Source of the DNA: Candidatus Omnitrophota bacterium
GTDB taxonomy: Bacteria; Omnitrophota; Gorgyraeia; Duberdicusellales; 4484-171
Length of the DNA: 64,000 nt
NCBI GenBank assembly: GCA_037146775.1
Contig: JBAWWL010000008.1
Coordinates: 6,160-70,159 of the forward strand
Direction of reading: 5' to 3'
The position numbers and the translations under genes were made by a program. Positions 1 to 64,000 of the stretch are shown here, piece after piece; within the stretch, counting starts at the first letter, position 1, and each line of letters opens with the position of its first letter. The notes below the pieces were generated by a model. The model did no database searches and was not told the DNA's origin. It saw only the letters and a program-made list of their open reading frames with translations.

Positions 1-135
1 AAATTTTGATAGAAAATTTTTACGGAGCATCACGGAACCTATTGGCCGACGAGGTTGCGGGAAATTGGCGAAGAGAATTTCCCGCATATTCAGCCGAGTC
101 GGGAATATCCAGAGAAACCACGGGCTTTAGTCCAG

Positions 136-204
136 CAGGCCGAAGGCCTGGTGGATAGCCCAACAGGCCGAAGGGCCCGGTGGATAGCCCGCGGAGGTTC
201 ATTT
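136..204 (+). repeat. Tandem 27-nt direct repeat (caggccgaagg[c/g]cc[t/c]ggtggatagccc x2), each with a GGCC..GGCC hairpin, followed by motif agcccgcggaggttcattt
   Basis: Direct reading. The second unit differs by 2 nt. The trailing 20-nt motif recurs at 15687-15707. Confidence 0.6.
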
Positions 205-295
205 ACTTAATTCGTTAATATTATAATCATAGTTATTGTAAATTTCGCTATTATTTATTTACAACCATACCATTTTTGATATAATTTTTTATCCC

Positions 296-1837
296 ATGAA
301 AAAAGTTGAAAGAGAAAAATGGACTTCTAAGATCGGTATCATTATGGCAGTTGCCGGCTCGGCGGTGGGTTTAGGTAATTTCTTGCGTTTTCCCTCCCAA
401 GCAGCGCAAAACGGCGGCGGCGCTTTCATGATACCTTATTTTATTTCTCTTTTTTTCTTAGGCATACCGCTGATGTGGATTGAATGGGCGATCGGCCGTC
501 ATGGCGGGTTGCTTGGCCACGGTACCGCGCCGTTTATTTTTAACCGCCTCTGGAAACACCGTGCTTCCAAATATTTTGGGGCTATAGGTATTTTTGGCCC
601 AGTAGCCATTTTCGTTTATTATGTCTATATAGAGAGTTGGTTGTTGGGGTATTGTTTTTATTCTTTGCGGGGAACTTTGCTTGGTTTCTCAACCAAAGAA
701 GAAATACTGGGTTTTTTAAAAAGTTATCAGGGCCTGGGTGCGCAAAATATATTTTTATACACGTACATATTCTTTCTCGTTACGTTTGCGATGAATTTTG
801 TAATTATTTATAAAGGCATAAAAAGAGGAATAGAAAAACTTTGTAACGTCGCATTGCCCATACTTTTTATATTTGCCGTTCTTATTGTTGTCAGAGTTGT
901 GACCTTGGGTGCGCCGGTGAAAGCGCATCCGGAATGGAACATTTTAAATGGCTTGGGATTTTTATGGAATCCTGACTTTAGCGCTCTGATGAATTCAAAA
1001 GTTTGGATTGCCGCTGCCGGCCAGATATTTTTTACTTTAAGCGTTGGTATCGGCGTGATCATGACTTATGCGAGCTACCTTTCCAAGGGCGATGATATAG
1101 TGTTGTCGGGGTTGACTGCCTCTTCGTTAAACGAATTCGCAGAGGTCATTTTAGGCGGAACAATCATAATACCTTTAGCATTTGCTTTTTTTGGCGGCAT
1201 AGGTGCGCAGACAATAGCGCAAAGTGGAAGCTTTAACATAGGCTTTGTGACGATGCCGCTTATTTTCTCTAAGATATCTTACGGGGCTGTTTTTGCCTTT
1301 CTTTGGTTTGCGCTGCTATTTTTAGCCGGTCTCACGTCCAGTATTTCTCTGCTTGAACCGCCGGTTTCTTTTTTAATCGACGAATTTTCTATTTCCCGTA
1401 AAAAAGCCGCAGCCATTATTGCATCGATAACTTTTGTGCTTTGTCAGTTTCCCATCTTTTTCCTTTCCCGGGGTGTAGTGGATGAGATCGATTTTTGGGC
1501 GGGATCGTTTTTCTTGGTAGTTTTTGCTTTTATCGAATGTATTTTGTTTATATGGATATTCGGTATTGATAAAGCCTGGGAGGAGATCCATCATGGCGCA
1601 GAACTTAATGTGCCGAGATTCTACAGGTTTATTATAAAATATATCACACCGTTATTTTTAATGTTGATATTGGGATTCTGGTTTTTTCAACAGGCTGTTC
1701 CCATATGTATGCTTAAAGGCGTAGCACCCGAAAATAAGCCGTACATAATAATGACACGAGTGGTGTTGGTAGTTTTATTTTTCATTATAGCGGTTTTAGT
1801 GAGAAAGGCTTATCGAAAAAAATTTAATGAGGCTTAG
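296..1837 (+). CDS. Sodium-dependent transporter, neurotransmitter:sodium symporter (NSS/SNF) family
   Basis: N-terminal AVAGSAVGLGNFLRFP signature of NSS family. About 12 predicted TM helices. 513 aa. Confidence 0.8.
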   Translation: MKKVEREKWTSKIGIIMAVAGSAVGLGNFLRFPSQAAQNGGGAFMIPYFISLFFLGIPLMWIEWAIGRHGGLLGHGTAPFIFNRLWKHRASKYFGAIGIFGPVAIFVYYVYIESWLLGYCFYSLRGTLLGFSTKEEILGFLKSYQGLGAQNIFLYTYIFFLVTFAMNFVIIYKGIKRGIEKLCNVALPILFIFAVLIVVRVVTLGAPVKAHPEWNILNGLGFLWNPDFSALMNSKVWIAAAGQIFFTLSVGIGVIMTYASYLSKGDDIVLSGLTASSLNEFAEVILGGTIIIPLAFAFFGGIGAQTIAQSGSFNIGFVTMPLIFSKISYGAVFAFLWFALLFLAGLTSSISLLEPPVSFLIDEFSISRKKAAAIIASITFVLCQFPIFFLSRGVVDEIDFWAGSFFLVVFAFIECILFIWIFGIDKAWEEIHHGAELNVPRFYRFIIKYITPLFLMLILGFWFFQQAVPICMLKGVAPENKPYIIMTRVVLVVLFFIIAVLVRKAYRKKFNEA

Positions 1838-1995
1838 ATTTTTTTAAGCCTCGTCCTGCCTGCCTAATCGGCAGGCGAAAAGATGGCAGGATGCAGAAAA
1901 AATATGGAGCCGAATTAACTCCACACCGAACTTGTTCTGGTGCGGGGTTGCACTAAATTCACCGACTTTAGTCGGTGCTAATTAACAGAGGTAAG

Positions 1996-2103
1996 ATGAC
2001 GCTGGCGGGCTGGATTTTTTTAATTCTTTCTTGGGGGATAATTATCAGTTTATCTATTTTTTGTATTCTCAGGGTTTTTAAAGAGCCATACAAGGATCTT
2101 TAA
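1996..2103 (+). CDS. Small hydrophobic peptide (35 aa), hypothetical
   Basis: ATG preceded by GAGGT 6 nt upstream. Translation MTLAGWIFLILSWGIIISLSIFCILRVFKEPYKDL gives a single TM helix. Lies in a 277-bp intergenic gap. Too short for the ORF track. Confidence 0.3.
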   Translation: MTLAGWIFLILSWGIIISLSIFCILRVFKEPYKDL

Positions 2104-2114
2104 TAGCTTCATAG

Positions 2115-3014
2115 ATGCGTAAAATCAGGTTTGTCTTTATATTTTTTTGTGTATTTCTTTTCCTGGGTGCTTCCGGCTACCATGCGTATACCGGCCTATC
2201 CTCGTATGCCCAGGTGCATAAAAATTTCCAGACGCTTCAAGATCGGGTTGACGTCATGGTGGAGAATTTTAGCGGAGAATGCGCGTTTATCATTAAAGAC
2301 ATAAAACATCCTTCTTGCGAGATTTCGCGTAATCAAAATCGCATGTTTCCTGCCGCAAGCCTGATCAAGCTGCCTTTAGCGGCGGTTGCGTTCAAAGCAG
2401 TGAAAGAAAATAAGATTTCACTCGAGCAAACCATTACCATTGAACGTAAGGATATTACCGGAGGTTCGGGGATACTCAAAACAAAGGTTGTACCTATCAC
2501 CATGACTTTTCAGGAGCTCATTGAAACGATGATTGCTCATAGCGACAATACCGCTTCGAATAAAATTATCGGTCTCTTAGGATATGAGTACATTAACGAT
2601 GGTTTCAAGGGGCTTGGTTTAAAGGGAACGATTTTGCGCAGAAAAATGATGGATTTCTCGATGCGGCGCAAAGGCGTGGAGAATTATATCACTGCCGCCG
2701 ACACCGTGTATCTTCTGGAGAAAATTTACAAAAAAGAGCTCATCGATATTCGGTCTTCGGAATTGATGATGGCATTCTTGAGGGAGCAAAAGATAAAAGA
2801 CAGAATCCCCCGTTATTTGCCTAAACAGGTTGATGTTGCCCACAAGACGGGGCTGGAGAGGGGGGTTGTTCATGACGCCGGTATTATTTTTTCTCCCAGG
2901 TCAGATTTTGTTATCTGTGTGCTTACTAAAAGGGTAAAGAGCTATAGTAAGGCAAAAAAATTTATTGCCCGTTTGTCGCTTCTGACCTATAATCGGCTAT
3001 GTATTGATAATTAG
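2115..3014 (+). CDS. Class A beta-lactamase-like serine hydrolase (secreted)
   Basis: Signal peptide. S-x-x-K (ASLIK), SDN (HSDNTASN) and KTG (HKTGLERG) motifs in canonical order and spacing. Confidence 0.7.
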   Translation: MRKIRFVFIFFCVFLFLGASGYHAYTGLSSYAQVHKNFQTLQDRVDVMVENFSGECAFIIKDIKHPSCEISRNQNRMFPAASLIKLPLAAVAFKAVKENKISLEQTITIERKDITGGSGILKTKVVPITMTFQELIETMIAHSDNTASNKIIGLLGYEYINDGFKGLGLKGTILRRKMMDFSMRRKGVENYITAADTVYLLEKIYKKELIDIRSSELMMAFLREQKIKDRIPRYLPKQVDVAHKTGLERGVVHDAGIIFSPRSDFVICVLTKRVKSYSKAKKFIARLSLLTYNRLCIDN

Positions 3015-3026
3015 AGGGGGAAGGCT

Positions 3027-4079
3027 ATGAATTTTGAATTTCTGTTAAAGGTTTTTACCTCGCTTCTGATTTTTAGCGGTTTTTTCTTCGCGGGGTTATT
3101 GTTCAAAAAGATCGGGTATAAACTTTTGCTGGTATGGGCAAAAAGGACTAAATGGCACGCAGACGACGCGCTTGTGCCGCTTTTGCGTAACCATCTTTTT
3201 TTCTGGCTGGTACTTTTCGGTATCTATTTTTCTGCCGCGATACTGCTAAACCGCGACGCGCTTTCTCGTCTTTATTCTGTTCTTCTGGTGTGTTTTTTGA
3301 TTTCAGTAACCCTTCTTTTTTCTAAATTCGTATCAGTCCTCATCAGCATGTATTCCGAACGCATTAAAACTACAGTGGCTATGAGCGAGCTTACCCAGGG
3401 AATAGCACGCTTGGTAGTTCTTATCATTGGTTTCTTGATGATTTTGAATAGCCTGGGGATATCCATTGCCCCGCTTCTTACCACTTTAGGTATAGGCGGT
3501 TTAGCGGTGGCACTCGCCTTGCAGGATACCTTGTCTAACTTTTTTGCCGGCTTTCATATTCTTTTGGCTAAGCAAATATCAATCGGTGATTTTGTCAGGA
3601 TAGATTCAGGAATAGAAGGTTATATCACTGATATTACCTGGCGGACCACCAAAATCAGGATGTCTAACGGTAACGTTGTTTTAGTGCCTAATTTTAAGCT
3701 TTCACAGTCAATTATCATTAACTGTTCGCGTCCCGCAAGAGAGATGACGACAATGGTTGAATTGAGCGTGCATTATGCGAGCAATCTTGAAGAAGTGGAA
3801 AAGATAACATTTGCTGTCGCGAAGGCGGTTATGCAGGAAACCGAAGAGGCGGCAAGTGGATTTCAACCGATAATAAACTTTTGCGCTTTGGGCGATTCCG
3901 GTATACAACTTACCGTTATGCTTAAGGCAAAAGAATTTAACGGTCAGTTTCGGCTCAAACACGAATTTATTAAGCGATTGCATGAAGTTTACAAGGAGAA
4001 GGGGATAGTCATCCCTTGTCCGGTACGGGCACTAAATTTTTCCCAAGAAGGCGCTCGCGATATTTTTAAAACCAGATAA
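3027..4079 (+). CDS. Mechanosensitive ion channel, MscS family
   Basis: N-terminal TM helices followed by the conserved MscS beta-domain (GDFVRIDSGIEGYITDITWRTTKIR, NGNVVLVPN). Confidence 0.8.
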   Translation: MNFEFLLKVFTSLLIFSGFFFAGLLFKKIGYKLLLVWAKRTKWHADDALVPLLRNHLFFWLVLFGIYFSAAILLNRDALSRLYSVLLVCFLISVTLLFSKFVSVLISMYSERIKTTVAMSELTQGIARLVVLIIGFLMILNSLGISIAPLLTTLGIGGLAVALALQDTLSNFFAGFHILLAKQISIGDFVRIDSGIEGYITDITWRTTKIRMSNGNVVLVPNFKLSQSIIINCSRPAREMTTMVELSVHYASNLEEVEKITFAVAKAVMQETEEAASGFQPIINFCALGDSGIQLTVMLKAKEFNGQFRLKHEFIKRLHEVYKEKGIVIPCPVRALNFSQEGARDIFKTR

Positions 4080-4156
4080 GTTATCCGAGCATCTTTGTTG
4101 TGTCGCTAACAAAATTATTGTTGCGCGCCAGCTGTTATCGGATAACATAAAACTAT

Positions 4157-4462
4157 ATGTTTATACTCAGCAATTTTATCAGCGCTCTCGCAAACGTTCT
4201 TAGCGTTTTGCTTACTCTTTGCTATTGGCTTATTCTTGTTCGTGCCCTCATCAGCTGGGTTAATCCAGACCCGCATAATCCTATTGTACAGTTTTTGTAC
4301 AAGACTACCGAACCGATGCTTTACCCTATCAGAAAGATTCTCCCTTTTAGCTTAAAAATGAGCATCGATATTTCACCGATTATCGCATTCTTTTTTATTA
4401 TGTTTTTACGCGGTTTCTTGGTGCAGAGCTTATTCGATCTCGCTGCCAGGCTTGCTCATTAA
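4157..4462 (+). CDS. YggT-family small membrane protein
   Basis: About 100 aa, two TM segments, YggT-like conserved core. Weak assignment. Confidence 0.45.
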   Translation: MFILSNFISALANVLSVLLTLCYWLILVRALISWVNPDPHNPIVQFLYKTTEPMLYPIRKILPFSLKMSIDISPIIAFFFIMFLRGFLVQSLFDLAARLAH

Positions 4463-4642
4463 AGCCTTCTTATAATACACTTGCTTTTATTCGTATTCTT
4501 TGTAAAATAAAATTTACACCTTTGAACCCCAACGAATCGCGGTTTACCGAAAAGCATGCATAAAATATGGGTTTTGGTTTTTTCAACGGGAAATATATAA
4601 GCCTTTTTAGCCGAGAGGACTGATATTGACGGGGAGGTCTAG

Positions 4643-4960
4643 ATGAAGGAAATAGTTGACGAGGTGTTGCAGGAAGAAGAAAGTGCGCTCAGGTTAGTCG
4701 AACAATCCAAAAGCCGTGCGCAAGAAACATTAACCAAGGCCAAAAAAGAAGCGGATGATTTTATTGGCCAGGAAGCGTTGAAACTGAAAGATTCAATTCG
4801 CGAAAAAAAAGACCAAGCACAGCGTTCTTTTCTTGCCGAAAAAGAAAGAATTATCCGAGAAATAAAAGAATCTAGTATTCGTTTACGTCAAAACAAAGAA
4901 AAAGAAATTCCTGCGCTTGCAAGGAAAGTTTTTTCTCAAATCATCGCTATCGGCGAATAA
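4643..4960 (+). CDS. V/A-type ATPase peripheral-stalk subunit (G/H-like), coiled-coil
   Basis: 105-aa highly charged helical protein. It is the first gene of the V-ATPase operon. Good RBS (GGGGAGG). Confidence 0.5.
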   Translation: MKEIVDEVLQEEESALRLVEQSKSRAQETLTKAKKEADDFIGQEALKLKDSIREKKDQAQRSFLAEKERIIREIKESSIRLRQNKEKEIPALARKVFSQIIAIGE

Positions 4961-4962
4961 TT

Positions 4963-6003
4963 ATGTTTGATCTCGCAAAATATTCCTTTGCTAACGCTAA
5001 AATACGGGCGATGCTTTCTTCTCTGGTAGAACCTGCCCTATTTTCACGTCTTATTGAATCCAGCGATCTTTACGAGGCGCTTGATATTCTTAAAAATACT
5101 CCTTATAAAAGTATAGTAGAAAAAATAGACAGGCAGGCACCGCGGCTTGAGCCTTTAGAGCAAGAATTGCTTAAGTATGATCTTACGATGTATCGCAAGG
5201 TTTATAATGCGCTTTCTACCAAGTATGAACGGTATTTTGTGTCATTACTGATGCAACGTTACGAGCTGGAAGAGTTAAAGGTGGCTTTGCGGATATGGCA
5301 TGGGAAGATAGAGGTTGATTTGGATGACTATCTTTTAAACGAGAATATTTATTATCACATTGATTTTAAAAAAATAGTATCGGTTCAGACGATTGAAGAA
5401 ATTATTTTACTTCTAGATGAAACCGCCTACAAACAGCCGCTTTTAAAAGCTAAAGATACATTTAAAAATCACAACGCAACATTTTATCTAGAAGTCGCCC
5501 TTGATAAAGACTATTATGCGCGTTTAATCGAGGCAGCTAAAAGTTTTTCTGCCGTTGACCGTGGTATTGCGGAAAAAGTTTTAGGCATAGAAATCGACGC
5601 TGAAAATATTAATTGGTTGATACGGATGCGTAAGTATTACGCTATAGGGATGGGAGATATTCTTAATCTAGTTATACCCGGAGGCGCACATATTGATAAA
5701 GATGCGGTTAGAAAATTCTATACCACTGACGGCCTCTCGAAGGTAGTGGAGAGTGTTGCCTTTGGCGCATATATCAAGGTAAAGGATTTAGCCGAAGAAA
5801 ATATATATTTTATCGACCAATTTCTTTACGAAATACTTCTTAAAGAGATAAAGAAAACATTAGCCGGATTTCCTTTTACTATCGGAACTGTGCTGGGTTA
5901 TTTGATTTTAAAACGCAAGGAAACAAGAAATATTATTTCGTTACTGTATTCTAAAATGTGCGGAATGGACAAAGAAGATACCGGACGCCTTTTATATATG
6001 TGA
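4963..6003 (+). CDS. V/A-type ATPase subunit C (V0 d-like)
   Basis: N-terminus Y-x-F-A-N-A-K-I-R-A-M-x-S-x-L matches the NtpC/AtpC family. 346 aa. Operon context. Confidence 0.75.
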   Translation: MFDLAKYSFANAKIRAMLSSLVEPALFSRLIESSDLYEALDILKNTPYKSIVEKIDRQAPRLEPLEQELLKYDLTMYRKVYNALSTKYERYFVSLLMQRYELEELKVALRIWHGKIEVDLDDYLLNENIYYHIDFKKIVSVQTIEEIILLLDETAYKQPLLKAKDTFKNHNATFYLEVALDKDYYARLIEAAKSFSAVDRGIAEKVLGIEIDAENINWLIRMRKYYAIGMGDILNLVIPGGAHIDKDAVRKFYTTDGLSKVVESVAFGAYIKVKDLAEENIYFIDQFLYEILLKEIKKTLAGFPFTIGTVLGYLILKRKETRNIISLLYSKMCGMDKEDTGRLLYM

Positions 6004-6278
6004 TAGTTAAAAAAGTCACGCGCAAGGAGTGCGAATAATACAATATTAGTAAATACTTTCAAGAAGGTATTTCAGATTTTTTATGATGATTTAGGCATTA
6101 ACCGAAAAAATGCACTTGTCGCTCGGCATTTTTTCGGTATACCTCGACGTTATCTGAAATTCACCCCTAAATTACAAAGAAACTTAAGGGTAAATTTCAG
6201 CGTCGACCCTTCGGGCAAAAAATGTATTTAGCAAAATACATTTTTTTGGGTTAAGTATTTTCGATAAGAAGTAAAAAT
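6004..6278 (+). promoter_or_regulatory. Structured intergenic spacer inside V-ATPase operon with three perfect or near-perfect inverted repeats
   Basis: Three inverted repeats: ACCGAAAAAATGC...GCATTTTTTCGGT (13-bp stem); TCGACGTTATCTGAAATT...AATTTCAGCGTCGA; AAATGTATTT-agc-AAATACATTT. Confidence 0.5.
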
Positions 6279-8201
6279 ATGTTTACTACATCGCCCATGG
6301 AATTGGTGAGTATGTTGGTATTAAAGGAAAAAACCGAAGAGGTGATATCCTATTTGATTACCTTGGGTATTTTTCATCCGGTTGATATCAGTAAGATTGA
6401 ACAGGAATTATCGGTATTATCTGTTTCTCAGATTGAAGATGAAAGCGCCGAATGGCAGGCGTTTGAGATAAAGTTACGCGATACGCTACGTAAGTTCAAT
6501 AGTTCTCCAGCCGCGAGTAAAGAGGCCGAATCGCTGCCGGTTACATTCATAAAAAGTACTTTTGTCACCATTGACGAGAAGCTAGAGCCGCTTATTTCGC
6601 AAATAAACGAAGCTCGGGAGGCGTTAAAGATAAACGAGTCTATGCGTGCCCAGGTAAAAGATTATTTCCTTTTCCCCATTAAAAAAAGCTCACTTTATAC
6701 TTTTCTGGAAGTAACCTTAGGCCGAGTCGAAGAAAAAAACATCGCGGCCCTTGAACGCAGCCTGAAAGACATCCCTCATTTGGTATATACCCTTAAGAAA
6801 GAGCTGGGAAAAGTTACCGCTATCCTGATTGGCTTGAAACGAGACAAAGCGCTTCTTGACCGTGTATTGCATGATTTTGCTTGGGAGAAGGTAGAATTTC
6901 CCGAAGAACATAAAGAGCTTTCCAAAGATGTTGAAGCGCAGATACAGGCAAAAATAGAGGAGAGTAAAAAACGCATCGAAACCGCAAACGCTGCCATACG
7001 GGAGCTCGCGAATACTTTTCAGGGAACACTATCTAAGATACGTTCGTGTATTATTCTAAAAAAGTCTTTATTGTATGCTAAAAAATATTTGTATACGACC
7101 GATAGGACCGTGATACTGTCTGGATGGGTGCCACGTGAAGAGAAGGAACGCCTGATACGCGAAATTAAGAAAATTGCCGGCGCTTCTTATGTTGAAGGTA
7201 AGAAAGCCGAAGACGTGGATATATCTAAGGAAGAAATACCCGTCCAAATACAACACTGGACGCTCTTTAAGCCTTTTGAACTATTGATTAATTCTTATGG
7301 TGTTGTGCGTTACGGGACGATTGACCCGACAATCTTTGTTGCTTTTAGCTTTCTTTTGATGTTTGGAGCGATGTTTGGCGATTTAGGGCACGGCCTTATT
7401 TTCGTGTTAACGGGAATATTATTATTAAGCTGTAAAAAACCAAAACTAAAGCAAGCTTCGGCATTACTTTTGTATTGCGGTATAAGCTCGTCAATTTTCG
7501 GAATTTTATACGGTAGTTTTTTTGGTTACGAAAAAATATTGCCCGCCATATGGATAAAGCCCATGCTTAACGTTATCGAAGCGTTTCGGGTAAGTATTAT
7601 TTTCGGTATTACTTTGATTACTCTCGGTATTATTATTAATATTGTTAACGCATTGCGCGATAAGGATTACGTGAAGGCGGTATTTGATAAAGCCGGCCTT
7701 GTCTCCGGTATCGTTTATATTACCGCCATAGCGTGGTTAAGCAAAAATTTCGTATCTACCGGCCGCGTTTCGCCCCTGTACCCCATAGTAATATCTGGAG
7801 GATTCTTGCTTTTATTTTGTAAGCCATTTATTGAGTTATTATCAAAAAAGAAGAAAAATAAAGAAAGCTTATTTGTGTCTTTTATGGAAAGTACTGTGGA
7901 TATTTTAGAAATTGTTATGGGTTATCTGGCAAACACAGTTTCTTTCATCCGTATTGCCGCATTTGCCTTGGCGCATGCCGGATTGTTTTTGGCTATTTTT
8001 GAACTTTCGCGTCTATTACGTCAAACCGGAGGCGCGGTTTTATCTCTGGTAGTTATTATTTTTGGCAATATACTAATTATATTGCTTGAAGGTTTGGTGG
8101 TTGGAATACAGTCACTTAGGCTTAACTATTATGAATTCTTCTCGAAATTCTTTATCACAGGAAAGCATATTTACCAGCCGTTGACATTTAAAGAGCGTTA
8201 G
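6279..8201 (+). CDS. V/A-type ATPase subunit I (a-subunit, membrane)
   Basis: 640 aa. Hydrophilic N-terminal half and a C-terminal half with multiple TM helices, including a conserved Arg-containing helix. Operon context. Confidence 0.8.
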   Translation: MFTTSPMELVSMLVLKEKTEEVISYLITLGIFHPVDISKIEQELSVLSVSQIEDESAEWQAFEIKLRDTLRKFNSSPAASKEAESLPVTFIKSTFVTIDEKLEPLISQINEAREALKINESMRAQVKDYFLFPIKKSSLYTFLEVTLGRVEEKNIAALERSLKDIPHLVYTLKKELGKVTAILIGLKRDKALLDRVLHDFAWEKVEFPEEHKELSKDVEAQIQAKIEESKKRIETANAAIRELANTFQGTLSKIRSCIILKKSLLYAKKYLYTTDRTVILSGWVPREEKERLIREIKKIAGASYVEGKKAEDVDISKEEIPVQIQHWTLFKPFELLINSYGVVRYGTIDPTIFVAFSFLLMFGAMFGDLGHGLIFVLTGILLLSCKKPKLKQASALLLYCGISSSIFGILYGSFFGYEKILPAIWIKPMLNVIEAFRVSIIFGITLITLGIIINIVNALRDKDYVKAVFDKAGLVSGIVYITAIAWLSKNFVSTGRVSPLYPIVISGGFLLLFCKPFIELLSKKKKNKESLFVSFMESTVDILEIVMGYLANTVSFIRIAAFALAHAGLFLAIFELSRLLRQTGGAVLSLVVIIFGNILIILLEGLVVGIQSLRLNYYEFFSKFFITGKHIYQPLTFKER

Positions 8202-8251
8202 GATAGAATCAAAAATTCAGCGAGTTAGTTGTTTTATTGGCGCAATATTGA

Positions 8252-8596
<345 letters not shown>

Positions 8597-8718
8597 TTGC
8601 GCAGATTACACAGATTTTAAAAAGATTACATAGATGTAAGAACGCCGTCCATAAAACGTCTTAGCTTTTAATCTGCGTAATCATTTTTCTAATCGGTGTA
8701 ATCGTTTAAAAAAATAGA
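8597..8718 (+). promoter_or_regulatory. GATTAC-rich intergenic element containing conserved ~35-nt motif aatctgcgtaatc-N-ttttcta-tc-g-gtaat
   Basis: The block aatctgcgtaatcatttttctaatcggtgtaatcg is shared almost exactly with 21217-21250. It also has an inverted partner gattgcgcagatt upstream. Confidence 0.5.
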
Positions 8719-9021
8719 ATGAATTTTTTTTGTATAGCCGAAAAAGAAAGTAGTCTGGGCTTTAAATTCAGCGGTATTGAGGTACGCGAGGCTAATTCAC
8801 GTATCCAGGCGCAAGAAGCCTTACGGGTGGCTTCCGCAATAGAAGGCATAGGTATTATTATTATTACAGAAAAATGTGCATCTTGGATACGGGAAGAAAT
8901 AACTCCCTTGCTTTACCGCCAAGAGCTGCCGTTGGTGCTGGAGATTCCTTCACGTGGCTCTCGGGGGCAGCGTAAAAGTGTCGGCGAGTTTTTGAAAGAA
9001 ATTGTCGGAGTGGGGATGTAA
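8719..9021 (+). CDS. V/A-type ATPase subunit F
   Basis: 100 aa, subunit F-like (IGIIIITE core). Lies between K and E. Confidence 0.6.
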   Translation: MNFFCIAEKESSLGFKFSGIEVREANSRIQAQEALRVASAIEGIGIIIITEKCASWIREEITPLLYRQELPLVLEIPSRGSRGQRKSVGEFLKEIVGVGM

Positions 9022-9022
9022 G

Positions 9023-9667
9023 ATGCATAAAAAATTACCAATAGATACAACTAAAGAGAACGCTCAGGAATTGCTTAAAAAAATTAATCTTGAAGCTGAG
9101 GCGGAAATAGCGGATATAAACGCCATTACGAAGCGGGAGGTAGACAAGATTTTTGCGCAAGCTAACAAAGAAGTAGAAGCAAAAAAAGAGATAGATTTAA
9201 GCCAACTTCAAAAGGAAATAGAAGCCTTGAGAGAAAAAAACTTTTCTACGGTTACTCTTGAGAAAAAAAGAGTAATTTTAGGTGAACAAAACGCTTTTAT
9301 AGAAAAAGTGTTTTGCGCGGTTAAGGACGAGGCGGCGCGGTTTCGTCTTTGTGCCGAGTATGTGGCATTCCTGGAGAGAGCTATCTTGGAGGCTGTTGCG
9401 GTTATTGACAGCGAGCATATGGTTGTCTCCTATTCATCGCTTGATGAGAAAATATTCAGCGCAGAATTTATCACCAATGTGCAAAAAAATTGTGCGGTGA
9501 AATTTGGAAAAAAAATTGTTTTTAATTTTCAAAAAAGTGATTTTAATGACATGGGTGTTACTGCTGCGTCTTGCGACGGTCATTTATGCTACGATAATAG
9601 ATTTACCGCACGCTTAAAGCGCGCCTACGAAGAAATATACGCACAGTTGCAGAAGGAGATAGCGTAA
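9023..9667 (+). CDS. V/A-type ATPase subunit E
   Basis: Charged coiled-coil N-terminus and a C-terminal globular domain. The track ORF uses TTG at 9002, but the ATG at 9023 has a proper RBS. Confidence 0.6.
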   Translation: MHKKLPIDTTKENAQELLKKINLEAEAEIADINAITKREVDKIFAQANKEVEAKKEIDLSQLQKEIEALREKNFSTVTLEKKRVILGEQNAFIEKVFCAVKDEAARFRLCAEYVAFLERAILEAVAVIDSEHMVVSYSSLDEKIFSAEFITNVQKNCAVKFGKKIVFNFQKSDFNDMGVTAASCDGHLCYDNRFTARLKRAYEEIYAQLQKEIA

Positions 9668-11422
9668 ATGAAAGTATTAGGCAGGGTTTATAAAGTAGTG
9701 GGCCCGGTGGTGGAGCTGGAAGCCGTAGAGGGTTTACGTATGCTTGATATGGTGGAGGTTGGCCAGGAGCATTTAGTAGGTGAGGTAGTGCACCTGAAAG
9801 AAGATAAAGCATATGTACAAGTATACGAAGAAACCACATCTCTTAAAGCAGGAGATCCGGTTTATGCCCAAGGGTTTCCTTTGTATGTTGAATTAGGCCC
9901 GGGGCTTTTAGGCAATATTTATGACGGTATTCAAAGGCCATTAGAAGATATCGCAGCCAGAGAAGGTTTTTATATCGGCAGGGGAGTACATGTTGCGGCA
10001 TTAGACAGAAAAAAGAAATGGAATTTTACTCCATCTCGACAGTGTAACGAACAGATTAAGCAGGGCGAGGCGTTGGGGACGATTCCTGAAACCGGTCTGG
10101 TTACGCATAAAATACTAGTCCCGATTGGTGAATCTGGCCGCTTAAAATGGATTGCTGCCTGCGGTGATTATTCTTTGGAAGAAAAGATTGCGGTAATAGA
10201 AACTGTAAACGGAGAAAAAGATATATATATGTATCAACGTTGGCCGGTGAGAAAGCCAAGGCCTTATCTCGAGCGGGAAGTTGTTAACGAGCCTTTAATT
10301 ACCGGGCAGCGTATTATTGATACTTTGTTTCCCGTGGCTAAGGGTGGCTGCGTAGCGGTGCCCGGAGGTTTTGGTACCGGCAAGACCGTGGTCCAGCATC
10401 AGCTGGCAAAATGGAGCAATGCCGACGTGGTTATTTTCGTCGGCTGCGGAGAACGTGGAAATGAAATGACCGATGTCTTGCTAAACTTTCCTAAGCTTAT
10501 TGATCCGCGTACAGGAAGGCCGCTGTCAGAACGAACTATATTTATCGCCAATACATCGAACATGCCGGTGGCGGCACGTGAAGCGAGTATCTATACGGGG
10601 ATTACGCTTGCTGAGTATTATCGGGATATGGGATATAATGTTGCGCTTATGGCAGATTCTACCAGCCGCTGGGCAGAGGCGTTACGGGAGTTATCGGGCA
10701 GGCTTGAAGAGATGCCGCTCGAGGAAGGATTTCCGGCCTATTTACCATCGCGTTTGGCTGAATTTTATGAGCGCGCAGGAAAAGTAAAAACATTAAATCA
10801 CGAGGATAGCTCTATTACCATCATTGCTTCGGTTTCTCCTCCGGGGGGAGATTTTTCTGAACCGGTTACTTCTCACACGAAGCGGTTTATCCGTTGTTTT
10901 TGGGCTTTAGATAAAGATTTAGCCAACGCGCGCCATTATCCTTCCATAAGCTGGATTGATAGTTATTCCGAATATCTCGATGATATTAAAGGCTGGTGGC
11001 ATAAAAATATTGATGAGGGGTGGTTAAAGTTACGTTATGAGATGATGGAGCTTTTACAGAAGGAACAACGTTTACAGCAGGTGGTTAAACTGGTTGGTTC
11101 AGACGTATTGCCGCAAACGCAGCGTTTAATCTTGGAAGTATGTTATCTTTTCAAGAATGCATTTTTGCAGCAAAGTGCTTTTGATGATGTTGACGCTTAT
11201 TCGTCAGCCCGTAAACAGTTTTTAATGTTGAAAATCATATTACAGTTTTATCATAAAGCAGAAATATTTATTAAGAAAGGAATGACCGTGACAGAAATTC
11301 GTGAAATTCCGATATATAATGAAATTATGCGCATGAAGCTTACCTATAGCGAAAATGATATTGACAAGGTGTTGGGATTACTTGGACGGATAGAAGAGTC
11401 TTTTGAAGGGTTGGGCTTCTAA
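9668..11422 (+). CDS. atpA: V/A-type ATPase catalytic subunit A
   Basis: Walker [10 protein letters not shown]. Non-homologous insert region. 584 aa. Confidence 0.9.
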
Positions 11423-11423
11423 G

Positions 11424-12824
11424 ATGAAAGATTATAGTTTAAGAGAATATATTGGTTTGGATGAAATAGTCGGCCCGGTATTTATTGCCCGCAACATCCA
11501 TAATGTTGGCTATAACGAATTAGTGGATATAGTTGACGAGAATGGTAAGTTGCGCTTAGGTATAACCCTTGAAGTTGGCAAGGGTTATGCGGTGGTAGAA
11601 GTTTTAGGCGGAACAAGTGGCCTTTCTTTAAAAAACTGCAGGGTACGTTTTAAAGAAAAACCGCTCATGATTGGCGTGTCGGAGGATATGTTGGGTAGGG
11701 TTTTCGACGGATTAGGTAATCCTTTGGATGGTATGCCAAAACCAGCCTATGATGAACTTGTAAACGTAAACGGTTTTGCGATTAATCCTACTGCGCGCGA
11801 TTATCCAAAGAATATAATTGAAACCGGTATTTCTTCGATCGATGTGATGAATACATTGGTAAGAGGGCAGAAACTTCCTATATTTTCCGGAAGCGGACTT
11901 CCCCACGATTTGATTGCAACTCAGATAGCCCGGCAGGCGCGCGCCAGCGGTGAAAGTTTTTGCGTTATCTTTGTGGCGATGGGGGTTAAGTATGATACGG
12001 CAAAATTTTTTATTAATAGTTTTGAGGAATCGGGAGTATTGGAGCGTGTTGCGATGTTTTTAAGTCTCGCAGATAGTCCTTCGATTGAACGCACGCTTAC
12101 GCCTCGTTTGGCGCTTAGTTGCGCAGAGTTTTTAGCATTTAAGAAAAATATGCACGTTTTAGTGATTATGACTGATATGGCGAACTATTGCGAGGCGTTG
12201 CGGGAACTTTCCACCATACGAGGAGAAATCCCGGCACGCAAAGGTTACCCCGGATACCTTTACAGCGACTTGGCGAGTTTATATGAGCGCGCGGGAATGA
12301 TAAAAGGAATAAACGGTTCAATTACGCAATTACCCATTCTTACTATGCCCAACGACGACATTACGCACCCTATTCCCGATTTAACAGGATATATTACGGA
12401 AGGGCAGATTGTTTTAGAACGAGAATTATATAGCCGGGGAATTTATCCGCCGATCGCTGGTTTACCTTCGTTGTCTCGTCTGATGAAGGATAATATCGGT
12501 AAAGATTTAACCAGGGAAGATCATCCGGCACTGGCATCGCAGCTTTTTGCCTGCTATGCGCGCGTCAAAGATATCAGGGCGTTAGCGTCCATTATCGGCG
12601 AAGAAGAATTGTCTCCGCTCGACCATCTTTACCTAAAATTCGGCGATGCTTTCGAAAAAAGATTTTTAAACCAAGGGTATCATGAGCGCCGCACCCTGGA
12701 GGATAGTTTAGACTTGGGATGGGAAGTTCTTTCGATATTCCCAACCAACGAACTCGTGCGTATACGCGAGGATTTGCTTACTAAGTATTACCGAAAAAAT
12801 GCGAGCAAACATAGCAGCGACTAA
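11424..12824 (+). CDS. atpB: V/A-type ATPase subunit B
   Basis: Regulatory B-subunit family (degenerate P-loop, SGSGLPHD). ATG immediately after the A-subunit stop. Confidence 0.9.
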
Positions 12825-13416
12825 AACTAATCTGTTGAAGACTAAAAAAACGCTGGCTCTCACTGAAGAGGGCTATGGGTTGCTGGATGAAAAGCGCAGG
12901 CTCTTGATCAGCGAACTTACCGCCCTGGTTCATATTGTAGATAAGGTACAGCGGGAGCTTGATAATGCCATGCAGGACGCGTATGAGGTAGTAGATAAAG
13001 CCATTGTTGTTATGGGAAGAAAAAAAATGGAAGAGTTAAGCTTTTCTATCGATATAAAAAATAATATTTCTATTACCCAGCGCCGTGTCATGGGCGTTAA
13101 CATGCCGGCGGTTGATTTAAAAATTGTCGAAAATGCACCTTATTTTAGCCCGCTACAAGTAAGTTTCTATGTTGAAGAGGTAATCGCCAAGTTCAAGGAT
13201 ATTGTGAAATTACTTGCCCAGCTTGCTGAGAAAAAAATCGCTCTTTTACGCATCGCAAAAGAAGTGCAGAAGACTATACGAAAAGTTAAGGCGCTGGAAA
13301 AAATACACTTGCCTTTTTATCGGGAAACGCTCAAATATATAACTGACAGGCTTGATGAGGAATCACGGGAATCATTTTCCATGTTAAAAATCATTAAAGA
13401 GCGTTTGCGGTCATAG
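12799..13416 (+). CDS. atpD: V/A-type ATPase subunit D
   Basis: 205 aa, helical. N-terminus [13 protein letters not shown]...[12 protein letters not shown] is typical of subunit D. Overlaps B by 26 nt. Confidence 0.75.
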
Positions 13417-13455
13417 TATAATAATTTGGTATTTTAAGTAACATAAGGAGAGGAA

Positions 13456-13935
13456 ATGGCAATACAAACGATTGCAGTATCGATTTCCGGCAGTAATGCC
13501 TCTCTGATCACGGCAAAGTATGCTATTTATTTAGCTAAGCAGCTTCAGGCAAAGTTATCGGCGATTTATGTAGTTGACGAGAAGTCGTTGCATGAACTTC
13601 TAAAGAGTCGAATATTTGTGGAGATTGAAGCAGTGGAATACGAACATGATTTAAAAAATCAAGGGAAGACGTCTCTGGAACGGATTGTTAAAATGGCAGA
13701 AAGTAAAGGCGTTAACTGTGAGCCGCTGCTTCTTGAGGGGGTTATTCACGAAGAGGTAGTGAATAAAACTAAAGAATTGGCGGCCGATTTACTGGTTATC
13801 GGGGATTTGAAAGAGGTGTTGTCGGCAAGGGAAGTGTTTTACGACGAAGGGGAACGTATTTTTCGCGAGTCACCTTGTCCGGTAGTAGTGGTAAAAAATC
13901 CGCTTGAAGTAGAGAGACTTTATAAAGTATTATAG
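13456..13935 (+). CDS. Universal stress protein (UspA) family
   Basis: About 160 aa. ATP-binding-like G-x-x-G region and the VVVV terminal motif of the Usp fold. Confidence 0.5.
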   Translation: MAIQTIAVSISGSNASLITAKYAIYLAKQLQAKLSAIYVVDEKSLHELLKSRIFVEIEAVEYEHDLKNQGKTSLERIVKMAESKGVNCEPLLLEGVIHEEVVNKTKELAADLLVIGDLKEVLSAREVFYDEGERIFRESPCPVVVVKNPLEVERLYKVL

Positions 13936-13973
13936 CAGCGTTCATGTAAGTATCATTTAAGGAGGTTATTCCC

Positions 13974-14447
13974 ATGAAGATCTCGGATTATTTGAAAAAA
14001 GAATTCTGCATAATGGATTTGAAAGCAACCAATAAGGAAGCAGCAATCAGGGAAATTGCCTGTCTGCTTTCGGACAGGGGTAAAGTTAAGGACAAAGAAA
14101 GATTCATTCAGGATATCCTAGAGCGAGAAAGTTTGGGCTCTACCGGTATCGGCCATAAAATTGCCATTCCGCATTCCCGCACAGATGTTATAGACGGTTT
14201 TGCCATCGGATTTGGTCGTTCCCGGGCCGGTATTGATTTTAAGGCGCTCGACGATGATAAGGTAAATTTGATTTTTCTTATGGGTGCCGATCCTCAGGAA
14301 TTAAATCTTTACTTACGGTTACTCGCCGAGCTTTCGAAACTTTTAATGGAAAACGCTTTTCGCAGGGAACTGCTTTCTGTCTCGACCGCTGAAGAGGTTG
14401 TGGAGGTAATAAAGAAGTTTGAGGGGGCGGGTGCAACCATAAAATGA
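13974..14447 (+). CDS. ptsN: PTS EIIA-Ntr-like nitrogen regulatory protein
   Basis: PTS EIIA type-2 domain with phosphorylatable His in GHKIAIPHSR. 157 aa. Confidence 0.7.
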   Translation: MKISDYLKKEFCIMDLKATNKEAAIREIACLLSDRGKVKDKERFIQDILERESLGSTGIGHKIAIPHSRTDVIDGFAIGFGRSRAGIDFKALDDDKVNLIFLMGADPQELNLYLRLLAELSKLLMENAFRRELLSVSTAEEVVEVIKKFEGAGATIK

Positions 14448-15661
14448 AGCAGGCAAAAGAAGAAATCTTATCTATGGTTATGGCCGGAGGCAGGGGTGAA
14501 CGGCTTTATCCTTTAACTCTGGAACGCACTAAGCCTTCGGTTCCTTTCGGTGGGAAATACCGAATTATCGACTTTGCGTTAAGTAACCTGGTTAATTCCG
14601 GTATATACGCGATCTATGTGCTGGTGCAATATAAGTCGCAATCGCTTATAGAACATGTGCGTACTACCTGGAGCAAAGGCGCGGTATTGCCTAAACATTT
14701 TGTTACCGTGGTCCCGCCGCAGATGCGAAAAAAACAAGAATGGTACCGCGGGACTGCTGATTCCATCTATCAAAATATTAATCTTATCTATGATTTTAAG
14801 CCCCGGATAGTAGCGATATTTGCCGGTGATCATGTATACCGTATGAATATACGAGAGATGATCGATTATCATATACGCAAAAAAGCCCATCTTACCATTT
14901 CGGTGCTTCCCGTGGAAGGAAAGCAAGCGAGTGAGTTCGGCGTGGTGGGCATGGATGAGCATTGCCGGGTAACGCGTTTTGAGGAGAAGCCATTAGCGTC
15001 AAGACATAAAACAGTTTTTGCTTCGATGGGCAACTACATATTTGATACCGATTTTTTGGTCAATGTTTTAGAGGAAGATGCTAAGCGCGATACGGGCAGG
15101 GATTTTGGTAAAGATATTATACCTTATCTTATTAAAAAGCATGCAAAGGCGTATGCGTACGATTTTTCCAAAAATAATATCCCTTCTCTTAAAAAGCACG
15201 AAGCCGGCTATTATTGGAGAGACGTAGGTACGATTGCCAGTTATTGGCAGGCGCATATGGATCTTTTGGGCAGAGAACCGCGATTAGAGCTGGATAACAC
15301 CAACTGGCCGATTTATGCCTCCAACTTAGATAGTCCGCCGGCATATATCGTCGGTTCGGAAATAGAAAATTCACTCGTTTGTGAGGGGTCGAAGATCTAT
15401 GATGCAAAGATAAAAAATTCTATCATAGGCAGATCTGTAAAAATTGAACCCGGATGTCTTATCGAAGATTCTATCATTATGGATTTTGCGCATATACACA
15501 AGTCTTCATGTATAAAGAAAGCCATTATTGACCGGTTTAATATTTTGCAACGGGAAACATGTATTGGTTACCACAGGAAAGAAGACGGCAAAAACTATTA
15601 CGTAGATACTTCGGGAATTACCGTGGTGCAGCGGGGCTCGCGTAAGGCTTTCTACTTTTAA
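14444..15661 (+). CDS. glgC: Glucose-1-phosphate adenylyltransferase
   Basis: N-terminal AGGRGERLYPLT...PSVPFGGKYRIIDFALSN signature. C-terminal left-handed beta-helix domain. Confidence 0.8.
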   Translation: MKQAKEEILSMVMAGGRGERLYPLTLERTKPSVPFGGKYRIIDFALSNLVNSGIYAIYVLVQYKSQSLIEHVRTTWSKGAVLPKHFVTVVPPQMRKKQEWYRGTADSIYQNINLIYDFKPRIVAIFAGDHVYRMNIREMIDYHIRKKAHLTISVLPVEGKQASEFGVVGMDEHCRVTRFEEKPLASRHKTVFASMGNYIFDTDFLVNVLEEDAKRDTGRDFGKDIIPYLIKKHAKAYAYDFSKNNIPSLKKHEAGYYWRDVGTIASYWQAHMDLLGREPRLELDNTNWPIYASNLDSPPAYIVGSEIENSLVCEGSKIYDAKIKNSIIGRSVKIEPGCLIEDSIIMDFAHIHKSSCIKKAIIDRFNILQRETCIGYHRKEDGKNYYVDTSGITVVQRGSRKAFYF

Positions 15662-15686
15662 TCGACGCGCAGAAATCCCCAGACTT

Positions 15687-15707
15687 TAGCCCGTGGAGGT
15701 TCATTTC
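15687..15707 (+). promoter_or_regulatory. Second copy of motif agcccg[c/t]ggaggttcattt
   Basis: 20 of 21 nt identical to 185-205. Ends 10 nt before the nitroreductase ATG. Confidence 0.45.
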
Positions 15708-15716
15708 AAATAAAAG

Positions 15717-16244
15717 ATGGATATATTTGAGGCTATTAAAAAACGGCGCAGTATTCGCGGCTACAAAGATAAACCGGTCGAAGAAGAGAAATTGATAAAA
15801 ATTATTGAGGCGGCCAGAGAAGCGCCTTCTGCTTCAAACCGGCAAGAGTGGCGTTTTGTAGTGGCAAAGGACAGCGAAACCCGAAAGGAGCTTTGTGTAG
15901 CTGCAAAAAACCAGGCGTTTGTCGCTGAGGCGCCGGTGGTTATTGCGTGCTGCGCACTCACGGATAATCACGTTATGACCTGCGGCCAGTTATGTTATCC
16001 GATAGACGTTGCTATCGCGATCGATCATATGACTTTAGCGGCTGCCGCACTTGGCTTAGGCACATGTTGGGTTGGAGCGTTTCGTGAGGAGGAGGTGAAG
16101 CGCATTTTAGCTATTCCCTCGACAGTGCGTGTAGTCGAATTGTTGACGCTGGGATATCCTCGCAATAATGAGGCCTCTCCTAAAGAGCGCTTGCCTTTGT
16201 GTAACATGCTTTTCTCTGAAAAATGGAATCAATCATACCTTTGA
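15717..16244 (+). CDS. Nitroreductase family protein
   Basis: R-R-S-x-R and SASNRQ motifs of the NADH-oxidase/nitroreductase fold. 175 aa. Confidence 0.75.
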   Translation: MDIFEAIKKRRSIRGYKDKPVEEEKLIKIIEAAREAPSASNRQEWRFVVAKDSETRKELCVAAKNQAFVAEAPVVIACCALTDNHVMTCGQLCYPIDVAIAIDHMTLAAAALGLGTCWVGAFREEEVKRILAIPSTVRVVELLTLGYPRNNEASPKERLPLCNMLFSEKWNQSYL

Positions 16245-16505
16245 CACATTATGGTGAGCGGGAAATCATCACGTATCTTTAACTTTTCTATCCATTCAGT
16301 TTTTCATCTTTTGTTTTGCGGGTAATTGCAAAAGGCTGAGTTTTAGCGCGAGGAAAGGGTTGCTTTTTGCAAAGTGAGTGATATAATAAACCACTTTTTG
16401 TTCTATTTTGTATTATTACCATAATACAGTATTGGGATTTATGTATTCGCAGCCGGGAAATTTTATGTGCGGCGGCTTGAGAATGTAATGTAAGAGGAGG
16501 AGACC

Positions 16506-17456
16506 ATGTATGATCTTATCGGACAACTCAGGGAACGGGCGAAGAGAGAGCCAAAAAAAATAGTTTTTCCGGAAAGCTCGGATGAACGGATAGTTGAGGC
16601 GGTAAAATATATAGAAAAAGAAGGTATTGCTTCGCCGCTTTTGCTTACCCACGACAACCTTGAGCCGGAAAAGCAGGAAGAGTTTGCGAATATTTTCTTT
16701 GAACGCAAGCAGGTAAAAGGCATTACGTTTGAAGAAGCAAGAGAGTTGACCGAAAATCCGCTTTATTATGCGGCAATGTTGGTAAAGCAGGGCTATGCGG
16801 ATGGTTTTGTGGCCGGTTCTACCTATACGTCTTCCGCGGTCATCAAAGCCGCGCTCAATTGTTTAGAGATTGACCGTTCTCTTGGCCTAATTTCCAGCTG
16901 TTTTCTTATGGCAGTTCCGAATTGTGTGTATGGTGAACATGGTGTGTTTTTGTATGCCGATTGCGGTGTGATTCCGTATCCGACCAGCGACCAGCTGGCC
17001 ACTATCGCGGTATCTACGGGGCGTTTCGCGAAAGAAGTTTTGGGTTTTAATCCCCGGGTGGCTTTGTTAAGTTTCTCTACGAAAGGAAGCGCTGAAGGGC
17101 GCTGGATCGATAAGGTGAAAGAATCGGTCGAAATTGCTAAAACTAAGAATGCAGGTTTTCCTATTGACGGTGAGCTTCAGGTTGATGCCGCTTTAGTCCC
17201 GGAGGTTGCGAGGCGCAAACTTGGAGATAGTGAAGTCGCCGGGCGCGCTAATGTGCTGATATTCCCAAACTTAGATGCCGGTAATATCTGTTATAAAATG
17301 ACGCAGCGCCTGGCAAATGCTCGGGCAATCGGGCCGCTTATTCTGGGAACCGTACAGCCGTGCAGTGATCTTTCGAGAGGCTGCGACATTGACGATATTG
17401 TTGATTGTGCAGCGGTTACGGTAATACGTGCACAGCTTAGAAATAAACAAGTGTAA
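16506..17456 (+). CDS. pta: Phosphate acetyltransferase (short form)
   Basis: Phosphate acetyl/butyryltransferase fold. Immediately upstream of acetate kinase. Strong RBS GAGGAGG. Confidence 0.7.
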   Translation: MYDLIGQLRERAKREPKKIVFPESSDERIVEAVKYIEKEGIASPLLLTHDNLEPEKQEEFANIFFERKQVKGITFEEARELTENPLYYAAMLVKQGYADGFVAGSTYTSSAVIKAALNCLEIDRSLGLISSCFLMAVPNCVYGEHGVFLYADCGVIPYPTSDQLATIAVSTGRFAKEVLGFNPRVALLSFSTKGSAEGRWIDKVKESVEIAKTKNAGFPIDGELQVDAALVPEVARRKLGDSEVAGRANVLIFPNLDAGNICYKMTQRLANARAIGPLILGTVQPCSDLSRGCDIDDIVDCAAVTVIRAQLRNKQV

Positions 17457-17489
17457 TTTTCTTGCAGCTCACCTCAAGCGTACAAGCCT

Positions 17490-18578
17490 ATGAAAATATT
17501 AGTTATTAATTGTGGAAGTTCGTCTATCAAATATAAGCTGTATGAGTTTCCGAAGCGCAGGCTTATCGCCAAAGGCCTTATTGAACGGATTGGAGAACAC
17601 ACATCGTCGATTGCTAATCATAGCCAGGGTATACAGAAGTTATTCGAGCGTTTACTTAAAGAAAAAAGTATTGCTCGCGTTGAAGAAATTTCCGTTATTG
17701 GTCACCGTGTGGTGCATGGCGGAGAAACATTTCGTAAGCCTCACATTATTAATGATGACGTTATCGCCAAGATAAAGGAATTCTCGCAATTGGCGCCTTT
17801 ACATAATCCGGCAAATTTAGCGGGTATTATGGGATGCCGGAAAATTTTGCCTCATACTCCGCAGGTGGCGGTATTTGATACGGCATTTCATCAGACTATT
17901 CCCGATTACGCGTATCTTTATGCCATGCCGTTTGAATATTATAAGTCACACGGTGTGCGAAAGTACGGTTTTCACGGAACCTCCCATCAGTTTGTAGCTC
18001 ATCAGGCCAGCAAGCTGCTTAAAAAGCCGCTTAACAAACTAAAATTGATCACTTGTCATCTCGGTAACGGTTGCAGTATCACCGCAGTTGATAAAGGAAA
18101 AGTTGTAGACACGTCAATGGGATTTACTCCTCTTGAAGGGCTAATTATGGGTACTCGTTGCGGCGACGTTGACGTAGCCGCGGTATTTTATATGATGGAA
18201 AAAGAAAAATTGACGATTGAGGAAATGGATAGAATTCTAAATCGTAAAAGCGGCTTACTTGGCATTTCGGGTGTCAGTAATGACATGAGGGAGCTTCAGT
18301 CTGCCATAAAGCAAGGTAAAGTGAGAGCAAAACTTGCCGTGGAGATGTTTCTTTATCGAATCAAGAAATACATCGGAGCGTATTATATGATTTTGGGGGG
18401 AGCGGATGCCATTTGTTTTACTGCCGGTATTGGTGAACATAACCCTGGCATGATCAATAATTTTAGAAAAGCCATTTATCGTATTGCTCCCAAAAAGACA
18501 AAGGTGCTGGTTGTTCCTACTGACGAAGAATTAATGATTGCGGCATTATCGTATAATGTTATCCAGGGAGAGGTGTAA
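17490..18578 (+). CDS. ackA: Acetate kinase
   Basis: MKILVINCGSSSIKY N-terminus. APLHNPANL, VAVFDTAFHQT and KYGFHGTSH motifs. Confidence 0.8.
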   Translation: MKILVINCGSSSIKYKLYEFPKRRLIAKGLIERIGEHTSSIANHSQGIQKLFERLLKEKSIARVEEISVIGHRVVHGGETFRKPHIINDDVIAKIKEFSQLAPLHNPANLAGIMGCRKILPHTPQVAVFDTAFHQTIPDYAYLYAMPFEYYKSHGVRKYGFHGTSHQFVAHQASKLLKKPLNKLKLITCHLGNGCSITAVDKGKVVDTSMGFTPLEGLIMGTRCGDVDVAAVFYMMEKEKLTIEEMDRILNRKSGLLGISGVSNDMRELQSAIKQGKVRAKLAVEMFLYRIKKYIGAYYMILGGADAICFTAGIGEHNPGMINNFRKAIYRIAPKKTKVLVVPTDEELMIAALSYNVIQGEV

Positions 18579-19147
18579 TGCGTTATGGTGCGATAGCCAT
18601 GATTTTTATCGGCATGGTTTTTCCGGTTTTTGCGTACACAAACACTATTTTGATGGTTGTACCGAACGCAGATTTCAGGGATGAAGAATTACTATTGCCA
18701 AAGAAAATATTTGAAGAGGCCGGCTACAAAGTCGAAATAGCCGCGGCAAAGCAAGGAAAGGCAAAGGGTGTGTTGGGTGCTGAGGTGACAGTGGAACGGA
18801 CTTTAGACCAAATACAGGTAGAGGCTTACGATGCGTTAGTTTTGGTAGGCGGTCCGGGCGCACAAGTTTATTGGGATGATAGCCGGCTGCATCATTTAGT
18901 GCAGGCAATGTTTAAACGGAATAAGGTGATAGGCGCGATTTGCCTTGCTCCGGTATCTCTGGCAAATGCCGGCATATTACAGGATAAAAAAGCTACGGTG
19001 TGGCACTCGGAGGCAAAGCGGCTTGGCCTTGGGGGTGCGCAGTATCTATCTGACGATGTCGTCAGTGATGGCAAGGTTATCACCGCCAATGGCCCGCAGG
19101 CAGCAGAACAATTTGCCAAAAAATTTTTGGAGGAGTTAAAAAAATGA
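18578..19147 (+). CDS. DJ-1/PfpI family protein
   Basis: Nucleophile-elbow Cys in GAICLAP. DJ-1/PfpI length. Confidence 0.65.
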   Translation: MRYGAIAMIFIGMVFPVFAYTNTILMVVPNADFRDEELLLPKKIFEEAGYKVEIAAAKQGKAKGVLGAEVTVERTLDQIQVEAYDALVLVGGPGAQVYWDDSRLHHLVQAMFKRNKVIGAICLAPVSLANAGILQDKKATVWHSEAKRLGLGGAQYLSDDVVSDGKVITANGPQAAEQFAKKFLEELKK

Positions 19148-19506
19148 TGAGAACTATATTAAAATCAAAAATTTACCATGCTACCATTACCGACGCCCAA
19201 CTATATTACAAAGGAAGCATTACTATCGACGAACAGATTATGCGTGAAGCAGATTTGTATGAGAAAGAAAAAGTCGAAGTATTAAACTTGCATAATGGCA
19301 GCCGGCTTGAGACGTATGTGATCAAGGGCTCTAGCGGAAGCGGGATTATCTGTTTGAACGGACCGGCCGCGCGCATGGGGCATAAAGGTGACAAGGTTGT
19401 TATCCTTTCATACGGACTTTATAGCGAAAAAGAGCTTGAGCAAATGAAAACAAAATTAGTGGAACTAAGCGACGAGAATAAAATCAAGAATATCCAAATT
19501 GTATAG
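19144..19506 (+). CDS. panD: Aspartate 1-decarboxylase
   Basis: KSKIYHATITDAQLYYKGSITID has the conserved Gly-Ser self-cleavage site. 120 aa. Confidence 0.8.
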   Translation: MMRTILKSKIYHATITDAQLYYKGSITIDEQIMREADLYEKEKVEVLNLHNGSRLETYVIKGSSGSGIICLNGPAARMGHKGDKVVILSYGLYSEKELEQMKTKLVELSDENKIKNIQIV

Positions 19507-19540
19507 CATACTTAATATGGCATAAAATTATGTTGCGGAA

Positions 19541-20056
19541 ATGAGTGAGAAAAAACTAAGAATACATACCTGGCCCGACAAAATATTACGTAAGCGTTGC
19601 CGCCGCGTAAAGGTTGTGGACGATAACGTGCGTGATATCTTAGACCAGATGCATGCGCTTATGGTGATACATAAAGGTATCGGAATTGCGGCCAACCAGA
19701 CCGGTGTAGACTTAAGCTTATTGGTCATAGAGACGCCCGATCATTGTCTTAAGCTCGTGAATCCCCGTATTATCAAGAAAGAGGGCAGATCAAAAATCTT
19801 GGAAGGGTGCTTAAGTTTTCCTGAGTTGGAGATAGAAGTAAAACGGGCAAAAAAAATATGGCTTTCCGCTCTCAATGAGAAAGGGGAGCCTGTTGATATG
19901 GAAGTTGAAGGGGTGATGGCAATTATTTTTCAACACGAAATAGATCATCTTAGCGGCATAGTATTTATTGACCGTATACCATTCTGGAAAAGATTAAAAA
20001 TTGCAGGGAAACTAAAAAAAATTAAAAAAATAACCAAGAATGAATTGTCAAAATAA
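19541..20056 (+). CDS. def: Peptide deformylase
   Basis: The three PDF motifs G-x-G-x-AA-x-Q, EGCLSFP and QHEIDHL. Confidence 0.85.
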   Translation: MSEKKLRIHTWPDKILRKRCRRVKVVDDNVRDILDQMHALMVIHKGIGIAANQTGVDLSLLVIETPDHCLKLVNPRIIKKEGRSKILEGCLSFPELEIEVKRAKKIWLSALNEKGEPVDMEVEGVMAIIFQHEIDHLSGIVFIDRIPFWKRLKIAGKLKKIKKITKNELSK

Positions 20057-20240
20057 AGCGAACAACGCTAAAGCGTGCAGTTGTTCTTATCCGGGTTGTG
20101 GACGTAAAGGGATCTGCTGCGAATGCGTGCGTTATCATCTTTCTCACAACGAGATTCCCGGATGTTTTTTCCCTCCCGAAGCCGAACAGACGTATAACCG
20201 TTCAAAAGATTATTTTCTCTCGCTTAAAAACCATCCATGA
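20040..20240 (+). CDS. Small cysteine-rich protein (C-x-C...C-x6-CC-x-C), hypothetical
   Basis: 66 aa with 8 Cys (CSCSYPGCGRKGICCECVRYH). Overlaps the def stop, suggesting translational coupling. Confidence 0.35.
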   Translation: MNCQNKANNAKACSCSYPGCGRKGICCECVRYHLSHNEIPGCFFPPEAEQTYNRSKDYFLSLKNHP

Positions 20241-21169
20241 ATCAAACGATTGAACTTGCCATTATCGGCGCAGGCGTTGCAGGCGTAAGCGCCGCTGTCT
20301 ATGCACATCGGGCAGGTTTACAGTTTTCTTTGCTTGAGCCACATGCAATAGGCGGGCAGCTTCTTTTGATGGAGCGTGTCGACAACTACCCGGGCCTGGG
20401 TGTTGGTACACAGGCACGGGTATTGGCGGAAAACCTTGAAAAAACTCTTAGCATATTACATATCGAGCCTATCCAGGAAGCGGTTACGTCAGCGGCGATA
20501 GAAAAAAATCAACTGCGTATTAATACCGACGAGAGGTGCATTGTCGCAAAGTCGGCGATCGTGGCAACTGGTGCATCATTTAAGAAACTTGCAGTGGAAG
20601 GGGAAGAAGATTTTAGCGGCCGAGGTGTTTCTTATTGTGCTATTTGCGATGGTTTTTTCTTTAAGAACAAAGTTGTTGCGGTGGTTGGCGGGGGCAATAG
20701 CGCGGTAGAAGAAGCGCTCTATCTTTCAAATATATGTAAAAAAGTTTATCTGATCCACCGGCGGGACAATCTACGGGCGATAGCGTACTTACAAAAAGAG
20801 GTTTCCGGTAAAAGCAATATTGAAATTATTTTTAATACCGTGGTTCGCAGGATACAGGGAAAAGATTTTGTGGAAACCTTGATTTTGGAAGACGTTAAGA
20901 CGCATGCCCCCAGAGAGTTTGCGGTAAACGGTTTATTCGTTGCTATCGGTGTTACGCCGGCTACGGAAATATTACGAGGTATCGTAACTATGGATGAGGC
21001 CGGTTTCATTATAACCAACGAAGAAATGAATTCGTCGGTTCCGTTTATTTGGGCATGCGGAGATTGCCGAAACCGTCCCTTGAGGCAGCTCATAACCGCG
21101 GCCTCTGAAGGAGCCACGGCAGCCATCAGTGCCTATAAATATCTTAAGGGCGGATATATTAGTGCTTAA
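20237..21169 (+). CDS. trxB: Thioredoxin-disulfide reductase
   Basis: FAD GxGxxG at the N-terminus. Redox CAICDG. NADPH GGGNSA. 310 aa. Confidence 0.85.
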   Translation: MNQTIELAIIGAGVAGVSAAVYAHRAGLQFSLLEPHAIGGQLLLMERVDNYPGLGVGTQARVLAENLEKTLSILHIEPIQEAVTSAAIEKNQLRINTDERCIVAKSAIVATGASFKKLAVEGEEDFSGRGVSYCAICDGFFFKNKVVAVVGGGNSAVEEALYLSNICKKVYLIHRRDNLRAIAYLQKEVSGKSNIEIIFNTVVRRIQGKDFVETLILEDVKTHAPREFAVNGLFVAIGVTPATEILRGIVTMDEAGFIITNEEMNSSVPFIWACGDCRNRPLRQLITAASEGATAAISAYKYLKGGYISA

Positions 21170-21259
21170 TGTATGATTACAGTGATTATAGATTGATTAC
21201 ACCGATTGAATATTAAAAAATCTGCGTAATCTTTTCTAGTCCGCGTAATTAAGAAAGAT
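21170..21259 (+). promoter_or_regulatory. GATTAC-rich intergenic element, second copy of the ~35-nt aatctgcgtaatc motif
   Basis: atgattacagtgattatagattgattacacc ... aatctgcgtaatcttttctagtccgcgtaat. Compare with 8597-8718. Confidence 0.5.
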
Positions 21260-22210
21260 ATGAATAAAAAAGTTTCTTTGATCCTAAAATTGGTTATTAC
21301 TGTGGGGATATTGTTCGTGCTTTTCCGGCTTGTCCCTTATCATGAATTACTCGATGTATATCGGCGATCCAATAAAGTTTTTATTCTGTACGGGTTTCTT
21401 GTCAATGTCTTTATTTTTATGCTCACTATCTTTAGATGGAAACTTTTATTATCATCTTTGGGGATTAAAGCCTCCACGCATGAAGCGTTTTCTGCTTCTT
21501 TTTCCGGACTTTTCTTCAACCTTATCTTCCCTTCATTCGTTGCCGGGGATATCTTCCGTGGTTTCAGCATTTCTAACCGTCATGGCCAATCGCACAAGGT
21601 AGCTTCTTCGGTGTTGATGGATCGTTTTAGCGGTGCCTTCGGATTAACCATAGTGGCGTTGTTTTCTTTTATTTTTGGCAGGAAATTGCTGCCGCATGGT
21701 CAGATACTCATTGCGCTTTTTATATTGTGTGCGATCGTGGGTTTTGTATCGCTTTTAATTTTTAGTAAAACATTTTTTTCTTTTTTTGCCAGGATATTTA
21801 AGAAAGGTTCTCCTCTGAAAGAGAAAGTTGTTAGTTTCCACGATCAGCTTTATTTCTTCAGAAAAAATCCGAAAGTTTTCCTGAAAAGTTTGTTAATTTC
21901 TGTTCCGGTGCAGGCCTTAGTTGCGGTAATGTTTTTTATTACTTCCAAGGCTTTTGATTTGCATGTGAGTATTATGTATTTTTTTATTTTGGTGCCTCTC
22001 ATTATGATGATTGCGCTTATCCCTATTACTATCGGTGGAATAGGAACGAGAGAGGCGGCGGTGGTTTATTTTTTCTCTTTTGTGGGCATAGCGAAGAGTG
22101 TAAGCTTGGGGCTCTCGCTTCTTAACCTGGCTTTCGGTATCATCTTGGGCTTATTTGGAGGAATCTTCTATGTTACTGTACATCATCGACGGCTTCAACC
22201 TCGTTCATAA
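21260..22210 (+). CDS. Flippase-like / lysylphosphatidylglycerol-synthase TM-region family membrane protein
   Basis: 316 aa. About 8 TM helices. Resembles the UPF0104/LPG_synthase_TM topology. Weak assignment. Confidence 0.45.
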   Translation: MNKKVSLILKLVITVGILFVLFRLVPYHELLDVYRRSNKVFILYGFLVNVFIFMLTIFRWKLLLSSLGIKASTHEAFSASFSGLFFNLIFPSFVAGDIFRGFSISNRHGQSHKVASSVLMDRFSGAFGLTIVALFSFIFGRKLLPHGQILIALFILCAIVGFVSLLIFSKTFFSFFARIFKKGSPLKEKVVSFHDQLYFFRKNPKVFLKSLLISVPVQALVAVMFFITSKAFDLHVSIMYFFILVPLIMMIALIPITIGGIGTREAAVVYFFSFVGIAKSVSLGLSLLNLAFGIILGLFGGIFYVTVHHRRLQPRS

Positions 22211-22619
22211 GGTGCCGGAATTAAAAACTTCAGATCAGCCGCACATTGGGCTTATCCGTTATATCAAAACCCATCGTTTGACCGGAAGTGTAACAAATAA
22301 AGTAACCATTGTTTTTGATGGTTTTCCCAGGCCGGAAGTTTTGATGGATAAAACGTACCAGATTATTTTCAGTCTTGAGCGCACGGCGGACGCGGTGATT
22401 AAAGAAAGAATCGCCAAGATAAAAAATAAATCACAAGTGGTCGTGGTAAGTGATGACCGAGAAATCAGGGATTGCGTGCGCCAAGAAAAAGCAACGTCGT
22501 TACGTACCTTTGATTTTTTGGATAGGAAGAAAGAAAAACGTTCGGTAGAAGAAAAAGAGATCAGTTACCCCCTGCAGCATGAAATTACCGAGGAATTGCG
22601 CAAAATCTGGCTTAAATAA
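22170..22619 (+). CDS. NYN-domain (YacP-like) protein
   Basis: LLYIIDGFNLVH N-terminus typical of YacP/Rae1 NYN RNases. ATG at 22170 has GGAGG 8 nt upstream. The track start at 22155 is TTG. Confidence 0.6.
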   Translation: MLLYIIDGFNLVHKVPELKTSDQPHIGLIRYIKTHRLTGSVTNKVTIVFDGFPRPEVLMDKTYQIIFSLERTADAVIKERIAKIKNKSQVVVVSDDREIRDCVRQEKATSLRTFDFLDRKKEKRSVEEKEISYPLQHEITEELRKIWLK

Positions 22620-22718
22620 TGGCAAATGTCAAAATAAAAATGACAAATAATAAAGCTCAAATGACAAAACGAACAGTTTTGACATTTGAATTTTGTCATT
22701 TGAAATTTTCTGTACTCA
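22620..22718 (+). promoter_or_regulatory. TGACAAA/TTTGTCA repeat-rich operator-like region
   Basis: aaatgtcaaaa...aaatgacaaa...aaatgacaaaa...ttttgacattt...ttttgtcattt gives nested inverted and direct repeats over about 90 nt, immediately upstream of the MBL-fold gene. Confidence 0.5.
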
Positions 22719-23484
22719 TATGAGTTTTATAAAATTCTTAGGAACAGCCGGTGCGAGATTCGTAATGATTAAGCAGTTACGTTCTTCCGGCGGCATGTGG
22801 CTGAGCCATAAGAAAACAAACATGATGATCGACCCCGGGCCGGGAGCTTTGGTGCGCTGTAATAGCGTCCGGCCAAAGCTTGACCCCGGAACGCTGGACG
22901 CTATTCTTCTGACACATAAACATCTTGACCATGCCGGCGACATCAACGCCATGATTGAGGCAATGACCGAAGGTGGTTTTAAGAAAAAGGGAACAATTTT
23001 TCTTCCGGCCGACGCACTAGGGGAGGATGGAGTTATTTTTTCCTATCTTAAAGACTTTCCCGAGCAGACAGTATTGCTTAAGAAAGGAAAATTTTGCATA
23101 GGTGATATTTCTTTTGAAATTCCGGTCAGGAATGATCATCCCTGTGAAACCTACGGTATAAAATTCTTTATTGGCGATACTATCGTTTCGCTGGTAGCGG
23201 ATACCGACTATTTTGATGAACTGATTAGTATCTATAAAGGTTCAACCGTGCTTATCCTGAATGTGGTATTCCATCAGAGGCGTGACGATATTAAACATTT
23301 GTGTCTTGAGGAAGCGATTGAGTTGATCAAGAAAATAAAGCCGCGCAAGGCGGTTATTACTCATTTTGGTATGAGTATGCTGAAGGCGAAACCGTATCTT
23401 TTAGAAGAAAAGCTTAAAGAAGAACTGCAGGCAGATATTGTATTTGCGCGCGACGGGATGAAGCTGGAATTGTCTTTAGAGTGA
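22719..23484 (+). CDS. MBL-fold metallo-hydrolase
   Basis: HKHLDHAGD (H-x-H-x-D-H) zinc motif. N-terminal FLGTAG. Confidence 0.7.
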
Positions 23485-23573
23485 GCGGGTGGATTCTTTT
23501 TTTGATGTTTTGCACTTTACACATGTCTGCAAAAAAAATTGATTTTTTTATATAAAAATGTATACTGACACAT

Positions 23574-24623
23574 ATGCCAAGATCAACTAAGAAAAAATTT
23601 GAGCGCATAACTATCAAGTCCGAGTCAGGTAGAGAAAAAGAGCCGGTCAAAATCACCGTTATCGATTACGATGAGGCAAACTTTCAGCAGAAGGAAGTTT
23701 CTTCGGTCGAAGAATGTTTTATTTTCAGAGACAGGCCTACAATAACCTGGATCAATGTTGATGGTATCCATAAGCCAGGGGTTATCGAAAAACTTGCCAA
23801 CTGTTTCTGTCTGCATCCTTTAATTATCGAAGATATATGTGATGTTGATCAGCGGCCAAAATTCGAGGATTTAGGCAGCTATATCTATATCGTTATAAAA
23901 ATGCTTTCTTATGAAGCGGAAAACAGCGAAATAAAGATTGAGCAGATGAGCCTTGTTTTAGGTAATAATTTTGTTCTTTCTTTTCAGGAGACGGTAGGCG
24001 ATGTTTTTGGGCCTATCCGGGATCGCATCAAAAATAGTAAAGGCCGCCACCGTAAAATGGGCGCAGATTATCTGGCATATTCCTTGATAGATGCAATAGT
24101 AGATAACTATTTCAACATCCTCGATGAGTTCGGTGAGCGCATTGAGTTTCTTGAAGAAGAGATAATTTCCAGGCCCGATCAGCAGGTTTTAAAAGAGGTC
24201 TATAACCTTAAAAGGGAGATTATTTTTCTGCGTAAGTCTATTTGGCCGCTGAGAGAACTTGTGCGTTCCCTTGAACGCATTGAATCAGCGTTAATCAGGG
24301 ATACCACGCGAATTTATTTGAGAGATATTTATGACCATGTAATACAGATCAGCGATTCGATGGAGGTTTCCAGGGAAATGCTTACGGCTATGATTGAAAT
24401 GTATCTATCCAGTCTAAGTAATAAGCTTAATGAAGTAATGAAGGTTTTGACGGTTATCGCCACAATATTCATGCCTCTTACTTTTATTACCGGTATTTTT
24501 GGGATGAATTTTAAATATATTCCCGGTTTAGAGCGGTTTTGGGGTTTTCCTGCCGCCTTATTGATTATGCTTATCGTGGCTTTGTTTATGATAAGATATT
24601 TTCAGAGGAACCGGTGGATATAG
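23574..24623 (+). CDS. corA: Magnesium/cobalt transporter CorA
   Basis: C-terminal two TM helices with a GMNF motif (GIFGMNFKYIP). 349 aa. Confidence 0.85.
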   Translation: MPRSTKKKFERITIKSESGREKEPVKITVIDYDEANFQQKEVSSVEECFIFRDRPTITWINVDGIHKPGVIEKLANCFCLHPLIIEDICDVDQRPKFEDLGSYIYIVIKMLSYEAENSEIKIEQMSLVLGNNFVLSFQETVGDVFGPIRDRIKNSKGRHRKMGADYLAYSLIDAIVDNYFNILDEFGERIEFLEEEIISRPDQQVLKEVYNLKREIIFLRKSIWPLRELVRSLERIESALIRDTTRIYLRDIYDHVIQISDSMEVSREMLTAMIEMYLSSLSNKLNEVMKVLTVIATIFMPLTFITGIFGMNFKYIPGLERFWGFPAALLIMLIVALFMIRYFQRNRWI

Positions 24624-24635
24624 TAATAAACAGAG

Positions 24636-24760
24636 GACAGATGACAGAAAACAGAAGACAGAGGAGATAAGGCAGATTTTTGACTTCTGACACCTATTTT
24701 CTGACTTCTGATATCTGACGTCTGACTTCTGACATCTGTTTTAATTTGGTAATCGGCCCC
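24636..24760. repeat. Inverted pair of heptanucleotide tandem arrays (RRCAGAR x5 then CTGACNT x8)
   Basis: aacagag gacagat gacagaa aacagaa gacagag ... ctgactt ctgacac ... ctgactt ctgatat ctgacgt ctgactt ctgacat. The two halves are reverse complements and can form a long imperfect hairpin just after the corA stop. Confidence 0.7.
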
Positions 24761-24873
24761 ATCGTCTTCCCGCCTGCACCCACGGTAGTGGGTTCGGCGG
24801 GATCCCGCAGAATCCGCGATAGCGGATGCATGCGGGAAGCTTAACGCTTACTGTTAGTAAGATTAAAATTATA

Positions 24874-25164
24874 ATGTGGTATGTTTATATCATCCAGAAT
24901 GATACAAACAAACGTTTTTATATAGGTTCAACCAATAATATAACCCGAAGGTTAGCCGAACATAATAGAAGCAAGAAGTGCTCTGTTACTCATTTCGGAA
25001 AATACTTTTTGATTCATCAAGAAGAATTTTCGAATATTAAAGAAGCAAGAGTGCGAGAACAGCAAATCAAATCGTATAAGGGCGGTAACGCATTCAAGAA
25101 ATTACTTCGCGAGCGCGCTGGCTTAAATATCATAAATACGGCCCCATCGTCTAGCTTGGTCTAG
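24874..25164 (+). CDS. GIY-YIG nuclease family small protein (YhbQ/UPF0213-like)
   Basis: YVYIIQNDTNKRFYIGSTNNITRRLAEHN is a GIY-YIG motif. The ORF tail overlaps the first 25 nt of the tRNA, so the true stop is uncertain. Confidence 0.65.
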   Translation: MWYVYIIQNDTNKRFYIGSTNNITRRLAEHNRSKKCSVTHFGKYFLIHQEEFSNIKEARVREQQIKSYKGGNAFKKLLRERAGLNIINTAPSSSLV

Positions 25165-25214
25165 GATGTCAGCTTCTCAAGCTGAACACACCGGTTCAAA
25201 TCCGGTTGGGGCTG
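25140..25214 (+). tRNA. tRNA-Glu (anticodon CUC)
   Basis: Manual fold. Acceptor GGCCCCA/TGGGGCT. D-stem GTCT/GGAT. Anticodon stem TCAGC/GCTGA with loop TTCTCAA. 4-nt variable loop. T-arm ACCGG-TTCAAAT-CCGGT. Discriminator G. Confidence 0.8.
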
Positions 25215-25224
25215 TTTTTATAAT

Positions 25225-25258
25225 TCAATCCCTCTACTTACATAGAGGGATTTTTTAT
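25225..25258 (+). terminator. Rho-independent terminator after tRNA-Glu
   Basis: tcCCTCTActtacaTAGAGGGa stem followed by TTTTTTATT. Confidence 0.65.
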
Positions 25259-25581
25259 TGATACTGATCACGGTAGTTTTGCATCTGTTTCCCCGTATAT
25301 TAACCAAAAGCTTTATGCTAAATCCCTTGAAGGTGAGATGTCTTGGAGTATAATATCACTCGAAAGGTCATTGAAAAATAATTGATTTAACTTACGATAT
25401 ATATAGATATAATATTTACACCCTGTGGAGGTTTGCTCTCGGCTCATACGAAAATACATAATTTTGCGGCGTACGATTCTTTTTTCTAAAGTTAAAGTTG
25501 CTGCGTTTTCCTTTGTTGTTTGTTTTAGGGAGCTGTAATATAGCTTAATTAGAAACAGAAAGCTAACGAAGGGGGGTGAGT

Positions 25582-26388
25582 ATGTTGGTAAGGATATTTA
25601 TTATTGGGGCGTTGTTGGCGGTGTTTCTGGTTACGGCTGCCGATAATGCGCCGGCTCAACAGCAGGCGCAGGGAGGGTCTCCGGCATTGGCAGAAGTCAG
25701 CCCGCCGGTTGTGCATCAGCGCGCTCTCAGTGTGCTCAAGCGTATGAGCGATACTCTTTCTCAGGCAAAGACAATCCGTTTTAGCGCCCGCAGCATAGTG
25801 CCCGTAAGAACTCCGTCAGGGATGTGGGCCAGTCTTTATGGGACTTCGCGGGTAGTCAAGGAAGGCGCCAGCAAGCTTTTTGCCCAAACGCGGGGAGATT
25901 TTTTTCCGTATGATTTCTATTTTAACGGCACGACGATAACGGCTTATTCGCCTACGAAGAATTTATATGCCGAGAGAAATGAGCCCGGCACGGTAAATAA
26001 CCTGATTGAAAATGCTTACAAAGAAGAGGGCAGATCATTTCCGTATGCTGATATACTTGTTGCCGAGCCTTACAGCGTTTTGACCGAAGGTTTGATAAAT
26101 GCCGTATACGTCGGACAGTCGGTGATTGATGGTGTTAAGACCGACCATCTGGCTTTTTCGAATAAGGGAGTCCAATGGCAGATATGGGTTGGCGTCCAAG
26201 ATCATTTGCCGCGTTTGGTGGATGCGACATATCTTGATGACGCCAGCGAGCCCAGCTATACGGTTGAGTTTTCTGACTGGAAACTTAACGAGCCTGTGGA
26301 GGCAGGGCAGTTTATTTTTAAAAATAAATCAAAGGCGGTAAAGGTCGAGTTCCGTAAGCCTGCTGCATTCTGGCCGCGGCAGTCTTGA
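25582..26388 (+). CDS. Secreted DUF2092-like (LolA-fold) protein
   Basis: Signal peptide. Pattern resembles the periplasmic DUF2092 family. Start moved to the ATG at 25582; the track start is GTG at 25576. Confidence 0.45.
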   Translation: MLVRIFIIGALLAVFLVTAADNAPAQQQAQGGSPALAEVSPPVVHQRALSVLKRMSDTLSQAKTIRFSARSIVPVRTPSGMWASLYGTSRVVKEGASKLFAQTRGDFFPYDFYFNGTTITAYSPTKNLYAERNEPGTVNNLIENAYKEEGRSFPYADILVAEPYSVLTEGLINAVYVGQSVIDGVKTDHLAFSNKGVQWQIWVGVQDHLPRLVDATYLDDASEPSYTVEFSDWKLNEPVEAGQFIFKNKSKAVKVEFRKPAAFWPRQS

Positions 26389-26426
26389 GAGAAGAAAAAG
26401 CGGAGATATTACCGGAGGAGTATGTT

Positions 26427-26942
26427 ATGAAAAAGATAAAAATAACGATTATAGCCGTTGCGGCTGTAGCAATGGTTTTCTTTGGCGCGCACGATGTGCT
26501 AGCGCGCGGTGGAGGTGGAGGGCACATGGGAGGCGGCGGCGGCGGTGGCTGGCACGGCGGAGGAGGCGGTGGCGGCGAGCACGGTGGCGGTGGCGGCGGG
26601 CACGGACAAGGCGGCCACAGGCATAATAACAATAATAATTATTACTATGGCGGCGGCGGGTGGGGTTACGGATTTGATGATGAAGCTGTAGTCAACGTGG
26701 ATTTGGATACTGATTCACGGCCGTCTACTGTTGTGGTGGAGCAGCCTACTACCGAAGTAGTCCAGCAGCCTGTACCAACAGCAGATGCGCCTGTCGGAGC
26801 TCAGGTGACAATGCTTCCTTCCGGAGCTGAGGGCAGGATTATCGGCGGCGCGCAATTTTATATAAGCGGTAATACCTGGTATAAGCCGTATTTCGGTGCA
26901 AGCGGCGTATATTATGAGGTTGTATCTCCTCCGAACACTTAG
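26427..26942 (+). CDS. Secreted Gly/His-rich low-complexity protein
   Basis: Signal peptide, then (G6-7-[HWE]H) x4, HRH, N5Y3, G4WGYG, and a structured-looking C-terminal domain. ATG at 26427 with GGAGGAG upstream. The track start at 26385 is TTG. Confidence 0.6.
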   Translation: MKKIKITIIAVAAVAMVFFGAHDVLARGGGGGHMGGGGGGGWHGGGGGGGEHGGGGGGHGQGGHRHNNNNNYYYGGGGWGYGFDDEAVVNVDLDTDSRPSTVVVEQPTTEVVQQPVPTADAPVGAQVTMLPSGAEGRIIGGAQFYISGNTWYKPYFGASGVYYEVVSPPNT

Positions 26943-27312
26943 AGGATGTTGCCTTTGTTTATAAGAAAATCAAATTCATGAATAATATCATTGCGCGTAT
27001 CAGGAAAGAGCTCTTAGAGGTGCTGCCGGCGTTTATCTTCTTTGTTGTTATGTTCCACATCCTTATGGTTACAAGGGCGCTGACGCTTGTAATGCTCCCT
27101 ATTAGCCAAGGAGGTTTTAAGTTAGAAACGGCTTTTTGTTAAGATGCGTCTAGCGCAAAAATATAACCGGTTTTTAGGTAAGGAAAACGAACTTTCAAAA
27201 ACCTTAGATAGTTAAAATAAACTAATAAAGGGTAGCAAATTATGAATGTCCGCCTCTAAAGGGTGGACATTCTACATCTATTTACCTGTAAAATAGTTAC
27301 ACAATTTCAGCT

Positions 27313-27560
27313 TCAGAAATGCCGGACAAAACGGATCCTCCTTCGCTAAAGCTTCGGAGGGCAGGCATCCTTTGGCGAGGGATTGCTTCTCAAATCAGCA
27401 ATTTTCTTAATAATTTCCATATTTACCATACAACTGTTACCTATATAATATAGAGAGGATACCTTGAGGCTAATGACCAAGCCCTGCCCTTAAATTCTCT
27501 CTTAGCCAAAAGAGAGAGGCGAATAGCCATGATTACTTAAGGTGATCATGGCATTTTTTA
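27313..27560 (+). repeat. Structured repeat element copy A (137-nt identical core, TATAAT box, two hairpins, T-run)
   Basis: Core 27322-27458 is identical to 28545-28681. Then CTCTCTTagccaaaAGAGAGAG and GCCATGAT...ATCATGGC hairpins followed by ATTTTTTAT. Confidence 0.7.
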
Positions 27561-27789
27561 TCTTTCGATTTTTCAAAGAGTTAGGGCGTTATTGCCAAAT
27601 CATTCTTCTGCGGAAGCTCATTACACGACACCTGTGTGTAAAATTTCTTACAAGTAAGCCAAAAATGACCGGACAAAACAATTCTATAAAGTATTTGAGT
27701 TAGATTAGCATAGCGATTCGTATTTATTTTTTCGCCTTGACATTATGTATCAAATATGATACATTTAATACGGAAATAAGAAAGAGCCG

Positions 27790-28161
27790 ATGTTGAATTA
27801 CTACGAAAGTTTTCTGGTTTATAAAGGCGAACATTACAGCATATATTTCCATGCTGAAAGTAAAAATTCGTCTATTGTGAATGAATATTTCGAACATTGT
27901 GATGATGCTACCCAGGCTAGCCTATTGTTTCTTGCGAAGGCCATGGCCGATACAGGCCGTATTTATGATGAAACTAAATTTCGTATTGAGGATAAGCAAA
28001 ATAAGATTTATTGTTTTAAGCCAAGGCAGGAACGTTTTTTCTGCTTCTTTTTCGTCGGCAAAAAGATAATAATTACTTCGGCTTATACGAAAAAAAAGCA
28101 GAAGCTTGATAAGCGAGAACTTAACAGAGCAATAGAAATTCGTAAACAATATTTCATCTAA
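27790..28161 (+). CDS. Type II toxin, RelE/ParE superfamily (HigB/Gp49-like)
   Basis: KIYCFKPRQERFFCFFFVGKKIIITSAYTKKKQKLDKRELNRAIEIRKQY matches the Gp49-like addiction-module killer consensus. 123 aa. Upstream of an XRE HTH gene. Confidence 0.7.
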   Translation: MLNYYESFLVYKGEHYSIYFHAESKNSSIVNEYFEHCDDATQASLLFLAKAMADTGRIYDETKFRIEDKQNKIYCFKPRQERFFCFFFVGKKIIITSAYTKKKQKLDKRELNRAIEIRKQYFI

Positions 28162-28178
28162 CACTAGGAGGTATGAAT

Positions 28179-28448
28179 ATGAAAAAGTCGATATTCGATA
28201 AAAAGATGGGAAACAAGAGATTTAAAGCTATATATGACGAAGTAGCTATTGAGATGGGTATAGGAGAGCAGATTGCAAAACTAAGGCACAAAGCAAAAAT
28301 GAGCCAATTGGAGCTAGCCAGAAAAGTGGATACCAACCGGACTACCATATCGCGTTATGAAAGTAGAATGTATAACCGCTACAATTTGAGCACGTTATTA
28401 AGAATCGGAAGAGCGCTACATAAGAAATTAAAGATATCTTATGTATAA
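28179..28448 (+). CDS. XRE-family HTH antitoxin (HigA-like)
   Basis: Cro/C1 HTH (MSQLELARKVDTNRTTISRYE). 18 nt after the toxin stop. AGGAGG 7 nt upstream of the ATG at 28179. Confidence 0.7.
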   Translation: MKKSIFDKKMGNKRFKAIYDEVAIEMGIGEQIAKLRHKAKMSQLELARKVDTNRTTISRYESRMYNRYNLSTLLRIGRALHKKLKISYV

Positions 28449-28535
28449 AATTTTCTTTATACCTAAAATGTCCAGCCAAAGCAAGACGGGCAAAATTTAA
28501 CTTTTAGTTACTCAAAGAGTTATACAATTTCCAGC

Positions 28536-28800
28536 TAAAAATGACCGGACAAAACGGATCCTCCTTCGCTAAAGCTTCGGAGGGCAGGCATCCTTTGGCG
28601 AGGGATTGCTTCTCAAATCAGCAATTTTCTTAATAATTTCCATATTTACCATACAACTGTTACCTATATAATATAGAGAGGTTATCTTAGGGGTAACAGC
28701 TAAGCCCTGCCATATAATTCTCTCTCTTGGCTAAAAGAGAGAGGTGAGTAGTCATGATTGTTAAATACGATCATGGCTATTTTTATGTCTTAGAAAAAAT
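28536..28800 (+). repeat. Structured repeat element copy B
   Basis: Same 137-nt core (28545-28681). Hairpins CTCTCTCTTggctaaaAGAGAGAG and CATGATtgttaaatacgATCATG, then TATTTTTAT. Confidence 0.7.
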
Positions 28801-29026
28801 AATGAGGTCAGCCCTTGAAATGCGAAGTGTTTTAGCTCATTAGTTCTTAAGCTCATGAGTTTACGCGAGCTTTAGCTTGCAGTGTCAGGTGCCTGCGGCG
28901 GAAAAGCTGAAGAATCAAACTAACTTCTACCTTGACCACTTCACCTCCCGGCAGTAAAATACCCGCAACTTTCAACCAAATAACCGTTTCCATTATGGAG
29001 GTTGAAAATAGTTTTAATTAGTGCAT

Positions 29027-29980
29027 ATGAAAAAATATTTTCTTGCTGCATTTGTATGTGTTAACCTATTATCCGGTTTGACGTTTAACGCAATTGCTGC
29101 TCAATCTGAACAGAATTGGGAATTCAAGCTTGACTCCAAATATTTTTTCGCAAGCCATACCTCTTATCAATTCGGCAACCCATATATCGGTAGCGATATG
29201 CCATTAAGTCGGCTGGAATTTCCTATCAATAATCTTTGGATGGGCGCAGGCTTGAGGCGTAATTTTGCGCGCTATTCCATAGGGATTAACGCTTTGTCCA
29301 GTGCAATGCGTAATACCCGTGGTCGAATGAAGGATTCAGACTGGGAAAATACGGATGATCTTAGCGAAAGAACCATTTTTTCTACTTCAGCCAACCGCAT
29401 GAATTACGGCATTATAGCCGGCGGCGATGTTGATTTAAAAGTTTCTGATTGGCTTAATTTTGCGCCAAGCTTAGATATCCGGCCGCTTGTCGGTTTTCAG
29501 TGGCAGAAATTTTCTTTTACGGTACATGACGGCGTTCAGCACTATTATAGCCCGTCTGCACCTGATGACCCGCTTCCAGGAAATCTTTTAGATTTTGAGC
29601 AGGTTTATTGGCAGTATTTTGCAGGCTTTCGCAGCTCCTGGGATATGGGTCGGCCGTTTAAACTGCCTCCGCTTAAATTACTCACCGAATTTCACGGAGG
29701 CTATGTCACAGGCTACAATAAAGATCATCATTTACTTAAAGGTGACCGCTATACCTTTGAAACGACTGACGGATATTGTTTCTACGCTTCTTTAGGCTTA
29801 GAAGCGCAATTAACTAAAAATATCAGCTTAGGCACCGGCATTGATTATCTGATGATTAGGACAACCGGTAAGCATAATTGGCGGTATAATGCAGTTGGGG
29901 TAGATTCAATATGGAATAATGGAGTTAAAGTCTACTCAGACCAGATAGGCATTAACTTGAATTTGACATATAGATTCTAG
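29027..29980 (+). CDS. Outer-membrane beta-barrel protein, hypothetical
   Basis: Signal peptide. Alternating amphipathic beta-strand pattern. C-terminal ...NLNLTYRF ending in Phe, an OMP sorting signal. Confidence 0.5.
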   Translation: MKKYFLAAFVCVNLLSGLTFNAIAAQSEQNWEFKLDSKYFFASHTSYQFGNPYIGSDMPLSRLEFPINNLWMGAGLRRNFARYSIGINALSSAMRNTRGRMKDSDWENTDDLSERTIFSTSANRMNYGIIAGGDVDLKVSDWLNFAPSLDIRPLVGFQWQKFSFTVHDGVQHYYSPSAPDDPLPGNLLDFEQVYWQYFAGFRSSWDMGRPFKLPPLKLLTEFHGGYVTGYNKDHHLLKGDRYTFETTDGYCFYASLGLEAQLTKNISLGTGIDYLMIRTTGKHNWRYNAVGVDSIWNNGVKVYSDQIGINLNLTYRF

Positions 29981-30185
29981 TTCTATGCTCGCTCGTAAAA
30001 AATTAATTGAGGGGGAATTCTGGGGACACAATACTTAATTATTTGAAAATAATCCTCACCTTTGACGGGATAGAAATAATGGGGTCAGCCTTGAGTATTG
30101 GAAACTTATTGTAATTCCGGCACACACTGCCTGGTGCAAAAATTATACACATTTTTAACCACCACTTACACGAAGAATTACCTCG

Positions 30186-30340
30186 CGAATAGCCAAATTT
30201 TCTTATTAATCTCCATATTGACCATATAACTGTTACCTATATAAATAAGAGAGGATACCTTAGGGCCAATGGCTAAGCCCTGTTTTTTAACCCTTCGTAA
30301 CTATATTTGTTGCAAAGGGTTTTTTATTTAGACTAAAATT
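30186..30340 (+). repeat. Structured repeat element copy C (3' part only, diverged) with terminator-like hairpin
   Basis: About 85% match to the 3' half of the core (ttttcttattaatctccatattgaccatataactgttacctatataaataagagaggatacctta...). Then AACCCTT...AAGGGTT followed by TTTTTATTT. Confidence 0.55.
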
Positions 30341-30444
30341 AAATTTCTTACGCTCTTAAAGAGCGAGTGGTATAATTTTTATATGTATAGGGTAGATAAG
30401 GCAATGATGAGTGTGTATATGAATTGTGAGATGAAGGTGTAGAA

Positions 30445-30903
30445 GTGGATAGAAAGAAAATTATTTTTTCTTTTCTATATTTTTTTGTTTTCTGTATTTT
30501 AGCCTCCGCTCAGGACAGCGAAGACCTCAAATACAAAATAACCCCGACTATAAATAAAGAGTCTCCCTCCGGTGTTTATATCCCGAAAGATTTAGAAGAG
30601 TGTTTCAAAGAATTGAAAACTATGCTTCAGCCATCTTTAGTGGCAGAAATGAAAGCGAAGCCGGAAAAAGAGATGATTGGGTATCATCATGGACTAGGTA
30701 TGTGGATAAGAAATAACTGGGGGTTGTGGTCGGATTCCAGATTAAAAAAATATTTCAATAACTTAGGTATCCGGCATCCTGACGATATGTCTAGCATTAT
30801 TCTTAATTCTTTTTGGCGACATCTTCACAATCAACTTCTTGAGCTGGATAGGCAGATAAAATATTATCAAGAATATTGGGAAAACGTAAAGAAACAAAAA
30901 TAA
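30445..30903 (+). CDS. Secreted hypothetical protein
   Basis: GTG start. Signal peptide. 152 aa. No recognisable motif. Confidence 0.45.
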   Translation: MDRKKIIFSFLYFFVFCILASAQDSEDLKYKITPTINKESPSGVYIPKDLEECFKELKTMLQPSLVAEMKAKPEKEMIGYHHGLGMWIRNNWGLWSDSRLKKYFNNLGIRHPDDMSSIILNSFWRHLHNQLLELDRQIKYYQEYWENVKKQK

Positions 30904-30908
30904 AAATT

Positions 30909-31301
30909 ATGCGGCGCGCAGCGATTACGTTTATGGTTTTCAGCGTATTGATTTTTATTTCTTGCTCTCGCATGAAAAAAAATGATACGTATGGTTGTGA
31001 AGATATGGCAAAGGAAATCAAAGGTTTTATGGAAAATTGTCAGTCTTGCAGGGCCGATGACGAATGCTTTGTGGACAAGGAATTGAGCGGTTACTGTCCT
31101 TTTGGGTGTTGGTATATACGTAGCCACAGCTATGATAACAGCGAAAAAATTAAGTCAATACAAAGGAAGATGGAAGCATATATTGACAATTGCGGTCAAT
31201 GTAAATATGATTGTGCTATGTACCCAGCGCAAAATGAAATAGGTTGTAAAAAAGGAAAGTGCGTTGATTTGAGATATTTTTCAGAAAAAAATAAACTGTA
31301 A
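30909..31301 (+). CDS. Cysteine-rich lipoprotein, hypothetical
   Basis: Lipobox LIFISC. 12 Cys in CxxC/CxC pairs (CQSCRADDEC, CPFGC, CGQCKYDC, CKKGKC). Confidence 0.5.
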   Translation: MRRAAITFMVFSVLIFISCSRMKKNDTYGCEDMAKEIKGFMENCQSCRADDECFVDKELSGYCPFGCWYIRSHSYDNSEKIKSIQRKMEAYIDNCGQCKYDCAMYPAQNEIGCKKGKCVDLRYFSEKNKL

Positions 31302-31394
31302 GTGCTTAGCTTTGCCTGTCGATAAGCCGCCGATCTTATCGGGATGCCGGCGTTTGGGGTTGGATAGTCCGTGTTGTTATATGTAGAATAAAGG

Positions 31395-32444
31395 ATGCTT
31401 TTGGATATGAAGAAAAAAATGCTCGGATCAGCGATTGTGTTTATGGCGATTCTTTTTATTTCGCCTTTTGTGTTTGCTGACGCCATAAAACTTAAAAACG
31501 GCAAATTGGTTGAAGGTACGATTGTAGAAAAAAATGGCCAGTCTGTTAAGGTTGATCTTTCGGGAATCCTTTTAACGTATTATTTAGATGAGATTGAGAG
31601 CGTAAATGGCGAAAAAGTTAAGAAAGCCGAGATTAAGAACGAATCAGGTAAAGTAATAAGTAAAAGCGAAGTGCAGAAGAGTATTCCCGGTACGGATCAA
31701 TGGAACAGATTTCTAAAATTTACGGAACAGTTTTATTATTTAGATAAGCAAAATTTTAATAATATTTCCTGTGATATAAGCACTGCGTTTATTAATAATT
31801 TGTTGTCTACCGTTGAAACTCAACTGAAAAGTTTTGAAAATAACTTAACGGTTGAAAATAGCATAGATACATTCCGGTTAAAGTTTAATAAGGAAAAAGG
31901 GCTTACTTTTAATCTTCCAAAGTTTGATATCGAGATCATTTCCGAACAAGGGATGACCGATCCCGTCAGGGTGAAAAGCGGAATAAGCACGATGAAGAAT
32001 GGATTTGATAACGCGGTTAAGGGGGCTACCGATATGATTCGGGGAATATTTGAGAGCTATATATCACCCAAAAGAAACGAATATGAAATCATTGAAATTT
32101 CTGAAAGCGAAAAAGGTACAAAATTAATATACAAACATAAAGGATATACCGTAACGGATTTATATAGCGGAACTCATTGTGAATCCACGCAGACCAATGG
32201 TATGGTGACGATTCATGCAACCGAGGAATATAAAAAAGTCGACGGGAAGCTGTTGCTGGACAAGGGATCTGTGACTATGGATCAAGGGGTACAAAGTATG
32301 AGTTCCGACATAACGGTGGAATATCAACAAATAGGCTCAATATATTTTCCGTCAAAAATAAAAAACGATACTAAGATTTCCATGGGAGATATAAAAAGCG
32401 AAATACCCATTGAGGTAATTTTTAAAAATACAAAAGTTGATTAA
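31395..32444 (+). CDS. Secreted hypothetical protein with N-terminal 'LKNGK-GTI' domain
   Basis: Signal peptide, then FADAIKLKNGKLVEGTIVEK...SGILLTYYLDEIE, which is paralogous to the N-terminus of the ORF at 57217. An alternative start is at 31407. Confidence 0.55.
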   Translation: MLLDMKKKMLGSAIVFMAILFISPFVFADAIKLKNGKLVEGTIVEKNGQSVKVDLSGILLTYYLDEIESVNGEKVKKAEIKNESGKVISKSEVQKSIPGTDQWNRFLKFTEQFYYLDKQNFNNISCDISTAFINNLLSTVETQLKSFENNLTVENSIDTFRLKFNKEKGLTFNLPKFDIEIISEQGMTDPVRVKSGISTMKNGFDNAVKGATDMIRGIFESYISPKRNEYEIIEISESEKGTKLIYKHKGYTVTDLYSGTHCESTQTNGMVTIHATEEYKKVDGKLLLDKGSVTMDQGVQSMSSDITVEYQQIGSIYFPSKIKNDTKISMGDIKSEIPIEVIFKNTKVD

Positions 32445-32553
32445 CGAATTATTCAAACGAGATAATTTCTTTTCTATCCGCCGATAGCCGGACAATTGAC
32501 TCATCGTTTTGGCCCGCATTAATTTCTCTTTGCTAAACCTCCTACCATTTTAA

Positions 32554-33555
32554 ATGGCGAGTGGTATAATTAAAAAAATGAATAGTACGGTGAAGGGGAA
32601 ATTTTTTCTGGTTATTATTCTGATTGTAGCTTTGCTGCTGCCAAGAATAGCCGATTGTCAGATAAAGAAATACCGTGGCAAAAAGATACTTTATGTAAAT
32701 TCGTATCATAAGGGTTATTATTGGAGCGATGGTGAACAGCAAGGTGCCCAGAACGTTTTGGCTCCGAGTGGCGTAGAATTGAGAATAGCATACATGGATG
32801 CCAAAAATAATCCTTCCGAAGAATTCAATAAACAAGCAGGCCTAAAAGTAAAAAAGTTAATAGAGGAGTTTGAACCCGACGTTTTAATTGTCGCCGACGA
32901 TAATGCGTTTAAATATATAGTTATGCCTTATTATCGCGATGCGGATTTGCCGGTTGTATTTTGCGGCATTAATTGGGATATATCAATTTACGGCGCTCCG
33001 TACAAAAATACGACAGGCATGCTGGAGGTTGGACTTATTGAACAGGTTTATGAGCATTTGAGAAAGTTTGCTAAAGGTAACAGGATAGGTTTTCTCAGTC
33101 CTGATGTGTTAAGCGAGCGCAGGAATGGTGAATATTTTGCTCAACATATCCCGGGAGGTTTTACCTATAAAGAATATGTACCAGATTTTGAAACATGGAA
33201 AAGGAAATATCTGGAAATCCAGGACAAGGTCGATATGCTTATTTTTTCTACTCCCATTGGGGTTAAAGATTGGGATTGGGATAAGGCCGAGCAGTTTGTT
33301 TTAGAAAACATTAAAGTGCCGATAGAAGGCGATATCGGCATAGCCTTGTTTGAGATAGCGAAGATTCCCGAAGAACAAGGAGAATATGTCGCTCGAACGG
33401 CTTTGAAGATACTCGATGGTGAAAAACCGGCCAATATTCCTATTGTTAAAAACAAGAAAGGGAGCCTATGTTTAAATTTGAAAGTTGCCGAAAAATTGGG
33501 TGTTATTTTTTCTCCGGGACTCCTGAGGAGCGCGGCAAAGATTGTTCGTAAGTAA
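32554..33555 (+). CDS. Periplasmic solute-binding-like protein (ABC substrate-binding family-like), hypothetical
   Basis: Signal/TM anchor. Alpha/beta pattern resembling the type-I periplasmic-binding fold. Weak assignment. Confidence 0.3.
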   Translation: MASGIIKKMNSTVKGKFFLVIILIVALLLPRIADCQIKKYRGKKILYVNSYHKGYYWSDGEQQGAQNVLAPSGVELRIAYMDAKNNPSEEFNKQAGLKVKKLIEEFEPDVLIVADDNAFKYIVMPYYRDADLPVVFCGINWDISIYGAPYKNTTGMLEVGLIEQVYEHLRKFAKGNRIGFLSPDVLSERRNGEYFAQHIPGGFTYKEYVPDFETWKRKYLEIQDKVDMLIFSTPIGVKDWDWDKAEQFVLENIKVPIEGDIGIALFEIAKIPEEQGEYVARTALKILDGEKPANIPIVKNKKGSLCLNLKVAEKLGVIFSPGLLRSAAKIVRK

Positions 33556-33625
33556 AAATAATTATTTTAAATTTTGATTGGTAAAACTTGTGTTGGTATC
33601 TGTTAACTAATAATAGGGGGTGACT

Positions 33626-34492
33626 ATGGATAATTTAAATAAACTGCAAAAGCTGACCTTGGGGTTCATTATCGCCTTGGTGTGGTTTTTGATAATGTGT
33701 TTTGTGGTGATATTCGTTGGGAATATCTTTAAATGGTCTTTCTTGTCGGAAACCTTTAGCGTAGGTTTCTTTTCCGCTTTCGGCGTAGGCTTGGGGGCGC
33801 TTATTGCATTGGCGATTCTAAACATAACGCTTACTTTTAATTCGATTTCTCATTCTTTATTCAGAATGGCCGCAAACAGCGGTTCGGTAATGAGTGTTCA
33901 AGACAAACAAAAGTCTGCGAAGCTCTTTAAGGCGAGTATATTCTTGGCTATCGCAAGCATTTTGGGTATCGTGCTTTTTTTATGGTGCGGAGAAGTGAGC
34001 GTTAATCGTCACAAAATTAAAGTTTCTTTAAACAGCCTGGAGGCAGTTGCCAAATCGCCCCTTGCGGATAAATTAGTCGATCTTATCAATAAAGACGCTA
34101 CAGTCAAAGAAGTTTTAGACGTTCGAGATGCCATGCGGCGTAATTTGGAAGAAAAAGGAGGGTTGTCACTTTTGGTTCCGATCAATAAAATTGATTCGGG
34201 AACATTTTATGAGGTAACTCCCTGGTGGTATCAAGGCGAAGAAAAGGAAAGCAAACCAATCTCTCAGGCAAATTTACGTGTTTTCGTGCCTTACACGGAA
34301 GAATCGATAAAATTTAACGAACTCATTAAAAATAAAAAACCTTTCTATTCTATTAACCGGTATCAATTAAGAGTTTTTTATCCCATTGTGGTTAGCAACA
34401 AAGTTGTGTGTATAGTAATGTTAGATACCAGTCGTCAAGCCAGCGACCAATATCTATGGAAACGTTCTTCCTCCCAGGCTATAATAGAGTAA
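33626..34492 (+). CDS. Membrane protein, hypothetical (3-4 TM plus soluble C-domain)
   Basis: Hydrophobic helices in the N-terminal half. No recognisable motif. Confidence 0.45.
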   Translation: MDNLNKLQKLTLGFIIALVWFLIMCFVVIFVGNIFKWSFLSETFSVGFFSAFGVGLGALIALAILNITLTFNSISHSLFRMAANSGSVMSVQDKQKSAKLFKASIFLAIASILGIVLFLWCGEVSVNRHKIKVSLNSLEAVAKSPLADKLVDLINKDATVKEVLDVRDAMRRNLEEKGGLSLLVPINKIDSGTFYEVTPWWYQGEEKESKPISQANLRVFVPYTEESIKFNELIKNKKPFYSINRYQLRVFYPIVVSNKVVCIVMLDTSRQASDQYLWKRSSSQAIIE

Positions 34493-34601
34493 TAGTTTAT
34501 CGTGCAGGCATTTTTTTGATTTGTACACAATGATTTAAGCCAAGGTAGATAGCGGATTGTAAAAAGCATATAAGGCAAAATTTTTCAAGAAAGGAGTTGC
34601 T

Positions 34602-35252
34602 ATGAAAGTGAAGTCTGTGTTTATTATTGTTTGTTTGGCAATGAGTTTGTTCATTTGTGCGCAATGTATCTATGCCCAAGATCCTAAAACCATTAAGCTA
34701 CCGGCTCCGCAGATGCAAGGCGGCAAACCTCTTATGGAGGCTTTGGCACAGAGGAAAAGCGTTCGTGAATTTAGCTCTAAGGAGTTATCTTTGCAGGAGC
34801 TTTCGAATCTTTTGTGGGCGGCCTATGGGATTAACAGGCCTGAAACAGGCGGGCGCACTGCGCCATCAGCAAGGAATATGCAGGAAATCGATGTGTATAT
34901 AATCAAGGCTGATGGTTTATATCTTTATGATGCAAAAGAAAATGCACTGGTGTTAATTATCGCAGAGGATCTACGTGCTTTAACCGGCAAACAAGATTTT
35001 GTTGCCAAGGCTGCGGTCAATCTTATTTTTGTGGCAGATTTTTCCAAAATGAAGGGCCAGGCCAGCGATATGGAATTTTATTCGGCAGTCGACACCGGTT
35101 ATGTCAGCGAAAATGTGTATCTTTATTGTGCTTCCGGTGGTCTCGTAACAGTTGTGCGGGGCTTAGTGGATAGGCCGTCGTTAGCGAAGGCAATGAAGTT
35201 GCGGCCTGAACAAAAAATAATTCTCGCGCAAACCGTGGGCTATCCTAATTGA
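34602..35252 (+). CDS. Secreted SagB/ThcOx-type nitroreductase-family protein
   Basis: Signal peptide. R-K-S-x-R-E-F, LSNLLWAAYGINR and TAPSARN motifs of the SagB-type dehydrogenase/nitroreductase fold. Confidence 0.65.
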   Translation: MKVKSVFIIVCLAMSLFICAQCIYAQDPKTIKLPAPQMQGGKPLMEALAQRKSVREFSSKELSLQELSNLLWAAYGINRPETGGRTAPSARNMQEIDVYIIKADGLYLYDAKENALVLIIAEDLRALTGKQDFVAKAAVNLIFVADFSKMKGQASDMEFYSAVDTGYVSENVYLYCASGGLVTVVRGLVDRPSLAKAMKLRPEQKIILAQTVGYPN

Positions 35253-35638
35253 GTTCACAATATAACTATAATATTTTCATAATTCTAAAGTTTTTATAAA
35301 AAAAGGAGGGGGCATGAGGAAAAACAGGCGGTTATTTTGTTGATACTCTCTGTCCTTCCTTTAAGCTTGTGGTGTATGCATATGATTGGGAGATTAATAC
35401 TAAAACAAGAGAAAAAATAGAATTAGGCGAATAGCAGAGCAGGTTTTAAAGCTAATTGTATTTCAAAGATAAGCATGCGTCCCCGGAGTTGCTGCCAACT
35501 TTACGAGGATGGCGCCGTGAACCGTTCGTTGGTATGAATAAGGTCGGTTGTGTCGGTTTTGGATGGCATTAGAGTTTTTGATTAAGAAAAGTAAATTGTG
35601 TTATTTTAACAACCTGAACCCTGAAAGGGAGAAAGCTG

Positions 35639-36616
35639 ATGATAAAAAAATTACGAAAGAAATTTTTACGTTCTTTTCGTAAGCTATTGGGTACGGAGCA
35701 GATTTCACAGCAGCAATATCGACAGGAACAGCTGCAGCACCAACAGGAAGAATTGCGGCAACAATTACAGCTATTACAACTGCAACTGTTGCTTTCGCTG
35801 GGAAATAGCCTGAAGTATTCTTCGGTAGACCAAAAAAAGATCAAAGAATCAATTACATACAAACGTTGTGCCGAACTGGTTTCTCTGTTTGCGCCTATGA
35901 ACATAGAGGGCGCAAAGTATGTTCGTGTCGGAGGAAACCATGACGGGGGATATGTGATGCTGGATGGCTTTCGGGACGGGTTGGTCGAGGCAGCTTACAG
36001 CTTTGGTATCGGTGATAACGTTTCCTGGGATGAAGCCATTGCTTGTCGCGGTATTAATGTTTTTATGTACGATCATACGATTCAACGATTACCGAAAAAT
36101 CACCCAAATTTTCATTATTTTAAAACAGGAATTACCGGATACGAGAAGGGGGTTGGTTTAAAAACATTAAGTGAGCTTGTCGCGAACAATAATCACACCG
36201 CATGTAAAAACTTGATACTAAAAATGGATATCGAAGGGTATGAATGGGATGTGTTCAGAGAAATCCCCTCAAGCGTGATTAGCCAGTTTTCCCAGTTTGT
36301 TGTAGAGTTCCATGATTTGAGGTCGGCTATTTATGGTTCTGGGTATGATATGGTAGCAGAGGTGCTTAAAAAGATCAACCAAACGCATCAGAGTGTTCAT
36401 GTTCACGCAAACAGTTTTAGCGCGCCTCTGTGGATCGGCGAGTTTGTTCTTCCTACGGTTATCGAGGTAACTTTTGTGCGGCGTGCCGACTTTAAAGATA
36501 AGTTTATTGCGAACACGCGGCAATTCCCTACAGAGATCGACCAATCGTCTTGCGCGGATTTGTTTGATATATATCTGAACGGTTTTTATGATTGCAGCAG
36601 AACAGCCGAGAAATAA
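35639..36616 (+). CDS. FkbM-family methyltransferase with N-terminal Q-rich coiled coil
   Basis: Core KMDIEGYEWDV matches the Methyltransf_21 (FkbM) family. Residues 20-55 are Gln/Leu repeats. Confidence 0.65.
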   Translation: MIKKLRKKFLRSFRKLLGTEQISQQQYRQEQLQHQQEELRQQLQLLQLQLLLSLGNSLKYSSVDQKKIKESITYKRCAELVSLFAPMNIEGAKYVRVGGNHDGGYVMLDGFRDGLVEAAYSFGIGDNVSWDEAIACRGINVFMYDHTIQRLPKNHPNFHYFKTGITGYEKGVGLKTLSELVANNNHTACKNLILKMDIEGYEWDVFREIPSSVISQFSQFVVEFHDLRSAIYGSGYDMVAEVLKKINQTHQSVHVHANSFSAPLWIGEFVLPTVIEVTFVRRADFKDKFIANTRQFPTEIDQSSCADLFDIYLNGFYDCSRTAEK

Positions 36617-36722
36617 ATGCCATCCTTGGCGTTTTTAGCGATGAGCGGCCCCGTAAGGCTATGGGCGAAGTAATAATACTCGCAAACTAAATCCTGGCAG
36701 GTGTGTAGTTACCGGTAATCAT

Positions 36723-37742
36723 ATGCTAAAGCGTGCAGGAATAAAAATAATTTTTTTTAGTATACTTATGATGTTTTCTTCGGGATCTGCTATGTGCGAA
36801 GAAAATATCCATACGTACATAATGAGCGGCAATGTGAGCAAGGTAAAAATGCTTTTAGATGAAAATCCACAACTTGTGCATCAGGTGGATGCCGGTTTTA
36901 CTCCTCTTATCCGAGCGGTAGCGCGCGGCCAGAAAGCAATAGTTGAACTGCTTATTGATAGGGGAGCAAAGATTAATGAACAGGTTGGAGAATCCGAAGC
37001 ATACTTTGTAGAATCTTCGCCATTACAGGCGGCAGTGTTTTACGGTTATAAAGATATCGCGGAGCTTTTGATAAGTAAAGGCGCGGATGTCAGTTTTAGA
37101 GATACCATAGGTAAAACTCCTGTATATGCGGCACTGAACGGGATTGGAGATAAAAGAGAAATACTTGCGTTGCTTATTTCGAAAGGGGCAAGCGTAAATG
37201 GTAAAATCCAGTCGGAAGGTACATGCCCAAAGGGTGCGCTGTGTGATGGTCTGCGCCACGGAGGTTGGACGCCGCTGCATCTTGCGGTATCTCGGAACGA
37301 CAAGGAAAGCGTTGCGTTACTTATTTCCGCCGGCGCTCATATTAATGAAAAAGACGAAGCAGGTGATACCCCGCTCTATCTATCTCGCAGCTGGCCGGAA
37401 GGAAAAGAAGTGACCGAGCTTCTGATAGAGAAGGGGGCTGGCGTTGACGTAAAGAATAATTCCGGCGAAACGCCCTTACTTTTTGCGTTAATACAAAATG
37501 ATTATTCCAAGGCGCGTTTTTTTATTGAAAAAGGTGCAGATGTTAATATAAAAACCCAGGGTGATCTCAGCCCACTTGCAATAGTTTTTTCTGCCGGTTA
37601 TGATTTAGCATCAGCAAGCTACAAACGAAGCCCTCAGAATATAGCGATGATCAAATTACTTATTGCCAAAGGTGCCGATACTAATATTTCTAATGATGGC
37701 GATCCTGCCTGGGAACGTCTCATCGGCAAACATAGCCGATGA
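36723..37742 (+). CDS. Ankyrin-repeat protein with signal peptide
   Basis: N-terminal signal peptide. At least 7 ankyrin repeats (TPL..A...G......LL..GA..N). Confidence 0.7.
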   Translation: MLKRAGIKIIFFSILMMFSSGSAMCEENIHTYIMSGNVSKVKMLLDENPQLVHQVDAGFTPLIRAVARGQKAIVELLIDRGAKINEQVGESEAYFVESSPLQAAVFYGYKDIAELLISKGADVSFRDTIGKTPVYAALNGIGDKREILALLISKGASVNGKIQSEGTCPKGALCDGLRHGGWTPLHLAVSRNDKESVALLISAGAHINEKDEAGDTPLYLSRSWPEGKEVTELLIEKGAGVDVKNNSGETPLLFALIQNDYSKARFFIEKGADVNIKTQGDLSPLAIVFSAGYDLASASYKRSPQNIAMIKLLIAKGADTNISNDGDPAWERLIGKHSR

Positions 37743-37837
37743 TGTATAACCGGGGAAATATCGTTTTCGATCGAAACAGATGTGCGGATGGCAACGTATA
37801 AAATATGTTTTTAAATAATAATAAAAAAAGGATGTAA

Positions 37838-38470
37838 ATGGGATTGGTATCGCTTCTTTTTAGTAACCCGATATTGTTTCTTATATTAGCCGTGGTACTT
37901 ATTTATTCCGTTATCATTCATGAAGTCGCGCATGGGTGGGTGGCTCATCTTTTTGGCGACGAAACAGCTAAATATTCCGGCAGATTAACGCTTAACCCCA
38001 TATCGCATATTGACCCAGTAGGTACGCTGATGCTTTTTATCGTAGGTTTTGGCTGGGCAAAGCCGGTGCCGATAAGTTATCAGCATTTTAAAAACAGGCG
38101 TTTAGGGTTTTTTAGTGTCGCTTTGGCAGGATGCGCAGCCAATATAATTATCGCAATCATCGCATTGTTTTTATTACAATTTAAGATTATGAGCACAAAT
38201 CCGCTTTTTTCAATTATGCTGCCGATTATCATAAAAATAAATATTATCCTTGGCGCTTTTAATTTGATTCCGATTCCGCCTCTCGATGGCTCAAAGATCC
38301 TTATGAGTTTCCTGCCGCATCGTGCGCAAGAGAGTCTATCAAAAATAGAGCCTTATGGATTCTTTATCTTAGCGCTATTATTATATACCGGATTACTGGA
38401 CCCGGTGATATCGTTCATGCAGAACATAATCTATATTTTAATCGCTGTGCTGTTCGGCTATTTCAGATGA
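37838..38470 (+). CDS. Site-2 protease family (M50) membrane metalloprotease
   Basis: HEVAHG (HExxH) inside a TM helix. Second-site LDG motif. 210 aa. Confidence 0.7.
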   Translation: MGLVSLLFSNPILFLILAVVLIYSVIIHEVAHGWVAHLFGDETAKYSGRLTLNPISHIDPVGTLMLFIVGFGWAKPVPISYQHFKNRRLGFFSVALAGCAANIIIAIIALFLLQFKIMSTNPLFSIMLPIIIKINIILGAFNLIPIPPLDGSKILMSFLPHRAQESLSKIEPYGFFILALLLYTGLLDPVISFMQNIIYILIAVLFGYFR

Positions 38471-38556
38471 TGCGTAATAAAGAATAGAGGGTTTTTGCCT
38501 TGGTACCAATTAGTTTTCCGGGAATGTGTTGATTCAAACAATATTCCCTGATAAAT

Positions 38557-38597
38557 AAAAAACGCCGAGGATTCGAAAACCCTCGGCGTTAAGGATT
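38557..38597 (-). terminator. Rho-independent terminator (minus strand)
   Basis: Minus-strand read: CGCCGAGGgttttcgaatCCTCGGCG followed by TTTTTTATTTAT. Downstream of the only minus-strand gene. Confidence 0.6.
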
Positions 38598-38667
38598 GAA
38601 AGGAGGAATTTTTTTTAAGTCTACCGGCCCATTGCCGGAAGGCCATTCCTCCGTTTAGGCTGTTTTT

Positions 38668-39048
38668 TTAAGAGCCAGCGATATTTGTCAGCAATACCCA
38701 CCCGGTCATACCTTCATATCCACCGGTCAGAATCTTTACTTTCGCGGTTTTTTCCCAAAAATTTGTTTCCAGCACTCTTGCCAGGGTGCAATTTTCTACT
38801 TCGAAACCGTCGCGAGAAAGCATTAATACCTGGTAACTTGGTTCTGCTTCCGCTATCCGGCAAGAAGTAAGATGGTTAAACATCTTTTTATTAATACCGA
38901 TGTAAACCGGTTGTTTTCCCTGGCGAGTTTTAAGGGTCACTACTTTACCGTTGAGATCAAGCTCGTCACAGAAGCTTTGTATAGGACATAAAAAAGATAC
39001 TACCAAGAGGAACACTCCCACTAAAGCTACGGATTTTCTTCTCATTTT
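38668..39048 (-). CDS. Secreted hypothetical protein (only minus-strand gene)
   Basis: Internal ATG at 39048 with a strong RBS AAGGAGGGGG. Signal peptide MRRKSVALVGVFLLVVSFL. The ORF track extends it to 39180. Confidence 0.5.
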   Translation of the reverse strand, partial: KMRRKSVALVGVFLLVVSFLCPIQSFCDELDLNGKVVTLKTRQGKQPVYIGINKKMFNHLTSCRIAEAEPSYQVLMLSRDGFEVENCTLARVLETNFWEKTAKVKILTGGYEGMTGWVLLTNIAGS

Positions 39049-39269
39049 ATTACCCCCTCCTTTAGAATAAAGCCTAATACAACACCTTAATAATAACATA
39101 TCTCCTTCGGCAAAAACCATAGAAAACAACCCTTTCGTGTAAGCGTTTTCAGCCGTGATCGGATACGCCATGATCTTCAAGAGTCCAAAATTCTAATAGT
39201 GATGTTATATTTGTTGCCTGTGAGCTTTTTTTCTTTGATTTTTCAATGAGTATGATATAATTTTACCCT

Positions 39270-40052
39270 ATGTTAGCTAAGCGTATTATCCCTTGCTTGG
39301 ATATTAATAAGGGCAGGGTAGTAAAAGGGGTAAATTTCGTTCAATTAAAAGACGCCGGTGATCCCATTAAAAATGCCCAGTTTTATGAACGGGAAGGCGC
39401 TGATGAGCTTGTATTTTTAGATATTACTGCCAGCTTTGAACAGCGCTCTACTACTGTTGATTTGGTACGTAAGGTCGCGCAGGTGGTATTCATGCCCTTT
39501 ACGGTAGGGGGCGGGATACGCAGTGTTGAGGACATTAGAGCGCTTTTGCGTGCCGGAGCGGATAAGGTTTCGCTTAATACCATAGCGGTAAATAACCCTC
39601 CTATTGTACGTAAAGCAAGCGGTATTTTTGGCAGTCAATGCATCGTAGTTGCTATTGATGCCAAGCGCATGCATAGCGCTAAGCGTAGGGGCAAAAGTGG
39701 AAGGCAATGGGAAGTGTATATTAATGGCGGGAGAACCCCTACTGGTTTGAATGCGTTAACGTGGGCTAAACGGGTAGAATCGTTAGGTGCGGGAGAAATA
39801 CTGCTTACAAGTATGGATTATGATGGCACGAAAGATGGATATGATATTGAGTTGACCAAAGAAATTACCGCACACGTGAGAATTCCGGTGATTGCTTCCG
39901 GAGGCGCCGGACGGATTTCTCATTTCTATGATGTATTTCATGACACAGGGGTGTCTGCGGCACTCGCCGCCTCTATCTTTCATTATCGGGAAATTCGAAT
40001 AAAGGAAATCAAAGAACAATTAAAAGCGAAAGGAGTTGAGGTGCGTACATGA
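39270..40052 (+). CDS. hisF: Imidazole glycerol phosphate synthase cyclase subunit
   Basis: RIIPCLDI...KGVNF N-terminus. (beta/alpha)8 HisF signature. 260 aa. Confidence 0.9.
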
Positions 40053-40486
40053 AGAAACCAGAGACCAGAAACCAGAGGACAGAAGTCAGAAGACGGAAGA
40101 CAGAGGTCAGAGGTCAGAAGTCAGAAGACAGAAGACAGAGGACAGAGGACAGAAGGCAGAGGGGAAAGATAATAGTTCCGAAGTTAAAATTTGACGAAAA
40201 GGGGCTTATCCCTGCAATCGTTCAAGATGTAAAAAACGGCGATGTACTTATGATCGCTTATATGAATGAAGAGTCTCTGCGTATCACCTTGAAAGAAAAA
40301 AGGACTTGTTTTTATTCTCGTTCGCGCCAAACCCTGTGGAGAAAAGGCGATACCAGCGGGCATATCCAGAAAGTGAAGGCTGTGTGCTATGATTGTGATT
40401 GCGACGCGCTTCTGATTAAAGTTGAGCAAACAGGCGTGGCGTGTCACACTGGAGAGAGCAGCTGTTTTTATAGAAAAATTATTTGA
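40049..40486 (+). CDS. hisI: Phosphoribosyl-AMP cyclohydrolase with N-terminal heptamer-repeat-encoded extension
   Basis: HisI core [15 protein letters not shown]...C-x-x-C metal site. The first ~35 codons are a 15 x 7-nt repeat array encoding [21 protein letters not shown]... The true start could be downstream and non-canonical. Confidence 0.75.
40055..40159 (+). repeat. Heptanucleotide tandem array (15 units; aaaccag/aggacag/aagtcag/aggtcag...), 105 nt in-frame
   Basis: Direct reading. Same repeat family as 24636-24760 and 60612-60671. Confidence 0.75.
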
Positions 40487-40510
40487 AGTAATCACTATGG
40501 TAATATTATT

Positions 40511-42001
40511 ATGGAAATAACTCCTACGCTAAAAGATTTCTTGCGAGTGACGAAAACCAATAATCTTATTGTTTTGTCACACACATTCTATGCGGACTCG
40601 CTTACTCCGGTTTCTATCTATCATACTTTATCCAAACAGTTAAAAGGGGAAAGTTTTCTTTTGGAATCTGTAGAGGGGGAAGAAAAGGTAAGCCGTTTTT
40701 CCTTTCTTGGATTCATGCCTATATGTACCTTTAGAAGCAAGGATAGAAAAGTTTATATCAATGAAGGCAAGGAAGTTGTTTTTGAAACCAAGAAAGATCC
40801 TTTATATGAGTTGCAAAAGTTGATGCGTAAATTCAAGGTTGCTCCCAAGGAAAATTTACGTTTTTTTGGAGGTTTTGTCGGTTATGTCGGCTATGACGTG
40901 GTAAAGTTTTATGAGCCAGTAGGAAAATCTTTGCCGGACTGTCTCGGTGTTCCCGATATCTACCTTGTATTACCGAAATTTCTGATTATTTTTGACCATT
41001 TGAAAAGGCAAATAGAAATGCTTTCATTCGTGGCGATTGGACACCGGAAAGATTTAAGGAAAGTATACGCCGAGGAAAAGTCTCGCCTGGAAACGCTTTG
41101 TAAAAAAATGTATACCCCTTCTCGTTTGTCGGCGCTATCGTTTATTGCGGGTAAGCCTGAGGCTACGCAATGCAACATGAGTAAACACGATTTTCTCGCA
41201 AAGGTTAAAAAGGCAAAAGAATATATCAAAAACGGAGATATCATACAGGTGGTACTGTCTCAGCGATTTTCGCTGCCCTTCACCGGTAAGGCGTTCGATG
41301 TATACCGATACTTAAGAATTCTTAATCCGTCTCCTTATATGTTTTACCTTAATTTTAGAGAGGTACAGTTGGCCGGTTCTTCCCCGGAAATGTTGTTGCG
41401 TTGCGAACACAATGAGCTTATTACCCGGCCCATAGCCGGCACACGTAAACGAGGCAAGAATGAAGAAGAGGATAAAGCCCTGGAGCGTTCTTTGCTCGAT
41501 GATCCGAAAGAAAAAGCGGAACATATTATGCTGGTTGATTTAGCCAGAAACGACGTAGGAAGAGTTGCGGCACGAGGGAGCGTACGTACGCCTCTTTTTA
41601 TGACGGTGGAACGTTTTTCGCATGTAATGCATATTGTCAGTGAAGTTAAGGGGACGCTTGAGAAAGGAGAAAATATATTTCGCGCATTAAGCTGTTGTTT
41701 TCCTGCCGGAACGGTCAGTGGCGCTCCTAAGGTACGGGCGATGCAGATCATCAACGAACTGGAGCCGGAGGCACGGGGTATCTATGCGGGTTCGGTCGGA
41801 TATTTTTCCTTCACAAACAGCCTAGATACGTGTATAATAATACGAACGGTAGTATTTAAGAATAATCGTGCATATATTCAGGCTGGAGCCGGTATTGTCA
41901 GCGACTCCAAACCTGACATGGAATATAAAGAAACGGTTAATAAAGCGAAAGCGCAAGTATTAGCTGTACACTTAGGGAATAGAAAGGAGGACGAGATATG
42001 A
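40511..42001 (+). CDS. Chorismate-binding enzyme, anthranilate synthase component I / aminodeoxychorismate synthase component I family
   Basis: C-terminal chorismate-binding domain (GAGIVSDS, PKVRAMQII). 496 aa. No adjacent glutamine amidotransferase, so TrpE versus PabB is unresolved. Confidence 0.7.
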   Translation: MEITPTLKDFLRVTKTNNLIVLSHTFYADSLTPVSIYHTLSKQLKGESFLLESVEGEEKVSRFSFLGFMPICTFRSKDRKVYINEGKEVVFETKKDPLYELQKLMRKFKVAPKENLRFFGGFVGYVGYDVVKFYEPVGKSLPDCLGVPDIYLVLPKFLIIFDHLKRQIEMLSFVAIGHRKDLRKVYAEEKSRLETLCKKMYTPSRLSALSFIAGKPEATQCNMSKHDFLAKVKKAKEYIKNGDIIQVVLSQRFSLPFTGKAFDVYRYLRILNPSPYMFYLNFREVQLAGSSPEMLLRCEHNELITRPIAGTRKRGKNEEEDKALERSLLDDPKEKAEHIMLVDLARNDVGRVAARGSVRTPLFMTVERFSHVMHIVSEVKGTLEKGENIFRALSCCFPAGTVSGAPKVRAMQIINELEPEARGIYAGSVGYFSFTNSLDTCIIIRTVVFKNNRAYIQAGAGIVSDSKPDMEYKETVNKAKAQVLAVHLGNRKEDEI

Positions 42002-42564
42002 TACGAATATTTGTGTCTTTAACTATTGTTATTCAGTTACTATGTATCCCCCTGTATGCGCAGAGCCAGGCACAGGCGGTTACAGAGAATAAACAAGAAG
42101 CGCAGTCAGGGGCAGCGAGCGGGCCAACTACAAATTTTCAGTGGGGTCCTACAGCTGAAGAGCAGGCAGAGGCGGCGAAGCAGGCTAGCCAAAAATTACA
42201 GAGAAAAGCAGATATTCAACCTGTCGTTCAAGCGCAGAATGCTATACAGGTGCCAACCGAAGAGCATCGGGCAGTGTTGATTACAAAGCGTTCAGGATTC
42301 AGTATTGACCAAAGTCCGCTAAGAAAAATTGCCCGCGGCGCAGTCAACGTGTCGTTGGGCTGGGTAGAGATACCTCGGCAAATGATCAAAGTGAACGAAG
42401 AGGGCGGTGATATTTCCGGAGTATTTTGGGGGCCTTTGAAAGGTTTTGCATATTTTATCGGGAGAACTGCGGTCGGGATTTATGAGATGACGACATTTTT
42501 GTTACCGCCGTACAAAACCGTCGTTGATCCTGAATTTATTTTATCCGACGAAGACGACGATTAA
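41998..42564 (+). CDS. Secreted protein, exosortase-system-associated (TIGR04073-like) candidate
   Basis: Signal peptide. RGAVNVSLGWVEIPRQ...GVFWGPLKGFAYFIGRTAVGIYEMTTFLLP resembles the R-G-x-x-N...G-W-x-E-I-P family. Acidic tail. Confidence 0.4.
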   Translation: MIRIFVSLTIVIQLLCIPLYAQSQAQAVTENKQEAQSGAASGPTTNFQWGPTAEEQAEAAKQASQKLQRKADIQPVVQAQNAIQVPTEEHRAVLITKRSGFSIDQSPLRKIARGAVNVSLGWVEIPRQMIKVNEEGGDISGVFWGPLKGFAYFIGRTAVGIYEMTTFLLPPYKTVVDPEFILSDEDDD

Positions 42565-42587
42565 ACGTCTAATTAAAAGGAGCGAGT

Positions 42588-42842
42588 ATGGTAAGAATTC
42601 GGTTACGCAAACCAGGAAAAGTTGCTAAAGGCAGATATCATTTTAAAATTGTGGTTATTGATTCAGCCCGCGCAAGGGATGCGAGGTTTATCGATGAGTT
42701 GGGCCATTACGATCCTTCCAGGCAACTTCTAAAAGTCAATGTTGAAAAATACGCCTCATGGGTCAAAAAAGGAGCTAAACCCACGGAAACGGTAAGTTCC
42801 CTCGTTAAACGGTATCAAAAAGCGCAAATCGTCAAAACATAA
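42588..42842 (+). CDS. rpsP: 30S ribosomal protein S16
   Basis: MVRIRLRKPG...FIDELGHYDP. 84 aa. Confidence 0.85.
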   Translation: MVRIRLRKPGKVAKGRYHFKIVVIDSARARDARFIDELGHYDPSRQLLKVNVEKYASWVKKGAKPTETVSSLVKRYQKAQIVKT

Positions 42843-42860
42843 TTAAAAAAAGGAGTACTT

Positions 42861-43148
42861 ATGCAGCCAAATCCACAGGCAGGATTATTCGGTATTGTTC
42901 CGTTGATATTTTTCGTACTAATGCTCTATTTTTTTATTTTTAGGCCTCAGCAGCGAGAGCAGAAACGGCATCGGGAAATGATAGGCAATTTAAAGAAAAA
43001 CGATGAAGTCGTAACTCTTGGGGGTATTCATGGCACCGTCATACAAGTGAAAGAGAAAACGTTTGTGGTGCGGATTGATGACAGTGCAAAAATAGAGGTT
43101 GATAAAAGTGCGATCTCTTACGTAGTAAAGGAGAGACAGAAAGAATGA
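42861..43148 (+). CDS. yajC: Preprotein translocase subunit YajC
   Basis: Single TM. FRPQQ-R-x-K...G-x-x-G-x-V motif. 95 aa. Upstream of secDF. Confidence 0.75.
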   Translation: MQPNPQAGLFGIVPLIFFVLMLYFFIFRPQQREQKRHREMIGNLKKNDEVVTLGGIHGTVIQVKEKTFVVRIDDSAKIEVDKSAISYVVKERQKE

Positions 43149-45307
43149 TTAAAAATAGCGATTTGAAACTGCGGTTTATAATTATTGCAGTGCTTACGGC
43201 TTTTAGTGCGCTATTAATATTTCCGCTCAATAAAAAAATAAATTTGGGGCTCGATCTAAAGGGCGGTATGTATGTAGTGCTACGTGCGGATACATCGGGC
43301 CTTGCGGCAGGAAAAGTCGCTGACGCTATGGGCGGCGCCATTGAAAAGATACGTAACAGAATAGATGACTTTGGCGTTAAGGAAACATCTATCAGTTTAC
43401 AGGGAGACAATTCGATTCTTGTACAGCTTCCGGGTGTTGTTGACAGGGAGTTATTAGAGAAACTGCGCCAGGTCGGAAAGCTTGAATTTAGGCTTGTGGA
43501 AGACGACAAAGAAAAAGTAGATGCCGCGCTTAAAGGCAACGTGCCGGAAGGATACGAGCTTAAAGAATATCAATCTTCACGCTTATTGGTACGTAAAGAT
43601 GCTGCGGTGTCCGGCCAGGATTTAGATAAAAGTTTTGTTGGTTTTGATTCAAACTATCAGACGCCCATCGTTCATTTACAGTTGACACCTGAGGGAACGA
43701 AAAAATTTGCCAAAGTGACCGAAGAAAACGTGGGAAAAATGTTGGCTATTCTTCTTGACGGTCACGTGAAAACCGCACCCCGCATTGATGAAGCTATTCC
43801 AAGCGGACAAGCCATTATTCGCGGAGATTTCAGTCTTGATGAAGCCACTACGACCACTAAAGTTTTGAATTCCGGCGCTTTGCCGGTGCCGCTTAATGTT
43901 GAAGAAGAGCGTACCGTAGGGCCATTACTTGGCTCCGATTCAATAAAGAAAGGAGTAAGTTCTTTATTGTTCGGTGCTGCGTTAGTCTTTATTTTTATGC
44001 TCATTTATTATCTCTGGGCCGGAGTAGTAGCGGATATCTGTCTTGTTTTTAACTTACTTTTTACACTCGCCGCCCTAAGTGCTTTTAAAGCTACTTTGAC
44101 CATGCCGGGCATTGCCGGCTTGATTTTAGCTTTGGGTATGGCGGTTGATGCGAATGTATTAATATATGAGCGTGTACGCGAAGAGCTCGCGGCGAAGAAA
44201 CCTTTAAGTAGCGCAATGAAAAGTAGTTTTGACCGCACGTTTTTGACTATTCTTGATTCCAACTTAACTACCATTATTGCTGCCGTGTTTCTTTTTATTT
44301 TTGGAACCGGTCCGATCCGAGGTTTCGCTACTACGCTTATTTTGGGCATTCTTATCAGCATGTTTACCGCTATTTATATTGGTAAAACGCTTTTTGCGTT
44401 TATGCTTAAACGGGGAATGCATAATTTACGTATGCTGCAGTTCTTCCCTAACACCAAGATAGATTTCTTGAAGCCGCGGCACATATTACTTACCATGTCT
44501 GTCGTGGTCATTACTTTTGGTATGATCAGTTTCTTTTCCAAGGGCAACAGTGTGTACAGCATTGATTTTAAAGGCGGGCAGGTACTCGAATATAAATTAA
44601 CGCCTGCGCCGAAGGTTGAAGAGGTGAGAAAAATATTAAGCGAAGCGGGAATGTCCGGATTGTCAATCCAAGATTTTAAAGATATCCAAGGCGGAATTAA
44701 TATAAAAAGTAAAGATGATATCGCCGATAAGGTTGAAGCTACTTTAAAGAAAAACTTCAAGACGGTGGATCGGCTAAGAATCGAACAGGTTGGGCCTACG
44801 ATTGGCAAGTTGCTAAAGACGAAAGCCATCTGGGCGATAGTATTCTCGCTCATAGGCATCTTGGTTTACGTATTTATACGATTCAAACATTTTGATTTTG
44901 CTCTTGCCGGTGTAATTGCGCTGTTGCACGATATTCTGATTGCTCTGGGGTTCGCTACGTTTTTCGGCTACGAAGTTGACATGCTTTTTATCACCGCACT
45001 CTTGACTATCGCCGGCTATTCTATCAACGATACCATTGTTATTTATGATCGTATCAGAGAGTTGGCGCCGCGGATGCATAAACTTTCCATAGCCCAAGTC
45101 ATGAATCAGGCGCTTAACCAGACGTTTTCCCGGACTGTCATTACTTCCTTGACCGTATTTTTTGTTACGCTTTCGATGTATCTTATGGGAGGAGAAGCGC
45201 TTAGGGGATTTTCTTTTATCCTTTTGCTCGGTTTTATTTCCGGTGTCTACTCTACCATATACGTTGCTTCTGCTTTAGTGATTATGTTCAGAAGAGTACG
45301 TGTTTGA
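43145..45307 (+). CDS. secDF: Protein translocase SecD/SecF fusion
   Basis: 720 aa. Two 6-TM blocks and a periplasmic domain. Pairs of RND-like SecD and SecF motifs. Confidence 0.85.
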   Translation: MIKNSDLKLRFIIIAVLTAFSALLIFPLNKKINLGLDLKGGMYVVLRADTSGLAAGKVADAMGGAIEKIRNRIDDFGVKETSISLQGDNSILVQLPGVVDRELLEKLRQVGKLEFRLVEDDKEKVDAALKGNVPEGYELKEYQSSRLLVRKDAAVSGQDLDKSFVGFDSNYQTPIVHLQLTPEGTKKFAKVTEENVGKMLAILLDGHVKTAPRIDEAIPSGQAIIRGDFSLDEATTTTKVLNSGALPVPLNVEEERTVGPLLGSDSIKKGVSSLLFGAALVFIFMLIYYLWAGVVADICLVFNLLFTLAALSAFKATLTMPGIAGLILALGMAVDANVLIYERVREELAAKKPLSSAMKSSFDRTFLTILDSNLTTIIAAVFLFIFGTGPIRGFATTLILGILISMFTAIYIGKTLFAFMLKRGMHNLRMLQFFPNTKIDFLKPRHILLTMSVVVITFGMISFFSKGNSVYSIDFKGGQVLEYKLTPAPKVEEVRKILSEAGMSGLSIQDFKDIQGGINIKSKDDIADKVEATLKKNFKTVDRLRIEQVGPTIGKLLKTKAIWAIVFSLIGILVYVFIRFKHFDFALAGVIALLHDILIALGFATFFGYEVDMLFITALLTIAGYSINDTIVIYDRIRELAPRMHKLSIAQVMNQALNQTFSRTVITSLTVFFVTLSMYLMGGEALRGFSFILLLGFISGVYSTIYVASALVIMFRRVRV

Positions 45308-47192
45308 TACCCTCAAGATCTACACTCAGAAAGAAATATCGCTTGCGGCGGTCCAGGAAAGGCTTTGTCAGCTAGGCTATCGCCGTGTTGATGAGGTTTT
45401 GGAGGAAGGCGATTTTTCTCTGCGCGGAGACACACTAGAACTGCTACCGGTTAATTTCAACTTTCCTTTACGTCTTGAATGGGAATATGACGTTGTCAGT
45501 AAAATCTACAGCTTTGATAAGGCTCTGAACAAAAAGATACTTGATTACGACTTCCTTATCGTTATCCCTCATTTTAAAAAAGCCAAACGCTATACCAACG
45601 AGGATTTTCCTCTCGAGGCGGTCTTAAGGATCAAAAAGGGCGACTATGTCGTTCATAGCCGCTACGGTATAGGCCGGTTCGCCGGCGTCAAGAAATTAAA
45701 AGTAAAAGACAAGGAAGATTATTATTTCGAAATTGAATATGATAAAAAAGATAAACTTTATGTCGCCAAGGAAGAAGCACATCTTATACAGAAATATGTA
45801 AGTTTTTCGCTTAAAAGTCCCCGTTTAAACCGGCTGGGCTCCAAAGAATGGGCACGGACGAAAGAGCGCGTCCAGAAAGGCATTAAAGAATTCGCGCTGG
45901 AGTTAATCCGGATGGAGGCCCAACGCAGCTTAATCGGAGGTTTTAGTTTTTCTGCCGATTGCGACTGGCAGAAAGAATTCGAAGCTAGTTTTCCTTTCGA
46001 AGAAACCCCTGACCAGGCTAAGGCAACAATGGAAACAAAGCGTGAAATGGAATTGCCGGCCTGCATGGACAGGGTTATCTGCGGAGATGTCGGCTATGGC
46101 AAGACTGAAGTGGCTATGCGCGCTGCGTTTAAGGCAATAATGGACAATAAGCAGGTTGCGTTTTTGGTTCCTACCACTATTCTTGCGTATCAGCACTACA
46201 CTAACCTTCTGCGCCGGCTACAAATGTTTCCGGTGCGAGTCGAAATGCTTAGCCGTTTTCGCACCGCGAGCCAGCAGGAAAGAATTATTAAAGATTTAAA
46301 AGAGGGCAAAATCGATATTGTGGTGGGGACACATCGTTTGATTTCCGATGACATTGCTTTTAGCGATTTAGGCCTTCTCATTATTGACGAAGAACATCGT
46401 TTTGGGGTTGAGCATAAAGAAAAAATTAAGAAACTAAAGGTCGGCATTGACGTGCTCACGTTGACCGCAACGCCGATCCCGCGCACCCTTTATATGGGGC
46501 TGATCGGTATCAAGAATATTTCGTTGATTAAAACCCCGCCTAAAGATCGGCTGGCAGTCGAAACAAAAATCATCCAGTTTAACCAGCAGTTTTTGAGGGA
46601 AGTGATTTTGCGTGAAACCGCACGCAGGGGACAGATATTTGTAATTCATAACCGAATTGAGACGATACCGCGGATAGAAAAAATTTTGCGTTCAGTTCTG
46701 CCGGAGCATTTGAGGTTGGCGGTCATACACGGGAGGCTGTCTTCAGCGGAGATCGAGCGCGTGATGCTTGAATTCATTGATAAAAAAATTGATTGCCTTC
46801 TTTCGACGGCGATAGTAGAATCTGGGATCGATATTCCCAGCGCCAATACCATTATTATCAATGATGCGCATACATTTGGTTTAGCTGATTTACATCAGTT
46901 GCGCGGACGAGTGGGAAGGTTCAATGTACAGGCGTATGCGTATCTGGTTGTGCCGGATTTATTTTCGATTTCAAGCGAGGCTCGCGAGCGCTTGGAATTG
47001 ATTGAAAAATTTTCTCATCTGGGCGCCGGCTTTGAGGTGGCGATGAGTGATTTGGAATTACGTGGTGCAGGCAATATTTTGGGAAGAGAGCAGCACGGTT
47101 TTATCTGGATGGTCGGCTTCGATTTATATTGCCGCATCTTAAAGAAAGAGATAGAATATTTAAAAGAAGCATTTAAAATAGACGCCAGTTAA
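45300..47192 (+). CDS. mfd: Transcription-repair coupling factor, short form (lacks N-terminal UvrB-homology D1a/D2 and C-terminal D7)
   Basis: Starts in a D1b-like segment ([14 protein letters not shown]). CarD/TRCF RNAP-interacting domain ([14 protein letters not shown]). SF2 translocase motifs [12 protein letters not shown] and the TRG motif LRGRVGR. 630 aa. Confidence 0.7.
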
Positions 47193-47205
47193 AAAAGGAC
47201 AATAT

Positions 47206-48213
47206 ATGGAAAAAAATGTACGTTTCTCTATCGCGAGGTTTGCTATGCGTAAGTTTGTAGTTTTGGGGCTCACTAGCTTGCGGAGTTTTATTCTTTTCGC
47301 GGCACTGCTTACTTTCGGTTTTTCTCTTTATGCGGAAGAAGTCGACCGGATTATTGCGAAAGTTAATGGCCAGGTTGTTACCAGAAAAGATTTAGATGAT
47401 TATACCAAAGTGCTTGCGTATCGCTTTCCGGAACAGGCAGATGCGGTGGCTTTAGGTAAAGTAGACAAAAAGGAAGCATTACAGCGGCTCGTTGAAGATA
47501 CCCTTGTTTTAGACAGGGCAAAAAAAGAGAATATTGAGGTTCCCTCTTATGCGATTGACGGCCAGGTGGGGAAAATTATGGCCTCATACCCTTCTGCCAG
47601 CGAATTTGAAAACTCACTCATTGAACGCGGTCTTACGGTAACCTTGCTAAAAGAGCGTATTAAGGGGCAGTATCTTATGCGCCGTGTTATCGAGAAATAT
47701 GTAAATCTTTATGTGAATGTTTCTCCGCAGGAAGTGAGTGATTATTACGAGGCCCATAAAGATCAAATGGTTTCCGAACCGCGTTATCTGATCTGGATTG
47801 CCAAGGCAGACAAGAAAGAGCTGATAGATGCTATCGCGCAAACAGTAAAGACAAAAGGAATAGAGGAGGCTCATGCTGTCCACGAAAAGTTGTTGGTTAA
47901 GCTGGAGGCCGTGCCGTCAGAGCTTAAGGAAGGCATAGCGGTTTCGATTCGTAACCTTAAGGAGGGCGAGCAGACGGTGCAGGCATTCGGAAACCTGTAT
48001 TATTTTATGTATCTTGAAAAGATGATTCCTGCCAGCCAGCTTAGTTTAGCCGACGCAAAAGAAAAGATATTTGAAACTATCTATAACAAGAAATTTCAAA
48101 AACGGTTTCAGGAATGGATTGCAGAATTAAAAGAAAAAGCTTTTGTCGTTATCTATCTGCATGAGCTTTCTGGCCTCAAAATCTTCGATGTCCTATGTCC
48201 GCAAAACGCGTAG
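47206..48213 (+). CDS. SurA N-terminal-domain periplasmic chaperone-like protein
   Basis: Signal peptide. SurA_N-like helical domain (IIAKVNGQVVTRKDLD). Directly upstream of pdxA and rsmA, the classic surA-pdxA-ksgA order. Confidence 0.6.
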   Translation: MEKNVRFSIARFAMRKFVVLGLTSLRSFILFAALLTFGFSLYAEEVDRIIAKVNGQVVTRKDLDDYTKVLAYRFPEQADAVALGKVDKKEALQRLVEDTLVLDRAKKENIEVPSYAIDGQVGKIMASYPSASEFENSLIERGLTVTLLKERIKGQYLMRRVIEKYVNLYVNVSPQEVSDYYEAHKDQMVSEPRYLIWIAKADKKELIDAIAQTVKTKGIEEAHAVHEKLLVKLEAVPSELKEGIAVSIRNLKEGEQTVQAFGNLYYFMYLEKMIPASQLSLADAKEKIFETIYNKKFQKRFQEWIAELKEKAFVVIYLHELSGLKIFDVLCPQNA

Positions 48214-49124
48214 TTATTACTACGGGTGATCCTGCCGGCTGCGGCCCATATATTACCATGAAAGCGATTTACGCCCTCAGGCACGTAAAAGCCGATTTTT
48301 TTGTGGCGGCAGATAAACATGTGTTACAAAATACCGCTCTCTATCACGCGCTTACCGGAAGGATTACCTTAATAGACGCACATACGCCCGGGATTGAGAG
48401 ATTAGAGATAGGCAAGGTGTCGTTGCTTGGCGCCACGGCCAGCTTGAGCTATCTTGATCAAGGCTTGAAGGCCATGCAATGTTTAGGGATTGATCGTTTA
48501 GTTACCGCACCAGTATCGAAAGAAGCCGTGAAGCTGGTTTTACCCGGCTTCTGCGGCCATACGGAATATCTTGCTCGGCATTTCCGGGTAAAGAATTTTG
48601 CCATGATGATGGCTTCCCGAAAGCTTAAAGTGGTTCTTTTTAGCCGTCACCTCCCCTTAAGGGAGGTTTCCGGCGAGATCAGGAAGAAAGAATTACTCGA
48701 CACATTCTCTTTGGTGTATTCTTCTCTGAAAGAGAATTTTAAAATAAAAAATCCTGCCATGGCCGTCTGCGCGCTTAATCCGCACGCCGGTATCTCCACT
48801 TTTATGGAAAAGGAAGAAAGGGCAGTATACGAAGCAGTTAAGGCTTTTTCTGGCCGGATGCACGGCCCTTTCCCCGCGGATACGATTTTTATTCCTCAGA
48901 ATCTAAAAAAATACGATTGTATTATTACGCTCTATCATGACCAGGGAATGATACCTTTTAAGTTGCTTTCCTTAAAAGAAGGGGTTAATGTTACCGTGGG
49001 CCTTCCGATTATTCGTACTTCGCCCGATCATGGTGTTGCGTATGATGTGGTTAAGGAGAACAAAATTCCGTTCGCCTCCTCAATGATTGCGGCAATCAAA
49101 CTTGCCTTAGAACTTTCGGTATGA
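48195..49124 (+). CDS. pdxA: 4-hydroxythreonine-4-phosphate dehydrogenase
   Basis: ITTGDPAGCGPY N-terminus. PdxA metal-site motifs (LNPHAG, TLYHDQG). Confidence 0.8.
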   Translation: MSAKRVVITTGDPAGCGPYITMKAIYALRHVKADFFVAADKHVLQNTALYHALTGRITLIDAHTPGIERLEIGKVSLLGATASLSYLDQGLKAMQCLGIDRLVTAPVSKEAVKLVLPGFCGHTEYLARHFRVKNFAMMMASRKLKVVLFSRHLPLREVSGEIRKKELLDTFSLVYSSLKENFKIKNPAMAVCALNPHAGISTFMEKEERAVYEAVKAFSGRMHGPFPADTIFIPQNLKKYDCIITLYHDQGMIPFKLLSLKEGVNVTVGLPIIRTSPDHGVAYDVVKENKIPFASSMIAAIKLALELSV

Positions 49125-49888
49125 AACTTTCACATTCATTAGGCCAGGTATTGCTTAAAGATAAAGCGTGTATAGAGAAAATTCTTGCTACGCTTGAAAT
49201 AAGCGGTCAAAATGTGTTAGAAATTGGGCCGGGAACCGGTGAAATTACCGGCCGTATCCTTGAGGCGGCACGATTCTTGTATTGTGTTGAACTAGATACG
49301 CGTTTTTATAATCTTTTGCGGGAAAAATTTAAATCTTCTCATACCATTGAAATTTTTAATCAGGATATTCTTGATTTTAAGCTTTGCGAACTCAATACAA
49401 CGGTAGTTGTATTCGGTAACGTACCGTATCAGATCAGTAACAACTTGATGAGGTATCTTACCGACAACAGACAGTATATTCAAAAAGCCTACTTGACCCT
49501 GCAAAAAGAATTCGTGGATAAACTTATCGCAAGGGTTTCTACGAAATCTTACGGATTTTTAAGCTGTTTTATCCAGTATTACGCGCGCATAGAGAAAGTA
49601 TTTGATATTCCCGCGAAAGCTTTTGTTCCTGTACCGAACGTAGATTCGTCCTTTATCAGGCTTGAGTTTTATGGTCAGCCACCCTATTTGGCCAAGAATG
49701 AAATTTTTCTTTTTAAGGTCATTCGCGGCGCATTCAGCCAGCGGCGTAAAAAAATCATTAATGCGCTTGCTTTTCTCCAGGATATCAAAAAGGTGCTTTT
49801 AGCGCTGGATATTGACTCTAGCCTTAGACCGGAAAACCTTTCGCTTCAAGACTACGTGCGTATCTCTGATAAGTTTGCCCAAGGTTGA
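49121..49888 (+). CDS. rsmA: 16S rRNA (adenine1518/1519-N6)-dimethyltransferase
   Basis: GQNVLEIGPGTG SAM motif. NVPYQIS catalytic motif. Confidence 0.85.
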   Translation: MKLSHSLGQVLLKDKACIEKILATLEISGQNVLEIGPGTGEITGRILEAARFLYCVELDTRFYNLLREKFKSSHTIEIFNQDILDFKLCELNTTVVVFGNVPYQISNNLMRYLTDNRQYIQKAYLTLQKEFVDKLIARVSTKSYGFLSCFIQYYARIEKVFDIPAKAFVPVPNVDSSFIRLEFYGQPPYLAKNEIFLFKVIRGAFSQRRKKIINALAFLQDIKKVLLALDIDSSLRPENLSLQDYVRISDKFAQG

Positions 49889-49929
49889 TTTCCCGAATAA
49901 AAATGTTATAATTCTTCTATCTATACACT

Positions 49930-50316
49930 ATGGAAATAATGAAGAAACGGATATATTATCATGATACCGATTGTGGCGGGGTGGTTTATTATGCCAACTA
50001 CCTTAAGTATTTTGAGGAAGCGCGCACAGAGTATATGCGCGTAAAGGGCCTTGAGCTAAAAGAGTTAGCTGCTAAAGGTATATTATTCGTGGTACGCAGG
50101 GTAGAAATAGACTATAAAGCGCCTGCGCATTATGCGGATTTATTGGAAATTCATACACAGATTACCAAAACGAAGAATGTCTCCCTTGACTTTTTCCAGG
50201 AGATCAAGCGCGCCGACAAAACCTTAGTCAGCGCCACAACCACGTTGGTGTGCATTGATAGCACCTTTCGCCCCGCCGCCATGCCGGAAGAGCTTATTAA
50301 TAGCATGAGCCGGTAA
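49930..50316 (+). CDS. Acyl-CoA thioesterase, YbgC/4HBT family
   Basis: YHDTD...VYYANYLKYFEEAR hot-dog fold signature. 128 aa. Confidence 0.7.
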   Translation: MEIMKKRIYYHDTDCGGVVYYANYLKYFEEARTEYMRVKGLELKELAAKGILFVVRRVEIDYKAPAHYADLLEIHTQITKTKNVSLDFFQEIKRADKTLVSATTTLVCIDSTFRPAAMPEELINSMSR

Positions 50317-50663
50317 TGTATACAGTAATTAACAAAACAAAGAATCGGACGGTTGTCACCAAGGCAAAGACCGCTGATACGTTTTTCCAGCGGCTATGGG
50401 GATTAATGTTAAGGCCAGGCATGGAGAGCGAAGAAGGCCTGATTTTCTATAATGTTTCTTCGATCCACATGTTTTTCATGCGTTTTGCAATTGACGTTAT
50501 TTTTCTCGATAAACATATGCGTGTAGTGAAAATTTGCCCCGCATTGAAGCCCTGGAGCATGGCAGCCAGTTTGAAAGCCACCATTACCTTAGAACTTCCG
50601 AGCCTGAAAGCGGCCCAAGCGCAGGTTGAGATAGGCGATACGCTTGCATTTATCCCGCATTAG
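50316..50663 (+). CDS. DUF192-family protein
   Basis: About 115 aa. Pattern FFQRLWGLM...IDVIFLD matches DUF192. Confidence 0.5.
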   Translation: MYTVINKTKNRTVVTKAKTADTFFQRLWGLMLRPGMESEEGLIFYNVSSIHMFFMRFAIDVIFLDKHMRVVKICPALKPWSMAASLKATITLELPSLKAAQAQVEIGDTLAFIPH

Positions 50664-50787
50664 GAGTAAAATTCGTATAGTTTTCCCGCAAGGAAAATGC
50701 TTGTTCATTAAGGATTTTATGCTAATATATACCAATTGGGCATCTTGTTTTTCTGTATGCTAAACGTCTGCTAACAAAGGAGATACA

Positions 50788-51819
50788 ATGATAAGAGTCG
50801 GTGTTGTGGGCGCGACAGGCTATGCCGGAGAAGAATTGTTGGCTCTTCTCTTACGGCATCCCAAAGTCAAAATTACCAGTGTTACCGCTAAAATTGACAA
50901 AGTCCAGCCTATCTCAGTTATTTTTCCTAAGTTCGCCAACCGTATAGACTTGCTTTGTAAAGAGCCTGAGGTGGAAGAGATCGCTCATGAGTGTGATTTG
51001 GTTTTTTTAGCCCTGCCGCATACAGTTTCTATGGAAATTGTCCCGGCCTTGATGGGCGCAGGCAAAACCGTGATTGATTTAAGCGCTGATTACCGGCTCA
51101 AAGATATAAAGCAATACGAAAAATTTTATAATACAGTCCATAAAGATGTACCGCGCATAAGTACGGCAGTATATGGTTTGCCGGAACTTTACCGATCCCG
51201 GATCAAGAAGGCTAAGCTTATTGCTAATCCTGGCTGCTATCCTACGGTCAGCATCTTGTCGGTAGCGCCGCTTTTGGAGGCCAAGTTGATAGATATTGGC
51301 TCAATTATCATTGACGCAAAGTCAGGCGTAACCGGCGCAGGCAGAAAACTTGCCGAAGGCTTTCTTTTTTCGGAGATTAACGAGGATTTTAAGGCATATA
51401 AGATCAATAATCATCAACATAGCCCTGAAATTAACCAGGAACTTTCCAATGTCGCTGGTACAAAAGTCGAGGTAATTTTTGTGCCGCATCTTTTGCCGCT
51501 CAACCGGGGTATTCTAGCGACAATATACACTAAAAAAGCGCAGGGGAAAACCGCAAAAGCAGCAGGGAAAGACAGCGTGATTTCGGTGTATAAAAAGTTT
51601 TATGCGAAAGAACCGTTTGTACGTATTAAGGAAGAAGGCAGTTTCCCCCGGCTTAAAGACGTGGCCGGAACAAATTTTTGCGATATAGGGATTAAGGAAG
51701 ACGATAATTCTATAATTATTGTAGCGGCAATAGACAATCTCCTGAAAGGCGCTGCCGGGCAGGCCGTACAGAATATGAACATTATTGCCGGTTTAGATGA
51801 GATGACGGGTTTGGCATGA
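50788..51819 (+). CDS. argC: N-acetyl-gamma-glutamyl-phosphate reductase
   Basis: VGVVGATGYAGEEL. Active-site NPGCYPT. Confidence 0.9.
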   Translation: MIRVGVVGATGYAGEELLALLLRHPKVKITSVTAKIDKVQPISVIFPKFANRIDLLCKEPEVEEIAHECDLVFLALPHTVSMEIVPALMGAGKTVIDLSADYRLKDIKQYEKFYNTVHKDVPRISTAVYGLPELYRSRIKKAKLIANPGCYPTVSILSVAPLLEAKLIDIGSIIIDAKSGVTGAGRKLAEGFLFSEINEDFKAYKINNHQHSPEINQELSNVAGTKVEVIFVPHLLPLNRGILATIYTKKAQGKTAKAAGKDSVISVYKKFYAKEPFVRIKEEGSFPRLKDVAGTNFCDIGIKEDDNSIIIVAAIDNLLKGAAGQAVQNMNIIAGLDEMTGLA

Positions 51820-52910
51820 GGCTGCCGAAAGGATTTTTGCTCTCCGGTATCAACTGCGGCATCAAGAAGGATAAAAAAGACCTGGGGCTTATTTGTTGTT
51901 CTTCGCTTGCCAAGGCTGTTGGTTTGTTTACCACAAATGCGAATCCATGTTACTCGGTGCTTTTGAGCAAAAAACATATCAATAACCCCATTAAAGCGGT
52001 TTTAACCAACAGCGGGAATGCGAATTGTTGTTTCGGTAAGAATGGCCTTAAAGATACCGAATTGGTAGTCGCCCGGACAGCCAAGCTTTTGGGCGTTAAG
52101 AAAGAAAATATTTTATTTGCGTCTACCGGTATTATCGGCAAGCAGCTTCCGGTAGAAACCATTGTTCGGGGCTTGCCGCAGCTGGTCGCACACTTAGGGC
52201 ACACGTGCGATGATTTTGCCTCCAGCATTATGACCACGGATACATTTCGTAAGATTTCGTTTGCTTCCTGTACCGGAAAGACAGAAGAATCAGTTATCCT
52301 TGGTTTTGCCAAGGGCGCAGGTATGATTGCGCCGAATATGGCAACAATGCTTTCTTTCGTAATGACCGATGCTGCGATCCCGGCGGCATATTTTAAAAAA
52401 ATAGCAAAAGAAGCGGTTGAAGAAAGTTTTAATGCGGTTACCGTGGACGGATGTATGAGCACTAACGACACTATTTTTTTTCTTTCCAGCTCGCAAATAC
52501 CGTTGAACGGAAAAAAAGGATTAGAGGAGTTTTCGCGTCAATTAAAACATGTATGTTTGGACTTGGCAAAAATGTTGGTTAGAGACGGAGAGGGTGCAAG
52601 CAAGTTTGTCGAGATACGCGTGAAAGGCGCCCGTACCAAAAAAGAAGCAAGACAGGCAGGTATGTTTATCGCTAACTCAAACTTATTTAAATGCGCGGTG
52701 TATGGCGCTGACCCTAATTGGGGTAGAATTGTCGCAGCCTTGGGCCATGCGGGTATCCCGGTCAAGGAAGATACCGTTATTCATCTTTCCGATTTGCACC
52801 AGAAAGAAATTATCGTCACTGTTGATCTAAAGCGGGGTAACTGTGCTCTAACGGTATATACGTCCGATCTGACCCCGGAATATATTAAGATCAATGCCGA
52901 ATATAGTTAG
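51816..52910 (+). CDS. argJ: Bifunctional ornithine acetyltransferase / N-acetylglutamate synthase
   Basis: Autoproteolytic ATML site (PNMATMLSFVMTDA). 364 aa. Confidence 0.85.
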   Translation: MRLPKGFLLSGINCGIKKDKKDLGLICCSSLAKAVGLFTTNANPCYSVLLSKKHINNPIKAVLTNSGNANCCFGKNGLKDTELVVARTAKLLGVKKENILFASTGIIGKQLPVETIVRGLPQLVAHLGHTCDDFASSIMTTDTFRKISFASCTGKTEESVILGFAKGAGMIAPNMATMLSFVMTDAAIPAAYFKKIAKEAVEESFNAVTVDGCMSTNDTIFFLSSSQIPLNGKKGLEEFSRQLKHVCLDLAKMLVRDGEGASKFVEIRVKGARTKKEARQAGMFIANSNLFKCAVYGADPNWGRIVAALGHAGIPVKEDTVIHLSDLHQKEIIVTVDLKRGNCALTVYTSDLTPEYIKINAEYS

Positions 52911-52975
52911 GCGTGGTTATATAATCTTTGCATGTTTATAGCTTAAGAAATTACAGTTTTATTGGAGGAGGTAGT

Positions 52976-53827
52976 GTGGTAAAAGAAGCAATAAAAAAAG
53001 CGGATGTATTGATCGAAGCGTTACCGTATATAAAAAAGTTTCATAAGAAGATATTTGTCATTAAATACGGCGGTTCTATTTTAGGCGAAGAACGAGTGAG
53101 GAAGTCGGTATTGGAAGATATTGTTTTCTTGCGTTATACCGGTATCCGGCCGATTTTGGTACACGGCGGCGGCCCGAATATTACCGGAAAATTAAAAGAA
53201 AATAAAATTACTACCGAATTTGTTGACGGTATGCGCGTTACGGATGCGGCTACCTTAAAAATTGTTGAGGAAGAATTAGATGAGCTCAATGATTTAATTG
53301 TTAGAGAAATCAATTCCTACGGTGCGTTAGCGAAGGGTTTCAAGCGAGAAGACAGACTATTAACTGCCGTTAAAAAGAAAAGCAAGCGCGACCTTGGTTT
53401 TGTGGGAGAGGTTATTTCTTTTGATAGAAAAAAGCTGGAAGAAGCGCTGAATACATCTATACCTATAATAACTCCAATGGGCACGTCTAGCGAGGGAATA
53501 GCATTCAATATCAACGCCGATGATGTGGCGTTTTTTCTGGCCTCTCAGCTGCAGGCGGAAAAACTGGTGCTTTTGACGAACGTATTGGGTGTTATGCGAA
53601 ATCAGCAGGATGAACGCTCTCTTATTTCGACGATTAACGTAAAAGATGCCGAAGCGCTCATCCAGGGCAAGATAATTGGCGAGGGGATGATACCAAAGGT
53701 AAAGGCAGCGGTTGAATCAATCGAAAAGGGCGTAGGAAAGGCCCATATCGTTGACGCAAAAATTCCTCATGCAGTTCTTTTAGAAATATTTACTAACCAG
53801 GGTATTGGTACGGAAATTGTGAGGTAA
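52976..53827 (+). CDS. argB: Acetylglutamate kinase
   Basis: ALPYIKKFHKKIFVIKYGGS...VHGGGP. GTG at 52976 after GGAGGAGG. The track ORF starts at TTG 52928. Confidence 0.85.
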   Translation: MVKEAIKKADVLIEALPYIKKFHKKIFVIKYGGSILGEERVRKSVLEDIVFLRYTGIRPILVHGGGPNITGKLKENKITTEFVDGMRVTDAATLKIVEEELDELNDLIVREINSYGALAKGFKREDRLLTAVKKKSKRDLGFVGEVISFDRKKLEEALNTSIPIITPMGTSSEGIAFNINADDVAFFLASQLQAEKLVLLTNVLGVMRNQQDERSLISTINVKDAEALIQGKIIGEGMIPKVKAAVESIEKGVGKAHIVDAKIPHAVLLEIFTNQGIGTEIVR

Positions 53828-53829
53828 TT

Positions 53830-55011
53830 ATGTCAAGCGACGAGATAAAACAATTATTTCAAGACTATGTGTTGCCAACCTATAAACGGGTTGGGCCGGT
53901 ATTTGTCAAGGGTAAGGGGAGTTTTCTCTGGGATAGTGACGGCAGGCGTTATTTGGATTTGTTCCCCGGCTGGGGTGTTTCAATTCTGGGGCATTGCCAT
54001 ACCGGTTTGGTAAACGCTGCGAAAGCACAGCTGGAACAGTTGATTCATTTACCCAACAATCTTTATCAGCCTCAGCAGGCGCTTTTGGCTAAAGAAATAG
54101 TTACGAATGCTTTCCCGGCAAAAGTTTTTTTTGGCAATTCCGGAGCGGAAGCGATCGAAGGCGCCATTAAGCTCAGCCGTCTTTATGGCCGCGATACAAA
54201 ACGCTATGAACTTATTACTATGAAAAATTCTTTTCATGGCAGGACTTTCGGCGCACTTTCGGCGACAGGGCAGGCAAAGTATAAAGCGCCGTTTAAGCCG
54301 ATATTGCGCTCGTTCAAAGAAGCACGTTTTAATGATTTCAGTGATTTCGAAAAAAAGGTAAATAAAAAGACTGTCGGCGTACTTCTTGAGTTGATTCAGG
54401 GCGAAGGCGGCGTGAATGTAGCTTCTCAGGAATATATAGCAAAATTGTACGCGTATTGTAAACAGCATGATTTACTTTTTATCGTCGATGAAGTGCAAAC
54501 CGGTATGGCGCGCACCGGTAAAATGTTTTGCTATCAGCTGTATAATATTGTGCCGGATATTCTGCTTCTTTCCAAGGGTTTAGGCGCCGGCGTCCCCATC
54601 TCGGCGATTGTGGTTAAAAAAGAGATGGCTGATATTATTCAGCCGGGGATGCACGCTTCGACATTCGGCGGTTCGCCGTTTGTGGCGCAAGTGTCGTTAG
54701 AGGTGTTTAAGATTATTCACCAGGAACGGCTCTTGGAGCACGCTCACACCATGGGAGATTATTTATTATCTCAACTTATACAGCTGAAAAAGAAATTTTC
54801 CTTTATCAAAGAAGTAAGAGGCGTGGGGCTTATGACCGGAATGGATTTGCGTATTGATTCATTTCCGATTTTTCTGAAAGCTCTCGAGAAAGGATTAATT
54901 GTCAATTCTACGCATCAGACCGTTTTACGGATTATGCCTGCGATTAATGTTTCCAAAGAGGAACTTGATGAAGGCCTGAAAATACTTCAGGAGATACTTT
55001 CGCAATTTTAG
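53830..55011 (+). CDS. argD: Acetylornithine aminotransferase
   Basis: Class-III PLP aminotransferase. DEVQTGMARTG...LSKGLGAG (PLP Lys). Confidence 0.85.
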   Translation: MSSDEIKQLFQDYVLPTYKRVGPVFVKGKGSFLWDSDGRRYLDLFPGWGVSILGHCHTGLVNAAKAQLEQLIHLPNNLYQPQQALLAKEIVTNAFPAKVFFGNSGAEAIEGAIKLSRLYGRDTKRYELITMKNSFHGRTFGALSATGQAKYKAPFKPILRSFKEARFNDFSDFEKKVNKKTVGVLLELIQGEGGVNVASQEYIAKLYAYCKQHDLLFIVDEVQTGMARTGKMFCYQLYNIVPDILLLSKGLGAGVPISAIVVKKEMADIIQPGMHASTFGGSPFVAQVSLEVFKIIHQERLLEHAHTMGDYLLSQLIQLKKKFSFIKEVRGVGLMTGMDLRIDSFPIFLKALEKGLIVNSTHQTVLRIMPAINVSKEELDEGLKILQEILSQF

Positions 55012-55022
55012 CTTAAAGGTGC

Positions 55023-55943
55023 ATGATGAGACATTTTGTTAGTTTAAAAGATTTTTCTGCCGAACAGTTGCACGAGCTGGTAGATCTTTCTCTCGATATT
55101 AAAAATAATCCCCAGCGTTATGAAAATGCCTTAAGCGGTAAGTATGTCGGGTTAATTTTTGAAAAGCCTTCGTTAAGGACTAAAACCGCTTTTTATGTAG
55201 GAGCTCTTGAGCTTGGTGGCAAAGCGATATATTATTCACCGGAAGAAATCCAGCTAGGGAGAAGAGAGAAGATATCCGATGTCGCCGCTACCATTTCCAC
55301 TTTTATAGATGCGGTGGTATTGCGGACATTTTCTCACGAAGCTCTTTTAGAATTTGTAAAATTTTCCTCGTTACCGGTTATAAATGCATTAAGCGATTTA
55401 GTACACCCCACACAAATTCTGGGTGATTTGATTACTCTTAAGGAATTAAAAAATGACGTAAAGGACCTAAAAGTTGCGTATATTGGCGATGGTAATAACG
55501 TGTGTCATTCGCTTATTCACGCATTTTCGATTATCGGAGGAAACCTGCATATTGCCGCCCCAAAGCAGTATCAGCCAGATAAAAAAATAATGCAGGAAGC
55601 AGGTATCTTTGCCAAGCAATCCTGCGGCCGGATTACCCTGGATAATTCTCCTCAGCGTGCAGCCGAGGGTGCCGACGTACTTTATACTGATGTATGGACT
55701 TCTATGGGGCAGGAGAAAGAACAGCAAAAAAGAAAAAAAGTGTTTAAAAATTTTCAGATAAATGATGCTATTGTATCGTTGGCGAAAAAAGATTGTGTGG
55801 TTATGCACTGTTTGCCGGCGCACCGGGGAGAAGAAATCACCGAGAGCGTTCTCAACAGTAAACATTCGATTGTCTTTTTACAGGCAGAAAACCGTTTGTA
55901 TGCGGCAAAAGCTATTTTGGTTTGGGTATTGAAGGGCCTTTGA
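55023..55943 (+). CDS. argF: Ornithine carbamoyltransferase
   Basis: STRTR carbamoyl-phosphate motif (PSLRTKTAF). HCLP ornithine motif (MHCLPAHRGEE). Confidence 0.85.
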   Translation: MMRHFVSLKDFSAEQLHELVDLSLDIKNNPQRYENALSGKYVGLIFEKPSLRTKTAFYVGALELGGKAIYYSPEEIQLGRREKISDVAATISTFIDAVVLRTFSHEALLEFVKFSSLPVINALSDLVHPTQILGDLITLKELKNDVKDLKVAYIGDGNNVCHSLIHAFSIIGGNLHIAAPKQYQPDKKIMQEAGIFAKQSCGRITLDNSPQRAAEGADVLYTDVWTSMGQEKEQQKRKKVFKNFQINDAIVSLAKKDCVVMHCLPAHRGEEITESVLNSKHSIVFLQAENRLYAAKAILVWVLKGL

Positions 55944-56034
55944 GATAAATCGAGCCTATGGGCGTCATCGTTTTTGGCCATAATTTCAGTGTAGCGATTT
56001 TCGCGTTACGTCATATCTATAAAGGAGGAAGCGC

Positions 56035-57204
56035 GTGAAAAAAGTTGTTTTAGCCTATTCCGGAGGGTTGGATACTTCTTGTTGTATCCAGTGGTTGAGG
56101 GATAAGGGGTATGAGGTTGTCTGCTTTTCGGCGAATTTGGGTAGCGAGTTTTCCCCGGCTGATTTAAAAAAACGGGCACTAGAAAGCGGGGCTTCAAAGA
56201 TCTATATAAAAGATTTAAGAAAAGAATTCGCGCACGATTATATACTGCCTTGCTTAAAAGCCGGCGCTCTTTATGAAGGAAAATATGTGCTCAGTACTTC
56301 ACTCGGACGGCCGCTCATTGCGAAATATTTAGTTGATGTCGCCAAGAAAGAAAAAGCGAGTTTTGTAGCGCATGGCTGTACGGGTAAGGGCAACGACCAG
56401 GTGCGGTTTGAAGTGACATGTTCAATTTTAGCGCCGTATTTAAAAACCATCGCTCCGCTTAGGGAGTGGCATCTTGGGTCACGGGAGGAAGAAATCGAAT
56501 ACGCTAAAGAACATCATCTTCCCATCAAAACAAGCAAAGAGAAAGTATACAGTATCGATAAAAATATCTGGGGCGTCAGCGTTGAGGGCGGTATCTTGGA
56601 AGATATCACCAAAGAGCCGCCGGCGAATTCCTATTATTTTGTTAAGCCCCTAGAGAAAGCTAAGCCTCAGGCGACATATGTGGAGGTGACTTTTGATAAA
56701 GGAGTTCCGGTTGCTCTTGCCGGCACACGCATGGAATTAGTCAGGCTTATTGACCGGCTGAACCGTATCGGCAGCATGTGTGGTGTCGGTAGAAGTGATG
56801 TTATTGAAGACCGGGTAGTAGGAATCAAATCAAGAGAGATCTACGAAGCTCCTGCCGCCTGGATTCTATATACAGCTCATAGAGAATTAGAAAGTCTTGT
56901 CTTGGACAGGGAGACGCTCTTTTTTAAGGAGCAGATCGCCATGAAATACTCACATCTGGTTTACCAGGGGTTATGGTTTACCCGTTTGAAAAAGTCTTTA
57001 GACGCATTTGTTGAAGCAACGCAAAGCGTAGTTAACGGAACCGTGGGGTTGAAGTTGTATAAAGGTAATATTGTGATAGCTAAGCGTGAATCCGCGCAGG
57101 CCTTATATAAAAAAGAATTTGCGACATACGGAGCCGGTGATGTGTTTGATCGCAGTCTTGCCGAAGGTTTTATTAAACTTTGGGCTATGCCGTACAAGCC
57201 TTAA
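56035..57204 (+). CDS. argG: Argininosuccinate synthase
   Basis: AYSGGLDTS PP-loop. GTG start after AAAGGAGGAAG. 389 aa. Confidence 0.9.
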   Translation: MKKVVLAYSGGLDTSCCIQWLRDKGYEVVCFSANLGSEFSPADLKKRALESGASKIYIKDLRKEFAHDYILPCLKAGALYEGKYVLSTSLGRPLIAKYLVDVAKKEKASFVAHGCTGKGNDQVRFEVTCSILAPYLKTIAPLREWHLGSREEEIEYAKEHHLPIKTSKEKVYSIDKNIWGVSVEGGILEDITKEPPANSYYFVKPLEKAKPQATYVEVTFDKGVPVALAGTRMELVRLIDRLNRIGSMCGVGRSDVIEDRVVGIKSREIYEAPAAWILYTAHRELESLVLDRETLFFKEQIAMKYSHLVYQGLWFTRLKKSLDAFVEATQSVVNGTVGLKLYKGNIVIAKRESAQALYKKEFATYGAGDVFDRSLAEGFIKLWAMPYKP

Positions 57205-57216
57205 GGAGACAAGGTT

Positions 57217-57837
57217 ATGAAAGTCCTGGCTGTAATATGTTTTATCTGTGGTGTGTGGACTGTCGCTGTATTTGCGGACACCTTGTATCTAAAAAACGGC
57301 AAAAGAGTCGATGGTACTATTCTGGAACAGGCAGAAACCAGCATACAGATTTCTGTGAGCGGTGTTCCGGTAGTCTATGGATTGAAGGAGATCGATCGCA
57401 TTCAAAAAGATACAGTACCTGTTGTTCAAACGTCGTTTGTGGGTAAAATGGAAGAACTCAACGCTGCTCTTAAAGAAATTGTTGATGCTAAGCTTTTTAT
57501 CGATAACAAGGAAGTGCGCAGCGCCTTTAAAGGTGATACAGACCGCTGGTTGAAGGTCATGGCATATTATACCGCAACAAAAAATACACTTGAGGATTTA
57601 AAGAAGAAACTGGCGTTAATTATTCCGCCGCCTGAAGGCTCGCGTATTTACGAGTTATTGCGTTTAGCGATTGATTATCGTATTTCTGCCTGTACGCAGG
57701 CAATAAATTTACTCAGAAAAGACGATTTTGGCATTACCGACGAAGAGTATGTGTCGTATATCCGTAAATCGCGGGCTTTATGGTTTGAGGTCGCTCAAAA
57801 TTTAAAAAAACTTAAACAAGAGCAGGTTATCCCGTAA
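57217..57837 (+). CDS. Secreted hypothetical protein with N-terminal 'LKNGK-GTI' domain, embedded in arg operon
   Basis: Signal peptide, then FADTLYLKNGKRVDGTILEQ...SGVPVVYGLKEIDRI, paralogous to 31395. The rest is helical. Sits between argG and argH. Confidence 0.55.
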   Translation: MKVLAVICFICGVWTVAVFADTLYLKNGKRVDGTILEQAETSIQISVSGVPVVYGLKEIDRIQKDTVPVVQTSFVGKMEELNAALKEIVDAKLFIDNKEVRSAFKGDTDRWLKVMAYYTATKNTLEDLKKKLALIIPPPEGSRIYELLRLAIDYRISACTQAINLLRKDDFGITDEEYVSYIRKSRALWFEVAQNLKKLKQEQVIP

Positions 57838-57874
57838 GGGCCTAAGAGCGGTTAAAGATAGAGAAGGAGCATGT

Positions 57875-59248
57875 ATGTCAAAATTATGGGGAACGCGATT
57901 TAGCAAGAAAACAAATTCGCTTACCAATGCTTTTACTTCCAGTATCGCTTTTGATAAGCGTCTGGCGCGGTATGACGTTTTGGGTAGTATTGCTCACGCC
58001 AAGATGCTTGGTAAACAAAAAATTATTCCCGTGCACGACGCCGCGCTTCTGGTAAAAGGGCTTAGTTTGGTTTTGAAGGATATAGAAAAAGGAACTTTTC
58101 GTTTCAACCTTGCGGCAGAAGATATTCATTCTCATATACAGGATGTGTTGGTGAAGAAGATCGGTCCGGCTGCTCATAAATTACATACTGCGCGTTCCCG
58201 AAATGACCAGATAGCTCTTGATATAAAGATGTATCTTAAAGACGAAATAAAGAACACGATTGATTTACTTACGCATATGCAAAAATCAATTCTGTATGTA
58301 GCTATGGCAAATACCACGGTGGTAATTCCGGGGTATACGCATCTACAAGTTGCCCAGTGTGTCCTTCTGGCCCATCATTTACTGGCGTATATTGAAAGTT
58401 TAGAGCGGGATAAACAGCGCCTTAGCGACGCCCTAAAGCGGGTTGATCAGATGCCGCTTGGCAGTTGTGCGCTTTCTGGGACGGGGCTGCCGATTTCTCG
58501 GGAATATGTAAAGAAGCAGCTTAAATTCAGCACGATCACCGCCAACAGCATCGATAGCGTAAGTGACAGGGATTCTATTATTGAAGTGCTTGCGGATTTA
58601 GCGATAACCGCAGTGCATCTATCGCGGATTGCCGAAGATTTAATTCTTTGGTCGACCAAGGAATTCGATTTTATTGATATTGATTTTTCTTTTTGTACGG
58701 GTTCGAGCATTATGCCGCACAAAAAGAATCCCGACGTGCTTGAGCTGATTAGGGGTTCGGTAGGGAAAGTTCACGGTGATTTATCAAGTGTCCTGATGCT
58801 AATGAAAGGCTTACCTTTGGCATATAACCGGGATTTACAGCTCGATAAGCCGCCCATTTTTGATGCAATAGATACCGTTAAAGATATATTGAAGATATTT
58901 GCGGAAATGTTTAAAAATATCACCGTCAAGAAAGAAACGATCGCGGCTCGAGTGGCCGATGAATCGCTCTTTTCGGTGGATATCGTTGAATATCTGATCA
59001 AGAAAGGTATTTCATATCGTCAAGCTCATGATATCGTCGGCCGTATGGTGAAAGACTGTTTAGATAAAGGCAAAAAGATTTCAAGCCTCAATACGGCACA
59101 GCTTAAGCATTACTCGGATACTTTTGAACTTGATGTAAAGAATATTCTGCACGCCTGGGATTCTGTGAGTCTCAAAACTTCCTGCGGCGGCACAGCTCCC
59201 AAACTTGTATCTGTCCAGCTTGCAAAGTGGCGCAAAAAGTTACAATAA
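57875..59248 (+). CDS. argH: Argininosuccinate lyase
   Basis: MSKLWGTRFSK N-terminus. Fumarate-lyase signature GSSIMPHKKNPD. Confidence 0.9.
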   Translation: MSKLWGTRFSKKTNSLTNAFTSSIAFDKRLARYDVLGSIAHAKMLGKQKIIPVHDAALLVKGLSLVLKDIEKGTFRFNLAAEDIHSHIQDVLVKKIGPAAHKLHTARSRNDQIALDIKMYLKDEIKNTIDLLTHMQKSILYVAMANTTVVIPGYTHLQVAQCVLLAHHLLAYIESLERDKQRLSDALKRVDQMPLGSCALSGTGLPISREYVKKQLKFSTITANSIDSVSDRDSIIEVLADLAITAVHLSRIAEDLILWSTKEFDFIDIDFSFCTGSSIMPHKKNPDVLELIRGSVGKVHGDLSSVLMLMKGLPLAYNRDLQLDKPPIFDAIDTVKDILKIFAEMFKNITVKKETIAARVADESLFSVDIVEYLIKKGISYRQAHDIVGRMVKDCLDKGKKISSLNTAQLKHYSDTFELDVKNILHAWDSVSLKTSCGGTAPKLVSVQLAKWRKKLQ

Positions 59249-59283
59249 GATTACAGCGGTAACAGTAAATAATCTTACTACTC

Positions 59284-60543
59284 ATGCACGACTTTACGTA
59301 CAAAAACAACCATCTTTATTGCGAAGAAGTACGTGTCGAAGAGCTTGCCAAGAAATTCGGAACGCCTCTATACGTCTATAGTTACCATACTATCATTGAT
59401 CATTATCTAAAACTAAAAGCGGCATTCACCGAGCTTTGGCCATTGATCTGTTATTCTGTGAAAGCCAATTCAAACCTTTCCATATTGAAGGCGTTGGTCG
59501 ATAAAGGGGCTGGGCTGGATATTGTTTCCGGCGGCGAACTTTTTAGGGCTCTCAAAGCGGGATGCCCTCCTGAACGTATCGTGTATGCATCGGTGGGTAA
59601 AACCGATACGGAAATAGAAGAAGCTATCAAAAAAAATATTTTATTTTTTAACGTGGAGTCGGTAGCGGAGTTAGAAAATATAAATCGGATTGCCAAGAGG
59701 CTTAGAAAAAGAGCGAAGGTTGCGATACGGATTAATCCTGACGTGGAGCCGAAAACGCACAAATTTATCACTACCGGAAAACTAACTAACAAATTTGGTA
59801 TAGATTTTTCCAGTGCGTATAATATTTTTATGGTGCGCAGCAGATTTCCATACGCGCACATTTGCGGTGTACACCTTCATATTGGTTCGCAGATTACCGA
59901 AAGTGCACCCTACATTTCAGCTATTCGCAAGATGAGCCGTTTTATCCAGAAGCTGGAGGCCGGCGGTATTAGCTTGGAATATCTGAATATCGGCGGAGGC
60001 TTGGGGATTGTGTACGATAAAGAGACTCCGCAAACGGCGGATAATTTTGCCCGTAAAGTGCTGCCGTTGCTTAAAAAGACTAAACTTAAAATTATCATGG
60101 AGCCGGGCAGATTTATTGTAGGTAACGCCGGCATTCTAGTCGTAAAAGCGTTATACCTTAAATCAACACCGGTCAAAAAGTTTGTAATTGTTGATGGCGG
60201 CATGAATGATTTGATCCGGCCCGCTCTCTATGACGCATACCACAGAGTAGTTCCTCTTTCGCTAAAATCTAATACTCAGCATCCGGCAGAGAAAGTAGAT
60301 ATCGTTGGGCCGATATGCGAAAGTGGTGATTTTTTTGCCAAGGAACGGTTGCTGGCGAAGGTCAAGGAAGGCGGCTTTATGGCAGTTATGAGCGCAGGCG
60401 CGTATGGTTTTAGTATGTCCAGCAATTATAATTCACGGCCTCGGGCCATGGAAGTGCTTATCCACAAAGATAAAGTGCATATTATTCGGGATAGGGAAAC
60501 GTATGATGATCTGATAAAGAAGGAAAGGGTAATTTCTTTATGA
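59284..60543 (+). CDS. lysA: Diaminopimelate decarboxylase
   Basis: Fold-III PLP decarboxylase (YSVKAN PLP Lys, GGGLG, EPGR, CESGD). Confidence 0.85.
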   Translation: MHDFTYKNNHLYCEEVRVEELAKKFGTPLYVYSYHTIIDHYLKLKAAFTELWPLICYSVKANSNLSILKALVDKGAGLDIVSGGELFRALKAGCPPERIVYASVGKTDTEIEEAIKKNILFFNVESVAELENINRIAKRLRKRAKVAIRINPDVEPKTHKFITTGKLTNKFGIDFSSAYNIFMVRSRFPYAHICGVHLHIGSQITESAPYISAIRKMSRFIQKLEAGGISLEYLNIGGGLGIVYDKETPQTADNFARKVLPLLKKTKLKIIMEPGRFIVGNAGILVVKALYLKSTPVKKFVIVDGGMNDLIRPALYDAYHRVVPLSLKSNTQHPAEKVDIVGPICESGDFFAKERLLAKVKEGGFMAVMSAGAYGFSMSSNYNSRPRAMEVLIHKDKVHIIRDRETYDDLIKKERVISL

Positions 60544-61406
60544 GCACACGTGTTGCGTTTAAGAAAATGGTCGCCTCGGGCAACGACTTTGTTCTTTTGG
60601 AGGCCGGGAGTAAGAAGTCAGAAGTCAGAGGTCAGAGGTCAGAGGACAGAGGACAGAGGTCAGAAGGTAGAGCGTTGAGCAGTTTAGCGAAAAAAATGTG
60701 TGATAGGAAATACGGAATTGGAGCAGACGGATTATTGGTCATGGAAACGTCAAAAACCGCGGATGCAAGAATGCGCATTTTTAATGCTGACGGGTCAGAG
60801 GCCCAAATGTGCGGGAATGGCGCACGCTGCGCTGCTTTGTGGGTAAACGAGAAATTAAGAATTAAAGACAGGAGATTAAAGATAGAAACCAAGGCAGGCC
60901 TCTTAAGAGCGGAGGTCTCTGGTGAACAGGTGCGGATACAGCTAACCGACCCCAAAGATGTCAGGTTACATGTGCCTATTACGGTAAACAACCGGCCGCT
61001 TAAGGTTCATTTTATTAATACCGGCGTACCACATACAATTATTTTTGTTGCAGGTATCGAGTTGATCGATGTGGATGGCCTGGGCCGATTAATCCGTCAT
61101 CATCGTTATTTCAAACCAGCGGGAACAAATGTTGATTTTGTACAGGTATCCGGCGATGATCTTATAAGGGTACGTACGTACGAGCGTGGAGTTGAAGCGG
61201 AGACTCTTGCGTGCGGTACCGGATCGGTCGCGGCGGCAATCATGTACAGTTATCAACTCCCGGTCCGTAACCGCTACCACATAAAAGTATTGACTCAGGG
61301 CGGCGAAGTATTGAGTGTTTATTTTGAAAAAAAAGATAATGCATTTATAAATGTGTGGTTGGAGGGGAAAGCCCGGAATGTATTTGAGGGAGGTTATTAT
61401 GTTTAA
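60540..61406 (+). CDS. dapF: Diaminopimelate epimerase with 20-aa heptamer-repeat-encoded insertion
   Basis: ASGNDFVLL and NADGSEAQMCGNGARC catalytic Cys motifs. Insertion [21 protein letters not shown] lies between the first strand and the GIGADG region. Confidence 0.85.
   Translation: MSTRVAFKKMVASGNDFVLLEAGSKKSEVRGQRSEDRGQRSEGRALSSLAKKMCDRKYGIGADGLLVMETSKTADARMRIFNADGSEAQMCGNGARCAALWVNEKLRIKDRRLKIETKAGLLRAEVSGEQVRIQLTDPKDVRLHVPITVNNRPLKVHFINTGVPHTIIFVAGIELIDVDGLGRLIRHHRYFKPAGTNVDFVQVSGDDLIRVRTYERGVEAETLACGTGSVAAAIMYSYQLPVRNRYHIKVLTQGGEVLSVYFEKKDNAFINVWLEGKARNVFEGGYYV
60612..60671 (+). repeat. Heptanucleotide tandem array (about 8.5 units; aagtcag/aggtcag/aggacag), 60 nt in-frame within dapF
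   Basis: Direct reading. Same family as 24636-24760 and 40055-40159. Confidence 0.75.
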
Positions 61407-62274
61407 AGGTTCGATGGTGGCAATCGTCACACCGTTTAAAAACGATAGCGTGGACGAAAAAGTATTTAAGAAATTGATAGAGTTCCACATTGCAAACGGC
61501 AGCTCTGCAATAGTGCCTTGTGGTACGACCGGTGAGTCGTCAACCTTAACGTATGAAGAGCATGAGCGGATTATTGAGGTTGCCATAGAAACAGCAAAGA
61601 AAAGAATCACGATCATTGCCGGAACCGGTGCTAACTCAACTCAGGAAGCCATCATGTTGACCAAACATGCAGCCGCCTCAGGCGCAGACGCAAGCCTGCA
61701 GGTTGCACCCTATTATAATCGTCCCACGCAGCAAGGGTTGTACGAACATTTTAAAGCTGTGGCTGAGTCAGTACCTATCCCGATTATCCTTTATAATATT
61801 CCTTCGCGTACCGGCGTTAACATTGAGCCGGAAACGATAGCGAGGCTGGCCGGCAAGTGCAAAAACATTGTAGCGGTAAAAGAAGCGTCGGGTAATCTCG
61901 AGCAGATGTCGCGCGTAAAGCTTTTGTGCGGTAAAACATTTGACTTGCTTTCGGGGGATGACGCCTTAACTTTACCGGTCTTAAGCATCGGCGGAACCGG
62001 AATTATTTCCGTTGTGGCTAATATTGTGCCTAAAGATGTAGCCAACTTAGTACAGGCGTTTGAGAAAGGAGATATTGCAGGTGCTATTCAATGGCACTAT
62101 AAGTTGTTGCCGCTGGTGAAGGCGATGTTTCTTGAAACAAACCCTATACCGGTAAAAACCGCCATGGGGCTTATGGGTTTATGTGAACCGGATGCACGAC
62201 TTCCGTTATGTGCAATGTCAAATGAAAACCTGGAAAAGTTGAAAAAAGCGCTTAAGGATTACGGATTATTATAG
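61399..62274 (+). CDS. dapA: 4-hydroxy-tetrahydrodipicolinate synthase
   Basis: GSMVAIVTPF...VPCGTTGES. Schiff-base Lys in VVAVKEASG. ATG at 61399 after GAGGGAGG. Confidence 0.85.
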   Translation: MFKGSMVAIVTPFKNDSVDEKVFKKLIEFHIANGSSAIVPCGTTGESSTLTYEEHERIIEVAIETAKKRITIIAGTGANSTQEAIMLTKHAAASGADASLQVAPYYNRPTQQGLYEHFKAVAESVPIPIILYNIPSRTGVNIEPETIARLAGKCKNIVAVKEASGNLEQMSRVKLLCGKTFDLLSGDDALTLPVLSIGGTGIISVVANIVPKDVANLVQAFEKGDIAGAIQWHYKLLPLVKAMFLETNPIPVKTAMGLMGLCEPDARLPLCAMSNENLEKLKKALKDYGLL

Positions 62275-62341
62275 TGTGTACCGTGCGATATATATTTCGT
62301 GGCCCGCGGCACGCAGCCTGCGGACTATAGCGAGGCATATA

Positions 62342-63070
62342 ATGATTAAAATAGGTATTTCTGGTTTTTGTGGAAAAATGGGCCAGCGTATTTTCGCCTT
62401 AGCTAAGGCTGACAAAGAATTGAAAGTTGTTCTTGGTTTGGAGGCCGCCGGCCTGGCACAGGTAGGTACAACGATAGATGGCGTAAAAGTGAGCGCTGAT
62501 GTAGGGGGCCTTAAATCCTGCGATTGTTTTATCGATTTTACCGCTCCCGGTGCAACCATTACTCATCTCGAGTTTCTGGTCGCTTCTAAGAAGCCCGCGG
62601 TTATAGGCACCACCGGCTTAGATGATGAGCAATGCGCGCTTATTGCCCGAGCGAGCAGAAAAATTCCTATTGTTTTTTCGCCGAACATGAGCGTGGGGGT
62701 AAATCTCCTGTTTCGGTTAGCCAAAACAGCCGCAGGGATATTAAAGAATTACCGTGTGCGTATCGAAGAAGCGCATCACGTACATAAAAAGGATGCGCCG
62801 TCAGGAACAGCCAAAAAAATAGCGCAAATTATCAGCGAACAGGGTGTCACAGTTAGGGGGGAGGATATAAAAGCGATTCGCGAAGGGGATATAGTGGGTG
62901 ATCATAGAATTATTTTTGAGAGCGGCGTTGATAGGTTCGAACTCTTTCACTCGGCAAAAACACGCGATATTTTTGCGCAAGGCGCTCTTATGGCTGCAAA
63001 ATGGGTGTATAAGAAAAAAGCAGGATTGTATTCGATGGACGACGTCCTGGCTTTAAAGATAAAAAATTGA
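62342..63070 (+). CDS. dapB: 4-hydroxy-tetrahydrodipicolinate reductase
   Basis: MIKIGISGFCGKMG Rossmann N-terminus. E-x-HH-x-x-K-x-DAPSGTA motif. Start moved to the internal ATG at 62342. Confidence 0.8.
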   Translation: MIKIGISGFCGKMGQRIFALAKADKELKVVLGLEAAGLAQVGTTIDGVKVSADVGGLKSCDCFIDFTAPGATITHLEFLVASKKPAVIGTTGLDDEQCALIARASRKIPIVFSPNMSVGVNLLFRLAKTAAGILKNYRVRIEEAHHVHKKDAPSGTAKKIAQIISEQGVTVRGEDIKAIREGDIVGDHRIIFESGVDRFELFHSAKTRDIFAQGALMAAKWVYKKKAGLYSMDDVLALKIKN

Positions 63071-63081
63071 GGTTAAAAAAC

Positions 63082-64000
63082 ATGAGGCAGAAGAATGCCG
63101 GAAGACAATTTGTGTTATCCGAAAAGCTCACCGCGCTACCACCGTATCTTTTTGCTGAAATTGACCGGCAAAAAAAAGAATTGAGAGAGAGGGGGGAAAG
63201 CTTCGTTGATGTGAGTATTGGCGATCCGGATATACTTGCGCCACAGAGCGTGATTGATGCGTTATCGAGGGCTTCTTCCGTAAAAGAAAATCAGAAATAT
63301 GCGCTTGACCAGGGAAAAGACGAGTTGCGTCGCTCTATCAAGGAGTGGTTTAACCGCCGTTTTGCGGTTACTCTGGATGAGAATAAAGAAATACTGCCTT
63401 TAATCGGTTCAAAGGAAGGGTTGGTACATTTTCCGCTCGCTTTCGTCAACAGGGGTGATTACGTCATTGTGCCTTCTCCGGGCTATCCCGGCTATCGCGG
63501 AGCAGCAGTTTTTGCCGCAGCCAAAATTCATGAGTTGCCGCTTGTAGCAAAAAACTCTTTTTTGCCTGATTTAGAAAAAATTCCGCTTCATGTGCGTAAG
63601 CGCGCCAAGCTGATATATATTAATTATCCGAATAATCCCACCAGCGTTATTGCGCCCAAAGCATTCTTGGAAAAATTAATTGCCTTTTGCTCTAAGTACG
63701 GAATCATTTTGGCTTATGATAACGCCTATTCCGAGATCTACTTTGAGGATAAGCCGCATAGTGTTTTTGAAATAAAGGGAGCAAAAGAAATCGCGATTGA
63801 ATTTCATTCCTTTTCAAAAACATTCTGTATGACCGGTTTTCGAGTGGGCTGGGCCTGCGGTAATGAACAGTTGGTGAAAGGCTTGTTGAAAGTGAAAACC
63901 AATATTGATTCGGGTATTTTTGGCGGGATCCAGGAAGCGGCAAAGGTTGCTCTGGATAAGGGAGATAGCTACAGCGAACATATGCGAAATACTTTCAAAG
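63082..64000 (+). CDS. dapL: LL-diaminopimelate aminotransferase (class I/II aminotransferase), partial; continues beyond window
   Basis: Open frame from the ATG at 63082 to the window end. LPPYLFAEID N-terminus. PLP Lys in SFSKTFCMTGFRVGW. Sits in the dap cluster. Confidence 0.7.
   Translation, partial: MRQKNAGRQFVLSEKLTALPPYLFAEIDRQKKELRERGESFVDVSIGDPDILAPQSVIDALSRASSVKENQKYALDQGKDELRRSIKEWFNRRFAVTLDENKEILPLIGSKEGLVHFPLAFVNRGDYVIVPSPGYPGYRGAAVFAAAKIHELPLVAKNSFLPDLEKIPLHVRKRAKLIYINYPNNPTSVIAPKAFLEKLIAFCSKYGIILAYDNAYSEIYFEDKPHSVFEIKGAKEIAIEFHSFSKTFCMTGFRVGWACGNEQLVKGLLKVKTNIDSGIFGGIQEAAKVALDKGDSYSEHMRNTFK

Follow-up and report, generated by a model that had tools for sequence, protein, structure and literature searches.

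A heptanucleotide repeat array within the hisI reading frame, and related CAGA-core arrays, in a Candidatus Omnitrophota bacterium

The hisF-hisI locus and the start of hisI

The hisF-hisI locus of a Candidatus Omnitrophota bacterium was analysed within a 64-kb stretch of DNA, the whole of which is referred to here as the window. The gene order in the window is hisF-hisI-trpE, as is also the case in relatives, and the 5' part of the hisI reading frame was found to contain a tandem array of 7-nt units. The following features were identified at this locus:

39270-40052, + strand: hisF, encoding the imidazole glycerol phosphate synthase cyclase subunit, 260 aa (Pfam His_biosynth, E 7e-86; aligns with Omnitrophota HisF)
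40038-40043, + strand: Shine-Dalgarno-like GAGGTG, 5 nt upstream of the hisI ATG (read from the sequence)
40049-40052, + strand: ATGA, the hisI start overlapping the hisF stop, indicative of translational coupling (sequence; conserved in relatives)
40049-40486, + strand: hisI ORF, encoding phosphoribosyl-AMP cyclohydrolase, 145 aa including the repeat-encoded tail (ORF, Pfam)
40056-40160, + strand: 15 tandem heptamers of the form NNNCAGA, 105 nt or 35 codons (sequence, Tandem Repeats Finder, pattern scan)
40169-40183, + strand: ATA ATA GTT CCG AAG (IIVPK), 3' boundary of the variable tail (homologous to I-K-(L/I)-P; DNA alignment with the relatives L091, L161, L082 and L001)
40250-40471, + strand: PRA-CH catalytic domain of HisI, aa 68-141 (Pfam PF01502, E 2.8e-34)

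The deduced HisI protein was assigned to PRA-CH with a score of 117 bits, compared with a Pfam cut-off of 27, and matched 1zps with an E value of 1e-30. Residues C87, D115, C116, D117, C132, H133 and C139 were shown to be invariant in 53 sequences, and the window protein is homologous to solved HisI structures from aa 43-50 onwards.

The ATG at 40049-40051 overlaps the hisF stop codon TGA (40050-40052), and the last codons of hisF contain the hisI Shine-Dalgarno sequence. The ATGA overlap was observed in all 18 Omnitrophota hisF-hisI junctions tested, the distance from hisF stop to hisI ATG being -3 in 11 of the 13 Omnitrophota genome loci among the matches listed, and the sequence context GGTG(A/C)G-N5-ATGA was also identified at orthologous junctions, including those of metagenome loci. 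No in-frame ATG, GTG or TTG was found between the array and the conserved core of HisI. The original prediction had named the ATG at 40049 as the nearest in-frame ATG, and this codon proved to be the sole start upstream of the core. It had further weighed translation of the repeat as an N-terminal extension against initiation at a non-ATG codon near 40160. Because there is a single in-frame start, because the ATGA overlap is conserved and because the ATA codons behind the array correspond to isoleucine codons in relatives, we strongly infer that the array is translated from the coupled ATG at 40049, i.e. the former of these two alternatives.

The latter alternative would imply that the array is an untranslated spacer, with HisI starting at ATA 40169 or 40172 and the GAGGGG at the array end serving as the ribosome-binding site. 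Such a start is compatible with the location of GAGGGG 4-7 nt ahead of the two ATA codons, as well as with the shortest HisI orthologues, which start only 3-5 residues ahead of the LKFD motif. However, ATA is a very poor initiator codon, and the two ATA codons were shown to align with ordinary isoleucine codons inside the tails of relatives, whose own ATG is located only about 10-20 codons further upstream, while the coupled ATGA and its Shine-Dalgarno sequence are conserved. Moreover, the hisI frame is open only as far as needed, and the other two forward frames are closed 0 and 7 codons past the array. A downstream start is therefore considered highly unlikely. The repeat had also been described as occupying the hisF-hisI junction, a placement that requires correction, as the entire array falls within hisI, in a tail whose variability extends throughout the phylum. 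A weak promoter-like match at 40146-40173 (9/12 positions) was set aside, as a transcript originating there would be without a HisI start codon.

Tandem repeats are error-prone in MAG assemblies, and a short-read assembler may collapse or expand a repeat. The array, at 105 nt, is nevertheless shorter than typical reads and is composed of distinguishable units. The window HisI is 100% identical to a 145-aa Candidatus Omnitrophota MAG protein, an identical product thus being recovered from two sources and contigs (NCBI and a Logan assembly; two contigs, the longest of 153,777 bp), and related species whose genomes were assembled independently show homologous arrays at this site. An assembly artefact can, on this evidence, be dismissed for practical purposes.

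CAGA-core heptamer arrays in the window

Read directly from the sequence, positions 40049-40168 comprise ATGAAGA, followed by 15 heptamers: AACCAGA, GACCAGA, AACCAGA, GGACAGA and AGTCAGA (units 1-5), AGACGGA, AGACAGA, GGTCAGA, GGTCAGA and AGTCAGA (units 6-10), and AGACAGA, AGACAGA, GGACAGA, GGACAGA and AGGCAGA (units 11-15). The CAGA core is intact in 14 of these 15 units, and at most two identical units are adjacent to one another. The 105-nt, 15 x 7 array of the original prediction is thus real, although its placement at 40055-40159 was shifted by one base; the translation of ORF 40049-40486 likewise matches, exactly, the Arg/Glu-rich low-complexity peptide quoted there. Tandem Repeats Finder reported a period of 7 (12.6 copies, 85% matches, score 99) as well as a higher-order period of 35 nt, corresponding to five units (90% matches, score 148).

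The window was also scanned with degenerate patterns. The three-unit pattern CAGARRNCAGARRNCAGA, with one mismatch or fewer allowed, yielded 27 matches in the 64-kb window, compared with 0.00 expected from 100 dinucleotide-preserving shuffles, and a two-unit pattern yielded 21 matches, compared with 0.08 expected. All matches to either pattern were located within four CAGA-core arrays (24631-24662, 24676-24738, 40056-40160 and 60609-60671), with none elsewhere in the window. Those outside hisI correspond to the following features:

24631-24738, strand not assigned: non-coding copy located 8 nt past the corA stop, in which about five forward and about nine reverse CAGA-core heptamers form a hairpin
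60609-60671, + strand: nine CAGA-core heptamers in frame inside dapF (60540-61406), within the part that encodes a surface loop of diaminopimelate epimerase (pattern scan, sequence)

The RNA of the array pair downstream of corA was predicted to fold at -41 kcal/mol (z -3.57) and is followed by TTTTAATTT. This hairpin probably acts as a terminator or stabiliser, although a simple terminator scan did not flag it. The hisI array RNA was predicted to be unstructured (z +0.28), on which grounds an mRNA hairpin or attenuator at this position was dropped from consideration. A CRISPR reading of the hisI array was also rejected, as its units abut without spacers. None of the window arrays matched an Rfam family, the sole Rfam match in the window being a tRNA-Glu (25139-25215).

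Other repetitive or structured elements were noted in the window. A GC-rich double hairpin at 24768-24838 (-51.8 kcal/mol, z -4.3), for which no Rfam match was obtained, runs into the 5' end of a GIY-YIG ORF (24826-25164), and the same ORF overlaps the tRNA-Glu gene as well. Imperfect AT-rich heptamers in inverted arrangement (AATGACA, then TTTGTCA/TTTGAAA), representing a unit family that differs from the CAGA arrays, are located at 22618-22708, between a gene for an NYN-domain protein and one for a metallo-beta-lactamase-fold protein. At 128-190, ahead of the first long ORF, there are 2.2 copies of a 29-nt unit, each unit containing a mini-hairpin of the GGCC-GAAG-GCC type, while an ORF at 26385-26942 specifies an N-terminal hydrophobic segment followed by a long Gly/His run (GGGGGHMGGGGGGGWHGGGGGGGEHGGGGGGHGQGGH) derived from GGC-rich repeats of 21-30 nt.

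Comparison of 38 units from the CAGA-core arrays revealed that variation is limited to positions 1-3 (chi-square p = 2e-10). Since CAGA is near-invariant whatever the codon phase, conservation tracks the DNA register and not the protein. In the forward orientation the unit is free of stop codons in every frame, because each T precedes C, which allows it to be tolerated within genes. In the AlphaFold2 models of both HisI and DapF, the repeat-encoded segments were placed outside the folded core: in DapF, for which the model is otherwise confident, the segment forms a loop with low pLDDT (aa 22-37), and in HisI it forms a lone helix (aa 7-37, pLDDT 60-79) outside a fold with high pLDDT values.

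Repeat-encoded tails and loops in Omnitrophota orthologues

Omnitrophota loci anchored on hisF-hisI were retrieved, amounting to at least about 13 from a genome scan and at least about 14 from a metagenome scan, among the 80 matches listed for each. In a periodicity scan of this small, hisI-anchored sample, in which both groups of loci were fetched by the same query, 12 period-7 arrays were identified in 230 kb of Omnitrophota loci, compared with two in the 1,053 kb retrieved from other phyla. Consistent with this, 7 was the commonest Tandem Repeats Finder period in 291 kb of Omnitrophota loci.

Heptamer arrays directly following the hisI ATG were found in several relatives, with units GACAGAG (L161; CAGA-core family), AGACAAA (L082), AAAACCG (L085), AAGTCAC (L087; about 14 units), ACGARGG (L007) and ACGTCCC (L165; four perfect units). 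In the last of these genomes (GCA_030692055.1), hisI is intact at about 6169-6240, with its four ACGTCCC units behind the ATG, but is absent from the gene table of the contig. The closest relative among the matches listed, L091, displays 81% nucleotide identity to the window, 92% amino acid identity in HisF and an identical hisF loop peptide. Its alignment with the window holds up to position 40057, i.e. the array start, after which homology is lost, and its HisI tail measures 18 aa, compared with 45 aa in the window. This single filled/empty comparison involves a short A-rich periodic stretch in L091, and does not represent a clean empty site.

The repeat-encoded tail of the window HisI contains 12 R, 3 K, 5 E and 2 D in about 35-37 residues, with a net charge of +8. 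Across 120 HisI orthologues, the start of the conserved core motif varied from residue 10 to residue 52, the preceding tails being basic and of low complexity, and several of these were shown to be periodic over seven residues (KSQVTSH-like, KGQKVKR-like, DRGQRTE and KDEGRRT). The comparison with orthologues proposed in the original prediction thus revealed tails that are present but vary in sequence, length and unit, and an ancient conserved N-terminal domain of HisI was rejected because of this variation, with solved structures and the Pfam domain starting at about aa 43-68. As judged from the aligned sequences, the low-complexity tail occupies a permissive position, flanked by the conserved ATG and (L/I)P-x-LKFD, and changes rapidly there. 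The tail is most probably neutral or close to neutral, and not a means of regulation.

The tail could alternatively be a selected protein feature, such as a spacer or charged single alpha-helix, an arm for binding RNA or a partner, or a heptad tract tuning activity in the manner of NeuO. Nearly all Omnitrophota HisI proteins possess some basic tail, and residues 7-37 of the window HisI were modelled as one helix, although such predictions are unreliable for isolated stretches that are charged and of low complexity. In the case of NeuO, activity has been reported to rise with the length of the repeat tract, according to work cited in PMC13001214. Nevertheless, the sequence, length and unit of the HisI tail are unconserved even between relatives as close as L091 and the window, and conservation follows the 7-nt CAGA register rather than codons or amino acids, with the same units being present in non-coding DNA, so that selection for such a feature is considered unlikely.

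Four CAGA-core units were identified at the same dapF site in L162 (GAAGTCA, four perfect units) and L163 (GACCAGA type), in both of which the distance from GNDF to CDRK is 66 nt, compared with 108 nt in the window. The window array is accordingly 42 nt, or six units, longer (about 9-10 units as opposed to four). Among 116 DapF orthologues, loop lengths fell into classes of 14-22 aa (peak at 21-22), 27-29 aa (peak at 29), 36-37 aa and 43 aa, with nothing in between. These classes are 7 aa (21 nt) apart, and thereby support the argument that repeat length is constrained to multiples of 21 nt. This argument, advanced in the original prediction, is supported at dapF but is not a strict rule at the HisI tail, where length differences to relatives amount to 81, 75 and 57 nt, i.e. 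multiples of 3 and not of 21, and where tail lengths across species are without 7-aa quantisation. A separate type of insert (PALPAGRQA, PCLSGRQA or LPRRQAG) was observed in the DapF proteins P0177, P0183, P0210, P0230, P0145 and P0131, and RACPCP in the HisI protein P0037; the PALPAGRQA-type insert resembles a translated GC-rich palindromic element and constitutes most of the +7-aa DapF class.

In HisF, the loop between AIDA and WEVY was shown to be multimodal in length (6, 8, 15, 21-24, 28, 31, 35, 39 and 42 aa) and to contain, in many species, a heptamer array that preserves the frame. Some of these arrays are inverted pairs of CAGA-core units (QKSEVRGQRSE...NLLSDICHLTSE) arranged like those of the corA hairpin, such as a 93-nt pair that is in frame in the hisF loop of L164 (10001-10831) and L165 (5343-6173); HisF proteins P0254, P0255, P0271, P0328 and P0350 also carry an embedded pair of this kind. 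In the reverse arms of hisF arrays from two species, TGT was found exactly where an in-frame TGA would fall. Overall, all of the about 23 coding arrays read at the DNA level (eight hisI tails, about 12 hisF loops and three dapF loops; consensus assemblies) were in frame.

An in-frame heptamer tract at the 5' end of a gene is reminiscent of neuO of E. coli K1 (5'-AAGACTC-3' repeats), in which the tract also directly follows the start codon and encodes an N-terminal extension periodic over seven residues, and whose product is full-length only when the number of units is divisible by 3 (PMC13001214). By analogy, hisI (and dapF) could represent a contingency locus, switched on or off by slippage, with multiples of three units giving the ON state and all other numbers the OFF state; such switching would give rise to auxotrophic subpopulations. 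The layout is shared, hisI having 15 units right after its start codon, and one-unit slips in hisI would lead to a stop within 0-7 codons past the array. However, neuO repeats are perfect, range from 3 to 53 in number, switch at a high rate and leave the gene OFF in about two thirds of genomes (65.6%), whereas the hisI units are imperfect (85% matches, no more than two identical neighbours), in place of the near-perfect tract expected of a switch, and the about 23 coding arrays are in frame without exception in consensus assemblies (PMC13001214 for neuO). With imperfect units, slippage should be slow. Array indels were absent between near-identical strains (L083/L084, 99.9%; L005/L094, 99.7%). 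Furthermore, neuO is phage-borne and capsule-modifying (PMC13001214), whereas hisI is a coupled gene of histidine biosynthesis and, like dapF, a housekeeping biosynthetic gene rather than a surface or modification gene. A contingency function is consequently judged to be very unlikely.

Comparison with known heptanucleotide repeats and proposed origin

Among the closest likenesses of the CAGA arrays are the heptanucleotide LSSR (Mrazek, Guo and Shah 2007, as summarised in PMC4679880 and PMC4692102) and the cyanobacterial STRR, which are likewise built from tandem 7-nt units. These families share with the CAGA family the dispersal of one unit family in arrays across a genome, lineage-specific units, inverted pairs capable of forming hairpins and an abundance greater than chance, with slippage as the proposed origin. 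The CAGA family displays head-to-tail 7-nt units, dispersed arrays, enrichment in a lineage and variation in copy number between related genomes, all of which are characteristic of LSSR/STRR. A predominantly intergenic location, which is typical of LSSR/STRR without being defining, was not observed, since two of the four window arrays are coding. LSSR/STRR families are described as mostly intergenic and under-represented in genes, whereas those two window arrays, together with many in relatives, are in frame within housekeeping enzymes. The CAGA unit also differs in combining a core of 4 nt that does not vary with 3 nt that are free to vary, and in its host phylum, the Omnitrophota.

Two further systems offer points of comparison. 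The TAACTGA repeats of marine Beggiatoaceae and some cyanobacteria (PMC4679880) also form genome-wide heptamer arrays, often near gene ends, and their translatability is likewise set by orientation, with occasional in-frame copies in the stop-free orientation; their forward orientation contains stops and they are almost wholly intergenic, whereas CAGA units are stop-free in all forward frames and commonly coding. GGGAATC and GGGGA(T/C)T arrays of Xanthomonas and Nostoc (PMC4692102) are similarly dispersed, in part as inverted pairs, and some are located less than 50 bp from stop codons on the sense strand, comparable to the CAGA array after corA. These arrays contain G-tracts, form quadruplexes and show a preference for four units (PMC4692102), whereas CAGA units are without G-tracts. 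The literature search returned no report linking Omnitrophota with tandem repeats in this sense. Relative to known heptamer repeats, the distinguishing aspects are the host phylum, the frequent in-frame residence in housekeeping enzymes and the unit composed of a core and a free triplet.

Taken together, the hisI array is best interpreted, with a probability of roughly 0.7, as a heptanucleotide microsatellite of the LSSR/STRR type that is translated as a non-globular tail, changes by slippage and is retained only in stop-free variants that preserve the frame. According to this interpretation, ribosomes that reach the end of hisF would reinitiate at the ATGA overlap and translate the array, thereby adding 35 strongly charged residues that would form a solvent-exposed, non-globular appendage. 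Copy number would shift by replication slippage or unequal exchange, slippage being the mechanism proposed for this class of repeat (Mrazek et al. 2007, as summarised in PMC4679880). Survivors would be restricted to variants that are in frame and without a stop codon, because hisI has no other start from which to be expressed.

Slippage accounts for changes in copy number, but not for the occurrence of one unit family at several unrelated sites, nor for the invariant 4-nt core. An active process would be suggested by that core and by the recurrence of inverted pairs, both within genes and behind them. As a tentative extension, which is possible but doubtful, Omnitrophota may harbour a phylum-wide system of heptamer-array elements, of which the CAGA-core family would be one member, seeded at many sites and long-lived in housekeeping genes. 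Such elements would cause enzyme tails and loops to evolve in length by steps of 21 nt, and the process behind them would not be passive slippage alone but an active one that recognises sequence, such as directed gene conversion, a binding factor or a small mobile hairpin element.

A role at the level of the nucleic acid itself would be distinct from the microsatellite interpretation. In such a scenario, CAGA, GGA or GAGG would provide a platform for a protein or for the anti-Shine-Dalgarno sequence (a CsrA-type regulator or a ribosome standby site), or a small mobile hairpin element would seed the arrays. The invariance of the 4-nt core next to a free 3-nt part is compatible with this, as are the presence of the CAGA family at unrelated sites and at orthologous sites in divergent species, the unstructured, purine-rich RNA adjoining the start codon and the ability of inverted pairs to form hairpins. 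Conversely, no Rfam family matched the arrays, and the quite different heptamers found at the same sites in other genomes argue against one specific recognition motif. With regard to a mobile element, inverted heptamer pairs exist, but neither terminal repeats nor target duplications were seen. Such a role is accordingly regarded as very improbable, and the microsatellite interpretation is preferred.

The presence of a repeat unit that is not a multiple of three inside essential biosynthetic genes means that the reading frame filters the copy numbers that survive, and the resulting, microsatellite-driven change in protein length is directly visible as the 7-aa loop classes of DapF. For the annotation of Omnitrophota genomes, long low-complexity tails and loops would represent real coding sequence rather than miscalled starts, and the heptamer arrays could act as strain markers. 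An excess of heptamer repeats in bacteria has long been noted without being explained; the CAGA-core arrays extend it to a further phylum and to a habitat that is mainly coding.

Follow-up and report, generated by a model that had tools for sequence, protein, structure and literature searches.

A heptanucleotide repeat array in frame within a predicted surface loop of diaminopimelate epimerase (DapF) from an Omnitrophota bacterium

One would expect tandem repeats with a unit length not divisible by three to be eliminated from essential coding sequence, since each slip by a single unit is a null mutation. How, then, does the dapF gene of an Omnitrophota bacterium come to hold a run of 7-nt units within its reading frame? 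We have followed this question through the 64,000-nt stretch of DNA in which the gene lies, to which we refer as the window. The gene is housed in a conserved biosynthetic cluster, arg-lysA-dapF-dapA-dapB, and in the operon order lysA-dapF-dapA-dapB its ATG overlaps the lysA stop codon. The relevant features are as follows.

59284..60543, + strand: lysA ORF, with a variable loop (VPLSLKSNTQHPAEK, about aa 325-340) that is without an array in the window
60540..61406, + strand: dapF ORF, 288 aa, diaminopimelate epimerase (Pfam DAP_epimerase PF01678, 4e-47, two matched stretches)
60582..60602, + strand: codons of the beta-strand NDFVLLE (aa 15-21), the conserved flank 5' of the array, with G14-N15-D16-F17 (alignment and AlphaFold2)
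60598..60681, + strand: full array including possible degenerate edge units, about 12 units, 84 nt (read from the sequence)
60603..60650, + strand: codons of a predicted disordered loop, aa 22-37 (AGSKKSEVRGQRSEDR; AlphaFold2 model)
60613..60664, + strand: core heptanucleotide array, units CAGAAGT, CAGAGGT and CAGAGGA (Tandem Repeats Finder)
60651..60698, + strand: codons of a helix, aa 38-53 (GQRSEGRALSSLAKKM; AlphaFold2 model and alignment)
60810-60812 and 61212-61214, + strand: codons of the catalytic cysteines C91 and C225

Tandem Repeats Finder describes the core with period 7, 7.4 copies, 93% matches, a score of 76 and the consensus AGAGGTC. In another phase the consensus of the unit family is CAGARGW, of which the core holds near-perfect copies. 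Read in that phase, units 1 to 6 are TGGAGGC, CGGGAGT, AAGAAGT, CAGAAGT, CAGAGGT and CAGAGGT, and units 7 to 12 are CAGAGGA, CAGAGGA, CAGAGGT, CAGAAGG, TAGAGCG and TTGAGCA. The edges drawn in this way are suggestive only, because each edge unit shares 4-6 of its 7 positions with CAGARGW. A strict-score scan of the window for periods 5 to 11 yielded arrays of period 7 only. With head-to-tail copies of high identity, in excess of the 3-4 that are usually taken as the minimum, the array belongs to the heptanucleotide class of simple-sequence repeats (SSRs).

The consequences for translation follow from the unit. As seven is not a multiple of three, only changes by three units (21 nt) keep the frame, and successive units would be read in all three codon phases in turn, giving a peptide that is periodic over seven residues. 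The core does encode such a peptide, SEVRGQR/SEDRGQR. A change of one unit leads to a stop at aa 44-46, while three units can be gained or lost without loss of frame, so that this is a non-triplet repeat inside an ORF whose single-unit slips truncate the product. None of the three forward frames has a stop inside the array (two stops lie at the edges of the stretch tested), whereas the reverse reading has stops in all three frames. A preliminary description, made from the letters of the window, had held that the array is in frame and leaves DapF undisrupted, and Tandem Repeats Finder, Pfam and the structural model all bear this out. Its figure of 20 inserted residues needs correction. The span that it gave, 60612-60671, comprises 20 codons (aa 25-44), and the peptide that it quoted had 21 residues because it started at S24 (60609); the net excess over orthologues is 14 aa (42 nt, 6 units).

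Is the protein still a DapF? It has the two DAP_epimerase domains, the catalytic cysteine pair and the GNDF substrate motif that define the class, and in an alignment of 44 DapF orthologues G14, N15, D16, F17, C91 and C225 are invariant. It is identical to NCBI MEI8350003.1. The AlphaFold2 model has an overall pLDDT of 91.6, and its closest structural matches are solved DapF structures, with TM scores of 0.76-0.83. Low confidence is confined to the array-coded stretch: pLDDT falls below about 60 across aa 21-40, with values under 50 at aa 30-34, and aa 22-37 are modelled with no secondary structure (block means 62 and 55). Judged from the model, the array-bearing protein is an intact and confidently predicted DapF that retains both catalytic cysteines.

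The array is located between the second strand, NDFVLLE, and the helix LSSLAKKMCDRKY. The 60598-60681 stretch takes in the entire variable loop and runs into the helix (aa 38-53), whose first turns are array-coded and whose end is the conserved flank LAKKMCDRKY. The hydrophilic peptide is thus predicted to form a disordered surface loop together with the N-terminal turns of the helix, and catalysis is most likely unaffected by it. The surface-loop position proposed earlier agrees with the modelled beta2-helix loop and with the TM scores to solved DapF. The array had also been placed between the strand and the GIGADG segment; this is right on the strand side, but on the other side the conserved helix intervenes.

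The dapF array is not the only one of its kind in the window. A two-unit pattern, CAGARGWCAGARGW, occurs 24 times when at most one mismatch is allowed, against 0.13 occurrences expected, and all 24 matches fall at three places: an intergenic region at 24.6 kb, hisI and dapF. Several arrays of the same unit in one genome are what one expects of a dispersed family, and two of its three loci in the window are coding, the other being an intergenic inverted pair.

24630..24665, + strand: intergenic CAGARGW-family array, the 5' arm of a hairpin, downstream of ORF 23574-24623
24676..24742, - strand: intergenic inverted array (TCTGACT units), which makes up the hairpin's 3' arm and has a U-rich run after it
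40049..40486, + strand: hisI ORF, 145 aa, with its ATG overlapping the hisF stop (protein identical to NCBI MEI8349982.1)
40053..40160, + strand: CAGARGW-family array at the 5' end of hisI, about 15 units, with a 35-nt higher-order period

The claim that hisI carries the same repeat holds in both the pattern scan and Tandem Repeats Finder. Its array, 20 kb upstream of dapF, also contains the variants CAGAAGT, CAGAGGT and CAGAGGA and reads as an N-terminal extension; the PRA-CH domain starts at aa 68, and between the array and the conserved KLKFDEKG there is no alternative start (ATG, GTG or TTG). A database search with the hisI array peptide returned 78 representative proteins, most of which look like ORFs running across long arrays, and so we draw no protein-family conclusion from them. 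The intergenic pair folds into a hairpin of -39.5 kcal/mol (z = -4.5), and none of 200 shuffled sequences folds as well.

What does the loop look like in other DapF proteins? We measured its length as the segment between GNDFxxx and GxGADG in 117 orthologues, all of them in frame, in a search that favours intact proteins. The segment has 38 aa in the window DapF against 21-24 aa in most orthologues. The lengths form classes spaced 7 aa apart: 16 aa (n = 2), 19-24 aa (n = 98), 29-31 aa (n = 13), 38-39 aa (n = 3) and 45 aa (n = 1). Self-identity of the loops at an offset of 7 aa is 24%, whereas the remaining offsets in the range 3 to 11 give 4-9.5%. At least three identities at offset 7 are found in 29 of the 117 orthologues, compared with 0-6 orthologues at offsets 5, 6, 8 and 9; clear 7-aa periodicity is present in about a quarter of the loops. 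The VNTR-like behaviour suggested in the preliminary description fits these length classes, which correspond to steps of 21 nt. Copy-number instability of dapF is something that we infer and do not observe, because the closest orthologue (P0002) is only 66% identical; it has a plain, non-repetitive loop, DNRSRKLNSGALK. A search for closer relatives gave none above 66% identity to the window DapF, a scan of metagenome contigs with the protein gave none above 58%, and the 90% cluster of the protein has a single member. A truncated orthologue, P0009, was considered as a frameshifted allele and rejected, since it is merely cut by the end of its contig.

Further away, distant DapF proteins, mostly from other phyla, have loops of 20-26 aa, mostly 22, among the matches listed, and among the same matches no heptamer array overlaps the loop site in distant outgroups. 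Arrays are likewise absent from the loop in distant Omnitrophota. The neighbour-joining tree of the 117 DapF cores is star-like at 55-60% identity, at which vertical inheritance and recurrent gain of the arrays are not separable.

The preliminary description spoke of a repeat invading DapF. This word does not suit the locus, as there is no naive site: arrays of 4-5 units are already there in many orthologues whose loop has the normal length. Uninterrupted 4-5-unit arrays of heptamers or octamers are present at this loop (dapF site 1) in nine of ten sequenced relatives, a prevalence that is inflated because several of the loci were chosen for periodic DapF peptides. The units are lineage-specific: GAAGTCA in L081, AATTACC in L082, CACAGAA in L083, CCAAAGG in L084, GTCAAAG in L101, CGCTATG in L103 and CGGTTATC in L104. 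GAAGTCA, which belongs to the unit family of the window array, forms a short array at site 1 in L081, P0016 and P0018. Since site 1 is occupied by an array in many orthologues, the window allele is best described as an expansion, by about six units, of a loop already so occupied.

These observations lead us to the following reading, which we consider probable. The dapF array is one locus of a dispersed heptanucleotide SSR family, tolerated in a permissive loop, expanded by about six units and kept in frame by selection. The beta2-alpha1 loop of DapF is free in sequence and roughly fixed in length, and in this clade it often consists of 4-5 tandem units of 7 nt, or in some cases of 8 nt. In the lineage of the window, strand slippage or unequal exchange within the array would have lengthened it by about six units (42 nt, 14 aa) over the usual loop, with copying from another array of the CAGARGW family as a possible extra source. 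Because a change by one unit brings a stop a few codons past the array, selection on an essential gene would sort the alleles into classes 7 aa apart. Slippage or conversion as the molecular event, the neutrality of the extra loop and the hypermutability of the site are the inferred parts of this reading.

Could the 42 extra bases have come in one step instead, as foreign or mobile DNA or as a copy of the hisI or intergenic array? The unit variants shared with hisI are in keeping with this, as is the overwriting of arrays in close relatives by the unit of a neighbouring array (see below). Small insertions do land in the loop: about ten orthologues carry there a separate 21-nt palindromic mini-insert (LPAGRQA), although its palindrome (CCTGCCTTGCCGGCAGGCAGG in L100) was searched for in the window and is absent. 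Against a single arrival, the homogeneous core with its possibly degenerate edges resembles growth inside an older array, and the same-family orthologues L081, P0016 and P0018 already have a short array at the site. The dapF array is made of tandem units only; there are no terminal inverted repeats, target duplications, non-repeat cargo or splice-type motifs, and the likeness to an intein-free mini-insert that was drawn earlier finds no support in this. Arrival in one step is in our view unlikely, and it overlaps with the expansion reading, which already includes array-to-array copying as a possible source.

That the array or its length is an artefact of assembly or binning we regard as extremely improbable. 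The source is a metagenome-assembled genome (MAG), tandem repeats can be mis-assembled, and the contig of one orthologue (L105) has its end 27 nt upstream of the sequence that comes after the dapF site. Yet typical reads are longer than the array, which has no more than 84 nt; its frame is intact, and conserved DapF sequence lies on both flanks. In-frame arrays at dapF site 1 occur in independent NCBI, JGI and ENA assemblies, and the array-bearing HisI protein is also recorded from a separate Logan assembly.

Expansion of an occupied loop would explain the length of the window allele. It leaves a wider question: why are these particular loops occupied? Four loops of relatives, one in lysA and three in dapF, bear arrays recurrently. 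Site 1 was the only one of these to enter into the choice of related loci, in which the lysA site and dapF sites 2 and 3 played no part. The lysA loop orthologous to VPLSLKSNTQHPAEK bears an array in seven related genomes, and site 2 does so in six (L082, L084, L086, L101, L102 and L103). Within the syntenic loci of relatives, the majority of arrays are in-frame parts of housekeeping genes. They are few in roughly 16 other genes of these loci and rare in the neighbouring arg and dap genes. Period 7 dominates the simple-sequence repeats of this clade, and of loci from other phyla as well. At site 2 the window itself has a weak signal.

60842..60885, + strand: weak period-7 signal at dapF site 2, aa about 102-116 (EKLRIKDRRLKIE)

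On its own this signal (19 of 35 matches at period 7) is not significant, since period 8 gives 19 matches as well; site 2 of the window may be a decayed array.

Units differ even within one genome. L101 alone has four (TTAAGGG, GTCAAAG, AGGCAAA and ATTACCG). Units are also shared within genomes: pairs of arrays that differ by at most one mismatch make up 15.6% of pairs within loci against 4.5% between loci (permutation p about 0.0004). Among three genomes that are 83-87% identical in lysA-dapF, whole arrays have been replaced at nearly constant length, and the replacing unit is that of a neighbouring array: site 2 of L107 has the unit of L107 lysA, and the lysA loop of L082 has the unit of L082 site 1. 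One array is one unit longer in two of the three genomes, with a compensating indel nearby. Slippage can hardly make or replace a perfect 7-nt array at constant length, because the single-unit intermediates are frameshifts. Such replacements call for a further process, for instance array-to-array copying or compensated double events. The recurrence at four lysA and dapF loops, with few arrays elsewhere, could mean that the arrays are selected rather than merely tolerated.

A bolder suggestion can be made from this, one that we hold to be doubtful though worth stating. The clade may rewrite variable loops and termini of its core enzymes (one lysA loop, three dapF loops, the N-terminus of HisI) as near-perfect arrays of 7-8-nt units at nearly constant length, with units copied within the genome. 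The copying could be a specialised array-to-array process, for which templated repair at fragile arrays and homeologous conversion are candidates. Alternatively, hypermutable frameshift switches in the synthesis of lysine, DAP and histidine could be under selection in nanobacteria that depend on a host, and the rewriting would reflect this.

The switch can also be considered for the dapF array itself. One-unit slips would then turn dapF, and likewise lysA and hisI, reversibly off and on, as a contingency device; a host-dependent nanobacterium could scavenge lysine, DAP or histidine while the gene is off, or could gain from altered peptidoglycan. Omnitrophota are described as largely host-dependent (PMC10066038). 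The length of the unit cannot be divided by three, the array falls within the 5' portion of the dapF ORF, a one-unit change truncates DapF at the stops given above, and the recurrence of arrays in lysA, dapF and hisI is clade-wide, set against their rarity in the neighbouring arg and dap genes. There is also a precedent. The neuO gene of E. coli K1, a phage-borne accessory gene, has a 5' heptanucleotide VNTR of the unit AAGACTC in 3-53 repeats, two-thirds of the sequenced alleles are out of frame, and the array is a demonstrated phase-variation switch (PMC13001214). Both arrays are coding, both give a 7-aa-periodic peptide that is tolerated in an active enzyme, and in both the full-length product depends on frame. 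However, dapF is a core biosynthetic gene in a conserved cluster, not an accessory one, its array of about 12 units occupies an internal loop, and no allele in the off state is known. More generally, the targets in this clade are housekeeping biosynthetic genes rather than surface or host-interaction genes, most of the orthologous arrays have only 4-5 units and would switch slowly, and no out-of-frame allele was seen in searches that are biased to intact proteins. Arrays also occur far from the 5' end, at dapF sites 2 and 3 and in the C-terminal domain of lysA, for which a permissive loop is the simpler explanation. A contingency switch seems to us improbable here.

A different kind of selection would act on the loop or on the array as such. 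The array-coded loop could tether a partner protein by a charged, flexible segment, or the array could act as an RNA or DNA motif, for example as a site for a factor that recognizes heptamer periodicity. Positions are conserved at four loops across genomes, and the units are near-perfect. The intergenic members of the family form stable hairpins 3' of genes, from which it follows that the family acts at the RNA level elsewhere, and binding of cold-shock proteins to heptamer direct repeats has been discussed for TAACTGA (PMC4679880). But units differ between sites in one genome and between genomes, and no recognition sequence or peptide is conserved. A sequence-specific trans-factor was considered and judged unlikely for this reason, the L101 sites being a case in point. 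The 66%-identical P0002, distant Omnitrophota and the outgroups are without arrays, an inverted partner of the dapF array for long-range RNA pairing was sought within the operon and none was found, and the array loop is predicted to be disordered. We therefore consider a selected function of its own to be quite improbable for the dapF array.

We return to the tolerated, expanded SSR locus and ask whether anything of the kind is known. Heptanucleotide repeats are the most abundant class of long SSRs in prokaryotes, for which polymerase slippage has been proposed (Mrazek et al. 2007, as summarised in PMC4679880 and PMC4692102). The published surveys place most non-triplet repeats between genes and note a deficit of them in ORFs. 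Our arrays resemble the prokaryotic long SSRs in being short and dispersed, with tandem 7-nt units and a dominant period of 7, and the main departure is that two of the three window loci are in frame in housekeeping genes. Two other heptamer families differ further. TAACTGA repeats of marine Beggiatoaceae and some cyanobacteria are overwhelmingly intergenic, just upstream of start codons (PMC4679880). They too occupy many places in a genome, in an orientation limited by stop codons, and in the permissive orientation they can be read, like the dapF array, as a 7-aa repeat (LSVISYQ); unlike our case, they have a single dominant unit, while here several unit families sit in internal protein loops. 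The GGGAATC and GGGGAYT arrays of Xanthomonas and Nostoc (PMC4692102) share with ours the heptameric unit, a preference for about four units and the inverted intergenic pairs. The Omnitrophota units are not G-tract repeats, and many are coding. A report on Calothrix STRRs is cited in PMC4692102.

The cyanobacterial STRRs offer a close parallel in several respects: genome-wide heptamer families, inverted pairs capable of forming hairpins, strain-variable arrays, and occupation of a permissive part of a housekeeping gene without destroying it. Mazel et al. (1990) reportedly described the STRR heptamers CCCCAGT, TTGGTCA and CAACAGT, and Vioque (1997) is said to have found STRRs within helix P12 of rnpB, the gene of the RNase P RNA. 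The phylum and the unit sequences are different, and the rnpB case concerns an RNA gene, which is without the constraint of a reading frame. We rejected a strict cyanobacterial STRR, given the unit CAGARGW and the Omnitrophota MAG as its source; the dapF array works like an STRR without belonging to the STRR family. We know of no report in which STRRs recur at orthologous sites with replacement of the unit. Among the papers searched, none joins Omnitrophota with heptamer repeats or SSRs. The kind of repeat is known; its occupancy of loops of essential genes at orthologous sites appears to be unreported.

Contrary to the expectation with which we began, lysA, dapF and hisI of this clade commonly carry such arrays, which are near-perfect and conserved in position. 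For these arrays the reading frame is a built-in filter, through which the step size of change (21 nt) becomes visible. They are a natural system in which to ask why 7-nt repeats dominate the long SSRs of prokaryotes and how dispersed arrays exchange sequence, and they also bear on the amount of hypermutable sequence that an essential gene can bear. In practical terms, the arrays may fragment metagenome assemblies, and the lineage-specific low-complexity inserts to which they give rise break sequence alignments. The phmmer matches of the window DapF to solved DapF structures begin only past the array.

The DapF and HisI proteins encoded in the window are identical to MEI8350003.1 and MEI8349982.1 of NCBI, and the contig, of 153,777 nt, belongs to a Candidatus Omnitrophota MAG. 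The dapF gene, in a lysA-dapF-dapA-dapB operon context, contains a tandem array of CAGARGW heptamers:

60540-61406, + strand: dapF, diaminopimelate epimerase, 288 aa (PF01678, 4e-47)
60613-60664, + strand: core array, period 7 (Tandem Repeats Finder, TRF: 7.4 copies, 93% matches)
60598-60681, + strand: full run of units in CAGARGW phase, read from the sequence

The array is real. The preliminary description, which placed it at 60612-60671 (20 codons), was largely right and essentially correct also as to the peptide, the 21 residues quoted beginning one codon earlier. The units are, in order, TGGAGGC CGGGAGT AAGAAGT CAGAAGT CAGAGGT CAGAGGT and then CAGAGGA CAGAGGA CAGAGGT CAGAAGG TAGAGCG TTGAGCA. 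The core is made of homogeneous units; the outer ones may be copies that have degenerated. A two-unit pattern has 24 matches in the whole window against 0.13 expected, in three places only. At a strict score, no arrays of periods 5-11 nt other than 7 were found in the window. None of the three forward frames of the array contains a stop codon; all three reverse frames do, and hence coding is possible in this orientation only. Addition or loss of one unit leads to a stop at aa 44-46, and a change of three units keeps the frame.

The enzyme is intact around the array. It keeps the invariant G14-N15-D16-F17 motif and the catalytic cysteines C91 and C225. An AlphaFold2 model (input alignment of 44 orthologues; mean pLDDT 91.6, pTM 0.89) has a strand at 15-21 and a helix at 38-53, with residues 22-37 between them lacking secondary structure. 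Confidence falls only at residues 21-40, and below 50 at 30-34. The model thus bears out the loop position proposed earlier from the sequence, and the structures it resembles most are solved DapF enzymes (TM 0.76-0.83). In sequence searches of solved structures the alignments begin only at about residue 48, because the array breaks the N-terminal match.

How much the loop (site 1) has gained can be read from orthologues. The closest non-self homologues are 54-66% identical, and every one with a named source is labelled Omnitrophota. We measured the segment from GNDFxxx to GxGADG in 117 homologues.

Length of the GNDFxxx-GxGADG segment
16 aa: 2 homologues
19-24 aa: 98
29-31 aa: 13
38-39 aa: 3
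45 aa: 1

Most segments are of 21-24 aa, and the classes step by 7 aa, i.e. 21 nt. Since the window DapF is in the 38-aa class, the net insertion is 14 aa (six units), not the 20 residues first supposed. Nor do all orthologues carry a non-repetitive loop of one length. In the variable part, identity at a spacing of seven residues is 24%, every other offset between 3 and 11 giving 4-9.5%; at least three identities at offset 7 occur in 29 of the 117 orthologues, and at offsets 5, 6, 8 and 9 in 0-6. Examples are EVRSQKSEVRS, NYQLPITNYQ, DRVQSTEYRVQ, HDPRSTIHDP and AMRYALCAMR. The nearest orthologue, P0002, has a plain loop. No heptamer array is present at site 1 in distant Omnitrophota or, among the matches listed, in outgroup DapF (Verrucomicrobiota, Thermodesulfobacteriota and others); there the loop is of 20-26 aa, mostly 22, and often reads DNRxGxxxLxxxQIxxLCDRH.

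Several other observations concern the same loops. Octamer arrays, giving 8-aa-periodic peptides, occur at 10063-10096 of L104 and 6248-6277 of L084, two loci from relatives, and a smaller group of orthologues is likewise 8-aa periodic (P0017, P0020, P0023, P0024, P0041, P0061, P0106); the phenomenon is therefore not confined strictly to period 7. About ten orthologues have a 21-nt near-palindrome, CCTGCCTTGCCGGCAGGCAGG (LPAGRQA), in frame within the site 1 array: L100 at 10070-10090, and P0011, P0025, P0038, P0057, P0058, P0059, P0063, P0090 and P0110. It explains most of the +7 aa class; the L100 locus (20.9 kb) has a single copy and the window none. In L105, which encodes a truncated DapF (P0009), the contig end (1-30) lies 27 nt upstream of the helix following site 1. 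The assembly thus stops beside the array site, perhaps a hint that repeats fragment assemblies here.

Twelve syntenic loci (arg genes-lysA-dapF-dapA-dapB...) were taken from independent NCBI, JGI and ENA assemblies. Their site 1 arrays are near-perfect, with 4-5 units whose sequences differ among loci: GAAGTCA (L081), AATTACC (L082, L107), CACAGAA (L083), CCAAAGG (L084), GTACSGA (L086), GTCAAAG (L101), CGCTATG (L103), ACTATCC (L106) and the octamer CGGTTATC (L104). When every coding array of the relatives was projected onto the window proteins, four positions recurred.

Recurrent positions of coding arrays
lysA loop, about aa 325-335 (equivalent to about 60250-60300 of the window): 7 of the initial 10 loci
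dapF site 1: 9 of 10 loci, the tenth (L100) having an interrupted array
dapF site 2, about aa 96: 6 loci
dapF site 3, about aa 225-235: 4 loci

The prevalence at site 1 is inflated because several loci were chosen for a periodic-looking DapF; the lysA loop and sites 2 and 3 are outside that selection. The remaining genes of these loci, about 16, have five arrays in total. The LysA loop, between YHxIxP and VDIVGPICES, has heptamer arrays with differing units in seven relatives and no clear array in the window. At all four positions the array-filled loops are about as long as in array-free relatives. In the window a weak period-7 signal, not significant alone, is seen at 60842-60885 of dapF. Six relatives have clear arrays in this loop, and the window signal may be what is left of a decayed one.

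How do such arrays change? Two DapF sequences with 85-87% identity can differ in site 1 arrays to the point of being unrelated there, and two with 78-82% can have the same array. Hence change is wholesale rather than gradual. Two arrays share a unit (at most one mismatch) in 15.6% of pairs from the same locus versus 4.5% from different loci (permutation p ~0.0004). Array change shows most clearly when the DNA of three loci is aligned, L082, L106 and L107, whose identity over lysA-dapF is 83-87%.

Array units in three aligned loci
lysA loop: L082 TTACCAA; L106 CATTACA; L107 CAATACT
dapF site 1: L082 AATTACC; L106 CTATCCA; L107 AATTACC
dapF site 2: L082 AAATCAA; L106 AAATCAA; L107 CAATACT
dapF site 3 (AATATCA): L082 x3.6; L106 x4.6; L107 x4.6

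The odd array matches another array in its own genome: the site 2 unit of L107 is its lysA unit, and the lysA unit of L082 is that of its site 1. Loop length stays essentially constant in these replacements, and the extra site 3 unit of L106 and L107 is offset by a nearby indel (net change 3 nt). From these sequences it appears that, besides slippage, one array can overwrite another. In the same loci a few intergenic unit families (ACGCTAT, AGTAGTG, AGGTNTTA/AAGTTAGG) are found at differing positions (L082 11711-11790; L106 5329-5403 and 8876-8891; L107 8088-8228 and 11694-11765), as if these arrays relocated. It is this apparent overwriting, together with near-perfect non-triplet arrays at orthologous sites in essential-gene loops across a clade, that places the observation above the routine.

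What, then, is the dapF array? Quite probably it is a coding member of a heptanucleotide simple-sequence repeat (SSR) family, six units longer in a permissive DapF loop, its frame held by selection. The earlier likening to a mini-insert fails if a mobile element is meant, because element ends are absent. Cyanobacterial STRRs are a known heptamer family, found also within helix P12 of the cyanobacterial RNase P RNA gene, the closest parallel for a housekeeping gene that carries an array in a permissive region. The dapF array is not an STRR in the strict sense, since unit and taxon differ. A phase-variable array is known in neuO, where translation occurs only at frame-keeping copy numbers (PMC13001214); the dapF array is not a demonstrated contingency locus of this type, because dapF is a housekeeping gene with no off alleles known. 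Period 7 predominates both in the array clade (36 of 45 SSR arrays in 240 kb) and in loci from other lineages (41 of 72 in 1,258 kb, those inspected mostly intergenic). The survey of Mrazek et al. 2007 is in accord: as summarised in PMC4679880 and PMC4692102, it ranked heptanucleotides first in abundance among long SSRs, proposed polymerase slippage and found ORFs poor in non-triplet units. Other known families have TAACTGA in Beggiatoaceae (PMC4679880) and GGGAATC in Xanthomonas and Nostoc (PMC4692102). In the literature searched we found no report linking Omnitrophota to arrays of this kind. Across phyla, intergenic arrays with the common unit GGTTCAA/AGTTCAA, often as inverted pairs, were also seen (L016 from Verrucomicrobiia; L035 and L075 from Deltaproteobacteria).

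Further repeats in the window, some of the CAGARGW family, are:

40049-40486, + strand: hisI ORF, with a 5' array of dapF unit variants, about 15 units, at 40053-40160 (TRF: 35-nt higher-order period)
24630-24742: forward and inverted intergenic CAGARGW arrays, hairpin, downstream of ORF 23574-24623
22618-22708: second, AT-rich heptamer family in a spacer, AATGACA/AATGTCA with inverted copy TTTTGACATTTGAA
26506-26605: GGC-rich repeats, periods 21-30 nt, within overlapping ORFs
128-190: 29-nt direct repeat, 2.2 copies, 88% matches, upstream of ORF 296-1837, near the window start

That hisI also carries the repeat, as first noticed, is confirmed with the same unit variants. The array reads as a 36-residue N-terminal extension; the hisI ATG overlaps the hisF stop, and no canonical start codon separates the array from the conserved KLKFDEKG. 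In HisI orthologues of Omnitrophota the N terminus is extended by 10-52 aa, and these residues often repeat every 7 aa, with units that differ by lineage. Peptides coded by CAGARGW-type arrays form long runs in 78 representative proteins of a global library (P0241-P0318), and the unit family is therefore widespread in metagenomes; most of these look like ORFs called over long arrays, not true domains. The long hairpin at 24630-24742 (-39.5 kcal/mol, z = -4.5) is followed by a U-rich run, hence its terminator-like appearance. ORFs 22155-22619 and 22693-23484 are separated by a short spacer, which holds the AT-rich arrays, and the GGC-rich repeats probably encode a glycine-rich stretch.
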